A stretch of 63,504 bases of DNA, filler included, from Octopus bimaculoides (Eukaryota): assembly GCF_001194135.2 (NCBI RefSeq). It is 4 parts of 3 records of this genome, joined end to end, with 100 filler letters (N's around TTAATTAATTAA, not from the genome) between each part and the next. Parts side by side here need not be neighbours in the genome. Positions count along the whole stretch, not along the records: positions 1 to 31,054 come from NC_069004.1; 3 more parts are not named here. One strand, 5' to 3'. The notes under the pieces were generated by a model, which worked only from the letters and a program-made list of their open reading frames with translations, was not told the origin of the DNA and did not search any database. This document shows, piece by piece, positions 1 to 63,504 of the stretch. Position 1 is the first letter of the stretch. Every line of letters begins with the position of its first letter. Made by a program: the position numbers and the translations under genes.

Positions 1-53
<53 letters not shown>

Positions 54-316
54 TAGGGCAGGGAATTGTCAATTAATTAATAAATTAATAATTAACAATT
101 TTGCCAAGTAGTTCAGTATGCAAAAAATCCTTTATCGGTAAAACATTTATAATTATAAGCATAATATAGGGATCAGCGAAAGTTGCTTCACCAACATATT
201 GAAAATTTAGAAATCTGTGCTGAGTAGTGTCGGTCCCAGACAAGACAAGTTCCACAGTAGTGCAGCCTTAAGAGAACATTGAAGCGATGGCATTGCTAGA
301 AATCGAGTTGCAACCA

Positions 317-358
<42 letters not shown>

Positions 359-604
359 GCACATACACACGCATGCGCGCACGCATGCTTGTGCTCGCGT
401 GTATTTGCCTATTTTAAAGTAAATTGGTGTGTTGAGTGACATGTCGAAATGGTAAAATGTAGCCACTTGATAAATAAAGCTCAATAAATTAAGCATCAAA
501 GCAAAAATATTAGCTGGAGGAAAACCCATTGACGGCGGTGCCTGACCATGACCACAGCATGACCAAACGGATATATAAAAAAGAAATAACAAATGAAAAC
601 TTAC

Positions 605-775
605 AAGATTTTGAGGAGGTGTTGAGAACTCCCAGTCATCAACCTTCTTGATAAATTTATCTCCACGTTTCACTGCAAGGTTGCTCTCACGAATTGCGAA
701 GTATGCTGTACTGAGACTCTCTACCATGTTTCCGTAGGTGTAATAGGTTTTCTTGTCAAATTCATACATCATTAT
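605..775 (-). CDS. Coding exon 3 of the secreted protein (IMMYEFDKKTYYTYGNMVESLSTAYFAIRESNLAVKRGDKFIKKVDDWEFSTPPQNL)
   Basis: Acceptor TTTTTTTAAG|ATA, 171 nt open, donor CTT|GTAAGT, phase 0 at both ends and in frame with exon 2. The gene probably continues beyond window position 1. Confidence 0.88.
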
Positions 776-1030
776 CTTAAAAAAATATACAGTAGAACAA
801 GGATCAGGTGTAGGAAGTTAGTAAGCTTCGAGCAGGCCGTAGAAGGTATAAAAAACAACTTTGAGGAGCAATAGTGGTTTCTTGGCGTAGAAGATTGTAA
901 ATTTTCCTTTATCGACGACAATTTAACCTTAATTTAACTAAGTAATCCTCGTTCAGTAACCGTAACTTCCGAGGTTCAGCTAAGAAACATATGTAATCTG
1001 GATTTTACCTGCTCCACTCCCTAAATCTAG

Positions 1031-1062
<32 letters not shown>

Positions 1063-1074
1063 CTGTCAGATACC

Positions 1075-1118
1075 GGCCATGATGAAATACCACAAGGTAT
1101 TGAAAATACGTATTCGCC
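1075..1118 (+). ncRNA. Minimal type I hammerhead ribozyme-like motif with one extra A in the core
   Basis: GGC-C(A)TGATGA-AATACC-acaa-GGTATT-GAA-AATACGTATT-C-GCC: 3-bp stem I, perfect 6-bp stem II, palindromic stem III, TTC cleavage triplet at 1113-1115. Confidence 0.65.
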
Positions 1119-1389
1119 TTTATATATTTAATCCTTTATATTGAACACTCAATATTTCATATATTCAATAAGACATATTCCATATATTTAATAAGACATT
1201 CAGTACTTCATTTCATTGTCCCATCCGTTTTATATCATATATTATATATTCCATATTATATATCCCACATTAATTTTACAAGAATATAAATAAAACATAA
1301 AAAACAGACAGAGTTGGAACTCTTTTAAATAAAATAATATATTCCTCTATACACGATCATACAAAACCCTTTTTTTGTATTTATTTTTA

Positions 1390-1473
<84 letters not shown>

Positions 1474-1667
1474 AAGAAGATACTATAATGATATATTAAT
1501 ATATTAAAATATATTAAACACATTATAGTATAAATGGCTTGCTAGTAACTAAAAGCCAAAATGGACTTAATAAATAAAGGGTGCGAAATAGCAACAGTGA
1601 TTGCTAAAAATAAGAGTCAAAAATTAATTCTGACACCCACAAAATTGGTTATATAACTTTAACTTAC

Positions 1668-1828
1668 TTTTGGTGCCAAGTCCATCTTCAGGATGTCCTT
1701 TGATATGTTGCCTAAGACAGCAACAGGTTCTTGAGCAAATAAAATTGGTTGATCAGTATCTACGCCGCCTATTGCTTCATTCAGAGCTTTGATGGCATTT
1801 TGTTTAATTGTTTCAACAGAGACAAAAC
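1668..1828 (-). CDS. Coding exon 2 of the secreted protein (G-FVSVETIKQNAIKALNEAIGGVDTDQPILFAQEPVAVLGNISKDILKMDLAPK)
   Basis: Acceptor TTTCTTTTATCTAG|GT, 161 nt open reading, donor AAA|GTAAGT, phase 1 in and phase 0 out. Confidence 0.88.
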
Positions 1829-1901
1829 CTAGATAAAAGAAACATTATATATGTATATGTATCTATATATATATATATGCATAAGTGTATGTATGTATGT
1901 A

Positions 1902-1962
<61 letters not shown>

Positions 1963-2204
1963 GCAATATGTATCTATTGCATACCAATATGCAATATCTA
2001 TACCTCTCTGTAAAACTGCAATAGGAAAAAAAAGAAAAGAAAAGTCGAAATATATGGTAGGAAAAAATATAATTAATCCATATTATGATAGCCATAGACA
2101 TAACTGTGTGGTTAAAAAGTTCGTTTAGCAAACACGTAGATTATGTATATAACATATACATACATATATACATACATACATACATACATACATACATACA
2201 TGTG

Positions 2205-2415
2205 TATATGTTTGTGTTTGTCGACCCTCACAGCTTGACAACCGGTGTTGGCTTATTCATGTCCCCGTAACTTACAGTTTCGGTAAAAGAGGTCGATAGA
2301 GTAGGTACTAGACTTAAGAAAAAAAAGACCCACAAGTACTGTGGTTGGTTTGTTAGCTTATCTCCTTCAAAGTGGTGCCCCATCATGGCCGCAATCCAAA
2401 GATTGAAACCAGTGA
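2205..2415 (+). mobile_element. SINE family A, diverged 3' half
   Basis: GCTTGACAACCGGTGTTGG...CCCCGTAACTTA...CATGGCCGCAATCC matches the family A tail. A similar piece lies at about 4265-4460 (+) and another at about 5470-5700 (-). Confidence 0.75.
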
Positions 2416-2420
2416 ATAAT

Positions 2421-2585
2421 GAGTGGCTGTGTGGTATGTAGCTTGCTTACCAACAACATGGTTCTGGGTTCAGTCCCACTGCGTGGCACCTTGGGCAAGT
2501 GTCTTCTACTATAGCCTCGGGCCGACCAAAGCCTTGTGAGTAGATTTGTAGACGGAAACTAAAAGAAGGCCGTCGTATATATGTG

Positions 2586-2617
<32 letters not shown>

Positions 2618-2643
2618 NNNNNNNNNNNNNNNNNNNNNNNNNN

Positions 2644-2675
<32 letters not shown>

Positions 2676-2907
2676 TGTATGTATGCGTGTGTGCATGTTT
2701 GTGTGTCTGTGTTTGTCGCCCCAACATCGCTTGACAACCGATGCTGGTGTGTTTACGTCTCCGTAACTTAGCGGTTCGGCAAAAGAGACCGATAGAATAA
2801 GTACTAGGCTTACAAAGAATAAGTACTGGGGTCGATTTTCTCGACTAAAGGCAGTGCTCCAGCATAGCCGCAGTCAAATGACTGAAGCAAGTAAAAGAGT
2901 AAAAGAG
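2421..2907 (+). mobile_element. tRNA-derived SINE family A, full length with internal microsatellite (intron 1 of the gene)
   Basis: Head GAGTGGCTGTGTGGT...GGGTTCAGTCCC (A/B-box-like), body CACCTTGGGCAAGTGTCTTCTACTATAGCC, tail CAGCATAGCCGCAGTCAAATGACTGAAGCAAGTAAAAGAG. Many homologous copies occur in the window. Confidence 0.9.
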
Positions 2908-2944
2908 TAGTGACAAAAAAAAAAGAAAGAAAGAAAGAGAATAC

Positions 2945-3008
2945 CTTGGCAGATCTGTACAGTAACCACTGCAAGACTTAAAGACAAAATGAGCCAATTG
3001 TAAGACAT
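2945..3008 (-). CDS. Coding exon 1 of an uncharacterised secreted protein (signal peptide MSYNWLILSLSLAVVTVQICQ-G)
   Basis: ATG at 3008 in context CAGAA-ATG. The 21 codons form a hydrophobic signal-peptide-like stretch. Phase-1 donor AAG|GTATTC at 2945/2944 matches the phase-1 acceptor of exon 2. Confidence 0.85.
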
Positions 3009-3066
3009 TTCTGCTGGTATCCGGTTCTTCCTGATTTCTGGATCGTTTCTGTCTCTGGTTTGGTGG

Positions 3067-3230
3067 TTTATATACCTCTTATATGTTGGGCCTTGAATGG
3101 AAGAGATGTCATATGTTTCTTTGTTTACAATTCTTTTGCTTCGCTGCCGTCACCGAAAACCCATTCCCACCCCTCTCTCGTTCCCTACGATATTGTCCAG
3201 ACATCGTTTTTAATAAAAGAAGCCGGAAGT
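3067..3230 (-). promoter_or_regulatory. Putative core promoter of the secreted-protein gene: TATA box, Forkhead-like and ETS-like sites
   Basis: TATATAAA on the minus strand at 3074-3067, about 60 nt upstream of the ATG. GTAAACAA (minus) at 3128-3121. CCGGAAGT (plus) at 3223-3230. Confidence 0.55.
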
Positions 3231-3339
3231 ACTTTCAATGAATGCTTTATTGTAAAAATTGATTGTAAGAGTGTTGAACGATGAAAAATATAAAAATAAA
3301 ACGGGGCGTGATAATAATACTAATAAGAAAAAAAAGAAT

Positions 3340-3340
3340 G

Positions 3341-3433
<93 letters not shown>

Positions 3434-4140
3434 GTTTCTTTTGTTGGCCACAAGGGCCTAAGACATGGAGAACAATATCAAAGGACGAGCGACAACACAC
3501 AGAAGAAAAAAAAGAAGAGAAAGAAGGAAGAGGAGAAGAACATGTGGAGGAGGAGGAGGAGGAGGTGGAGGAGAACAAGGGGAGGAGAAGAAGAAGGATG
3601 AGGAGGAGGAGAATAAGAATAAGAAGGAGGAGGAAGGGGAGGATGAGAATAAGAATAAGAGGAGGGGAGAAGAGAAAAATAAGATGAAAACGAAGAAGAG
3701 GAAGAAGAAGCAGAAGAAGAAGGAGGAAGAAGAAGAAGGAAGAAGAAGAAAGAAGAAGAAGGAAGAAGAAGAAGGAAGTAGAAGAAGAAGAAGAAGAAGA
3801 AGAAGAAGAAGGAAGAAGAAGAAGGAAGTAGAAGAAGAAGAAGAAGAAGAAGAAGGAAGAAGAAGAAGGAAGTAGAAGAAGAAGAAGAAGAAGAAGAAGA
3901 AGAAGAAGAAGAAGGAAGAAGAAGGAAGTAGAAGAAGAAGAAGAAGAAGAAGAAGAAGAAGGATGATGAGGAGGAGGAAGGGGAGAAGGAGGAAAATAAG
4001 AATAAGAAGGACGAGGGGAGAATAATAAGAAGTAGAAGGAGAAGAAGAAGAAGAAGAAGAAGAAGAAGAAGAAGAAGAAGAAGAAGAAGAAGAAGAAGAA
4101 GAAGAAGAAGAAGAAGAAGAAGAAGAAGAAGAAGAAGAAT
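3340..4140. repeat. Compound (AAT)n and (GAA/GAG)n microsatellite block
   Basis: Direct reading. It is the source of the poly-F/L/S/K/E pseudo-ORFs in the track. Confidence 0.95.
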
Positions 4141-4584
4141 TTAGATTTCATAGAATTGTTGATTCCATTCAATAATGCGTTAATATGCGAGTGAACATCG
4201 ATATAAACACCTTCATGTATGCATGAAAGAATGTATGTATATTTGTGTGTATGTATGTGTATGTGTGTTTCTGTGTATGTGAGTATATGTTTGTCCCTAC
4301 AACTTGGGTTGTTTCGTTTACGTCCCCATAACCAATTTGGGGTTCAACAAAAGATAGCGATTACCAGACTTTACAATTGGGGTGAATTTTTTTCGACTCA
4401 CCCGTAAAAACGGATGCTACAGCATGGCCGTACTCTGATGATTGAAACAAGAAAAGGAAAAGAACAAAGGGATACGCCTTCTACAACATGCTGCGATGCT
4501 ACACTTTGTGCTATCAGCAGTATTTTAACCATTTGACAACGTAACTAAAATTCATGGCCAATGCCATGATTTCAAATTATGACA

Positions 4585-4773
4585 CAAGGCCAGCAATTTT
4601 GAGGGAGAGGCTAAGTCGATTACTTCGACCCCAGTGTTCGACTGGTACTTATTTTATCGAGCCCGGAAGGATGAAAGGCAAAGGTCGACCTTCGACGGGA
4701 TTTGAACTCTGAACTTAAAGACGGATGAAATGCCGCTAAGCATTTTGCCTGACGATTCTGCCGACTCACCACT

Positions 4774-4834
<61 letters not shown>

Positions 4835-5305
4835 TAATAATAATTCTTTCTATTATAGGCAAAAAGCCTGAAATACTGGGGGAGGGGAGCAGTCGATTAC
4901 ATCGACCCCAGAGTTTCACTAGCACTTAATTTATCGACCTCGAGAAGATCAAAGGCCAAGGCCTACCTTTGGCAGAATTTGAACTTGGAACGTAAAAACG
5001 AATGAAATGCCGCAAAGCATTTTATCCGGCTTGCTAACGATTCTGCCAGCTTACCAACTTGTTATGAAGAAATATTGGCTTCAAATTTTGGTACAAGGAC
5101 AATAATTTCGTGGTAGTGGTGGTGGTGGTGGGTGGGTGTCAATCGATTACAGCAACCTCAGTGCTCAACTAGTAATTATTTACCGATACCGAAAGGATGA
5201 AGGGTAATGTCGACCTCGATGGAATTTGAACTCAACGTAAACACGGAAGAAATACCGCGAAACATTTTGCTCGGTGCGCAAATGATTCTGTCAGCCAGAT
5301 CACCA
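4585..5305 (-). mobile_element. Three tandem copies of tRNA-derived SINE family B
   Basis: Repeated reverse complement of GAGTTCAAAT.CC..CGA.GGTCGACTTTGCCTTTCATCCTT.CGGG.TCGATAAAATAAGTACCAG at about 4585-4770, 4850-5050 and 5080-5305. Confidence 0.85.
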
Positions 5306-6432
5306 CCTTAATGGTCATTCCCAAAATGATGATAATTCTCTGCCCTAGTAAAAACTAGAATTGATATTTTCTGCTTCTGCAATAAATTTTTTTCTTGCAT
5401 CTCTTGTAAGTATGGTTTTCATATTCACCGCTAAAATTATTCGCTTCTTGCTCTCTAAATTTTTTTACCTTTTAACTTTTATTTCTTTCAGACATTAGGT
5501 TGGGACCATGCTGGAGCACCGCCTTGAAGAAATTTTATTTGAACGAATCTACATCAATACTTATCATGTTTTATTTTGTTTCAAAGCCTGATACTTATTC
5601 TATCGTTGTCTCTTGCCGAACTGTTAAGTGATGGAAACGTAAGTACACCAACACTTGTTGTCAAATGGCAGTGAGGGAGAAACACAGACACAAAGACACA
5701 AAGGCACACACAAACATACATACACACACACAAACACACACGAACACACACTCTCATTCAGTGGGTCTTAGTCAGAAACCACGTAGTTGGGAAGCAAATT
5801 TCTTAGTCGAAATATTCAGAATATGCTCTGGTAAAATATGGCAAAAGTAGAAAAGTAATAACAACATGAATATTTTGTAATAACAATGAAGAATAACATA
5901 AATTAGTTGTCGTGGTGAAAGTGATAGAGAAGGATTAATCTAGGTCCTTACAACACTTACTTATAATTAAATCCGTTCCAATCATGACCGATTCGCCTTT
6001 TGTTTTCCAAACTTAACCATTTTAATTATTTACAAGTGTGATTTGTTCGCGGTCACGCTGATAGAGGATGACTGAAACGATAATCGATGAGGGAGTGAGT
6101 GGCAGGCAGAGACGTTAAACGTAGTTGTAGGGAAAGAGAACAATGATAGTTGCATTGAGTTTTAGTGTGAGGTTTGGTATTGGCTGGAGTAGCAGGTATT
6201 TTTGACCAAAATGAAAGTGTAATTCATTATCGAAAATTTTGAAAGAAATATATTTTCACTAAATTTCATAGATTCACTAAATTTCATAGATTATACTCAA
6301 AGGTAGAAAAAAAGAAAGGAAGAAAATGTTTTGGATTTTAAATGTTCGAATTTCATGTACATATTCAAGAGCACATACATATTCGCACACACTCAAGCAC
6401 ACATATTTGCATACACATTTGCACACACGTTT

Positions 6433-6481
<49 letters not shown>

Positions 6482-7536
6482 CACACACACACACACACAC
6501 CCGTGTGCCCAAGCATGACAAGCATTAACAAAGGATTTCCCGTTGCTTAAAAAATACTTTTAGATAAAAGAGAATAGTTTGATATTTAATTTCATAAATG
6601 CATCCATACACACTCATGTGTATGTATGTATGTATGTATGTATGTATGTATGTATGTATGTATGTGTGTGTATGTATGTACCTATGCATGTGTGTTTGTA
6701 TGAATGTTTGTATGTATGTATGNNNNNNNNNNNNNNNNNNNNNNNNNNNNNNNNNNNNNNNNNNNNNNNNNNNNNNNNNNNNNNNNNNNNNNNNNNNNNN
6801 NNNNNNNNNNNNNNNNNNNNNNNNNNNNNNNNNNNNNNNNNNNNNNNNNNNNNNNNNNNNNNNNNNNNNNNNNNNNNNNNNNNNNNNNNNNNNNNNNNNN
6901 NNNNNNNNNNNNNNNNNNNNNNNNNNNNNNNNNNNNNNNNNNNNNNNNNNNNNNNNNNNNNNNNNNNNNNNNNNNNNNNNNNNNNNNNNNNNNNNNNNNN
7001 NNNNNNNNNNNNNNNNNNNNNNNNNNNNNNNNNNNNNNNNNNNNNNNNNNNNNNNNNNNNNNNNNNNNNNNNNNNNNNNNNNNNNNNNNNNNNNNNNNNN
7101 NNNNNNNNNNNNNNNNNNNNNNNNNNNNNNNNNNNNNNNNNNNNNNNNNNNNNNNNNNNNNNNNNNNNNNNNNNNNNNNNNNNNNNNNNNNNNNNNNNNN
7201 NNNNNNNNNNNNNNNNNNNNNNNNNNNNNNNNNNNNNNNNNNNNNNNNNNNNNNNNNNNNNNNNNNNNNNNNNNNNNNNNNNNNNNNNNNNNNNNNNNNN
7301 NNNNNNNNNNNNNNNNNNNNNNNNNNNNNNNNNNNNNNNNNNNNNNNNNNNNNNNNNNNNNNNNNNNNNNNNNNNNNNNNNNNNNNNNNNNNNNNNNNNN
7401 NNNNNNNNNNNNNNNNNNNNNNNNNNNNNNNNNNNNNNNNNNNNNNNNNNNNNNNNNNNNNNNNNCATACATACATACATACATACAACATACATACAGG
7501 CATACATACATACATACATACATACATACATACTTA

Positions 7537-7779
<243 letters not shown>

Positions 7780-8559
7780 TTAATTCACATATATCTATTA
7801 ATTTTAAGCCAAGAATCAGAAAAATGTAAAAATGCATACAGATACACACACACACATATATATATATGTGCATAAATGCATATATACACAATACATCAAT
7901 ATTTATACGTTTATATGGATATAATATAAATATCTCGCATAGACTTAAGTAAATGAAAAATATCAATTTAAGAACAAGAAAAATAACAATTTACAAGGGA
8001 TGAGAGGTTAATAAGAAAGGGTATCAAAATAACAGAACAAAATAATAAGAACTTATTGAAACTAATAAGAAATACATATAACCTACATATAAGAGATTAA
8101 AATTAGAGGCAGGGAAAAGATAAAGGTAACCCAAAAGAGGGGGTTATAGGTATGGAAGTAACGAGGGCAGTTAAAGGTATTCAGACTGAAAAGATTTTAT
8201 AAGTTGTAATGCTAGTGGTGTTGTTTTTTGTATGATTTTGTAGTTTCTAGGGGGTATAGGATTTAGTCAAAAGGAGACTTACTTACATAATGTCACTACA
8301 AGTATACATATGATCGGTGGGGTAGAACATCGTAGAAGGGAAAATAGTGTGATCACCAAAATAGGATGAAGTCAGACTAACTAGGCAGGGGTTATCATGG
8401 GATAGTGTTACACATAGCACACCATATAACACAATACATAGTATATAACACATGTAATGCAATATAATTCACCATATAACATAATATCACATGAATTTTT
8501 ATATTTGATACTGAAGGGTAAGTTTACAACGGATCCGACACCAAAATTAATTCCCAACA

Positions 8560-8905
8560 TCAAAGTTCAAGTATGGTAACTATAATCATTAGTTTCGAAA
8601 CTACTTAAGTGTACCTGTGACGCTATGCATGCGTGACACCCTCAGGTCTAATCTATTATTAATCTGGTTGTTCTTGTCCCTATACTTAGAAATCTCATTA
8701 AGTTTCCATAGAGCACAGCTCACAGCCATATTGATTATCTCTATAAAGCTGCGCTCTCCGTATTATATCCCATTTAAGGCTAAATCCAGTCCCGCTTTCT
8801 TTTAGTTCCCAAATCTTACTAGATAAAGACGTACTATTAGCTTTATGTTTGAGTCTAAAAGATGAAATATGGTTATTGATACGTTTTTTTTCATANNNNN
8901 NNNNN

Positions 8906-8944
<39 letters not shown>

Positions 8945-9116
8945 AAAGTTACCAGCCTCAGTCACGATTATACATTTATAAATTTCGTTTTGGATTAAAC
9001 ATCGACCTAATAACCTACAGAGGGTTTTAACTCTACAATTGCATCCAGAAACATTACTACAATTAATGTTATTGATATTCCTATCATTGTTATTATTATC
9101 ATCATTACTACTACTG

Positions 9117-9160
<44 letters not shown>

Positions 9161-9206
9161 ACTGCTGCCACTGCTGCTACTACTACTACTACTACTGCTG
9201 CTACTG

Positions 9207-9260
<54 letters not shown>

Positions 9261-10330
9261 TAATCGGTATTATTATTATTATTGGTGTTACTGTTTATAC
9301 TTCCTTCGACTACATTTAAATTCATCTCAGCGTCAACAGGTATTGTGCCAGTAATCCCTGTGCTAATATAAACTTCAGAGTCACAGTCTACATTGTACAT
9401 ATTAGATGTGTTAGTACTGTTGTTTCTAATTCCTACATCTCCATTAATATTATCACCATTGTAGGAGTTTCAACCAGTGTTGACAATACTGATATTATCA
9501 TCATTAATTCCTCTTGCTGGTTTTGTATTCTTTCTATTAAACCTGACTGTGTGTATGTATGTATATACATGTGTACGTATATATATNNNNNNNNNNNNNN
9601 NNNNNNNNNNNNNNNNNNNNNNNNNNNNNNNNNNNNNNATATATATATATATATATATACATACATATGTGTGTGTGTGTGTGTGTGATATTCAGACTGT
9701 CAATGTATCAATGTAACTAATGGCGTATATCAAGGCTTAACTCCCGTCTCTCTGCTTAGCATTACATTTTCTTCTTTCTTTTGTCATACAAAACCTCTCT
9801 TTCATTCCTTTTTTGATATGCTAGATTTGTATTAATTTGTAAATTTGTTACATTCATTCGCGCTTGTTTATTATATAACGTATTTCGTTTATTATTCTTA
9901 AATTCTTTAATTCTAGAATGATGTGCTTTGAAATGTTTTCTTTGAAAGTTAAATAAAAGAGCGATTTGTAAAGATTCCTTTTTATTCAACTTTATTTTAC
10001 TCGCGTTTAATGCTTTTATAGTTTTTCGTGAACAGTCAGTCGTATCATCCAACAAATTCCATTAATTATGTTATTAACTTTGAATGGTTATAAACCCCTG
10101 TCCAACCATCTTTAATTGTCATTTTGATGAATTACAAATAATTTTCATTGCAGCATATATAAATATTTATAAGCAATTTTATTTTTCCAAAAGTTCACTT
10201 TTTTCTGATGTTCAATTATGTGAAACACTGAGTAACATTCTATGAAGTTTTGCATTATTCAATCAAACACAGTATTTTACCCTGCCTTTGATAATCGAGT
10301 ATTATTTTGTCCACCTTGTTTTATAAATAT
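8560..10330 (-). mobile_element. Decayed Penelope-like element: GIY-YIG endonuclease with Cys-rich linker and putative N-terminal region, no RT visible
   Basis: 9046-8945 encodes GCNCRVKTLCRLLGRCLIQNEIYKCII. 8886-8698 encodes KRINNHISSFRLKHKANSTSLSSKIWELKESGTGFSLKWDIIRRAQLYRDNQYGCELCSMET*. Together these fit the CNC..CPL.G.CL....IYK and H...F.....T.LS..IW.LK...W.I.....C.LC..E pattern of PLE GIY-YIG domains. The basic ORF at 10055-9762 is tentatively its N-terminus. Confidence 0.8.
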
Positions 10331-10438
10331 ATTTCACACAGGTCTATGTATGTATGTATGTATGTATGTATGTATGTATGTATGTATGTATGTATGTATG
10401 TATGTGTGAATGTATGTATGTATGTGTGTATGTGTGTG

Positions 10439-10792
10439 TGTCAAGTCCTCATTAAAGGCCTGTGATATGCAGGACACTGACTGGGAGAACAATGCCTGTC
10501 ATCGCCACAGATGGAGGAAGCAGGTTAAGGAGGGGACCGACACTTTTGAGAGAGCACGTATCCAGCATGAAGAACTTAAGCGAGCTGCGCGAAAGCGCAC
10601 GGCTCGTATAGTGAATGGGGAAAGCTTAATCTGCAATGTTTGCAGTCGTGTCTGCTTGTCAAGAGCAGGGCTCATTAGCCACCAACGGAGCCGCAAATGC
10701 AAAATATAAGTTAGTCCTAGAGCGCACAATGTTCCCGAAGGTCGGCAATGGTCTTCCTCGGTCACGAGTGGACGGCCATTATCATCATCATT
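10439..10792 (+). mobile_element. 5'-truncated RTE (BovB-like) LINE 3' end
   Basis: Open frame KSSLKACDMQDTDWENNACHRHRWRKQVKEG...LICNVCSRVCLSRAGLISHQRS* matches the RTE-BovB C-terminus with its zinc finger. It has a short 3' UTR, an (ATC)n tail, and sits in a (TATG)n array. Confidence 0.85.
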
Positions 10793-10854
10793 CATGTATG
10801 TATGTATGTATGTATGTATGTATGTATGTATGTATGTATGTGTGTGTGTGTATG

Positions 10855-10892
<38 letters not shown>

Positions 10893-12462
10893 TGCGTGTG
10901 TGTGATCCGTACTGAACAATAGGAACCTAATATCTTGAAGGCATCTCGGACTCCCTTCATTCGGTTCCTCCGATCCTGATGAGATAGGTTCGATGGACGA
11001 ACTTACAAAACTAAGCTGCATGGGGACGAATCGAATTGCTATTAAGCAATATATGTGTGTATCTGTGTGTGCGCGTGTATGTGAGTCTGTGCGTGCTGAG
11101 TGCATGTAAGTGTGTGTATATGTGTTAGTGTGTATATATGTAAGTTTATATTTGTATATGTACGTGTCTTTGTTTACTTATTCTGAAAAATGCATACATT
11201 ATGCGATATTTTACGGGGATAGGTTTTCGAGACTGTAGCTTACAATTATGTTGATAAAAGTTAGGGAAAGAGAGAAAAGATAATATTTCGGCGGGGAAGA
11301 ATGTTTTGGATTTATTTCATCCTTTGCTTTGTAACCGCCAATCTCCATCATTTTAACACCTATCGTATACTCTTATCAGATTATCTTCTGAAGCATCCGC
11401 ATTTCGTAATCTACGCCTGCGAAAACGTATTTCTGAAAAATGTCATTTAAACTGAGCTGCTACTGACACCGCGCCGCTGTCATCGGTGTCGCCGTCGCCG
11501 CAGTTACCACTTCACCGTTGCCACGGCCTCCGCTGCCGCCTTCAACGTTGCTGTTGCTATCGCTATTGTCGCCAATTTTTGCGCACTTTCGCCGCTGCTA
11601 CCTCGATTCCTTCATCGACTCTTTTGCTACCGTCACTGTAGTCGTTGCTGCTGCTGTCACATTTCTCGCACCTGCTGCCTTAGTCACCACCACCGCCACG
11701 ACCACGACCACCACCATCACCACGACGACGACGACGACGACGACGACCACCACCACCACGACCACCACCACCGCCACCATCACCACGACCACGACCACCA
11801 CTGCCNNNNNNNNNNNNNNNNNNNNNNNNNNNNNNNNNNNNNNNNNNNNNNNNNNNNNNNNNNNNNNNNNNNNNNNNNNNNNNNNNNNNNNNNNNNNNNN
11901 NNNNNNNNNNNNNNNNNNNNNNNNNNNNNNNNNNNNNNNNNNNNNNNNNNNNNNNNNNNNNNNNNNNNNNNNNNNNNNNNNNNNNNNNNNNNNNNNNNNN
12001 NNNNNNNNNNNNNNNNNNNNNNNNNNNNNNNNNNNNNNNNNNNNNNNNNNNNNNNNNNNNNNNNNNNNNNNNNNNNNNNNNNNNNNNNNNNNNNNNNNNN
12101 NNNNNNNNNNNNNNNNNNNNNNNNNNNNNNNNNNNNNNNNNNNNNNNNNNNNNNNNNNNNNNNNNNNNNNNNNNNNNNNNNNNNNNNNNNNNNNNNNNNN
12201 NNNNNNNNNNNNNNNNNNNNNNNNNNNNNNNNNNNNNNNNNNNNNNNNNNNNNNNNNNNNNNNNNNNNNNNNNNNNNNNNNNNNNNNNNNNNNNNNNNNN
12301 NNNNNNNNNNNNNNNNNNNNNNNNNNNNNNNNNNNNNNNNNNNNNNNNNNNNNNNNNNNNNNNNNNNNNNNNNNNNNNNNNNNNNNNNNNNNNNNNNNNN
12401 NNNNNNNNNNNNNNNNNNNNNNNNNNNNNNNNNNNNNNNNNNNNNNNNNNNNNNNNNNNNNN

Positions 12463-12525
<63 letters not shown>

Positions 12526-12694
12526 CAGGTGGTGTGATATACAGAGTCCAACAATACTAAGAAAATAAAGAATATAGCGAGGCTACTTCGTAACTTATTG
12601 TCTTTTCATTACATTCATCGTTCACTGTTCTCTTGCTTTTAACTCTCACCTGAGAATATCAACAGGTGAAGATTGTATGACCACACACACATAC

Positions 12695-12739
<45 letters not shown>

Positions 12740-13036
12740 TATATATATATATATACGTGTGTGTCTGTGTGTATGTGCGTGTGTGTATATATATATGTAT
12801 ATATGTATGTGTGTATGTATGTATGTTTATGTTTCATGTTAGTTTTCATTCATTTTGTTGTTGTTTAGTGTAGTTTTTATAACATTGAATGCTATCATCA
12901 TCATCATCATAATCATCCTCAGTATCACCGTCATCGTCATCATCATCATCATCATTATTGTTACTGGTGTTATTATCATTATTAGTGGTGATATTAGTAT
13001 CAATATTCGTCTTCTTAATATTATTACTGCCAGTGT

Positions 13037-13103
<67 letters not shown>

Positions 13104-13294
13104 GCTACTGCTGCTGCTGCTGCTGCTACTACTGTTACAGTACTACTACTACTGCCAATACCACTACTTCTAGTTCTACTACTACCACTACCACCATCAC
13201 CACTACTACTACCACCACCACCACCACCACCACCACTACCACTACTACTACTCTTCGTTTTCTTCTTCTTCTTCTTCTTCTTCTTCTTCTTCTT

Positions 13295-13325
<31 letters not shown>

Positions 13326-13708
13326 TTATTATTATTATTATTATTATTATCATTATTATCAATATTATTATTATTATTACACTGTTCAACAAAACAATGT
13401 GCAACAGGAAATAACTTTTAGTTCGAAAAACAAGTAACCATTTTTGGTGCTGATTTCAAAGCGTGTCTTCCGGTTTTCCACCAGCGCATACATTTAAAGG
13501 ACGAAAGCGGTTAGTTAGTGTTTTTAATCATTATGTATATTCATCTTATCTTGAAATATTTAACTTTTTTTCATTTGAGCCAAGGTAGGAAACCACATTG
13601 AACAGATTTTAGATGAAAAAACAACAATAAAAAACAATTCTAATACTTACTCTTCTTAAAGTCTGGAATATTGGTCTGTAATATTTGACAATTTTGTAAT
13701 TTCTTTTA

Positions 13709-13871
13709 GCTGAAGAATTGACAAAAATACCTTTGGAAACAATTCAAACTTTGTTCGAGTCCATACCTCATAGAATTCAAGCAGTAATTACTGCCAAAGG
13801 AGGTCCTATCTCATACCAAAATAAATTTGTTTGAAATTTTAAGGTGTTTCCATTATTTAGCCCAAACCCTG
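13709..13871 (+). mobile_element. Tc1-like transposon right end
   Basis: Encodes EELTKIPLETIQTLFESIPHRIQAVITAKGGPISY, the Tc1 C-terminal motif. It ends ...CCAAACCCTG followed by TA. Confidence 0.8.
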
Positions 13872-14580
13872 TATATATAAGCAATAAATTAGATAGAGAG
13901 ATCCAATATGTCAATCCAATAATTCATTTATATCGTAATATAACATAATATACTATGAATATAATATAAAATAACATAAATATTCATTAAAAATCAAGAG
14001 TCAGCAATTTGTTTCGACTTAAATGCATTATTTGATTTATAATACATATCCACTTATATAAGTCACTTCAGATCTTTGGTTTATAGACAGACGAAATTCC
14101 GTGTGAAAGGACTACTGGATTGTAAAAAAATTAATTAAAATACCTATATATTATGAGCGTGAGCGTTATCTTTTCAACTACATAACAGTTACAATTAAAA
14201 AAACAACAAAATAATTAAGTAAATAGAATGTACAACTATCGAAATATATTTCTATATATCTCAAATAAATGATATTAATCTAAATTCGTTTAGGTCGAAA
14301 ACAATTTTTGTTTATTATAATAATATACAGCAACAGTACATAGGTATATAAATTATCAGGGTTTTAATGTAGAGACTGTAATAAGACGTGTAAATAAATC
14401 TAAATGATAATATACTATTATATTGTTAATATATAACAACTCTTCTCTTTTATTTAAAGTTATTGATATAAAAAGAAATTGTTTAAAGTAACTAACAAAA
14501 AAAAAATGTCCTTCATTTATTTAGTTTATCGAAGGGAGAATTCCGTAATAAACATGAAGAGAAACCTTACAGAAAGGTTA

Positions 14581-14964
14581 CTCTTTTACTATTTTAATTG
14601 TTTCAGTCATTTGACTGCGGCCATGCTGGAGCACCACCTTTAGTCGAGCAAATCGACCCCATGACTTTGTAAGCCTATTACTTATTCTAGCGATCCCTTT
14701 TGCCGAACCGCTAAGTTACGGGGACGTAAACACACCAGCATCGGTTGTCAAGCGATGGTGGGGAGACAAACAAAGACACAAACATATACACACACATACA
14801 TACACATATAAGACGGGCTTTCAGTTTCTGTCTACCAAATCCACTCACAAAGCTTTGGTCGGCCCGAGGCTATAGAAGAAGACACTTGCTCAAGGTGCCA
14901 CGCAGTGGGACTGAACCCGGAACCATGTGGTTGGTAAGGAAGCTACTTACCACACAGCCACTCC
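14581..14964 (-). mobile_element. SINE family A, full length
   Basis: Reverse complement of the copy at 2421-2907. Confidence 0.9.
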
Positions 14965-15150
14965 TACGCCTTTATTTACTTAATATATTGGAGGGAGAAT
15001 TCCGTAATAAATATGAAGATAAACTTAGAGCTATAATAACTACAACTTATATTACCCCATAGATATAGAGTTAAGCTACAATAGCGGATGTCAAAATATT
15101 AATAGTTTTTCAGAAGTAACCAGTTTGAAGTTACTTAAATAAAGATTATT

Positions 15151-15506
15151 CACATGGTTCCAGATTCATTCCCACTGCGTGACACCTTGGGCAAGTGTCT
15201 TCTACTATAGCCTCGGGTCGACCAGAGCCTTGTGAGTGGATTTGGTAGACGGAAACTGAAAGAAGCCTGTCGTATATATGTATGTGTGTGTATATGTTTG
15301 TGTGTCTGTGTTTGTCCTCCCAACGTCGCTTGACAACCGATGGTGGTGTGTTTACGTCCGCGTAACTTAGCGGTTCGGCAAAAGAGACTGGTAGAATAAG
15401 TACTAGGCTTACAAAGTATAAGTCCTGGGGTCGATTTGCTCGACTAAAGGCGGTGCTCCAGCATGGCCGCAGTCAAATGACTGAAACAAGTAAAAGAGTA
15501 AAAGAG
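15151..15506 (+). mobile_element. SINE family A, near full length (lacks the first ~35 nt)
   Basis: CACATGGTTCC...GCAGTCAAATGACTGAAACAAGTAAAAGAGTAAAAGAG. Confidence 0.9.
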
Positions 15507-15779
15507 TAACTAACAAGTAAATGTCCCTATATTCGTATATTATGGAAGGGAGAGCTCAATGAATAAAATAAAGTAAGATAAACAAAAGCAAGGATTGAAG
15601 ACTGATCCTGATAAATTTAATATTATTTTTTAGATAAAGGACTATAAATACTGTATATCCAAATTTCGTTAACTCTTTCACAAGTAACAAAATTATATTG
15701 TAGTAATAAGAATACAAATTATAAACTATACACTACTATAATAATTAAAATTTAGTTAGTAAGTCAAATAAAACTATTC

Positions 15780-15846
<67 letters not shown>

Positions 15847-16399
15847 AATAATAATGATAATAAATCAAATTAATGTATTTATACAAAAAAAATTAGTATA
15901 ATGAAGGCATCTTATTTGTAATATGCAATTAANNNNNNNNNNNNNNNNNNNNNNNNNNNNNNNNNNNNNNNNNNNNNNNNNNNNNNNNNNNNNNNNNNNN
16001 NNNNNNNNNNNNNNNNNNNNNNNNNNNNNNNNNNNNNNNNNNNNNNNNNNNNNNNNNNNNNNNNNNNNNNNNNNNNNNNNNNNNNNNNNNNNNNNNNNNN
16101 NNNNNNNNNNNNNNNNNNNNNNNNNNNNNNNNNNNNNNNNNNNNNNNNNNNNNNNNNNNNNNNNNNNNNNNNNNNNNNNNNNNNNNNNNNNNNNNNNNNN
16201 NNNNNNNNNNNNNNNNNNNNNNNNNNNNNNNNNNNNNNNNNNNNNNNNNNNNNNNNNNNNNNNNNNNNNNNNNNNNNNNNNNNNNNNNNNNNNNNNNNNN
16301 NNNNNNNNNNNNNNNNNNNNNNNNNNNNNNNNNNNNNNNNNNNNNNNNNNNNNNNNNNNNNNNNNNNNNNNNNNNNNNNNNNNNNNNNNNNNNNNNNNN

Positions 16400-16444
<45 letters not shown>

Positions 16445-17084
16445 GCACACATATATATACACACTCACATGCATATATGCAATATTTAAAAAAACCGGTA
16501 ATTTTTAATGTTTGTGATATTCAAATTTAGAATCTTCTTTATTGCCGAAAATCTTGATTTATTGCAGAAGCAGTTCGATAAAATTGATGAAAAATCTAGA
16601 AAAAATATCTAAAAAATTGGATTTGCAATTAGTTTGTTATGTAATGAGACAGGTTAGGTCTCTATTATTGATCAGTTCGATCATCTTGGATAGTTTCATT
16701 GTTTAATGCATTTTATCTTTCTCTTTAGATATCAAAATCGAACGAAGAATTTTTTCCAAGACAAATCATCTTCCCTTCATTTTTCAACCGAACATAAACT
16801 CGAATATCGACACTCTTTTGGAAATTATCTGCATGAAAATAATCTATGCAATATCTGTCTGACTATCTGTCTGATCAATCAATCAATCAACCAATCAATC
16901 AATCAATTAATCTCTATTACTCTACGTATGTATGTATGTATGTATGTATGTATGTATGTATGTATGTATGTATCTATCTATCTATCTATCTATACATACA
17001 TACATATATACATATATTTCTTTCTTTCCCCGCTATCTATTTATGTATCTATTTATCTATTTAGTTCTCTCCCTCTCTTTCTCC

Positions 17085-17124
<40 letters not shown>

Positions 17125-17261
17125 ATCAATCTCAGTCATTCATACGTTCATACGCTCCTTAGATATTTTCGATTGTGCTTGCGCGCACGACAGAGATTCG
17201 TTGAATTAATAGTGACGTCACAGTAGAGCAGACAGACATACAGACGTACACAAACACTGAA

Positions 17262-17297
<36 letters not shown>

Positions 17298-17307
17298 ACA
17301 CACACAT

Positions 17308-17341
<34 letters not shown>

Positions 17342-18324
17342 GCACACATATATGAATATACACCGATTCCTGTAATCGAATGGTACGTCGTTTATCTACC
17401 TCTAAAGGATTAAATTTAAATATTTGAAAGTCAACTTCAATGGAATTTTAACCCAAAAGGTACTGAATCGAAAGAAATAATGCTAAGCATTTTTTGCAAC
17501 TCTGTGACAATTCTCCCAATTCGCCACTTTTTANNNNNNNNNNNNNNNNNNNNNNNNNNNNNNNNNNNNNNNNNNNNNNNNNNNNNNNNNNNNNNNNNNN
17601 NNNNNNNNNNNNNNNNNNNNNNNNNNNNNNNNNNNNNNNNNNNNNNNNNNNNNNNNNNNNNNNNNNNNNNNNNNNNNNNNNNNNNNNNNNNNNNNNNNNN
17701 NNNNNNNNNNNNNNNNNNNNNNNNNNNNNNNNNNNNNNNNNNNNNNNNNNNNNNNNNNNNNNNNNNNNNNNNNNNNNNNNNNNNNNNNNNNNNNNNNNNN
17801 NNNNNNNNNNNNNNNNNNNNNNNNNNNNNNNNNNNNNNNNNNNNNNNNNNNNNNNNNNNNNNNNNNNNNNNNNNNNNNNNNNNNNNNNNNNNNNNNNNNN
17901 NNNNNNNNNNNNNNNNNNNNNNNNNNNNNNNNNNNNNNNNNNNNNNNNNNNNNNNNNNNNNNNNNNNNNNNNNNNNNNNNNNNNNNNNNNNNNNNNNNNN
18001 NNNNNNNNNNNNNNNNNNNNNNNNNNNNNNNNNNNNNNNNNNNNNNNNNNNNNNNNNNNNNNNNNNNNNNNNNNNNNNNNNNNNNNNNNNNNNNNNNNNN
18101 NNNNNNNNNNNNNNNNNNNNNNNNNNNNNNNNNNNNNNNNNNNNNNNNNNNNNNNNNNNNNNNNNNNNNNNNNNNNNNNNNNNNNNNNNNNNNNNNNNNN
18201 NNNNNNNNNNNNNNNNNNNNNNNNNNNNNNNNNNNNNNNNNNNNNNNNNNNNNNNNNNNNNNNNNNNNNNNNNNNNNNNNNNNNNNNNNNNNNNNNNNNN
18301 NNNNNNNNNNNNNNNNNNNNNNNN

Positions 18325-18376
<52 letters not shown>

Positions 18377-18394
18377 AATAATGATAATAATAAT

Positions 18395-18484
<90 letters not shown>

Positions 18485-18493
18485 AATAATAAT

Positions 18494-18544
<51 letters not shown>

Positions 18545-19051
18545 TTCATTAGCCACCAGGGCGAAGGATGAAGGGGACAATACAAAGACAGACATGAAGT
18601 GTAGGGGTTCACATATAATGAAATAATAAAATAAATAAATAAATAAATAAATAGATAAATAAATAGAAAATAACAACAGCAGTAACTAACTGTGCCACTA
18701 ACAGTTACTATTGCAATACATATGAATCTATTGCAATACGTATGAATCTATTCATTAATTCCGTGTATATAGCGGTGATGTTGTTTTGTGCAAACTCAAT
18801 GTGAGGTGACATCGATAAAGAAGGAAATGTGACAACGCAGGAGAAGTTTTGAAAGAAGTAATTACAGCTGCGATGTACATATGTGTTTGGCAATGTGTAT
18901 GAACATCAATGGATGTATGTCCATACATAGATGCATACATAGATACATAGATAGATAGATACATACATACATACATACATATGTGCGTGTGTACTTGCGT
19001 ACATACATGTATAAGTAAATATAATAGAAATTATTTATGTATGTACATATA

Positions 19052-19132
<81 letters not shown>

Positions 19133-19149
19133 GTATATATGTATATATG

Positions 19150-19186
<37 letters not shown>

Positions 19187-19340
19187 GTATATGTATATAT
19201 GCATACACATATATACACATACATACACTCACACACTCTGATACGCACATACATATATGCACATATATATGTATATGTGTACGCATATATGTTAGAATGT
19301 ATTTACGTATGTATGCATGTATGCAGGCATATATGCATGT

Positions 19341-19448
<108 letters not shown>

Positions 19449-19736
19449 ATGTGCACGTGCATTCAAGTACATATATCAATGTGATTGGCAATGGATGGGT
19501 GTGTTGGTATACTTGTCTACGAGAGAAAATGATTTTGTAAATTTAATTCCTTCGCCAAACGTAGTAAATACCGTAAAAGACCTATCTCGACCTCGGTGTC
19601 ACCGTATCAGTGTTGCCATTTCAACAACATTATGCCTAACATGCTTGCTACGATGTCTGGGAGTGTGTCTCGTCTTCGTACGTAACAGTGTGTAAACGAG
19701 AACATAAACCTGATTGGAAATGGCAGCTTTCGTTTG

Positions 19737-19967
19737 GTATCAACGTAATGCCGTGCTACAAGTCAAAGCTAATTAGATATTTCGAAGATTATGTAGTGAC
19801 AACCGTAAGAAAAGTCCATTAGCACTTAAAAGGGGATGAAAAGTATTAATTTAGCAACATAGTAGTCCGATCTATTGAAAGTAGAGTCTAATTGATATAT
19901 GTAGCTAGTATTATCAGCAACACCGCCGTTTTTATTGTTGTTGTTGTTATTATTGTTATTATTATTA

Positions 19968-20037
<70 letters not shown>

Positions 20038-20576
20038 GTGATCCTATGGGTTTTGTCTTGTGAATTTGTCACTTAAAATGGAGGAAATAGCTCTTGTTAG
20101 GTGATAATATTTTAGAAGACAATTCCCAGACAGGATTTCATTTGTGAACTAAACCTCTAGCTCGGTTTTAACCAGGAAGTGGATGGCGCTAGCAGCAGAA
20201 TCGTTCTCAGNNNNNNNNNNNNNNNNNNNNNNNNNNNNNNNNNNNNNNNNNNNNNNNNNNNNNNNNNNNNNNNNNNNNNNNNNNNNNNNNNNNNNNNNNN
20301 NNNNNNNNNNNNNNNNNNNNNNNNNNNNNNNNNNNNNNNNNNNNNNNNNNNNNNNNNNGTATCAACGTAATGCCGTGCTACAAGTCAAAGCTAATTAGAT
20401 ATTTCGAAGATTATGTAGTGACAACCGTAAGAAAAGTCCATTAGCACTTAAAAGGGGATGAAAAGTATTAATTTAGCAACATAGTAGTCCGATCTATTGA
20501 AAGTAGAGTCTAATTGATATATGTAGCTAGTATTATCAGCAACACCGCCGTTTTTATTGTTGTTGTTGTTATTATT
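19737..20576 (+). repeat. About 215-bp near-identical direct duplication (19737-19954 and 20359-20576) across a gap
   Basis: GTATCAACGTAATGCCGTGC...CACCGCCGTTTTTATTGTTG is present twice. The second copy starts at a gap edge, so an assembly overlap is likely. Confidence 0.85.
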
Positions 20577-20579
20577 ATT

Positions 20580-21063
20580 CCTTCGTAACACAGAGTAGGT
20601 AAAAATGTACCGGAATCTTTAGTCATCTGTCAAGTCACAACAAGGACCTTAAGCAGATGAGACTTTCCTTAAGATGTGCGCTGTGCCCAATAAGGCTGCT
20701 TTTTGCAAGACATCAATCTTGCATGGGATTTCCAGTTGCCTTAAGAAGTCTTGAAGTTTCAATGGGATTGAGCCCAACGCTCTGATCATCACTAGTATCA
20801 CTTTTACATTACCGACTCGTATTCCATACAATCTTGCCATTTCCACTTTCAATTCGGAATACTTAGTGATTTTTTTCAACCTCCACTCACAACATTCATG
20901 TCGTTTGGTATGGCTACATCAATAATCTGACAGTATTTGTCTCTCTTACTTAATATGATAATATCCGACCGACGGTGTTCGAGCATACGATCCGTCTGAA
21001 AATCAAAGTCACGGAGCATCGTTACTTTTCCCTCTTCCTGCATAACTTTACTTGCTACATACC
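20580..21063 (-). mobile_element. R4/Dong-like non-LTR retrotransposon 3' fragment (REL endonuclease)
   Basis: KY.EL..E.ARL......VI.V.I.ALGSIP...LQKAALLGTAHILRKV C-terminus, preceded by ML.DFDFQTD..LEHRR.DI. Flanked by (TTA)n on the plus strand. Confidence 0.85.
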
Positions 21064-21084
21064 AGTTATTATTATTATTATTGT

Positions 21085-22299
21085 TCAGTAGTTTTATTTT
21101 TATAACGTGCTTTCACTTCACTACCGAGCGCAGCTCTGTGCGCCTTGGATATGTGCTGTGGTTTGCTGTGGTGCTCTTATGTTTACTGTATTGAAAGTGT
21201 TTTGCGTAGAATGTGTACAGTACCCAGTAGTGCAATTTTCTGTATGTTATATATATTTGTAAGTCCTGGTATTTTTGTTATGTATTTGTCTGAATATTTT
21301 TTTATTATACCTAAGGCACCTACTATGATAGGAATTGTTTCTGTTTTTAGATTCCACATTCGAGTTATCTCTATTTCCAGGTCTTTGTATTNNNNNNNNN
21401 NNNNNNNNNNNNNNNNNNNNNNNNNNNNNNNNNNNNNNNNNNNNNNNNNNNNNNNNNNNNNNNNNNNNNNNNNNNNNNNNNNNNNNNNNNNNNNNNNNNN
21501 NNNNNNNNNNNNNNNNNNNNNNNNNNNNNNNNNNNNNNNNNNNNNNNNNNNNNNNNNNNNNNNNTATTCCATAGTGTTGGCATAGCTTCCAGTGTATATA
21601 GGTCCCAGCTCTGTCGTGTCTGTGAATATATTCCTTCTTAGCCAGGACTGGGCAGCCAGAGATAATATGATTTATTGTTTCTTGTCGATCTCCACATATT
21701 CTACAGTTACTTGTTATATTTCTTTTCATTATGTGTTTTTGGTAATTTCTGGTGAGGAGGCTCTGGTCTTGTGCAGCAATTCAAAATCCTTCAGTCTCTG
21801 CTTTGAGTCCTGAGCTTCTCAGCCATTGCTGGGATTTTTCTCTGTCTATTTCTTTCGCATTTAGTTTAGCCCAATATTTACCATGTAGGGGCTTTTCTTG
21901 CCATCGTTTTATCATGGTCCCCTCATTATTATTATTATTATTTCTTTTTATCTCAAGCATTGTTGGAACTCCTGGACTCTTACATGTGTAGCGGGCTTGC
22001 TGCCGGCAGCCTACGGTACCATGCTATCTATTCTTTTCAACTATCTGATACTTTCCTGATTATTCTGGCCGTAACAGTTCTTTCTTCTGCAACAGATCTT
22101 TCTACTGGGCACTCTATTCCAATCTCCTTTATATTCTTCTTGATGCCTTCTGGTACTGTCCCCAGGGACCCAACAATAATTGGTACTATCTTCCCATTCT
22201 TCATTTTCCATAGCCGGGTTATTTCGTACCTAAGAGGGTTGTATTTATCTATTTTTTTGCTTTCCTTCTTGACTATTCATGGGTCAAAGAGACAGGCAG

Positions 22300-22300
<1 letters not shown>
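21085..22300 (-). mobile_element. R4/Dong-like LINE, 5'-truncated (thumb, CCHC knuckle, REL)
   Basis: LKAETEG...AAQDQ, CRICGDRQETINHIISGCPVLAKKEYIHRHD and YKDLEIEITRMWNLKTETIPIIVGALG. Both ends abut (AAT)n. Confidence 0.9.
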
Positions 22301-22341
<41 letters not shown>

Positions 22342-22734
22342 GATCATCATCATCATTAACGTTGACGTCATAAGAGCTTATAAACTTCGAAAGAATGTGA
22401 AATAATTAATTCCTTTTGGGATCGGTGTATCTCGAGCAGATAAGCTATAAATATTAGGGCGTAAATATTATGACGTCAACAACAAATAATTCTCATTAGT
22501 AAGAATAAAGCTTTTAAAACGGATAGAGAAATTTGAAGGATTGCTTTTGTTCAATGGCAGAATTTATATTTACAGGAGACGTGAGTTCGAGCCCCACATT
22601 CAGCATTCGACCCTTTCTATCACAAGGGTTTTCCAATTCAATATTTACATGCTGTTATTTACAGTCGTATGTGCTTCGGTAAATGAGGTCAATTTTTTTT
22701 TCTGGATCAGTGGATCTCGAAGCAGAGAGGCTAT

Positions 22735-22870
22735 AAATAATCCTTTCTACTGGAAGCACAAGGCCTCAAAGTCGACCCAGGCGGAATTTGATCTCAGAAC
22801 GTGAAGACGGACGAAATGCCGGTAAGCATTTTGCCCAGCACACTAACGATTCTGCCACCACACCACCTTC

Positions 22871-22913
<43 letters not shown>

Positions 22914-23019
22914 TAATAATGATAATAATAGTAACAATAATAATAATGATAATAATAATAATAATACTACTAATAATAATAATATTTAATAATAATAATA
23001 ATGATAATAATAATAATAA

Positions 23020-23112
<93 letters not shown>

Positions 23113-23600
23113 GCTGAAGTAAAACCAAATATATAGTGCGTGTGTGTAATTGGAAAAATATGACTATCCCCAAATATCACGTTATCTACATTTCAACAAT
23201 TGAACTTTGAAACTTCTATTTTTCATTACATTTCAGAGAAATTTAGCGTTGAGTTGCTGAAGCAGAAATATCGTTATAGAACATTTTCTGCTCAATACCA
23301 CGGATTTGCTTGACCATAACCACATAAGCATCTCCGTTAGGAGCTGACAATATGTGCATCTCTGAAAAGGCGACGAGCTGGCAGAAGCGTTAGCACTCTG
23401 GGCGAAATGCTTAGCGATATTTCGTTTGCCGTTATGCTCTGAGTTCAAATTCCGCCGAGGTCGACTTTGCCTTTCATCCTTTCGGGGTCGATGAAATAAG
23501 TACCAGTTACGCACTGGAGTCGATGTAATCGACTTAATCCCTTTGTCTGTCCTTGTTTGTCCCCTTCTATGTTTAGCCCCCTGCAATAAAGAAATAAATA
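22735..23600. mobile_element. SINE family B copies at about 22735-22862 (-) and 23366-23600 (+)
   Basis: AAGGCGACGAGCTGGCAGAAGCGTTAGCAC...GAGTTCAAATTCCGCCGAGGTCGACTTTGCCTTTCATCC motif and its reverse complement. Confidence 0.85.
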
Positions 23601-24240
23601 TGTGCATCTCTGATCATGAGCAGGAATAGGGGTGAGCTTTATAGCCATGTGCTGAGAAGGATTCCTTGGGGTTTTGAAAAAATGTAACAAATGCAAAGTT
23701 TGAAGGAAATATTAGCCATTTTCCATACTTTCTAGGGATAAGCAGATAGGAAATAAGCGTTGTTAATCAAGGACAGAAATCATGTTACATGAGTAAATTA
23801 GCCGTGACCGGGTTCACCACCTGAGGATTTCAGATAGAAGGGGAAAAAATCATACGAGACAATCGTTATTTGAAAGAAATTAATGCAGAAAACCTGCATC
23901 AACTTACGCTTCGAAGTGTGGACTCTGTATTAAATTTTATATCATGTATAATCTATTTTATTATTATTTTCTTTTTAAACTTTATGATATACGCATCGCA
24001 TTTTACGAACTCATTAGCGACCTCATTTTAGCAGTAGGCTAAACAGAACAACCTCAATCACTGCAGTGAACGTCAGATATTTGGTTACTCTGTGTGTTGA
24101 ATTCATCGAAGTAAAGTGCTTACGTCCGGATATCAGGCCAACTCTATAATGGATTCTAATGAATTCTCATTCTCTTTGCTTTCTACTAAAGTGCAAAAGT
24201 GAAAAATATTGTTACGGGCATTTTATACTGCGCACGCACG

Positions 24241-24309
<69 letters not shown>

Positions 24310-25714
24310 AAACACACACTCATATATATCTATAAATGTGTATATAAATGTATGTAATATGCAAGTGTATATATGTATATATATATACACGCACAAGCAC
24401 ACACACACATATACACATATATATGGATGTGTGTATATATACATATATATATTTATATGCATATGTACATATACATATATGTATGTGTGTTTGTGCATGT
24501 ATGTGTGTGCATACGTATACATACAGGCATATATACATACGTATATATACATATACATATATATAATCGTTTATATCTATATCTATCTACCTATATATAT
24601 ATATGTCTATATATCTATCTATATATATATATATATATATATATNNNNNNNNNNNNNNNNNNNNNNNNNNNNNNNNNNNNNNNNNNNNNNNNNNNNNNNN
24701 NNNNNNNNNNNNNNNNNNNNNNNNNNNNNNNNNNNNNNNNNNNNNNNNNNNNNNNNNNNNNNNNNNNNNNNNNNNNNNNNNNNNNNNNNNNNNNNNNNNN
24801 NNNNNNNNNNNNNNNNNNNNNNNNNNNNNNNNNNNNNNNNNNNNNNNNNNNNNNNNNNNNNNNNNNNNNNNNNNNNNNNNNNNNNNNNNNNNNNNNNNNN
24901 NNNNNNNNNNNNNNNNNNNNNNNNNNNNNNNNNNNNNNNNNNNNNNNNNNNNNNNNNNNNNNNNNNNNNNNNNNNNNNNNNNNNNNNNNNNNNNNNNNNN
25001 NNNNNNNNNNNNNNNNNNNNNNNNNNNNNNNNNNNNNNNNNNNNNNNNNNNNNNNNNNNNNNNNNNNNNNNNNNNNNNNNNNNNNNNNNNNNNNNNNNNN
25101 NNNNNNNNNNNNNNNNNNNNNNNNNNNNNNNNNNNNNNNNNNNNNNNNNNNNNNNNNNNNNNNNNNNNNNNNNNNNNNNNNNNNNNNNNNNNNNNNNNNN
25201 NNNNNNNNNNNNNNNNNNNNNNNNNNNNNNNNNNNNNNNNNNNNNNNNNNNNNNNNNNNNNNNNNNNNNNNNNNNNNNNNNNNNNNNNNNNNNNNNNNNN
25301 NNNNNNNNNNNNNNNNNNNNNNNNNNNNNNNNNNNNNNNNNNNNNNNNNNNNNNNNNNNNNNNNNNNNNNNNNNNNNNNNNNNNNNNNNNNNNNNNNNNN
25401 NNNNNNNNNNNNNNNNNNNNNNNNNNNNNNNNNNNNNNNNNNNNNNNNNNNNNNNNNNNNNNNNNNNNNNNNNNNNNNNNNNNNNNNNNNNNNNNNNNNN
25501 NNNNNNNNNNNNNNNNNNNNNNNNNNNNNNNNNNNNNNNNNNNNNNNNNNNNNNNNNNNNNNNNNNNNNNNNNNNNNNNNNNNNNNNNNNNNNNNNNNNN
25601 NTGTGTGTGTGTATATACACACACACATACTTACACACATATATATGTACACGTACACATACTTATATATTTATACATACACATGCTTACATTTATTATA
25701 TTCATATACAGATA

Positions 25715-26040
25715 CTCAGTGGTTAGAGCATCGAGCTTACGATCGTGAGGTTGTGAGTTCGAATCCCGGACCGGGCTGCGTGTTGTGTTCTTGAGCAAGA
25801 CACTTAATTTCACGTTGCCCCATTTCACTCAGCTGTAGAAATGAGTTGCGACGTCACAGGTACCAAGTTGTATCGGCCTCTTTGCCTATCCCTTGGATAA
25901 CACTGGTGGCATGGAGAGGGCAGGCCGGTATGCATGGGCGACTGCTGGTCTTCCATAAACAACCTTGCCTAGACTTGTACCTTGGAGGGTAACCTTCTAG
26001 GTGTAATCCCATGGTCAGTCATGACCGAAGGGGGTCTCAG
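25715..26040 (+). mobile_element. tRNA-derived SINE family C
   Basis: A box TCAGTGGTTAGAGC, B box GAGTTCGAATCC, then GTGTTGTGTTCTTGAGCAAGACACTT...CAGCTGTAGAAATGAGT. A diverged relative lies at about 62760-63020 (-). Confidence 0.8.
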
Positions 26041-26091
26041 ATATAAATTTCATATATATGTTTGCATGTATATACGTGTGCGCATGCGTGC

Positions 26092-26188
<97 letters not shown>

Positions 26189-26252
26189 TGCGTGCAGTGT
26201 GAACGTGCATGTATATATACATACATTTACATACCTACATAGATACCTACTA

Positions 26253-26345
26253 CAGTAATTCCTCTACTATCGCGGATGTTACGTTCCAAAATGCCACCTC
26301 GCAATAGGTGAAAATCCACGATGTAGAATCAGTACTGTACTGTAT
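26253..26345 (+). mobile_element. Tigger/pogo-like DNA transposon end
   Basis: TA followed by CAGTAATTCCTCTACTATCGCGG, resembling a Tigger-type TIR. Confidence 0.55.
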
Positions 26346-26394
26346 ATTCTTTTTATAATTTGTGGAGTGGCTGTGTGGTAAGTAGCTTTTCTTT

Positions 26395-27061
26395 TTACGT
26401 TTTTGTTTCTTCACTAAATTTCCTTTGAGAACAATTCGGTCTTAGTAGACACATTACATGTGATCTTCTAGCACATTAGCACTCCACCTAGTGGTCTCCT
26501 TTTTATATATATTTATATATACATATACAATAATCCTTTGAGATCTCAGATATTTTTTCTGAATTTCCTTGATTCTTTTAATGTGCTTGTTCCCTGGTAT
26601 TAAATTGATATTAATTAATATCCAATTTTTTACCCTATTGTTTTAATTTAATTAACACATAACCAAATTCTCATAGTTAGTATATTCGATGCGGAAACCT
26701 TTTTCTGCGGTGATACTTCCGGATTTAGCGCGCAAAAACGAAGACTTTCGAATCTTACCATAAGTATAATTTAATAGAACCGTGTACACGTGCTCCACTC
26801 GTGGGGCACAACGAGTATGCGATTCTGTAAATTGCATGTATTCAACGGTCTGTACTGATGAGAAACATATTTTCGGTAAGAAAATAATAATTTCGAAACT
26901 AGTTTACAGATAATTGTATTTCTTTGTGTAATTTTCACTTGTCTTGCCCGATTACGTTTTTGTTTCTTCGCTAAATTTTCTTTGAGAACAATTCGGTCTT
27001 AGTAGACACATTACATGTGATCTTCTTCTAGCACATTAGCAGTCCACCTAGTGGTCTCCTT
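26395..27061 (+). repeat. About 108-bp direct repeat pair (26395-26501 and 26952-27061)
   Basis: TTACGTTTTTGTTTCTTC...GAGAACAATTCGGTCTTAGTAGACACATTACATGTGATC...CACCTAGTGGTCTCCT occurs twice with a few substitutions. Confidence 0.9.
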
Positions 27062-27799
27062 ATATATATNNNNNNNNNNNNNNNNNNNNNNNNNNNNNNN
27101 NNNNNNNNNNNNNNNNNNNNNNNNNNNNNNNNNNNNNNNNNNNNNNNNNNNNNNNNNNNNNNNNNNNNNNNNNNNNNNNNNNNNNNNNNNNNNNNNNNNN
27201 NNNNNNNNNNNNNNNNNNNNNNNNNNNNNNNNNNNNNNNNNNNNNNNNNNNNNNNNNNNNNNNNNNNNNNNNNNNNNNNNNNNTATATTTTATATATAAA
27301 AAATACAAAAATGGAAGAAGAAAGCAAAACATCCAGACAACTAGGTGAAACAATAAAGGGTCAATAAAACATCCAGACAGACGATACAAGGAAAACAAGG
27401 ACGGATCATACGAAGTTTTATATCGTCAGTCGAGTTCCAGATTATCTTTGCAATTTCGGCTGGTTATACTCGAGATTGCCCCAATCTCGCCAGCCCCAAG
27501 AAAAAAATAAGGTAAGAGCATTAGATTCCTTGGAAGAAAGCAATGAATGTATACGAAAACAAGGACGGAAAAAATGTTACAAGTGCAATTAACAGGACAT
27601 GACAACAGATCTCTTTCGACTAAGGACGAATTAATTAAGGTGGCGTGTGTGGAAGTAAAGTCTTACGGCAGGGACATTAACAGGCACAAGGGGGAATATC
27701 GATGTTGCACGGATGGTAATCGAACCAAGAAAGAAAGGCCGGGCCTGGCCGAACACCGATCATGTGGGGAGAGAAGATATATATATATATATATATATA

Positions 27800-28224
27800 T
27801 AAAGTAAAGGCTGTTTGCCAACATAATGTGGCTGTCCTGGAAGGGACAATGTTACTGTTGTTTAGCCCCAGGGAACATAGTTTTTAGCTGGCTATAGGAC
27901 ACAATATCTGTGTCCTTATATATTCGAACAGGGAGTTCAGCACTCCCATCAAGCACAAAACATTTTCGGATTGGTTCCTGGGTTATTGCCCTTTATCAGC
28001 ACAGAGGAGCTGCTTGGCTAGGTGACGTTGATAAAGAGCAATAACCCAGAAACCGGTTCACAGATCTTGTTTTACGCTAGATTGGTGTGCTGAACTACCT
28101 GTTCGAAAATATAAGGACACAGTGTCGTATATCCAGTTGAAACGTTGTTTCCTGGGGTTAAACAACAGTAACAATTATCCCTTCCAAGACAGCCATATTA
28201 AGTTGGCAAATAGCTTTTACTTTA
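27800..28224. mobile_element. Foldback / MITE-like element with about 190-bp inverted arms
   Basis: Left arm TAAAGTAAAGGCTGTTTGCCAACATAATGTGGCTGTCCTGGAAGGG... matches the reverse complement of the right arm ...CCCTTCCAAGACAGCCATATTAAGTTGGCAAATAGCTTTTACTTTA. Pairing continues inward to CTTTATCA / TGATAAAG. Confidence 0.85.
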
Positions 28225-28714
28225 AGGAATTATTATTGAATATCTCTCTGTGAGAAATTTGAAAATAATATTTCTATTTNNNNNNNNNNTATATATATAT
28301 ATATATATATGTATATGGATGTGTGTGTGTGTGTGTCTGTTTCTGTGTCTGTATAACAATACACAGACTCCTCCACATATATATATATATATATGTACAC
28401 ACACGCATACATACATGCACACACATATATACACAAATATATATTTAAACACAGAAAGCGAGAGAGAAACAGAACAGAAATGGCGTTTAAACACCATTGC
28501 ATTCTCTTTTTATGCCTACGCCAAACGTGGAAGCAACCCAGATTTGGATCTACAATTGAAACTGGATTTGGTACGTACATATCTTCAGTATCCTACCGAC
28601 ACGTGATATATTCGTTGTTGTTTACCTGACTGTGAACTCATGTTATTGTGCCTAGCCATTTCTGGTGTCCTACTTGTTCATATGCCAAGCTTCTACTGCT
28701 TTATGAATATATAT

Positions 28715-28935
28715 TCTTTTACTCCTTTACTTATTTCCGTCATTTGACTGCGGCCGTGATGGAGCACAACCTTGAAAGGTTTTAGTCGAACAAGTCAACG
28801 CCATGACTTACTTTCTAAAGTCTAGTAATTATTATATCTGTCTTTTGCTGAACCGCTAGGTTATGGGCACGTAAATATACCAAAATCTGTTGTCAAGCGG
28901 TGACGAGGGACAAGCACAAACACAATGACACACAG
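28715..28935 (-). mobile_element. SINE family A, 3' half
   Basis: Reverse complement of the family A tail. Confidence 0.8.
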
Positions 28936-29878
28936 ACACATAGATATATACATACACTCACACTTATACATATTTATATATATTGACACCCAAGCACTCT
29001 GAAGTGTGTGTATTGGAGGTTCCGGCGCGAATGCCAGGCAGTACAGTATGTCGTTTCCAAATTTATGGCAGAGTGAATGGTGTCATGGTGCCGTTTTCCT
29101 CACAAACGGTTCGCAAGTGACCCTCTTACACTATGCAGTCGACAAAATCAAAAACAAACAATGCACATAGAGGAAATAAAAAATTTAAAATGACGACAAT
29201 TTATCCATCGCACCCTGTATGTATGTATGCATGTATATATANNNNNNNNNNNNNNNNNNNNNNNNNNNNNNNNNNNNNNNNNNNNNNNNNNNNNNNNNNN
29301 NNNNNNNNNNNNNNNNNNNNNNNNNNNNNNNNNNNNNNNNNNNNNNNNNNNNNNNNNNNNNNNNNNNNNNNNNNNNNNNNNNNNNNNNNNNNNNNNNNNN
29401 NNNNNNNNNNNNNNNNNNNNNNNNNNNNNNNNNNNNNNNNNNNNNNNNNNNNNNNNNNNNNNNNNNNNNNNNNNNNNNNNNNNNNNNNNNNNNNNNNNNN
29501 NNNNNNNNNNNNNNNNNNNNNNNNNNNNNNNNNNNNNNNNNNNNNNNNNNNNNNNNNNNNNNNNNNNNNNNNNNNNNNNNNNNNNNNNNNNNNNNNNNNN
29601 NNNNNNNNNNNNNNNNNNNNNNNNNNNNNNNNNNNNNNNNNNNNNNNNNNNNNNNNNNNNNNNNNNNNNNNNNNNNNNNNNNNNNNNNNNNNNNNNNNNN
29701 NNNNNNNNNNNNNNNNNNNNNNNNNNNNNNNNNNNNNNNNNNNNNNNNNNNNNNNNNNNNNNNNNNNNNNNNNNNNNNNNNNNNNNNNNNNNNNNNNNNN
29801 NNNNNNNNNNNNNNNNNNNNNNNNNNNNNNNNNNNNNNNNNNNNNNNNNNNNNNNNNNNNNNNNNNNNNNNNNNNNNN

Positions 29879-29920
<42 letters not shown>

Positions 29921-30394
29921 GCACACACACAGACACACACACACACATATATATATATATAAAACTGTTTGGATACTATCACGTGACAAAAGTTCCATCA
30001 CAACAACCTCTTTATTCTTCTTTCTTTGATCTACCAACTGTCGTCAGTAACGAAGAGGTGAGTGCTGTCACACCCTATTACTTGAGCATACGAAGAAGAA
30101 AATAAAATGATTTCAGTAGAGTAATTCGTACTTTACTTATCGACCTCGAAGGGAAACACGTTGAAGTCGACCTTGGCAGGATGGGAACCATGTTTGCCAA
30201 GAACCGAATGGAATATTACAAGTCGCTTTCTCAGACGATTTAACGACGTTGTCAGAATGATTGCTGTGTTTTTAATATATATCCAGATTTATAACATTCA
30301 GTTTTATGTAAACTAAAATATATATATGTATATATATTCTGAGCGCGCGCGCACGTATACGTGTCTGTATATGTGCGTATCTGTGAGTGCCTCT

Positions 30395-30425
<31 letters not shown>

Positions 30426-31013
30426 AGGGTGTGTCTATATCTCTATGTATATATGTATTTATTTCTAGGTAATCTTCGTATTTGTCAGTAGTTGTTCGAA
30501 TGTTCATTTACGCAGATGTTTGTTGGCAAATCTATAATGGTAGACATCTTTGCTAGTTTGGATACAAAATATATATACACAGACAAAAATAAACACACAC
30601 ACACACATATGTGTGTATGTGTTATTATTCGGAATATACGTATATATATATGTAATTATATATATACACACACACTATGCATATAATGTATATTTAATAT
30701 ATATACTTGTATGCATACACACACGAACACACACACATACACATACACACATACATTTATACAAACATATAAACACACGTATATATATATATATATATAT
30801 ATATATACGCATATATGTCTGCATATCTTTGGTTTCGAGAGAATATATCTTTACACACATACACACATACATACTTACACACAGACAAACACACACACAT
30901 GAATATATGTATGTATATTTATGTATACATATATACATATATATATACAAACATGTATGCCTTTAAACACAAGCGCGCTAATATACACGCATACATCCAC
31001 ACACGTGTATATC

Positions 31014-31051
<38 letters not shown>

Positions 31052-31054
31052 TAT

Positions 31055-31154
31055 NNNNNNNNNNNNNNNNNNNNNNNNNNNNNNNNNNNNNNNNNNNNTT
31101 AATTAATTAANNNNNNNNNNNNNNNNNNNNNNNNNNNNNNNNNNNNNNNNNNNN
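31055..31154. other. Artificial assembly linker (44 N + TTAATTAATTAA + 44 N)
   Basis: Exactly 100 bp. The 12-mer gives stop codons in all six frames. An identical structure recurs twice more. Confidence 0.95.
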
Positions 31155-31632
31155 ACAGAGAGTACATGATATATACACCCTGAGTATGTATGTGTGTGTA
31201 TTTTTGTGTGGACATGTGTCTATGTTTGTATGGAAGTGTACCTGGATGTGTGTGAATGTGTGTGTGTGTGTGTGTGTGTGTGTATCAGTGTGTATACATG
31301 TGTCTTTCGATATATGTGTGTATAGCTGGTTTTTTTTGTGTGTATTTGTATGTCTATGCATATGTATGTATAACAAAATGTTTATGAATGTGTGTATGTT
31401 ATAGTACATGTCTGAGATTGTGGGTGTTGGCAGATGGATATATGCATGTGCCTTTGTGTGAATGTGTGAGTGTAAAAGAGTGCATATCTATGTGTATGTG
31501 TGTGTGAGAGAGTCTGTAACATGAAATGGTCACATATTGATGAGGCAATGTACCGTGATTATTACGATATGAAGTGGGAGAACTTTCAGACATTTATCAA
31601 GCACAAAGCCGAAATATATCCACAGTGATAGG

Positions 31633-32070
31633 CGCAGGTGTGGCTGTGTGGTAAGTAGCTTGCNNNNNNNNNNNNNNNNNNNNNNNNNNNNNNNNNNNNN
31701 NNNNNNNNNNNNNNNNNNNNNNNNNNNNNNNNNNNNNNNNNNNNNNNNNNNNNNNNNNNNNNNNNNNNNNNNNNNNNNNNNNNNNNNNNNNNNNNNNNNN
31801 NNNNNNNNNNNNNNNNNNNNNNNNNNNNNNNNNNNNNNNNNNNNNNNNNNNNNNNNNNNNNNNNNNNNNNNNNNNNNNNNNNNNNNNNNNNNNNNNNNNN
31901 NNNNNNNNNNNNNNNNNNNNNNNNNNNNNNNNNNNNNNNNNNNNNNNNNNNNNNNNNNNNNNNNNNNNNNNNNNNNNNNNNNNNNNNNNNNNNNNNNNNN
32001 NNNNNNNNNNNNNNNNNNNNNTAAAAGGCGGTGCTCCAGCATGGCCACAGTCAAATGACTGAAACAAGTA
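31633..32070 (+). mobile_element. SINE family A spanning a gap
   Basis: Head GTGTGGCTGTGTGGTAAGTAGCTTGC before the gap and tail AGGCGGTGCTCCAGCATGGCCACAGTCAAATGACTGAAACAAGTAAA after it. Confidence 0.85.
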
Positions 32071-33179
32071 AATGTTTTTTTAGGGGGAATCGCATGACCG
32101 TGATATGGAGAACACATTATCGAAAGCGAAAATCGCCAAAATTAAAAACTAAAAAAGTTTCAGCCATTTTCCCTCAGTGTCTAATCCCAATCTGCACCGA
32201 AGAGAGACAACATGGACGTGTGTGTGTGTGTGTGTGAGTGTGTTCATGTGTGAGTGTGTGTGTGTGTTCATGTGTGTGTGTGTGCGTGTGTATGTGTGTT
32301 CATGTGTGCGTGTATGTGTGTTCATGTGTGTGTGTGCGTGTATGTGTGTGCGTGTATGTATGTGTGTGTGTGCTTGCGCGTGTGTGTGTGTTGACGATAA
32401 GTTGATTTATAGAAAAGATTAAATGTTTGAAATACAAATCTGTGAATGAAAAATAAAAATTCAGACATATACATGATAGACAGACCTGGTAGAAATAGCA
32501 GCCAAATCTCCCTCAAAACACACCCTACTCTATTAATGCGAGAATTCTGTGTTAATACGTTAAGAATTGCTTTGACAGAAAATGAACCTGGAAGAAAATA
32601 GGGAAGTAATTGTTTTTCTGTGCTTATATAAATTTGAGACGTACCTGTTGAAGATTAAAATGCGAAAGCTGTTATTTTCCACGCATGAATAACCAGAGAG
32701 AAAGTGAAAAACTGTGTTTTTGGCGGGATTTTTGTATTCAACAGGATTTTGTCGTCTGCCAAAATGAACGACAGACGAAAGAAGACAAAATGGCGACGTT
32801 TATTTCTTTTGAAGTTGTGGTGGGAGGAGACAATGGATGTGTGTGTGTGACTGTGTCCGTGTGTGTGTGTGTGCTTGTGTATCTGTGACTGTGTCCGTGT
32901 GTATGTGTGCGTGTGCTTGTGTCCATGTGTATGTGTGCTTCTCTATTGTGCTTAATAAGTTACATATACTTTACCATAGTGTTCGTGATTAAGCTATTTT
33001 ATTCCTTTTTCGATGGTGTTCTGCCCTGCCTGATTATTTTATTTCTTTATTATTTTATAATAGCTTTTATTTATTTATAAAATAAATCTAATTTTTGTAC
33101 CTCTATAAATTCATACTTAGCTTTTATATAACAATACTGGTATATTCAATACTTTAAATAAACTGCTTAGATTATAATT

Positions 33180-35680
33180 TTGTTGCATTCAGCTCTGTCT
33201 TGAGAGTTGCTTTCTTGACTTCCTTTCCATCTCCTTCAGCCCCTTTTTTTGTCCACTTCAGGATTCCCACTCCATACCGAACCACTGCGAATGCACGCAA
33301 ATTTATTGCTGAAATTATGCTTTTGGCATCCAGCTTTGAAGCCAATATTTTTCTCACTCCCCGCAGGTACTCTCTTTTTGTCTTTTTCTTCATGTTGTGG
33401 TGTTTGATTCCATCTGCCTCGAGTGTTCCCAGGTATTCATAGCTGGACTAAGGCTGAATTGCTTTCATCATTTCACCACTTGGCAACCATGCCTTCTGTC
33501 CTGGCAAGCTTTCCTCGTCTCATCCCCCATCGTAGCACATTTTGAGAGACCAAACTCCATCTTAACATCATTGGAAAAAATCCACACAGACTGGCTGAGG
33601 CTGTCCAGTTTTTGTGAATGGCTTCAGGTCGTCCATGAATAACAAGTGGTTCAGTTTTCTCTTATCTTCCAAGATCCAACTTTGTTTTCTGTAATATTTC
33701 ACTCAAGTGGATCATTCACAGTATATCAGTGGGGAAACACGGTTCCCCTGAAAGATTCCTCTCTTAATACTTGCTTCACTGCTGTCAATTCCGTTCTCCA
33801 ATATTTCATGTTATTCCATATAAGGCTTCTCATATTCTCTGCTTCTCCATACATTTCCACTGTTCTTGAGTGTGGTATTGTATCCTATGTTTTGCCACAA
33901 TCAACCCATGCCATGCTCAGTCTTGTATGTCTTCTCTTGTAATTCCTGATCCACCATTCCCTGGCTCCTTTTCTCTTCAATGGGTAGCAGCCCACATTTC
34001 TTCCAAGTGTTTGTACAGTTCAACGGCCAAAGCACCTGACATTAGTTTCCACATTAGCAGAAGGCACGTTATTGGTCTCAGGTTGGAATCTAGATTTCCC
34101 TTTTCAGGATCCTTGGCACTTAACAATACTTTTCCCTTTGTCATCCAGCTGGGTACTGTGCCTTCCTACAAGCACTCATCTAGCTGTTGCACTATCCTTT
34201 CATGGAGCCCTCTCAGCTTCTTAAACCAGCAAACTTGGACTCCATCCAGTCTTGGACTCTTCCAATCTGGAAATTTTCTTAACTGCTTTTTTTTATCATT
34301 TCTGTTGTTGTCTTAATGTCTTCTTGGACTTGTATATTTCTTAACCTATCTCGGAATTCTGGCAGCCACTCTGCTTCATCATTATGCTCCCCGAGCTGGT
34401 CCCAGGTCCCTCTCCAGAATGCCTTGCTTTCCTCTGCAACTGGTATCATTTTTACATGTATTTGCCCATCTCGTTTCCGAACCACTTTCTTCTGATTTGC
34501 TTCAACAGTCTTCCTTTTATTGTTATACCTCAATAGTTGTTGCTTTGATTGTTACTATTCTTTCTTTCAATTCTTCCAATATCACATCATAACTTTTATC
34601 TCTTATTCTAAACGTTCTTTCCAGCATTACTCTTATTCCTTTGTTCTGCACTTCTCCTAAATGTCTTTCTGACTTTGTTTCTCACAAATTTCTCTACGCC
34701 ACTATGGTTCTTTGCTTTCTGGTTGTTTCCAATTCTATCTGCAACTCAAATAATCTTGTTAGTTTCAGTTATATTTCTCATTTGAAATAGACAAAAAAAC
34801 CAAGTCAATCTGTCCATTTTAAGCTTTGAGCTTGCGTCAATCAATGTACCTCAGATTGGTGGGGTGTTTCATCCTCGTCATCCCAAATATATCAGTACAG
34901 CATCCTCACTATGTCTTGTTGGTCATTATTGTATTCTTGTGATATAGCTCTTCCTATGACTTCTGCTTCGTTTCCTGAGAATCTGTTTACATTTACACTT
35001 TGCTCTATGTCTTCATTGTTGCCTTTCATTTTTGTTCTCACTGGACACGCCATCTGTTGCTGAAATATTATTTCTATCTTCTTCGTTCGTTTTCGTCTCC
35101 TCAATTTCTATGTCTGTTCACCACCATTTTCCTCTTGCCTGGTCAGCTAAACTGCTGCTCACTTTTTCAAAGAGTCTCATCTCAATCCATTTCGCTTTCA
35201 TTCGTAGTCGGAATCCCTTTTTGCTGTGTTCACCCCTCATCCAGCATTTAATTACCATTCAGTCTGCCTCTGGTTTTCTGTATGACTGAACCTGTCCTAC
35301 TCAACCACGGGGCCCCTGCCGGCCAAAAGAAGGCTTTCATCCTTTGGTTCCAGCCTCATTAACACCATTTGTGGTTTGTGCTTTAAGGTTAACCACCAAC
35401 CGGTATTCTGATCGAAATACCATTTCTAGTAAGAGTGTCAACAAAGACTGCAGAGCTCTTACTGGGGCCTGTTCCCTTCACATTTTTGTGTATAGGGTAC
35501 CATGATCGTGATTCTCACTAAGAGACAGGTGTCATTGGTCCCATATCTTCCTCTGGAGTTTCATTCGCTTTCCCAGTTATGGACCCGTTGGACACCAAGA
35601 GGTTCTCATCACTGTCGCTAAGGAGTCCTATCTACGCTAGTCTTCCTTCTCCTAAGAAAGACTACCAACCACAACAGTTC
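33180..35680 (-). mobile_element. Degenerate R4/Dong-like LINE, 5' half including reverse transcriptase
   Basis: On the minus strand: ESKAFWRGTW...HNDEAEWL, RGIFQGNRVSPLIY, LNHLLFMDDLK (catalytic), DVKMEFGLSKCA, SYEYLG and EYLRGVRKILASKL...AIN...VVRYG, with frameshifts and stops. Confidence 0.9.
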
Positions 35681-35714
35681 GAGTGATTAATATTCTTGAT
35701 GGCATATTAAATTT

Positions 35715-35753
<39 letters not shown>

Positions 35754-36254
35754 GGTAATCTAAATATAACTTAAGATATAATTTTCGTTATGTCTCAAAC
35801 AGCACTTGCCACAAAGCCCAAAGGCTTGCATTCCACCTCACCAGCGAATACAATCTCTGTCCGTTCCTCAGTCCTACTCTATTTGTTGTTTTAATTCCCT
35901 TCAACAAGTATGACTCGTATAAAAACCCAATACATCGTGTCTCAGATAAACTTAAGGGGCCAAAATTGTAAGCCAAGGAAAATTTTGTAACCAGGAGAAA
36001 CAATTGGTTGTTCTTTCGTCCATTTTTTTTTCAATTCATTAAATTGGAAGTATTATATTATATTTACTATTAAGGATTTCTTTGCAAAGACTCAGAAGAT
36101 TATGTCCAAACCACATAGTTGCAGGTTCAACTCCATTACGTGACACTATGACCAAGTGTCTTCTACAATAGAGTCCGGCCAACCAAAGTCCTGTGGGTGG
36201 ATTTTGGAGATAAACATGTATCCATATAAGGACATAATCACAAATATATATACA

Positions 36255-36900
36255 CTAGCAGTAAAGCCCGGCACTGCCCGGGATTAAGCTAGGATTATTA
36301 CGTGATCAAGTGCTTTCTTTCAAACCAAAATAAGTAACATCGACATCAGATTTGAGCAAAATTCGTTGAAATTGGTTTGGCTGAAAATGGTTTGCTGGCA
36401 ATTTGATTGGGAAATCCCATAAGGAATCACTTTATTGGTTATTTCCTCTCATTGACTGTTTTTTTGTTTTTTTAAATTGCATTAGAGACCTGCATAGGAG
36501 AAGGTTGATCTGAAGGTTTGCATTGGGGATCTGGATTGGAATAACTTAGGAAAACTTACCAACAGCCTTAACCCCAAAATTAAGAATGTGGATCATGAGG
36601 AGAGTGTCTGTCATTGCAGTGGTTGTAGGGGTAAACGGAAGCACTAACGACCAAATAGAATGCCTTTACTTCCATTCTTGAATTTCAGAATTAGCCAGGC
36701 AAAGAAATCGATGAAATTCAAAAGAAATCTGTGAAAACTATTACTGTACAAGTATTTCTGGTGGCTGACAGAAGTGCAACACCTGTCCTCATTGCAGCGT
36801 GTTAAGGTGAGAATGCATTGATGATGACAACATTAATTGAAACATCCCTGAAACCTATCGTTGCAGTGTTTACGGCCTCACATGTTACACTGAATCAACA
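36255..36900 (-). mobile_element. Helitron-like 3' terminus with unresolved body
   Basis: The minus strand ends in hairpin CCCGG-GCAGTG-CCGGG, an 8-nt spacer and CTAG followed by T. The extent of the body is a guess. Confidence 0.5.
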
Positions 36901-49769: not shown

Positions 49770-50826
49770 TCAAATACTCAAAAGTCTTCTGATGATCCTT
49801 CCTTTTCCGAAAAGGCAACCATTCTGTTGAAGATCCATCCATTTGTCTCATTCTTAACCTTCTCAATCTCAAAGTTTAAGTGGTTGCATTTTATCAACTT
49901 TTCACTCGATTTCTTCACAATCCTGATAGCCAACGGACATGAGGGACCAATCATTAAGCAAATTCTATTTTTCTTGTCTATCACTATAATATTTGGTATA
50001 TTCCATCTAATCCGTTTGAATCGAAAGTCCCTCAAGATCTTGCATACTTCCGACTCAAGCGCGCTTTCTAACCGACGATTGTGCCATGTACTTCCTACTA
50101 CACACCCCATGTTTCGCTAAACTTCCCGTGTAAAACTTAAATTGATTATGTCTCCATTTCTTATATACCCACTGGGGCAACTTGGGCCATTCTTCAACAA
50201 TGTATGCCAATACTTCAGCCCAGACCCCCACATACTCTACATTTTGCCGACATCGTCCCTCCATACACATATTTTCTCAAGTTGTTTGTTTGCACAATTT
50301 GATCTTAAGCAACATGGCTCACGGTTTTTTTCTTCTGTTGCACATAATATTCTTCAAGAGAATGTTTAAGAAAACATAAGAAAATTATAAGTTTGTTTTA
50401 AACTTCAATCTCGTTACATAAAGCAACACATGAAAGAATCAGAGCAAATAGAGATTTAGTTAGGAATTAATGAATTATTATTATTTTAAGTTTGACTTTT
50501 GCTTTGCATTTGTACAAGTTGGCTCCAAGTCTTGCCCAGAGACCTCAAGATACAACAAGTTAGAAGTTCAAGTTGGTGTTATGCCTCGGGTGTCGTATAT
50601 TTGGTTTTGTACATAGTATCGTTCTAGAGAATGTTTAAGAAACCATAAGAAATTATGTGTTTATTTTAAAATTTTAGATTACATAGACAGTATTTAACGT
50701 AGGATAAGGACAGTTCCCATGAGCACTATCTTTTGAATTTCTGCCATTTTGACGTTTCCAGATATCTGAGATAGGTACTAATCAGCACCTTTTGCTATTA
50801 TTATTATTATTATGATTATTATTATG

Positions 50827-50865
<39 letters not shown>

Positions 50866-51750
50866 TGGCCTTATTTTTATCACGTGCTTTCACTGCACTA
50901 CAGAGTGCAACTCAGTATGCCTTGGGTATATGCTGTGATTTGTTGTGGTACTCTTATTTTCACTGTATTGAAAGTGTTTTTTCGTAGGATGTGTGCGATG
51001 CCTAGCAGTACTATTTTCTATATGTTATATACATTCGTAAGTCCTGGTGATTTGGTTATGTATTTCTCTGAATGTTTTTTTAATCATACCTAATGCACTG
51101 ACTATTATACGAATTGTTTCTGGTTCCACATTCGAGTTACTCTTATTTCCAGATCTTTGTGTTTTGAGAGTTTCCCTGTCTCTTTTAGAGAGACATTGTC
51201 ATCTGTTTGTATTGATACCGCGATTAGAAGGCATTTTTTTATTGGTGATTTCTAACAACTATATCCGGTCTGTTAGCCTAGATTTTTCTGTTTGTTTGTA
51301 TACGCACATCCCTGATGTGTGCCTATGGCATCTTTTTTTCAGTAGTTATTCCATAGTGTTAGCATAGTTTCCAGTGTATATAGGTCCCAACTCTGTCATG
51401 TCTGTAGATATATTCCGTCTTAGCCAGGAATGGGCAGCCAGAGACAATATAATTTATTTTTTCTTCTCAATCCCCATATATTCTGCAATTACTTGTTGTA
51501 TTTCTCTTTGTTATGTCTTTTTGGTGATTTCTGGTGGGAAGGTGTTGGTCTTGTGCTGCAATTAAAAATCCTTCAGTCTCTGCTTTGAGTCCTGAGCTTC
51601 TCAGCCATTGTTGGGATTTTGCATTGTCTATTTATTTTCTGCCATGTTTTATCATGATCCGTTGCTGTTCCAGTTTTAGTTTGGATTTCAGTTGTTTTAT
51701 AGCTTTTGTTGTTTCTTCTTTTTCTTCATAGTTGTCAGGTACTATGACTT
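49770..51750 (-). mobile_element. Stack of three R4/Dong-like fragments (about 49770-50380, 50480-50795, 50860-51750)
   Basis: ESALESEVCKILRDF...PNIIVIDKKNRICL (REL), KSQQWLRSSGLKAETEGFLIAAQDQ, CCHC-knuckle remnants and GALG/GT.HIL C-termini, separated by (TTA)n. Confidence 0.87.
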
Positions 51751-51789
51751 CTGTCTTCTTTTTTTTTTTTTTTTGTATTTTTGAGGTCT

Positions 51790-51970
51790 GAAATTTGGGG
51801 AAAGGCTGTAGTCGATTACATCGACACCTCAACTGGTACTTATTTTATCTACCCCGAAAGGATGAAAGGCAAAGTCGACCTCGGCAGAATTTGAACCCAA
51901 AACGTAAGGACAGACGAAATACGGCTCAGCATTTCGCCCGGCGTGCTAATGATTGTGCTAGCTCGCCGCC

Positions 51971-51972
<2 letters not shown>
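51790..51972 (-). mobile_element. SINE family B
   Basis: Reverse complement of the family B consensus, followed by (AAT)n. Confidence 0.85.
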
Positions 51973-52034
<62 letters not shown>

Positions 52035-52449
52035 TAATACAACTTATATAACTAATAATTTGCCTTAGAAAAATGCAGTAATGCAAGCGTAAATAAATGC
52101 AAATTGAAAAGACAAAAATGAAGAATAAATAAATAAATGAATAAAATAAAACTTCAATCACGTTACATAAAGCAACGCAGATGAAAGAATCAGAGCAAAC
52201 AGAGATTTAGTTAGGAATTAATGAAGTAGACAAAGTACAAGACATACAAATCACAAATGAAAGGGATATTAGAGAGCTATTTGATCAACACTGAAAGCAC
52301 AGTGCTAAATGCTAAGAATAAGTTAATAGGTATTAATATCGTAGCTGCTCTCCCCTCCGCCTCCGTTATAATTTATGGTTATAATGTTCTCAACTGTATG
52401 TTAAGCGAATAAGCAAGACTATACAGAAATGTAAATAATAATAATAATA

Positions 52450-52546
<97 letters not shown>

Positions 52547-52641
52547 TGATGATGATGATAACAACGATAATTATATATGTGTACGTACATACACACACGC
52601 ATATATATACATACATATATACATATATATATATATGCATT

Positions 52642-52676
<35 letters not shown>

Positions 52677-53729
52677 ATATATACATACATACATGTATAT
52701 ATAGGCATATATGTATATATATGTGTATACGTATATATATATATATATANNNNNNNNNNNNNNNNNNNNNNNNNNNNNNNNNNNNNNNNATATATATGTA
52801 TCAAAACAAGACATCGAATACGCCAGCCAAAAGCCAAGACACACAAAAAAATATTGCGTTTACTATCAAGGTAGGACGGTGTTGGGACCGGGAAGTAATA
52901 GAAATCTTCGCAAGTTGGAAACTTCGTATGAAATATCTAATAAATAATAAAGGGTAACTGAATACATGTAAGTGAAAAACATGAAAAAGAAAAGAAGAAA
53001 ATAATGTTTTTACTGTCTTCGAGGAAGCTAATAAATATTAAACCGAGACTAATGTAATTCATAAATGTATATAATATAACAGTAATGTAACAGACAGCTG
53101 GGAGTCGAAAAGAAAAACAACAATAGATATTGTTAATAACTAAATATTGAAGGTGTGTATGTACGGTATTGCAGTACATGTAACATTTTCTTTATACGAT
53201 TCATTCATCGCTGATCCAGAATAATACGGTACGCTCATATTGTGAACCACGTTACCTTTATAACCGATAGATCCGTGATAACATGCACTGGCAATCTGTC
53301 GGGGATTCTGTTTGTCACTCAGCGAGTTCGAATGACCGGCTAAAATGCTCGGCCATTGAGGGTCTCCCCTGACGATTGTATGTATTTACATGAACGTGAT
53401 GCGAGAAAGCGGATTAAAATTTCTTTTTCTTTTCATTCGGATTTAAGTAGTCGTACTCATCAACATGCCACCAGTGAATACAAAATTACGAAGGTTCCTG
53501 ATTCTAATAAACGAGGCAGACTGCTGTATTCTCTACAGAAAAAAGAATGAGATGATCAACGAAATACATGACCGTGGAGGATTCGCTGCTGTGGACGGCA
53601 AGTTTTATGTCAATGATTCTACCATTTGTTCGGATTAGTAAATGCGTGCAGATGATTCATTTATCACCGATTCATTTAACAGTTTTTTTAACCAGCCACC
53701 TGTGATAAACAAAGACAGATTCATTACGT

Positions 53730-56580
53730 ATAGCTGGTAGAATCGCTACCTCATCGGACAAAATGTGTAGCCGCATTTCTTCTGGTGCTTTTAGTTCTAA
53801 GTTCAGATTCCGCCACGGTCGACTTTGCTTTTCATCCTTTCGGGTCGATAAAATAGAGTACCAGTGAATTACTGGGGTTGATGTAATCAACTTTCCCCTT
53901 CCCCTCACAATTGCTGGCCTGCTGTCAAACTTAGAAAAAAGTATGTATAGCATATTAGGATATTAACAAGAAAAGCTCTTGCGTGGCGGATACCTGACAA
54001 ATATATTTAGTGAACGATTGGATAATGAAAGCTGAAAACAAGACAGTGAAAACCCGGATCTGAAAGATGTGAGTGAAACATCTATATTCATGTAGTCCAA
54101 GATTCTCTCAGCAGAAAATACCAGCAAAAGCATTATAATCCACCAGAATACGAAACGTGAGTTTGAATATTATGACGAAACAATAAACTTTGTCTCTGCT
54201 GGATGTGTAGGTTTGTCCAGAGCAATAAGGGTATTTAGAAAAACACGGTTGCGGTCAAATAACCAGAGACCTGACAAGAAGAGAGGGGAATAGAGGAGGA
54301 CGAAGAAGAAGAAGAAGAAGAAGAAGAAGAAGAAGAAGAAGAAGAAGAAGAAGAAGAAGAAGAAGAAGAAGAAGAAGATGATGATGATGATAATGTTGAT
54401 GATGATGATGGTGGTGGTGGTGGTGGTGGTGGTGGTGATGATGATGATGATGATGATGATGAAAGAAAGGAGGTGACAAAAAAATGAAGAAAGAAAGGGT
54501 TAAAGAAAGAAAAGAAGCAAAAGAAGTGAGAAGAAAGAAACAGAAAGAAAGAAATGAAAAGGTGGTGAAGGAGAAGAAAAGAGCAAATGGAGAAGAATAT
54601 AGAAAAAGAGAAAAAATGAGGAGGAGGGAGAAGAAGGAAAGAAAGAAAGAAAGGAAAAAAGAAAAACGACTTATCGAAATGGTAAACGCTGTAACGAAAC
54701 AGAACGCATTCCTATTTCAATTGTTTCTGCTGAAAGAATGAAATCAATAAGTGTAAAATTGTAAAATTGAATAAAATGGATGAGAAGTAAATACAGACTA
54801 AAGTCGATGTAGAGTGTCACATCTGGAGATTTCACAAATGTGAATGCTTTGAACTAAAACAAAAAAAAAGAGAAGAAAACATACGTAATTTTGCTATTGT
54901 GACGTCAATTTTATTATCTTTTGTAAAAAGTATGATGTTATTGTATCGTTGAAGATAAATTGTTGGAAACATTTGAACGTTGAGGGAAACAAATAGTGTG
55001 ACAATATTCATTCTGACTCTAAAGCGGCGAACTGGCAGAATCGCTAGAATGCCGTGCAAAATGCTTAGCGGCATTTCATCCGTCTTCACGTTTTGAGTTC
55101 AAATTCCGCCGAAGTTGACTTGGCCTTTCATTCTTTCGAGGACGTCGATACAATAAGTACCAGTCGAGCTTAATCCTTTTCCCCCAATTTGAGGTCTTGT
55201 GCTCCCAGTAGAAAGGATTATTATTATTATTATTATTATTATTACAATGTCGTGATGTTGTTGATTGAAGATATTGTGTCCACCGGGGCTTTGTACTGTT
55301 TGTCAAGTCATAACAAAGACCTCAGACAGACAGTACTTTACGCAATATGTATGCAGTTCTAATTAATGCCGACTTTTGCAATACATCTGGATTGTAGGGT
55401 ATTTCTAAGGTTTTCAATTTCTTTTTTTTTTTCAGGTTGGGTGGTATTGAATCCAGTGCTCCGATGACAATAGGGATAGCATTTATGTCTGACCCTCGTA
55501 GTTGCCACATATTAGCGATCTCAATTTTCAGGTCTCCATCTTTATTAACTTTTTCTCTTTCTTTCATGATGATATGTTGATCTCCTGGCACTGCTACGTC
55601 GATTATTAGGCACTCTTGTTTGTCCCTCCTAAAGGTTACTATATCCGGCTTTCGGTGCTTAGCAACATTTCATCCATCTTTACGTTCTGAGTTCATATTC
55701 CGCCGAAGTTGACTTCGACTTTCATCCTTTCGAGGTCGATACAATAAGTACCAGTCGAGCACTGGGGTCGATGTAACCCACTTAGTCCCTTGGCCGAAAC
55801 AGCTGGTCAAGATTAATTTAGAATTAATATTTATTCTGACTCTAAAGCGGTGAACTGACAGAATTGTTAAGCGCGCCGGAGAAAAGGCTTAGCGGTATTT
55901 CGTCCGTCTTTACGTTCTGAGTTCAAATTCCACCATATTCGACCTCGCCTTCCATCCTTTCAAGCTCAATAAAATAAGTACCAGATAAACACTAGGGTCA
56001 ATGTAATCGACTTACTCCGTTCCGCCGCAATTGCTGGCCTTGTGTCAAAAATTTGAAGCCAATATTTATTCTGTCTGTTTCTGCTGTGAGTTCAAACCTC
56101 GCTGAAGTTCATTCTGGTTTTTATCGATCGGAAGATCAGTAAGCTAGAGTACTACTAGTCCAGTATTGGGGTTGATATAACTGTCTTGCCCCTCCCATTA
56201 AAACGGACTTTGGTCAAAATCTGAAATGATTAAAGGCGGCCGGTTTGCGGGATTGTTAACACGCAGGATAAAATATCTAGAGGCATTTCTTCCAGCTCTT
56301 TATGCTTTACATTTTAAATCTCGCTGAAGTTCATTCTAGCTTTTGTCCATCTTGTAGTCAATAAGGTAGAGTAGTAGTCGAGTACTAAAATGGCGGGGCC
56401 TTCGGCCACAATATGAGACAATTAAAAGAGGCCAGTTAGCAGAATCGTAAGCACGCTGGACAAAGTGCTTAGTGACATTTATTTCAACCGTTTACGCTCT
56501 GAGTTCAAATACCACTGAGGTCAACGTTGTCTTTCATCTTTTCTGGGTGAACAAAATCGAATTGCCCCCCTCACCTCAAA
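53730..56580 (+). mobile_element. Cluster of same-strand SINE family B copies (about 53730-53935, 55020-55215, 55660-55800, 55840-56060, 56090-56200, 56230-56400, 56425-56580)
   Basis: Repeated AAGCGG.GA.CTG.CAGAAT.GTTA...GAGTTCAAAT.CC..C.A.GT.GAC motif at varying divergence. Confidence 0.8.
55245..55620 (-). mobile_element. R4/Dong-like 3' fragment
   Basis: DVA.PGDQHI..KE.EKV.K..DLKIEIA.MW......IPIVIGAL.SIP...LQKSAL..TAYILRKVL. The 3' end abuts (AAT)n. Confidence 0.85.
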
Positions 56581-57904
56581 ACCTCCAAATTCTTGGATTT
56601 GTGCCTAAATTCAATAGAATATATTAGTTGTGCGTACATGTACACACACGCGCACACGTAGAAACGCATACATACACAGAGGCACACACACATACACAGG
56701 CACACACACATATGTACAGTGTGGGAGAGGGAGTGGCAATGAAATAGACAAGGAAAGCGAAAGTAAAAGAAGAGGAAAGATATATAAACAAAAGTGAGAC
56801 ATGTACATACTTATATATATATAAATATGCGTGTGTGTGTGTATGCATGTATCACATTAATCAAAAGACACATTAAAGTGTCTACTCGCTAGAAATAAGA
56901 AGTAAAACCCTCATTCGCTTCTGAATATTTTTGCTGCTGTTGTATATACAACAGCAGCAAAAATTGTATATACAACAGCAGCAAAAATATNNNNNNNNNN
57001 NNNNNNNNNNNNNNNNNNNNNNNNNNNNNNNNNNNNNNNNNNNNNNNNNNNNNNNNNNNNNNNNNNNNNNNNNNNNNNNNNNNNNNNNNNNNNNNNNNNN
57101 NNNNNNNNNNNNNNNNNNNNNNNNNNNNNNNNNNNNNNNNNNNNNNNNNNNNNNNNNNNNNNNNNNNNNNNNNNNNNNNNNNNNNNNNNNNNNNNNNNNN
57201 NNNNNNNNNNNNNNNNNNNNNNNNNNNNNNNNNNNNNNNNNNNNNNNNNNNNNNNNNNNNNNNNNNNNNNNNNNNNNNNNNNNNNNNNNNNNNNNNNNNN
57301 NNNNNNNNNNNNNNNNNNNNNNNNNNNNNNNNNNNNNNNNNNNNNNNNNNNNNNNNNNNNNNNNNNNNNNNNNNNNNNNNNNNNNNNNNNNNNNNNNNNN
57401 NNNNNNNNNNNNNNNNNNNNNNNNNNNNNNNNNNNNNNNNNNNNNNNNNNNNNNNNNNNNNNNNNNNNNNNNNNNNNNNNNNNNNNNNNNNNNNNNNNNN
57501 NNNNNNNNNNNNNNNNNNNNNNNNNNNNNNNNNNNNNNNNNNNNNNNNNNNNNNNNNNNNNNNNNNNNNNNNNNNNNNNNNNNNNNNNNNNNNNNNNNNN
57601 NNNNNNNNNNNNNNNNNNNNNNNNNNNNNNNNNNNNNNNNNNNNNNNNNNNNNNNNNNNNNNNNNNNNNNNNNNNNNNNNNNNNNNNNNNNNNNNNNNNN
57701 NNNNNNNNNNNNNNNNNNNNNNNNNNNNNNNNNNNNNNNNNNNNNNNNNNNNNNNNNNNNNNNNNNNNNNNNNNNNNNNNNNNNNNNNNNNNNNNNNNNN
57801 NNNNNNNNNNNNNNNNNNNNNNNNNNNNNNNNNNNNNNNNNNNNNNNNNNNNNNNNNNNNNNNNNNNNNNNNNNNNNNNNNNNNNNNNNNNNNNNNNNNN
57901 NNNN

Positions 57905-57951
<47 letters not shown>

Positions 57952-58449
57952 TCATATTTATATATATTCATATACATATTCATTATATATATATATACAT
58001 ATATATACACATATATATACACGTACATTTGTAGTTTGGTCGGTGTGTCTGTTGGTGGCAAAAGTATTAGAAATGAAAAGAAATCTGACATTTATATAAA
58101 CAGAATTAATGATGACAACATCCACACTAATGGCGTCGTCGGGAAAAAAAAATGACTGAATCAGCAATAAACTAGAAGTATTAATCTTGTTGCCTTCAAC
58201 TAATAAAACAAGCGGGGGGGGGGCATGGGTCTCCGTCGTTATCTACGACGAGTGTTTCAGCTGTTATGTCAAATGAACAGCTTGCAGGTCATATTGTAGC
58301 GTAAAATGCTAAAGAATTCTTCGAGCACTCGAAGGCTTAATGCAATTCTTAGTGAAAACCAGCGAAAGACTGTTTATGTTATAGATACAGACCATCGTTA
58401 ATTGCTGAACGAGGAAGCATCTGAGTATTATATTTTTTTCCTTTAATAT

Positions 58450-59110
58450 ATTACTGTTTTGTACTCGGCCATTGGATTGCGACCATGTTGGTGCATCACT
58501 TTGACGGGTTCAGTGGATCAAATCGCCCCCCACCGCCACCTTTTTTTCTTTTCTGGTGGGGACGCTTGATACTTATTCTATCCGTCTCTTCTCAAGAAAT
58601 AGGAGAACGTAAACGAACAAACACCGATTGTCAAGTTGTGTGGAGAGGATAAGCACACACACACGCACATACGCACACACACGCATACAGGGCCACAGAC
58701 GCATATTATACATATAGGCGCAAGAGTGGGTGTGTGGTAGAAAGCGTCCTTCCCAACCACATGGTTCCGGGTTCAGTTCCACTGTGTGGCACCTTGGGCA
58801 AGTGTCTTCTACTATAGCTTCTGGCCAACCAAAGCCGTGTGAGTGGACTTGGAGACGGAAACTGAAAGAAACCCGTCGAATGTATATAAATATATGTGTG
58901 TGTTTGTCTGCGTTTGTCCCCCACCATCGCTTGACAACCGGTGTTGGTGTGTTTATGTCCTTGTAACTTAGCGGTTCGGCAAAAGAGACGGATAGAATAA
59001 GTACTAGGTTTACAAAGAATGAGTCTTGGGATCGATTTGCTCAACTAAAGGCGGAGCTCCAGCATGGCCGCAGTAAAATGTCTGAAACAAACAAGACAAT
59101 AAAAGAATAA
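58450..59110. mobile_element. SINE family A pair: diverged copy at about 58450-58700 (-) and full copy at 58725-59110 (+)
   Basis: Family A tail in reverse at 58460-58650, and a full head-to-tail copy starting GAGTGGGTGTGTGGTAG. Confidence 0.8.
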
Positions 59111-59373
59111 AGAATACGATGCACTTCTTCGCAGTTTCTGTCTTCCAAATTTACTAGTAGGACCGATCGTACAGCAACAAGACACTTGCCAAAGTGCCGC
59201 ATAGTGAGACTGAGCCTAAAACCACTTGGTTACAAATCGAGCTTCTTCACCATGCAGCCTTCCCTCACTCACAATCTAAAACTTTAAAGAAATCGTTTCT
59301 CAAAATCAGATTGAAACTTGAGTGATAAATCCAGTTGGTTTAGAACTTATTACTAAAAGACACTTGTCTTTGA

Positions 59374-59890
59374 GATACTGGTTGGAGTGCTCCAGGGATA
59401 CTGGTTGGAGTGCTCCAGGGAGATACATTGGCTCCCTACTTTTTTGTCATCGTAGTGGATTTTATGTGCGATGGAGAAACACCAGGACTCTAGTTTTACA
59501 GTATCACCGGCTCAAAGCAGGAGGGACGAGGCTAAAAAGATATCTGATGCCCAATTTGCTGACGACATAGTTATGGTGACAAACGCAGCGAGGGAGGCAG
59601 AGGAGTTGATGCAAGACATGGACACTATGTCGATGAGTGTGGGACTGAATATGAATGAGATTAAGACGAAGTATCTATTAGAGAACATTAAGAAGCCAGA
59701 GAAGATTATGAATGTAGGCGGGAAGCCACCAGAGTTGGTTGAGGACTTCCTATATCTGGGAGCAAAGATTGGGAACACAGTGGGTGATATAGTTGAGAGG
59801 AAGAGCAAAGCCTGGGTGGCATGCCGCAGTTTGAGATCTATATGGAAGTCAGACCTTCGTAAAGACCTGAAGACCCCTCTCTTCGTTGAT
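59374..59890 (+). mobile_element. RTE/RTEX-like reverse transcriptase internal fragment
   Basis: GVLQGDTLAPYFF, QFADDIV, VGLNMN..KTKY, VEDFLYLGAKI and R..KAWVAC..L..IWKS. The 5' edge has a perfect 23-bp tandem duplication (59374-59396 and 59397-59419). Confidence 0.88.
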
Positions 59891-60077
59891 TCAGGGTTGA
59901 TAAAACAAGTACCACTTGAACACTTGAGTCGATGTAATCGACTTGCCCGCGTCCTCAAAATTGCAGGCCTTGTGCCAAAATTCAAAACCAGTCAGTGTCC
60001 ATATAGGCAAACATACAAGTTTTCATATCGGTCTCTCTGCCCAGCCTTGTCCGCTTCTATATCTGTCTCTTTATATA

Positions 60078-60240
60078 CAGGGTGTCCATAAATTATCTTT
60101 ACAACTTCAACAAATTATCATTTAGATGTGTTGCGTGCAATCAATGCATTTAATGTAGAAGTGTTCTAATAGAATTTTATTTGTTTGCTGTGTTATCCTT
60201 ATTCACTTTGTTTTCTTTCTTAATTTTTGAAATTGACAGC
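60078..60240 (+). mobile_element. Tc1/mariner-like left end
   Basis: TA followed by CAGGGTGTCCATAAATTATCTTTACAA, a typical mariner TIR start. Confidence 0.7.
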
Positions 60241-60323
60241 CTTTGTATGTGTATACACACGCACACGCACATATATATACATACGTACATACGTACCTAC
60301 CTACATACCTACATATCTACATC

Positions 60324-60355
<32 letters not shown>

Positions 60356-61356
60356 CGCACACATATATGTACATACGTACAAACCTACCTACCTATATTC
60401 CTACCTACATACATACATACATACATACGCACACACACACACACACATACATATATACAATCTTTAAGTTCGTTTATGGGAAAACTTGTTTGAGTATGTA
60501 AACAAAAACTCTTATCGTAAGAAACACGTGATTTGTGGATACGCGCGTAGCGAAGCATTAAAATATTTATCAACCCCATCCTTGGATTACCATTATTATT
60601 ACAATATATATNNNNNNNNNNNNNNNNNNNNNNNNNNNNNNNNNNNNNNNNNNNNNNNNNNNNNNNNNNNNATATATATATATATATATATATATATACA
60701 AGTTAATTAGAGGATATATCAAACTCTTAAATGGATGACTACATCCAAGAAAACACTGTGTGTATGTATATATATACAAACATACATAAACACATATGTG
60801 CGTGTGTGCTCGTGTGTGTGCGTGTGTATATATATGTATATATATATATGTATACCGTTATGCCTATATATACATAGATATACATGAATGTAAATATATA
60901 CATACGCACACATGTATGCATGCATGCATATACATATATATACATATATATATATATATATACCTACATATTTACATGAATGCATACTTCCACATATGTA
61001 CATATTCAATCACGTTCTCTCTCTCACACACACTCACACACATATATATACACATACTGAGAGAGAAAGAGAGAGAAAGAGTGACAGCAGAGAGAAAGAG
61101 TAGAAGTACAGTCACGCTAATGAATTATTTATAAACCTTTAGTCGTACTGATAATCGCTAATGCGAAACTCGTGTAAAAGCAGTGTGAATATGAGTTTTA
61201 CTTGCCTTCATTGTGTGTACGCTAGAGTGTATGTCCTTGCACACACACATACACAGGCACACACATTTACTTACATATATACATTTATATATATATGTGT
61301 GTTTGTACATGTATGTCTGTCTATGTGTATTTAAGCATATATATATATATATATAT

Positions 61357-61456
61357 NNNNNNNNNNNNNNNNNNNNNNNNNNNNNNNNNNNNNNNNNNNN
61401 TTAATTAATTAANNNNNNNNNNNNNNNNNNNNNNNNNNNNNNNNNNNNNNNNNNNN
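61357..61456. other. Artificial assembly linker (44 N + TTAATTAATTAA + 44 N)
   Basis: Same structure as at 31055. Confidence 0.95.
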
Positions 61457-61639
61457 ATCTCACACCGTGCGTTTGCCGTTGAAACGTTCATCAGGATCCT
61501 TGAATCTGGAACGATGCTTTTTGTTGTATTTAAATCCCATATATTTGGACGAATTAAAAAATTATAAAGCACGTAATTTTACGCAGAAATTAATTTAAAA
61601 AGCATGATAAAGCACAATAATTAATATATATAAAATAGG

Positions 61640-63504
61640 GTGGTAAGCTTGCAGAATCGGTTGCACGCCGGGCAAAATGTTTAGCGGCATTTCACCCGTC
61701 TATACATTCTGAGTTCAAATTCCACCGAGGTCGACTTTGCTTTTCATCCTTTCGGGGTCGATGAAATAAGTACCAGTTGAATACTGAAGTTGATCTAATC
61801 GACTTATTCCCTGAAATTGCTGGCCTTGTGCCAAAATTTGAAATTAATATATTTATATAAAGATTCAAATCTTCATTGGGTTGATGAAAGTGCCGCCATT
61901 TCTTTAATAACTTCTGCAGTGTGCTTCATTATTGGAAAACTACGTTAAGGGAACACGTGTCTGTGGAATGCTCAGCCACTTGCACGTTAATTTCACGAGC
62001 AGGCTGTTCCGTTGCTCTGGTCAACTGGAACCCTCATCGCCGTAACCGACGGAATGCCACGACAATGTTGTTGTTGTTGTTGCTCTGGTTGGTTCTCCCA
62101 GTCTTCCCTGGTTGTAACCAACAGCAGTGAGGTTTCTGGATGTCATGGTTTGCTCCTGATATTCAGGACCTGGCAGTTTCATTTGCTTACTCAGGGGTAG
62201 AGCCTGGTGTCGCCCCCTAGGACCGACAACTTCCAGGATTTGCTTTTGTTGTTTTTGTTTTTTCTGAATCCTCGGTGCAAGGGGGATAACTGATCTTACA
62301 TCTGTTTTAATCGGTCATTTCCTGCAGTTTAAGCGTTTTTAGCGCAGGCAATAGGGGAGTCTAAATTCCTTTCTGCTCCAGGTGAAAGGCTTGCAATCTT
62401 TGGGGATGGGGATAGTCGATTACATCGACCCCCAAGCCTCAACTGTTATTTATTGCTATCGATCCTGAACGGATGAAACGCAAAGTCGACCTCGGCGGAA
62501 ACTCAGAACGTAAAGGCGGACGAAATATGGCTAAGCATTTTTCTCGGCGTGCTAAATTCTGCAAGCTGCCTTAAAGAAGTGGGTGGGGGGAAAAGAATCT
62601 AAATTGAACAGCATTATACACCAAATTACTTGAAAACATTTCTTAAACTTCATTCTTCACAACAGTAAATAACAGAGTGGGAACAAATCCGTTCAAGTGC
62701 ATACAGTAAAAGTAAAAAAACAAAACAAAAACAAAACAAAAAAAACAACAAAAAAAGTTCTCTGCACATTACTGTATCGTGTCCCAGGACATTTTGGGCC
62801 GGTTAGCCGGTTTCCATGGCGTCTAAGTGACCAAGATCACAACATTTTTCCCTTAACGGGACACTTGCCCTTCCCAGGATTACTCATTTCTGGGAGCTGA
62901 GTGAACTGGAGCAACGTGAAATGAAGGGCTTTACTCAAAAACATAACACATCACCGAGTAAAAGAAGCGAAACCCTGTCTTGAGATTGCGAATGCAACTG
63001 CCTAACCACTACTCCACGCGTCTTTATGGAGTGCTTATAGCCCGGTAATATTTCCAACCTTCTAAGGCGGTGAGCTGGCAGAAACGTTAGCACGCCGAGC
63101 GAAATACTTAGCGGTATTTTGTCTGTCTTTACGTTCTGAGTTCAAACTCTATCGAAGTCGATTTTGTTTTTCATCCTTCGGGGTCGATAAATTAAGTACC
63201 AGTTACGTATTGGAGTCGATCTAATCGACTGGCCCCATCTCCAAAAATGTGAGGCCTTGTGCTTAGAGTAGAAAAGGATATTTCCTATCTTTTAAGGCGG
63301 CGAGCTGGCAGAAACGATAGCACGCCGGAAGAAATGCTTAGCGGTATTACGTTTGTCTTTACGTTCTGAGTTCAAATTCCGCCGAGGTCGACTTTGCCTT
63401 TCATCCTTTCGGGGTCGATAAATTAAGTACCAGTTATGTTTAGCCCCTTTGCAGGCAATAAAGAAATAAGAAACAATAGCACGCCGGGCGAAATGCTTAG
63501 CGGT
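61640..63504. mobile_element. SINE-rich terminal block: family B at about 61640-61850 (+), 62400-62575 (-), 63063-63275 (+), 63293-63470 (+), 63478-end (+); family C-like at 62760-63020 (-)
   Basis: Direct matches to the family B and C motifs above. Confidence 0.85.

Follow-up and report, generated by a model that had tools for sequence, protein, structure and literature searches.

Positions 605-3230 of the Octopus bimaculoides DNA analyzed here carry, on the minus strand, what looks like the beginning of a gene for a secreted protein. Is this a functional gene, is it a new one, and to what kind of protein family does its product belong? The analyzed stretch, which we call the window, comprises 63,504 nucleotides, filler included, from assembly GCF_001194135.2. 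An earlier note had described the locus as an unrecognized three-exon gene with its own TATA promoter. We find that the region very probably comprises the promoter of LOC106882666, a gene with a secreted orphan product, together with coding exons 1-3 out of its four.

Gene model and annotation

We reproduced the splice model of the earlier note (3008-2945/1828-1668/775-605, minus strand) in full, with canonical sites and matching phases. Coding exon 1 (3008-2945, 64 nt) runs from the ATG to CAAG, followed by a GT donor (gtattc), and codes from Met1 up to base 1 of codon 22, approximately the whole signal peptide MSYNWLILSLSLAVVTVQICQ(G). Coding exon 2 (1828-1668, 161 nt, aa 22-75) is bounded by a tatctag acceptor before GTTTTG and a gtaagt donor after CCAAAA. 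Coding exon 3 (775-605, 171 nt, aa 76-132) extends from ttttaag/ATAATG to AATCTT/gtaagt; it is the best conserved exon, with 93% nucleotide identity to O. sinensis, and carries the family motif KR.D.FI..VD.W.F..P. Together the three exons total 396 nt and, with phases of 1 and then 0, translate into 132 aa.

In an ungapped alignment, these 132 aa match residues 1-132 of the RefSeq protein XP_014788915.1 (P0008) at every position. The latter is a 266-aa "uncharacterized protein LOC106882666" for which RefSeq lists neither function nor domain. A match of 132 out of 132 residues is well above chance expectation. The DNA agrees as well: a longer genomic sequence (L002; GCA_001194135.2, CM046624.1) matches window positions 1-6722 and other blocks at 100% identity, and its complete four-exon coding sequence translates to P0008. 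XP_014788915.1 is thus the product of the same gene, of which the window is restricted to exons 1-3. Window positions 1-604 contain the start of intron 3 (phase 0) and no downstream exon; the intron crosses the edge of the window and enters an assembly gap of 1593 N. Extending the model past position 1, as the earlier note had proposed, we found coding exon 4 beyond the edge (L002 15342-15746, 405 nt, aa 133-266), ending in a TGA stop with an AATAAA 52 nt further on. The three-exon model was therefore right in its exons but incomplete at its 3' end.

LOC106882666 is already annotated in RefSeq, which holds gene models for three Octopus species, and the locus itself adds nothing new. The description "unrecognized" holds in that the protein has no domain match, but not for the gene, as NCBI already models both LOC106882666 (XP_014788915.1) and its O. 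sinensis counterpart LOC115223893. A full-text literature search with all accession numbers returned no paper mentioning LOC106882666.

Intron 1 (1829-2944, phase 1) contains repeats and a 26-N assembly gap at 2618-2643, between (CA)n and (TA)n runs. As the gap lies inside the intron, the reading frame is unaffected. The gap falls within the microsatellite at the center of a SINE-like repeat spanning about 2421-2909, and its flanks are two halves of one interspersed repeat of approximately 400 nt, two other copies of which (14570-14975 and 15140-15515 of the window) are uninterrupted at this point. The flanks are also colinear with one gap-free segment of the intron in O. sinensis, where intron positions 36-261 and 354-524 of O. 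bimaculoides match 1640-1865 and 1868-2039. A second related repeat fragment is present in intron 1 at about 2199-2327. Scanning the complete piece for Rfam families and tRNAs gave no match. Intron 2 (776-1667, phase 0) has the same position in a decapodiform genomic contig (L009).

Orthologues and selection within Octopus

Orthologues of 266 aa are present in O. sinensis (XP_029650473.1, LOC115223893) and O. vulgaris (CAI9740369.1). The O. sinensis gene (L001) has four exons with an identical layout of phases and splice sites, and its frames are intact. Both proteins share the signal peptide start MSYNWLILSLSL with O. bimaculoides, but overall they are only 77-78% identical to it at the amino acid level. 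Between O. bimaculoides and O. sinensis, a single pairwise comparison, we counted 73 nonsynonymous and 29 synonymous differences (rough chi-square p about 0.06), giving a dN of 0.126, a dS of 0.198, and a dN/dS of about 0.63. Since this ratio is not clearly below 1, constraint within Octopus is weak, and the family appears to evolve fast. The case for function rests mainly on reading frames that are intact in three species and on the deep conservation, described below, that reaches Sepia.

A conserved proximal promoter

The proximal promoter and short 5' untranslated region (3009-3300, minus strand) are about 94% identical to the orthologous O. sinensis region over about 300 bp, compared with 77-88% for other alignable noncoding DNA at the locus. 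Constraint is stronger on the proximal promoter than on the coding sequence of LOC106882666. The putative TATA box TATATAAA claimed in the earlier note is present at 3074-3067 on the minus strand and is identical in O. sinensis. Its TATAAA core starts 64 nt upstream of the ATG, which would place the transcription start near 3040 (CA at 3040-3039). Matches to TATA[AT]A[AT] occur about 26 times per kb, counting both strands, in this AT- and microsatellite-rich piece; position and conservation favor the copy at 3074-3067 as the putative promoter element.

A Forkhead-like motif, TGTAAACA, is likewise found as a short match at 3129-3122 (minus strand). It reads TGCAAACA in O. sinensis, a single substitution after which the loose RYMAAYA core still fits, and the AT-rich piece has about 0.8 matches of the T[GA]TTTAC type per kb. 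The motif is thus where it was proposed to be, but given the substitution and the frequency of such motifs, it is weak evidence for a candidate site. TATA-box core promoters are usual for regulated genes with tissue- or stage-restricted expression. From what is generally known of such promoters, LOC106882666 would be transcribed from a compact core promoter of the TATA-box type, located in the conserved 300-bp proximal region.

Protein features and predicted secretion

We assessed the signal peptide by hydropathy (KD19) and by the -3/-1 rule only. Hydropathy reaches its maximum of 2.02 at residues 6-24, while the maximum of the mature chain is 1.0. The hydrophobic core of about 13 residues (WLILSLSLAVVTV) is followed by a polar c-region, which reads C-Q-G|F in O. 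bimaculoides, S-Q-G|Y in O. sinensis, and G-Q-A|F in the distant, Sepia-type relatives described below. Cleavage after Gly22 is compatible with the -3/-1 rule, and the site aligns as QG or QA across octopus and Sepia-type proteins. The signal-peptide-like start and the cleavage site suggested in the earlier note are consistent with both lines of evidence.

Hydropathy and inspection of the C termini revealed no further transmembrane segment, GPI-type hydrophobic tail, or KDEL-type retention signal; in the aligned family sequences, the C termini (...YAPKE, ...FTAMH, ...ELSA) are hydrophilic. All full-length family members conserve two cysteines. The predicted signal peptide, the lack of a transmembrane segment, and the two conserved cysteines together indicate a soluble secreted protein. 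Going by these sequence features, the product would enter the secretory pathway via a 22-residue cleavable signal peptide and would be released as a soluble, mixed alpha/beta globular protein of roughly 28 kDa. A single disulfide, Cys177-Cys218, invariant across the family, probably stabilizes it.

Sepia-type relatives and taxonomic range

Beyond the octopuses, we identified distant homologues with 29-36% identity (P0003/P0007, P0009, P0014, and P0011/P0012). P0003/P0007 are contiguous (spliced) cDNA contigs from Sepia esculenta hatchling RNA-seq, and a literature search by run accession led only to S. esculenta hatchling studies. P0011/P0012, likewise spliced transcripts, come from Tara marine plankton (run ERR1711942), and another relative lies on a JGI contig. 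Identity of the hatchling and plankton relatives to the octopus protein is about 31%. The only expression evidence we found for the family is from the Sepia relatives, in whole hatchlings; among the matches of the protein-collection searches, no Logan transcript contig encoded the octopus form.

The Sepia-type proteins resemble the octopus protein in length (273-300 aa), signal peptide, and two cysteines, and both groups contain the motifs KRxDxFI...W.F..P and GGLTGxF..A.F.PR. The positions and phases of introns 2 and 3 are also shared with decapodiform genomic contigs (L009 and L007). Sepia-type homologues differ in an insertion of 14 residues ahead of the GGLTG motif and in having RED in place of the octopus RGD tripeptide. 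With its intron positions, cysteines, and motifs conserved, the family reaches as far as the divergence of octopus and cuttlefish.

When aa 1-132 were searched exhaustively with HMMER against 1.84 billion representative proteins, the only matches were the octopus proteins, those of the Sepia type, and one artefactual match discussed below; aa 133-266 were searched by word-indexed profile search only. A word-indexed protein search with the 132-aa model returned no match, a failure of index sensitivity, since HMMER found the family. A pattern scan of JGI metagenome contigs yielded no relatives, nor did a pattern and tblastn search of 185,579 prokaryote genomes. Within the reach of the databases, the family appears restricted to coleoid cephalopods, bearing out the suggestion of a cephalopod-restricted secreted family.

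Domain and structure searches

Searches of Pfam, NCBIfam, and PDB sequences returned nothing credible, whether the query was the protein by itself, its full-length orthologues, or the profile of the family, in agreement with the earlier note, which had recognized no domain. The best subthreshold matches were 6PGD_like (E 0.16) and, in the PDB, calsenilin (E 0.033); DUF713 reached E 0.0032 and 17.7 bits, against a cutoff of 24.5, with one family member only. AlphaFold2 models were unusable, both for P0008 with a 7-sequence alignment (pLDDT 39.8, pTM 0.36) and for P0009 (pLDDT 34.2, pTM 0.23). A Foldseek search of the PDB with the P0008 model gave nothing below E 0.15, with TM scores of at most 0.26.

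Our tentative reading, possible rather than probable as a whole, is that LOC106882666 belongs to an undescribed, coleoid-specific family of secreted proteins of about 28 kDa, which would have a new fold and serve a lineage-specific secretion, for instance as a hatchling or paralarval gland product, an immune effector, or a prey-directed effector. A bolder variant would trace the exon-3 module to a common ancestor with a repeat found in giant surface proteins of Omnitrophota.

Alternative explanations

Novelty of the family would be lost if the product were a very divergent member of a known secreted fold family overlooked by sequence methods, for example a membrane-active alpha/beta protein of the Cyt/Evf/volvatoxin type or a lipid-binding fold. 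The order of elements predicted from the model (helical hairpins, three long beta strands, and a C-terminal helix) would fit this, as would full-length alignments to Evf (2w3y) and Cyt1A (6t14, 6t1c, and 3ron) that stand low in the Foldseek ranking. However, those alignments have E values of at least 0.23, probabilities of at most 0.13, and TM scores of 0.18-0.26, which is the random level, and they start from a model with a pLDDT of 39.8. Profile searches of Pfam and the PDB gave no match, and hhalign of the family profile against a Cyt1Aa sequence assigned a probability of 0.06%. On the latter value we rejected the Cyt/Evf lead, noting that the poor model makes the structural test a weak one. 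We consider membership in a known fold unlikely. An origin outside cephalopods for part of the protein was raised by the artefactual match, the giant bacterial (Omnitrophota) protein MBI4550219.1. Its repeat of about 100 aa might share ancestry with the module at aa 75-130 or so, as an ancient domain or by interdomain transfer, given a phmmer full-sequence E value of 5.6e-12, a common pattern ([KR]R.D[KE][FY][IL]..[IV]..W.[FW]..P), and an hhalign profile-profile E value of 2.2e-4 over 56 columns. Yet the phmmer value is a sum over 14 near-identical repeats of 0-10 bits each, a single repeat unit scores 13.9 bits (E = 5.6e3 at library size), and the hhalign probability is just 45%. The prokaryote genomes described above held no relative. 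Shared ancestry is very unlikely in our estimation; we rejected MBI4550219.1 as homology evidence, regarding it as a repeat-summation artefact that remains a weak lead.

Two further readings concern the gene and its product rather than their relatives. LOC106882666 could be a lineage-specific reading frame in near-neutral drift, a dying or nonfunctional gene kept by annotation pipelines. The pairwise dN/dS of 0.63, not significantly below 1, is in line with such drift, as is the lack of octopus transcript contigs in the protein collection. Against it, neither O. bimaculoides nor O. sinensis shows a broken frame or splice site, the O. vulgaris protein is full length, the Sepia-type homologues keep the invariant motifs and cysteines with conserved intron positions, and the Sepia homologue is expressed. 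The proximal promoter is, moreover, more conserved than the flanking DNA. These observations make drift very unlikely. The hydrophobic N terminus might alternatively be an uncleaved signal anchor, yielding a type II membrane protein in place of a secreted one. The n-region (MSYN...) does lack a positive charge, but the short core, the polar c-region, and the small residues at -3 and -1 are those of cleaved signal peptides, and an anchor appears improbable.

Comparison with other cephalopod secreted proteins

What is new is the reach of the family to the octopus-cuttlefish split, the lack of detectable relatives outside cephalopods, and a promoter more constrained than the coding sequence. Secreted proteins of this orphan kind are candidates for evolutionary innovations of cephalopods, for example in venom, mucus, egg and hatching biology, or immunity, and the LOC106882666 family offers a small, tractable case, with 266 aa and one likely disulfide. 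With low confidence, we propose that the protein acts outside the cell as a nonenzymatic effector or binding protein, as part of a lineage-specific secretion, and that hatchlings or paralarvae may express it. Nothing suggests that LOC106882666 stands out among the many uncharacterized genes specific to cephalopods.

The O. bimaculoides genome paper of 2015 reportedly found lineage-restricted secreted-protein genes to be numerous in octopus genomes. A structural or repeat protein role is unlikely for the LOC106882666 product, which differs from the suckerins and reflectins in that these are repetitive or of low complexity. It is instead like other cephalopod orphan secreted proteins, sharing with them a short, compact gene, a signal peptide, a lack of homologues outside the clade, and fast evolution.

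Gene structure and annotation status

We read the minus strand of window positions 1-3600 and spliced in silico the three exons proposed in an earlier note on this DNA: exon 1 (3008..2945, 64 nt, ATG to GT donor), exon 2 (1828..1668, 161 nt, AG acceptor and GTAAGT donor), and exon 3 (775..605, 171 nt, AG acceptor and GTAAGT donor). Spliced with phases 1 and 0, they yielded 132 amino acids identical to the string given in that note, which confirms the three-exon observation. The ORF list, as the note had remarked, catches exon 3 alone, within a 158-aa ORF. An exhaustive HMMER search with the 132-aa query against 1.84 billion representative proteins returned three matches, the top one a hypothetical protein of 266 aa from Octopus vulgaris (80% identical across residues 1-131) whose cluster includes O. 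sinensis XP_029650473.1 (LOC115223893). A follow-up search identified O. bimaculoides XP_014788915.1, "uncharacterized protein LOC106882666" (266 aa), residues 1-132 of which are identical to the three-exon model. The gene had been called unrecognised; it is annotated already, though without a name or domain. The locus is thus known; it belongs to an uncharacterized orphan family. A second O. vulgaris model of the orthologue (CAI9740368.1, 205 aa) departs beyond residue 164, midway through the exon 4 of the other species, and probably represents either an alternative model or a prediction error.

Window positions 1-6722 and further blocks match the chromosome-level assembly GCA_001194135.2 (CM046624.1) with 100% identity at L002, the assembly locus spanning the whole gene, with window x corresponding to L002 13009-x. 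Extension past position 1, a check the note had proposed, located a fourth coding exon at L002 15342-15746, outside the window past its edge; it encodes residues 133-266, ends in TGA, and is followed by AATAAA at a distance of 52 nt. The proposed model was therefore right for exons 1-3 and incomplete at its 3' end. Inspection of window 1-604 found no further exon; the last exon is absent from the window because the piece stops at a 1593-N assembly gap (L002 13009-14601), inside intron 3 and just past window position 1.

A second assembly gap, at 2618-2643, sits in intron 1, so the reading frame is independent of it. It is bordered by (CA)n and (TA)n runs. Each flank is one half of a single SINE-like interspersed repeat of about 400 nt, and the two are colinear with one ungapped stretch of O. 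sinensis intron 1. The flanks are therefore continuous. Copies of the element lie at 2421-2909 (minus; the copy in which the gap falls), 2199-2327, 14570-14975 (plus), 15140-15515 (minus), and 23374-23597. The copies at 14.6 and 15.3 kb lie close together in opposite orientations, and both cross the gap-equivalent point without an expanded microsatellite. The element contains an internal CA/TA microsatellite and a tRNA-like B-box region, where ARAGORN called no tRNA.

Promoter and surroundings

On the minus strand upstream of the ATG are a TATA box, TATATAAA (3074-3067), identical in O. sinensis, and a Forkhead-like motif, TGTAAACA (3129-3122), which carries a T-to-C change in that species. 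Over the 300 bp 5' of the ATG the two species are 94% identical, more than in the rest of the alignable non-coding DNA of the locus (77-88%) or in the coding exons (83-93%), and this supports a functional compact promoter. This AT-rich DNA contains many Forkhead-like motifs, and the site here may at most be a tentative candidate regulatory element. Directly upstream of the conserved 300 bp is an (ATA)41 run (3311-3433), followed by a purine-rich (AGA/GGA)n low-complexity tract of about 600 bp (3521-4139); the two tracts produce long spurious ORFs on both strands.

The NCBI annotation has no other gene within 10 kb on each side of LOC106882666. From 3.3 to 31 kb we found microsatellites, N gaps, SINE-like copies, and retrotransposon remnants; the piece holds 13 N runs, together about 4.9 kb, and Rfam and tRNA scans found no family or tRNA. 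ORF fragments resembling the C terminus of a non-LTR retrotransposon ORF2 lie at 20649-20879 (minus), 21183-21729 (minus), and 21960-22343 (plus), broken up by an N gap at 21392-21564, with a weak zf-RVT match (E 6e-5, 24 bits) under the Pfam cut-off. A 99-aa ORF adjoining microsatellites (10410-10709, plus), whose end resembles a C2H2 zinc finger (zf-met, E 8.5e-4, under the cut-off), is probably another transposon remnant.

Conservation and distribution of the family

The four O. sinensis exons agree with those of O. bimaculoides in length, phase, and splice-site dinucleotides, with nucleotide identities of 91, 83, 93, and 86% for exons 1-4. Nei-Gojobori estimates were dN 0.126, dS 0.198, and dN/dS 0.63, which by a rough chi-square (73 non-synonymous and 29 synonymous changes) is not clearly under neutrality. 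Judged by this comparison, the coding sequence is fast-evolving.

A profile search found Sepia-type relatives, 273-300 aa long and 29-36% identical. Common to them and the octopus proteins are a signal peptide, two invariant cysteines (numbered Cys177 and Cys218 in octopus), and two motifs, KR.D.FI..VD.W.F..P and GGLTG.F..A.F.PR. Long-range constraint on the family is evident, despite the dN/dS of 0.63 within Octopus. Several relatives are uninterrupted cDNA contigs of roughly 1 kb from runs SRR20545817 and SRR31864755/6, which according to the literature are whole-hatchling Sepia esculenta RNA-seq; further ones derive from Tara run ERR1711942 and one JGI contig. In genomic Logan contigs of one Sepia-type species, the boundaries of exons 3 and 4 (cag|ATCATG..., ...ACC|gtaagt, cag|GTCAAA) match the octopus positions and phases exactly. 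The shared motifs, cysteines, and exon boundaries indicate that the family is older than the octopodiform-decapodiform split.

All three Octopus proteins have an RGD tripeptide at residues 112-114 (window 663-671, minus) within a KRGDKF motif; it is not a family feature, since the Sepia-type relatives carry RED. In one S. esculenta Logan contig (L003), a UBA/UBX-type (UBXN1-like) coding sequence is represented by its 3' end (3-1184) and is followed 27 nt downstream by a 5'-truncated homologue copy (1212-2033), most likely through chimeric assembly.

The suggestion of a cephalopod-restricted family is supported by the following searches. No relative outside cephalopods was accepted from exhaustive HMMER with the N-terminal half against the 1.84 billion representatives, and none was found by a word-indexed profile search of 5.8 billion proteins, in JGI metagenome contigs, or in 185,579 prokaryote genomes. 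The single non-cephalopod match, a 1946-aa protein from an Omnitrophota MAG, had an E value of 5.6e-12 because 14 near-identical repeats, worth 0-10 bits each, were summed. One repeat unit alone scored 13.9 bits (E 5.6e3 at library size), and comparison of the family profile with that of the repeat gave a probability of only 45%. We treat this relationship as unproven.

Predicted product and role

As the note had anticipated, no known domain was found: the protein has no Pfam, NCBIfam, or PDB sequence family match. The proposed signal peptide, cleaved after Gly22, is supported by the sequence (22 residues; hydrophobic core score 2.0; C-Q-G|F at the site). It would leave a mature chain of 244 aa (27.9 kDa, pI 7.8, GRAVY -0.32) with no hydrophobic segment scoring above 1.0. 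The protein contains one NIS sequon, its two conserved cysteines are spaced 41 residues apart, and its C terminus is hydrophilic. Two AlphaFold2 runs with 7-sequence alignments reached pLDDT values of 39.8 and 34.2; the only thing common to these low-confidence models is a mixture of helices, three long strands at about 185-243, and a C-terminal helix. Foldseek with the better model returned nothing credible, and a Cyt-toxin lead from its list failed hhalign. Most likely the product is secreted as a soluble, globular, non-repetitive protein that has one disulfide and lacks recognisable catalytic motifs.

Transcripts of the Sepia relatives occur in hatchlings, and no octopus transcript contigs of the gene were among the protein-database search results. 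Such a pattern would fit expression limited to a stage or tissue, but it may simply mirror database make-up. Rapid evolution, restriction to one clade, predicted secretion, and a TATA promoter would together fit a role for the product, which we infer only, as an effector or a binding component in some specialised secretion.
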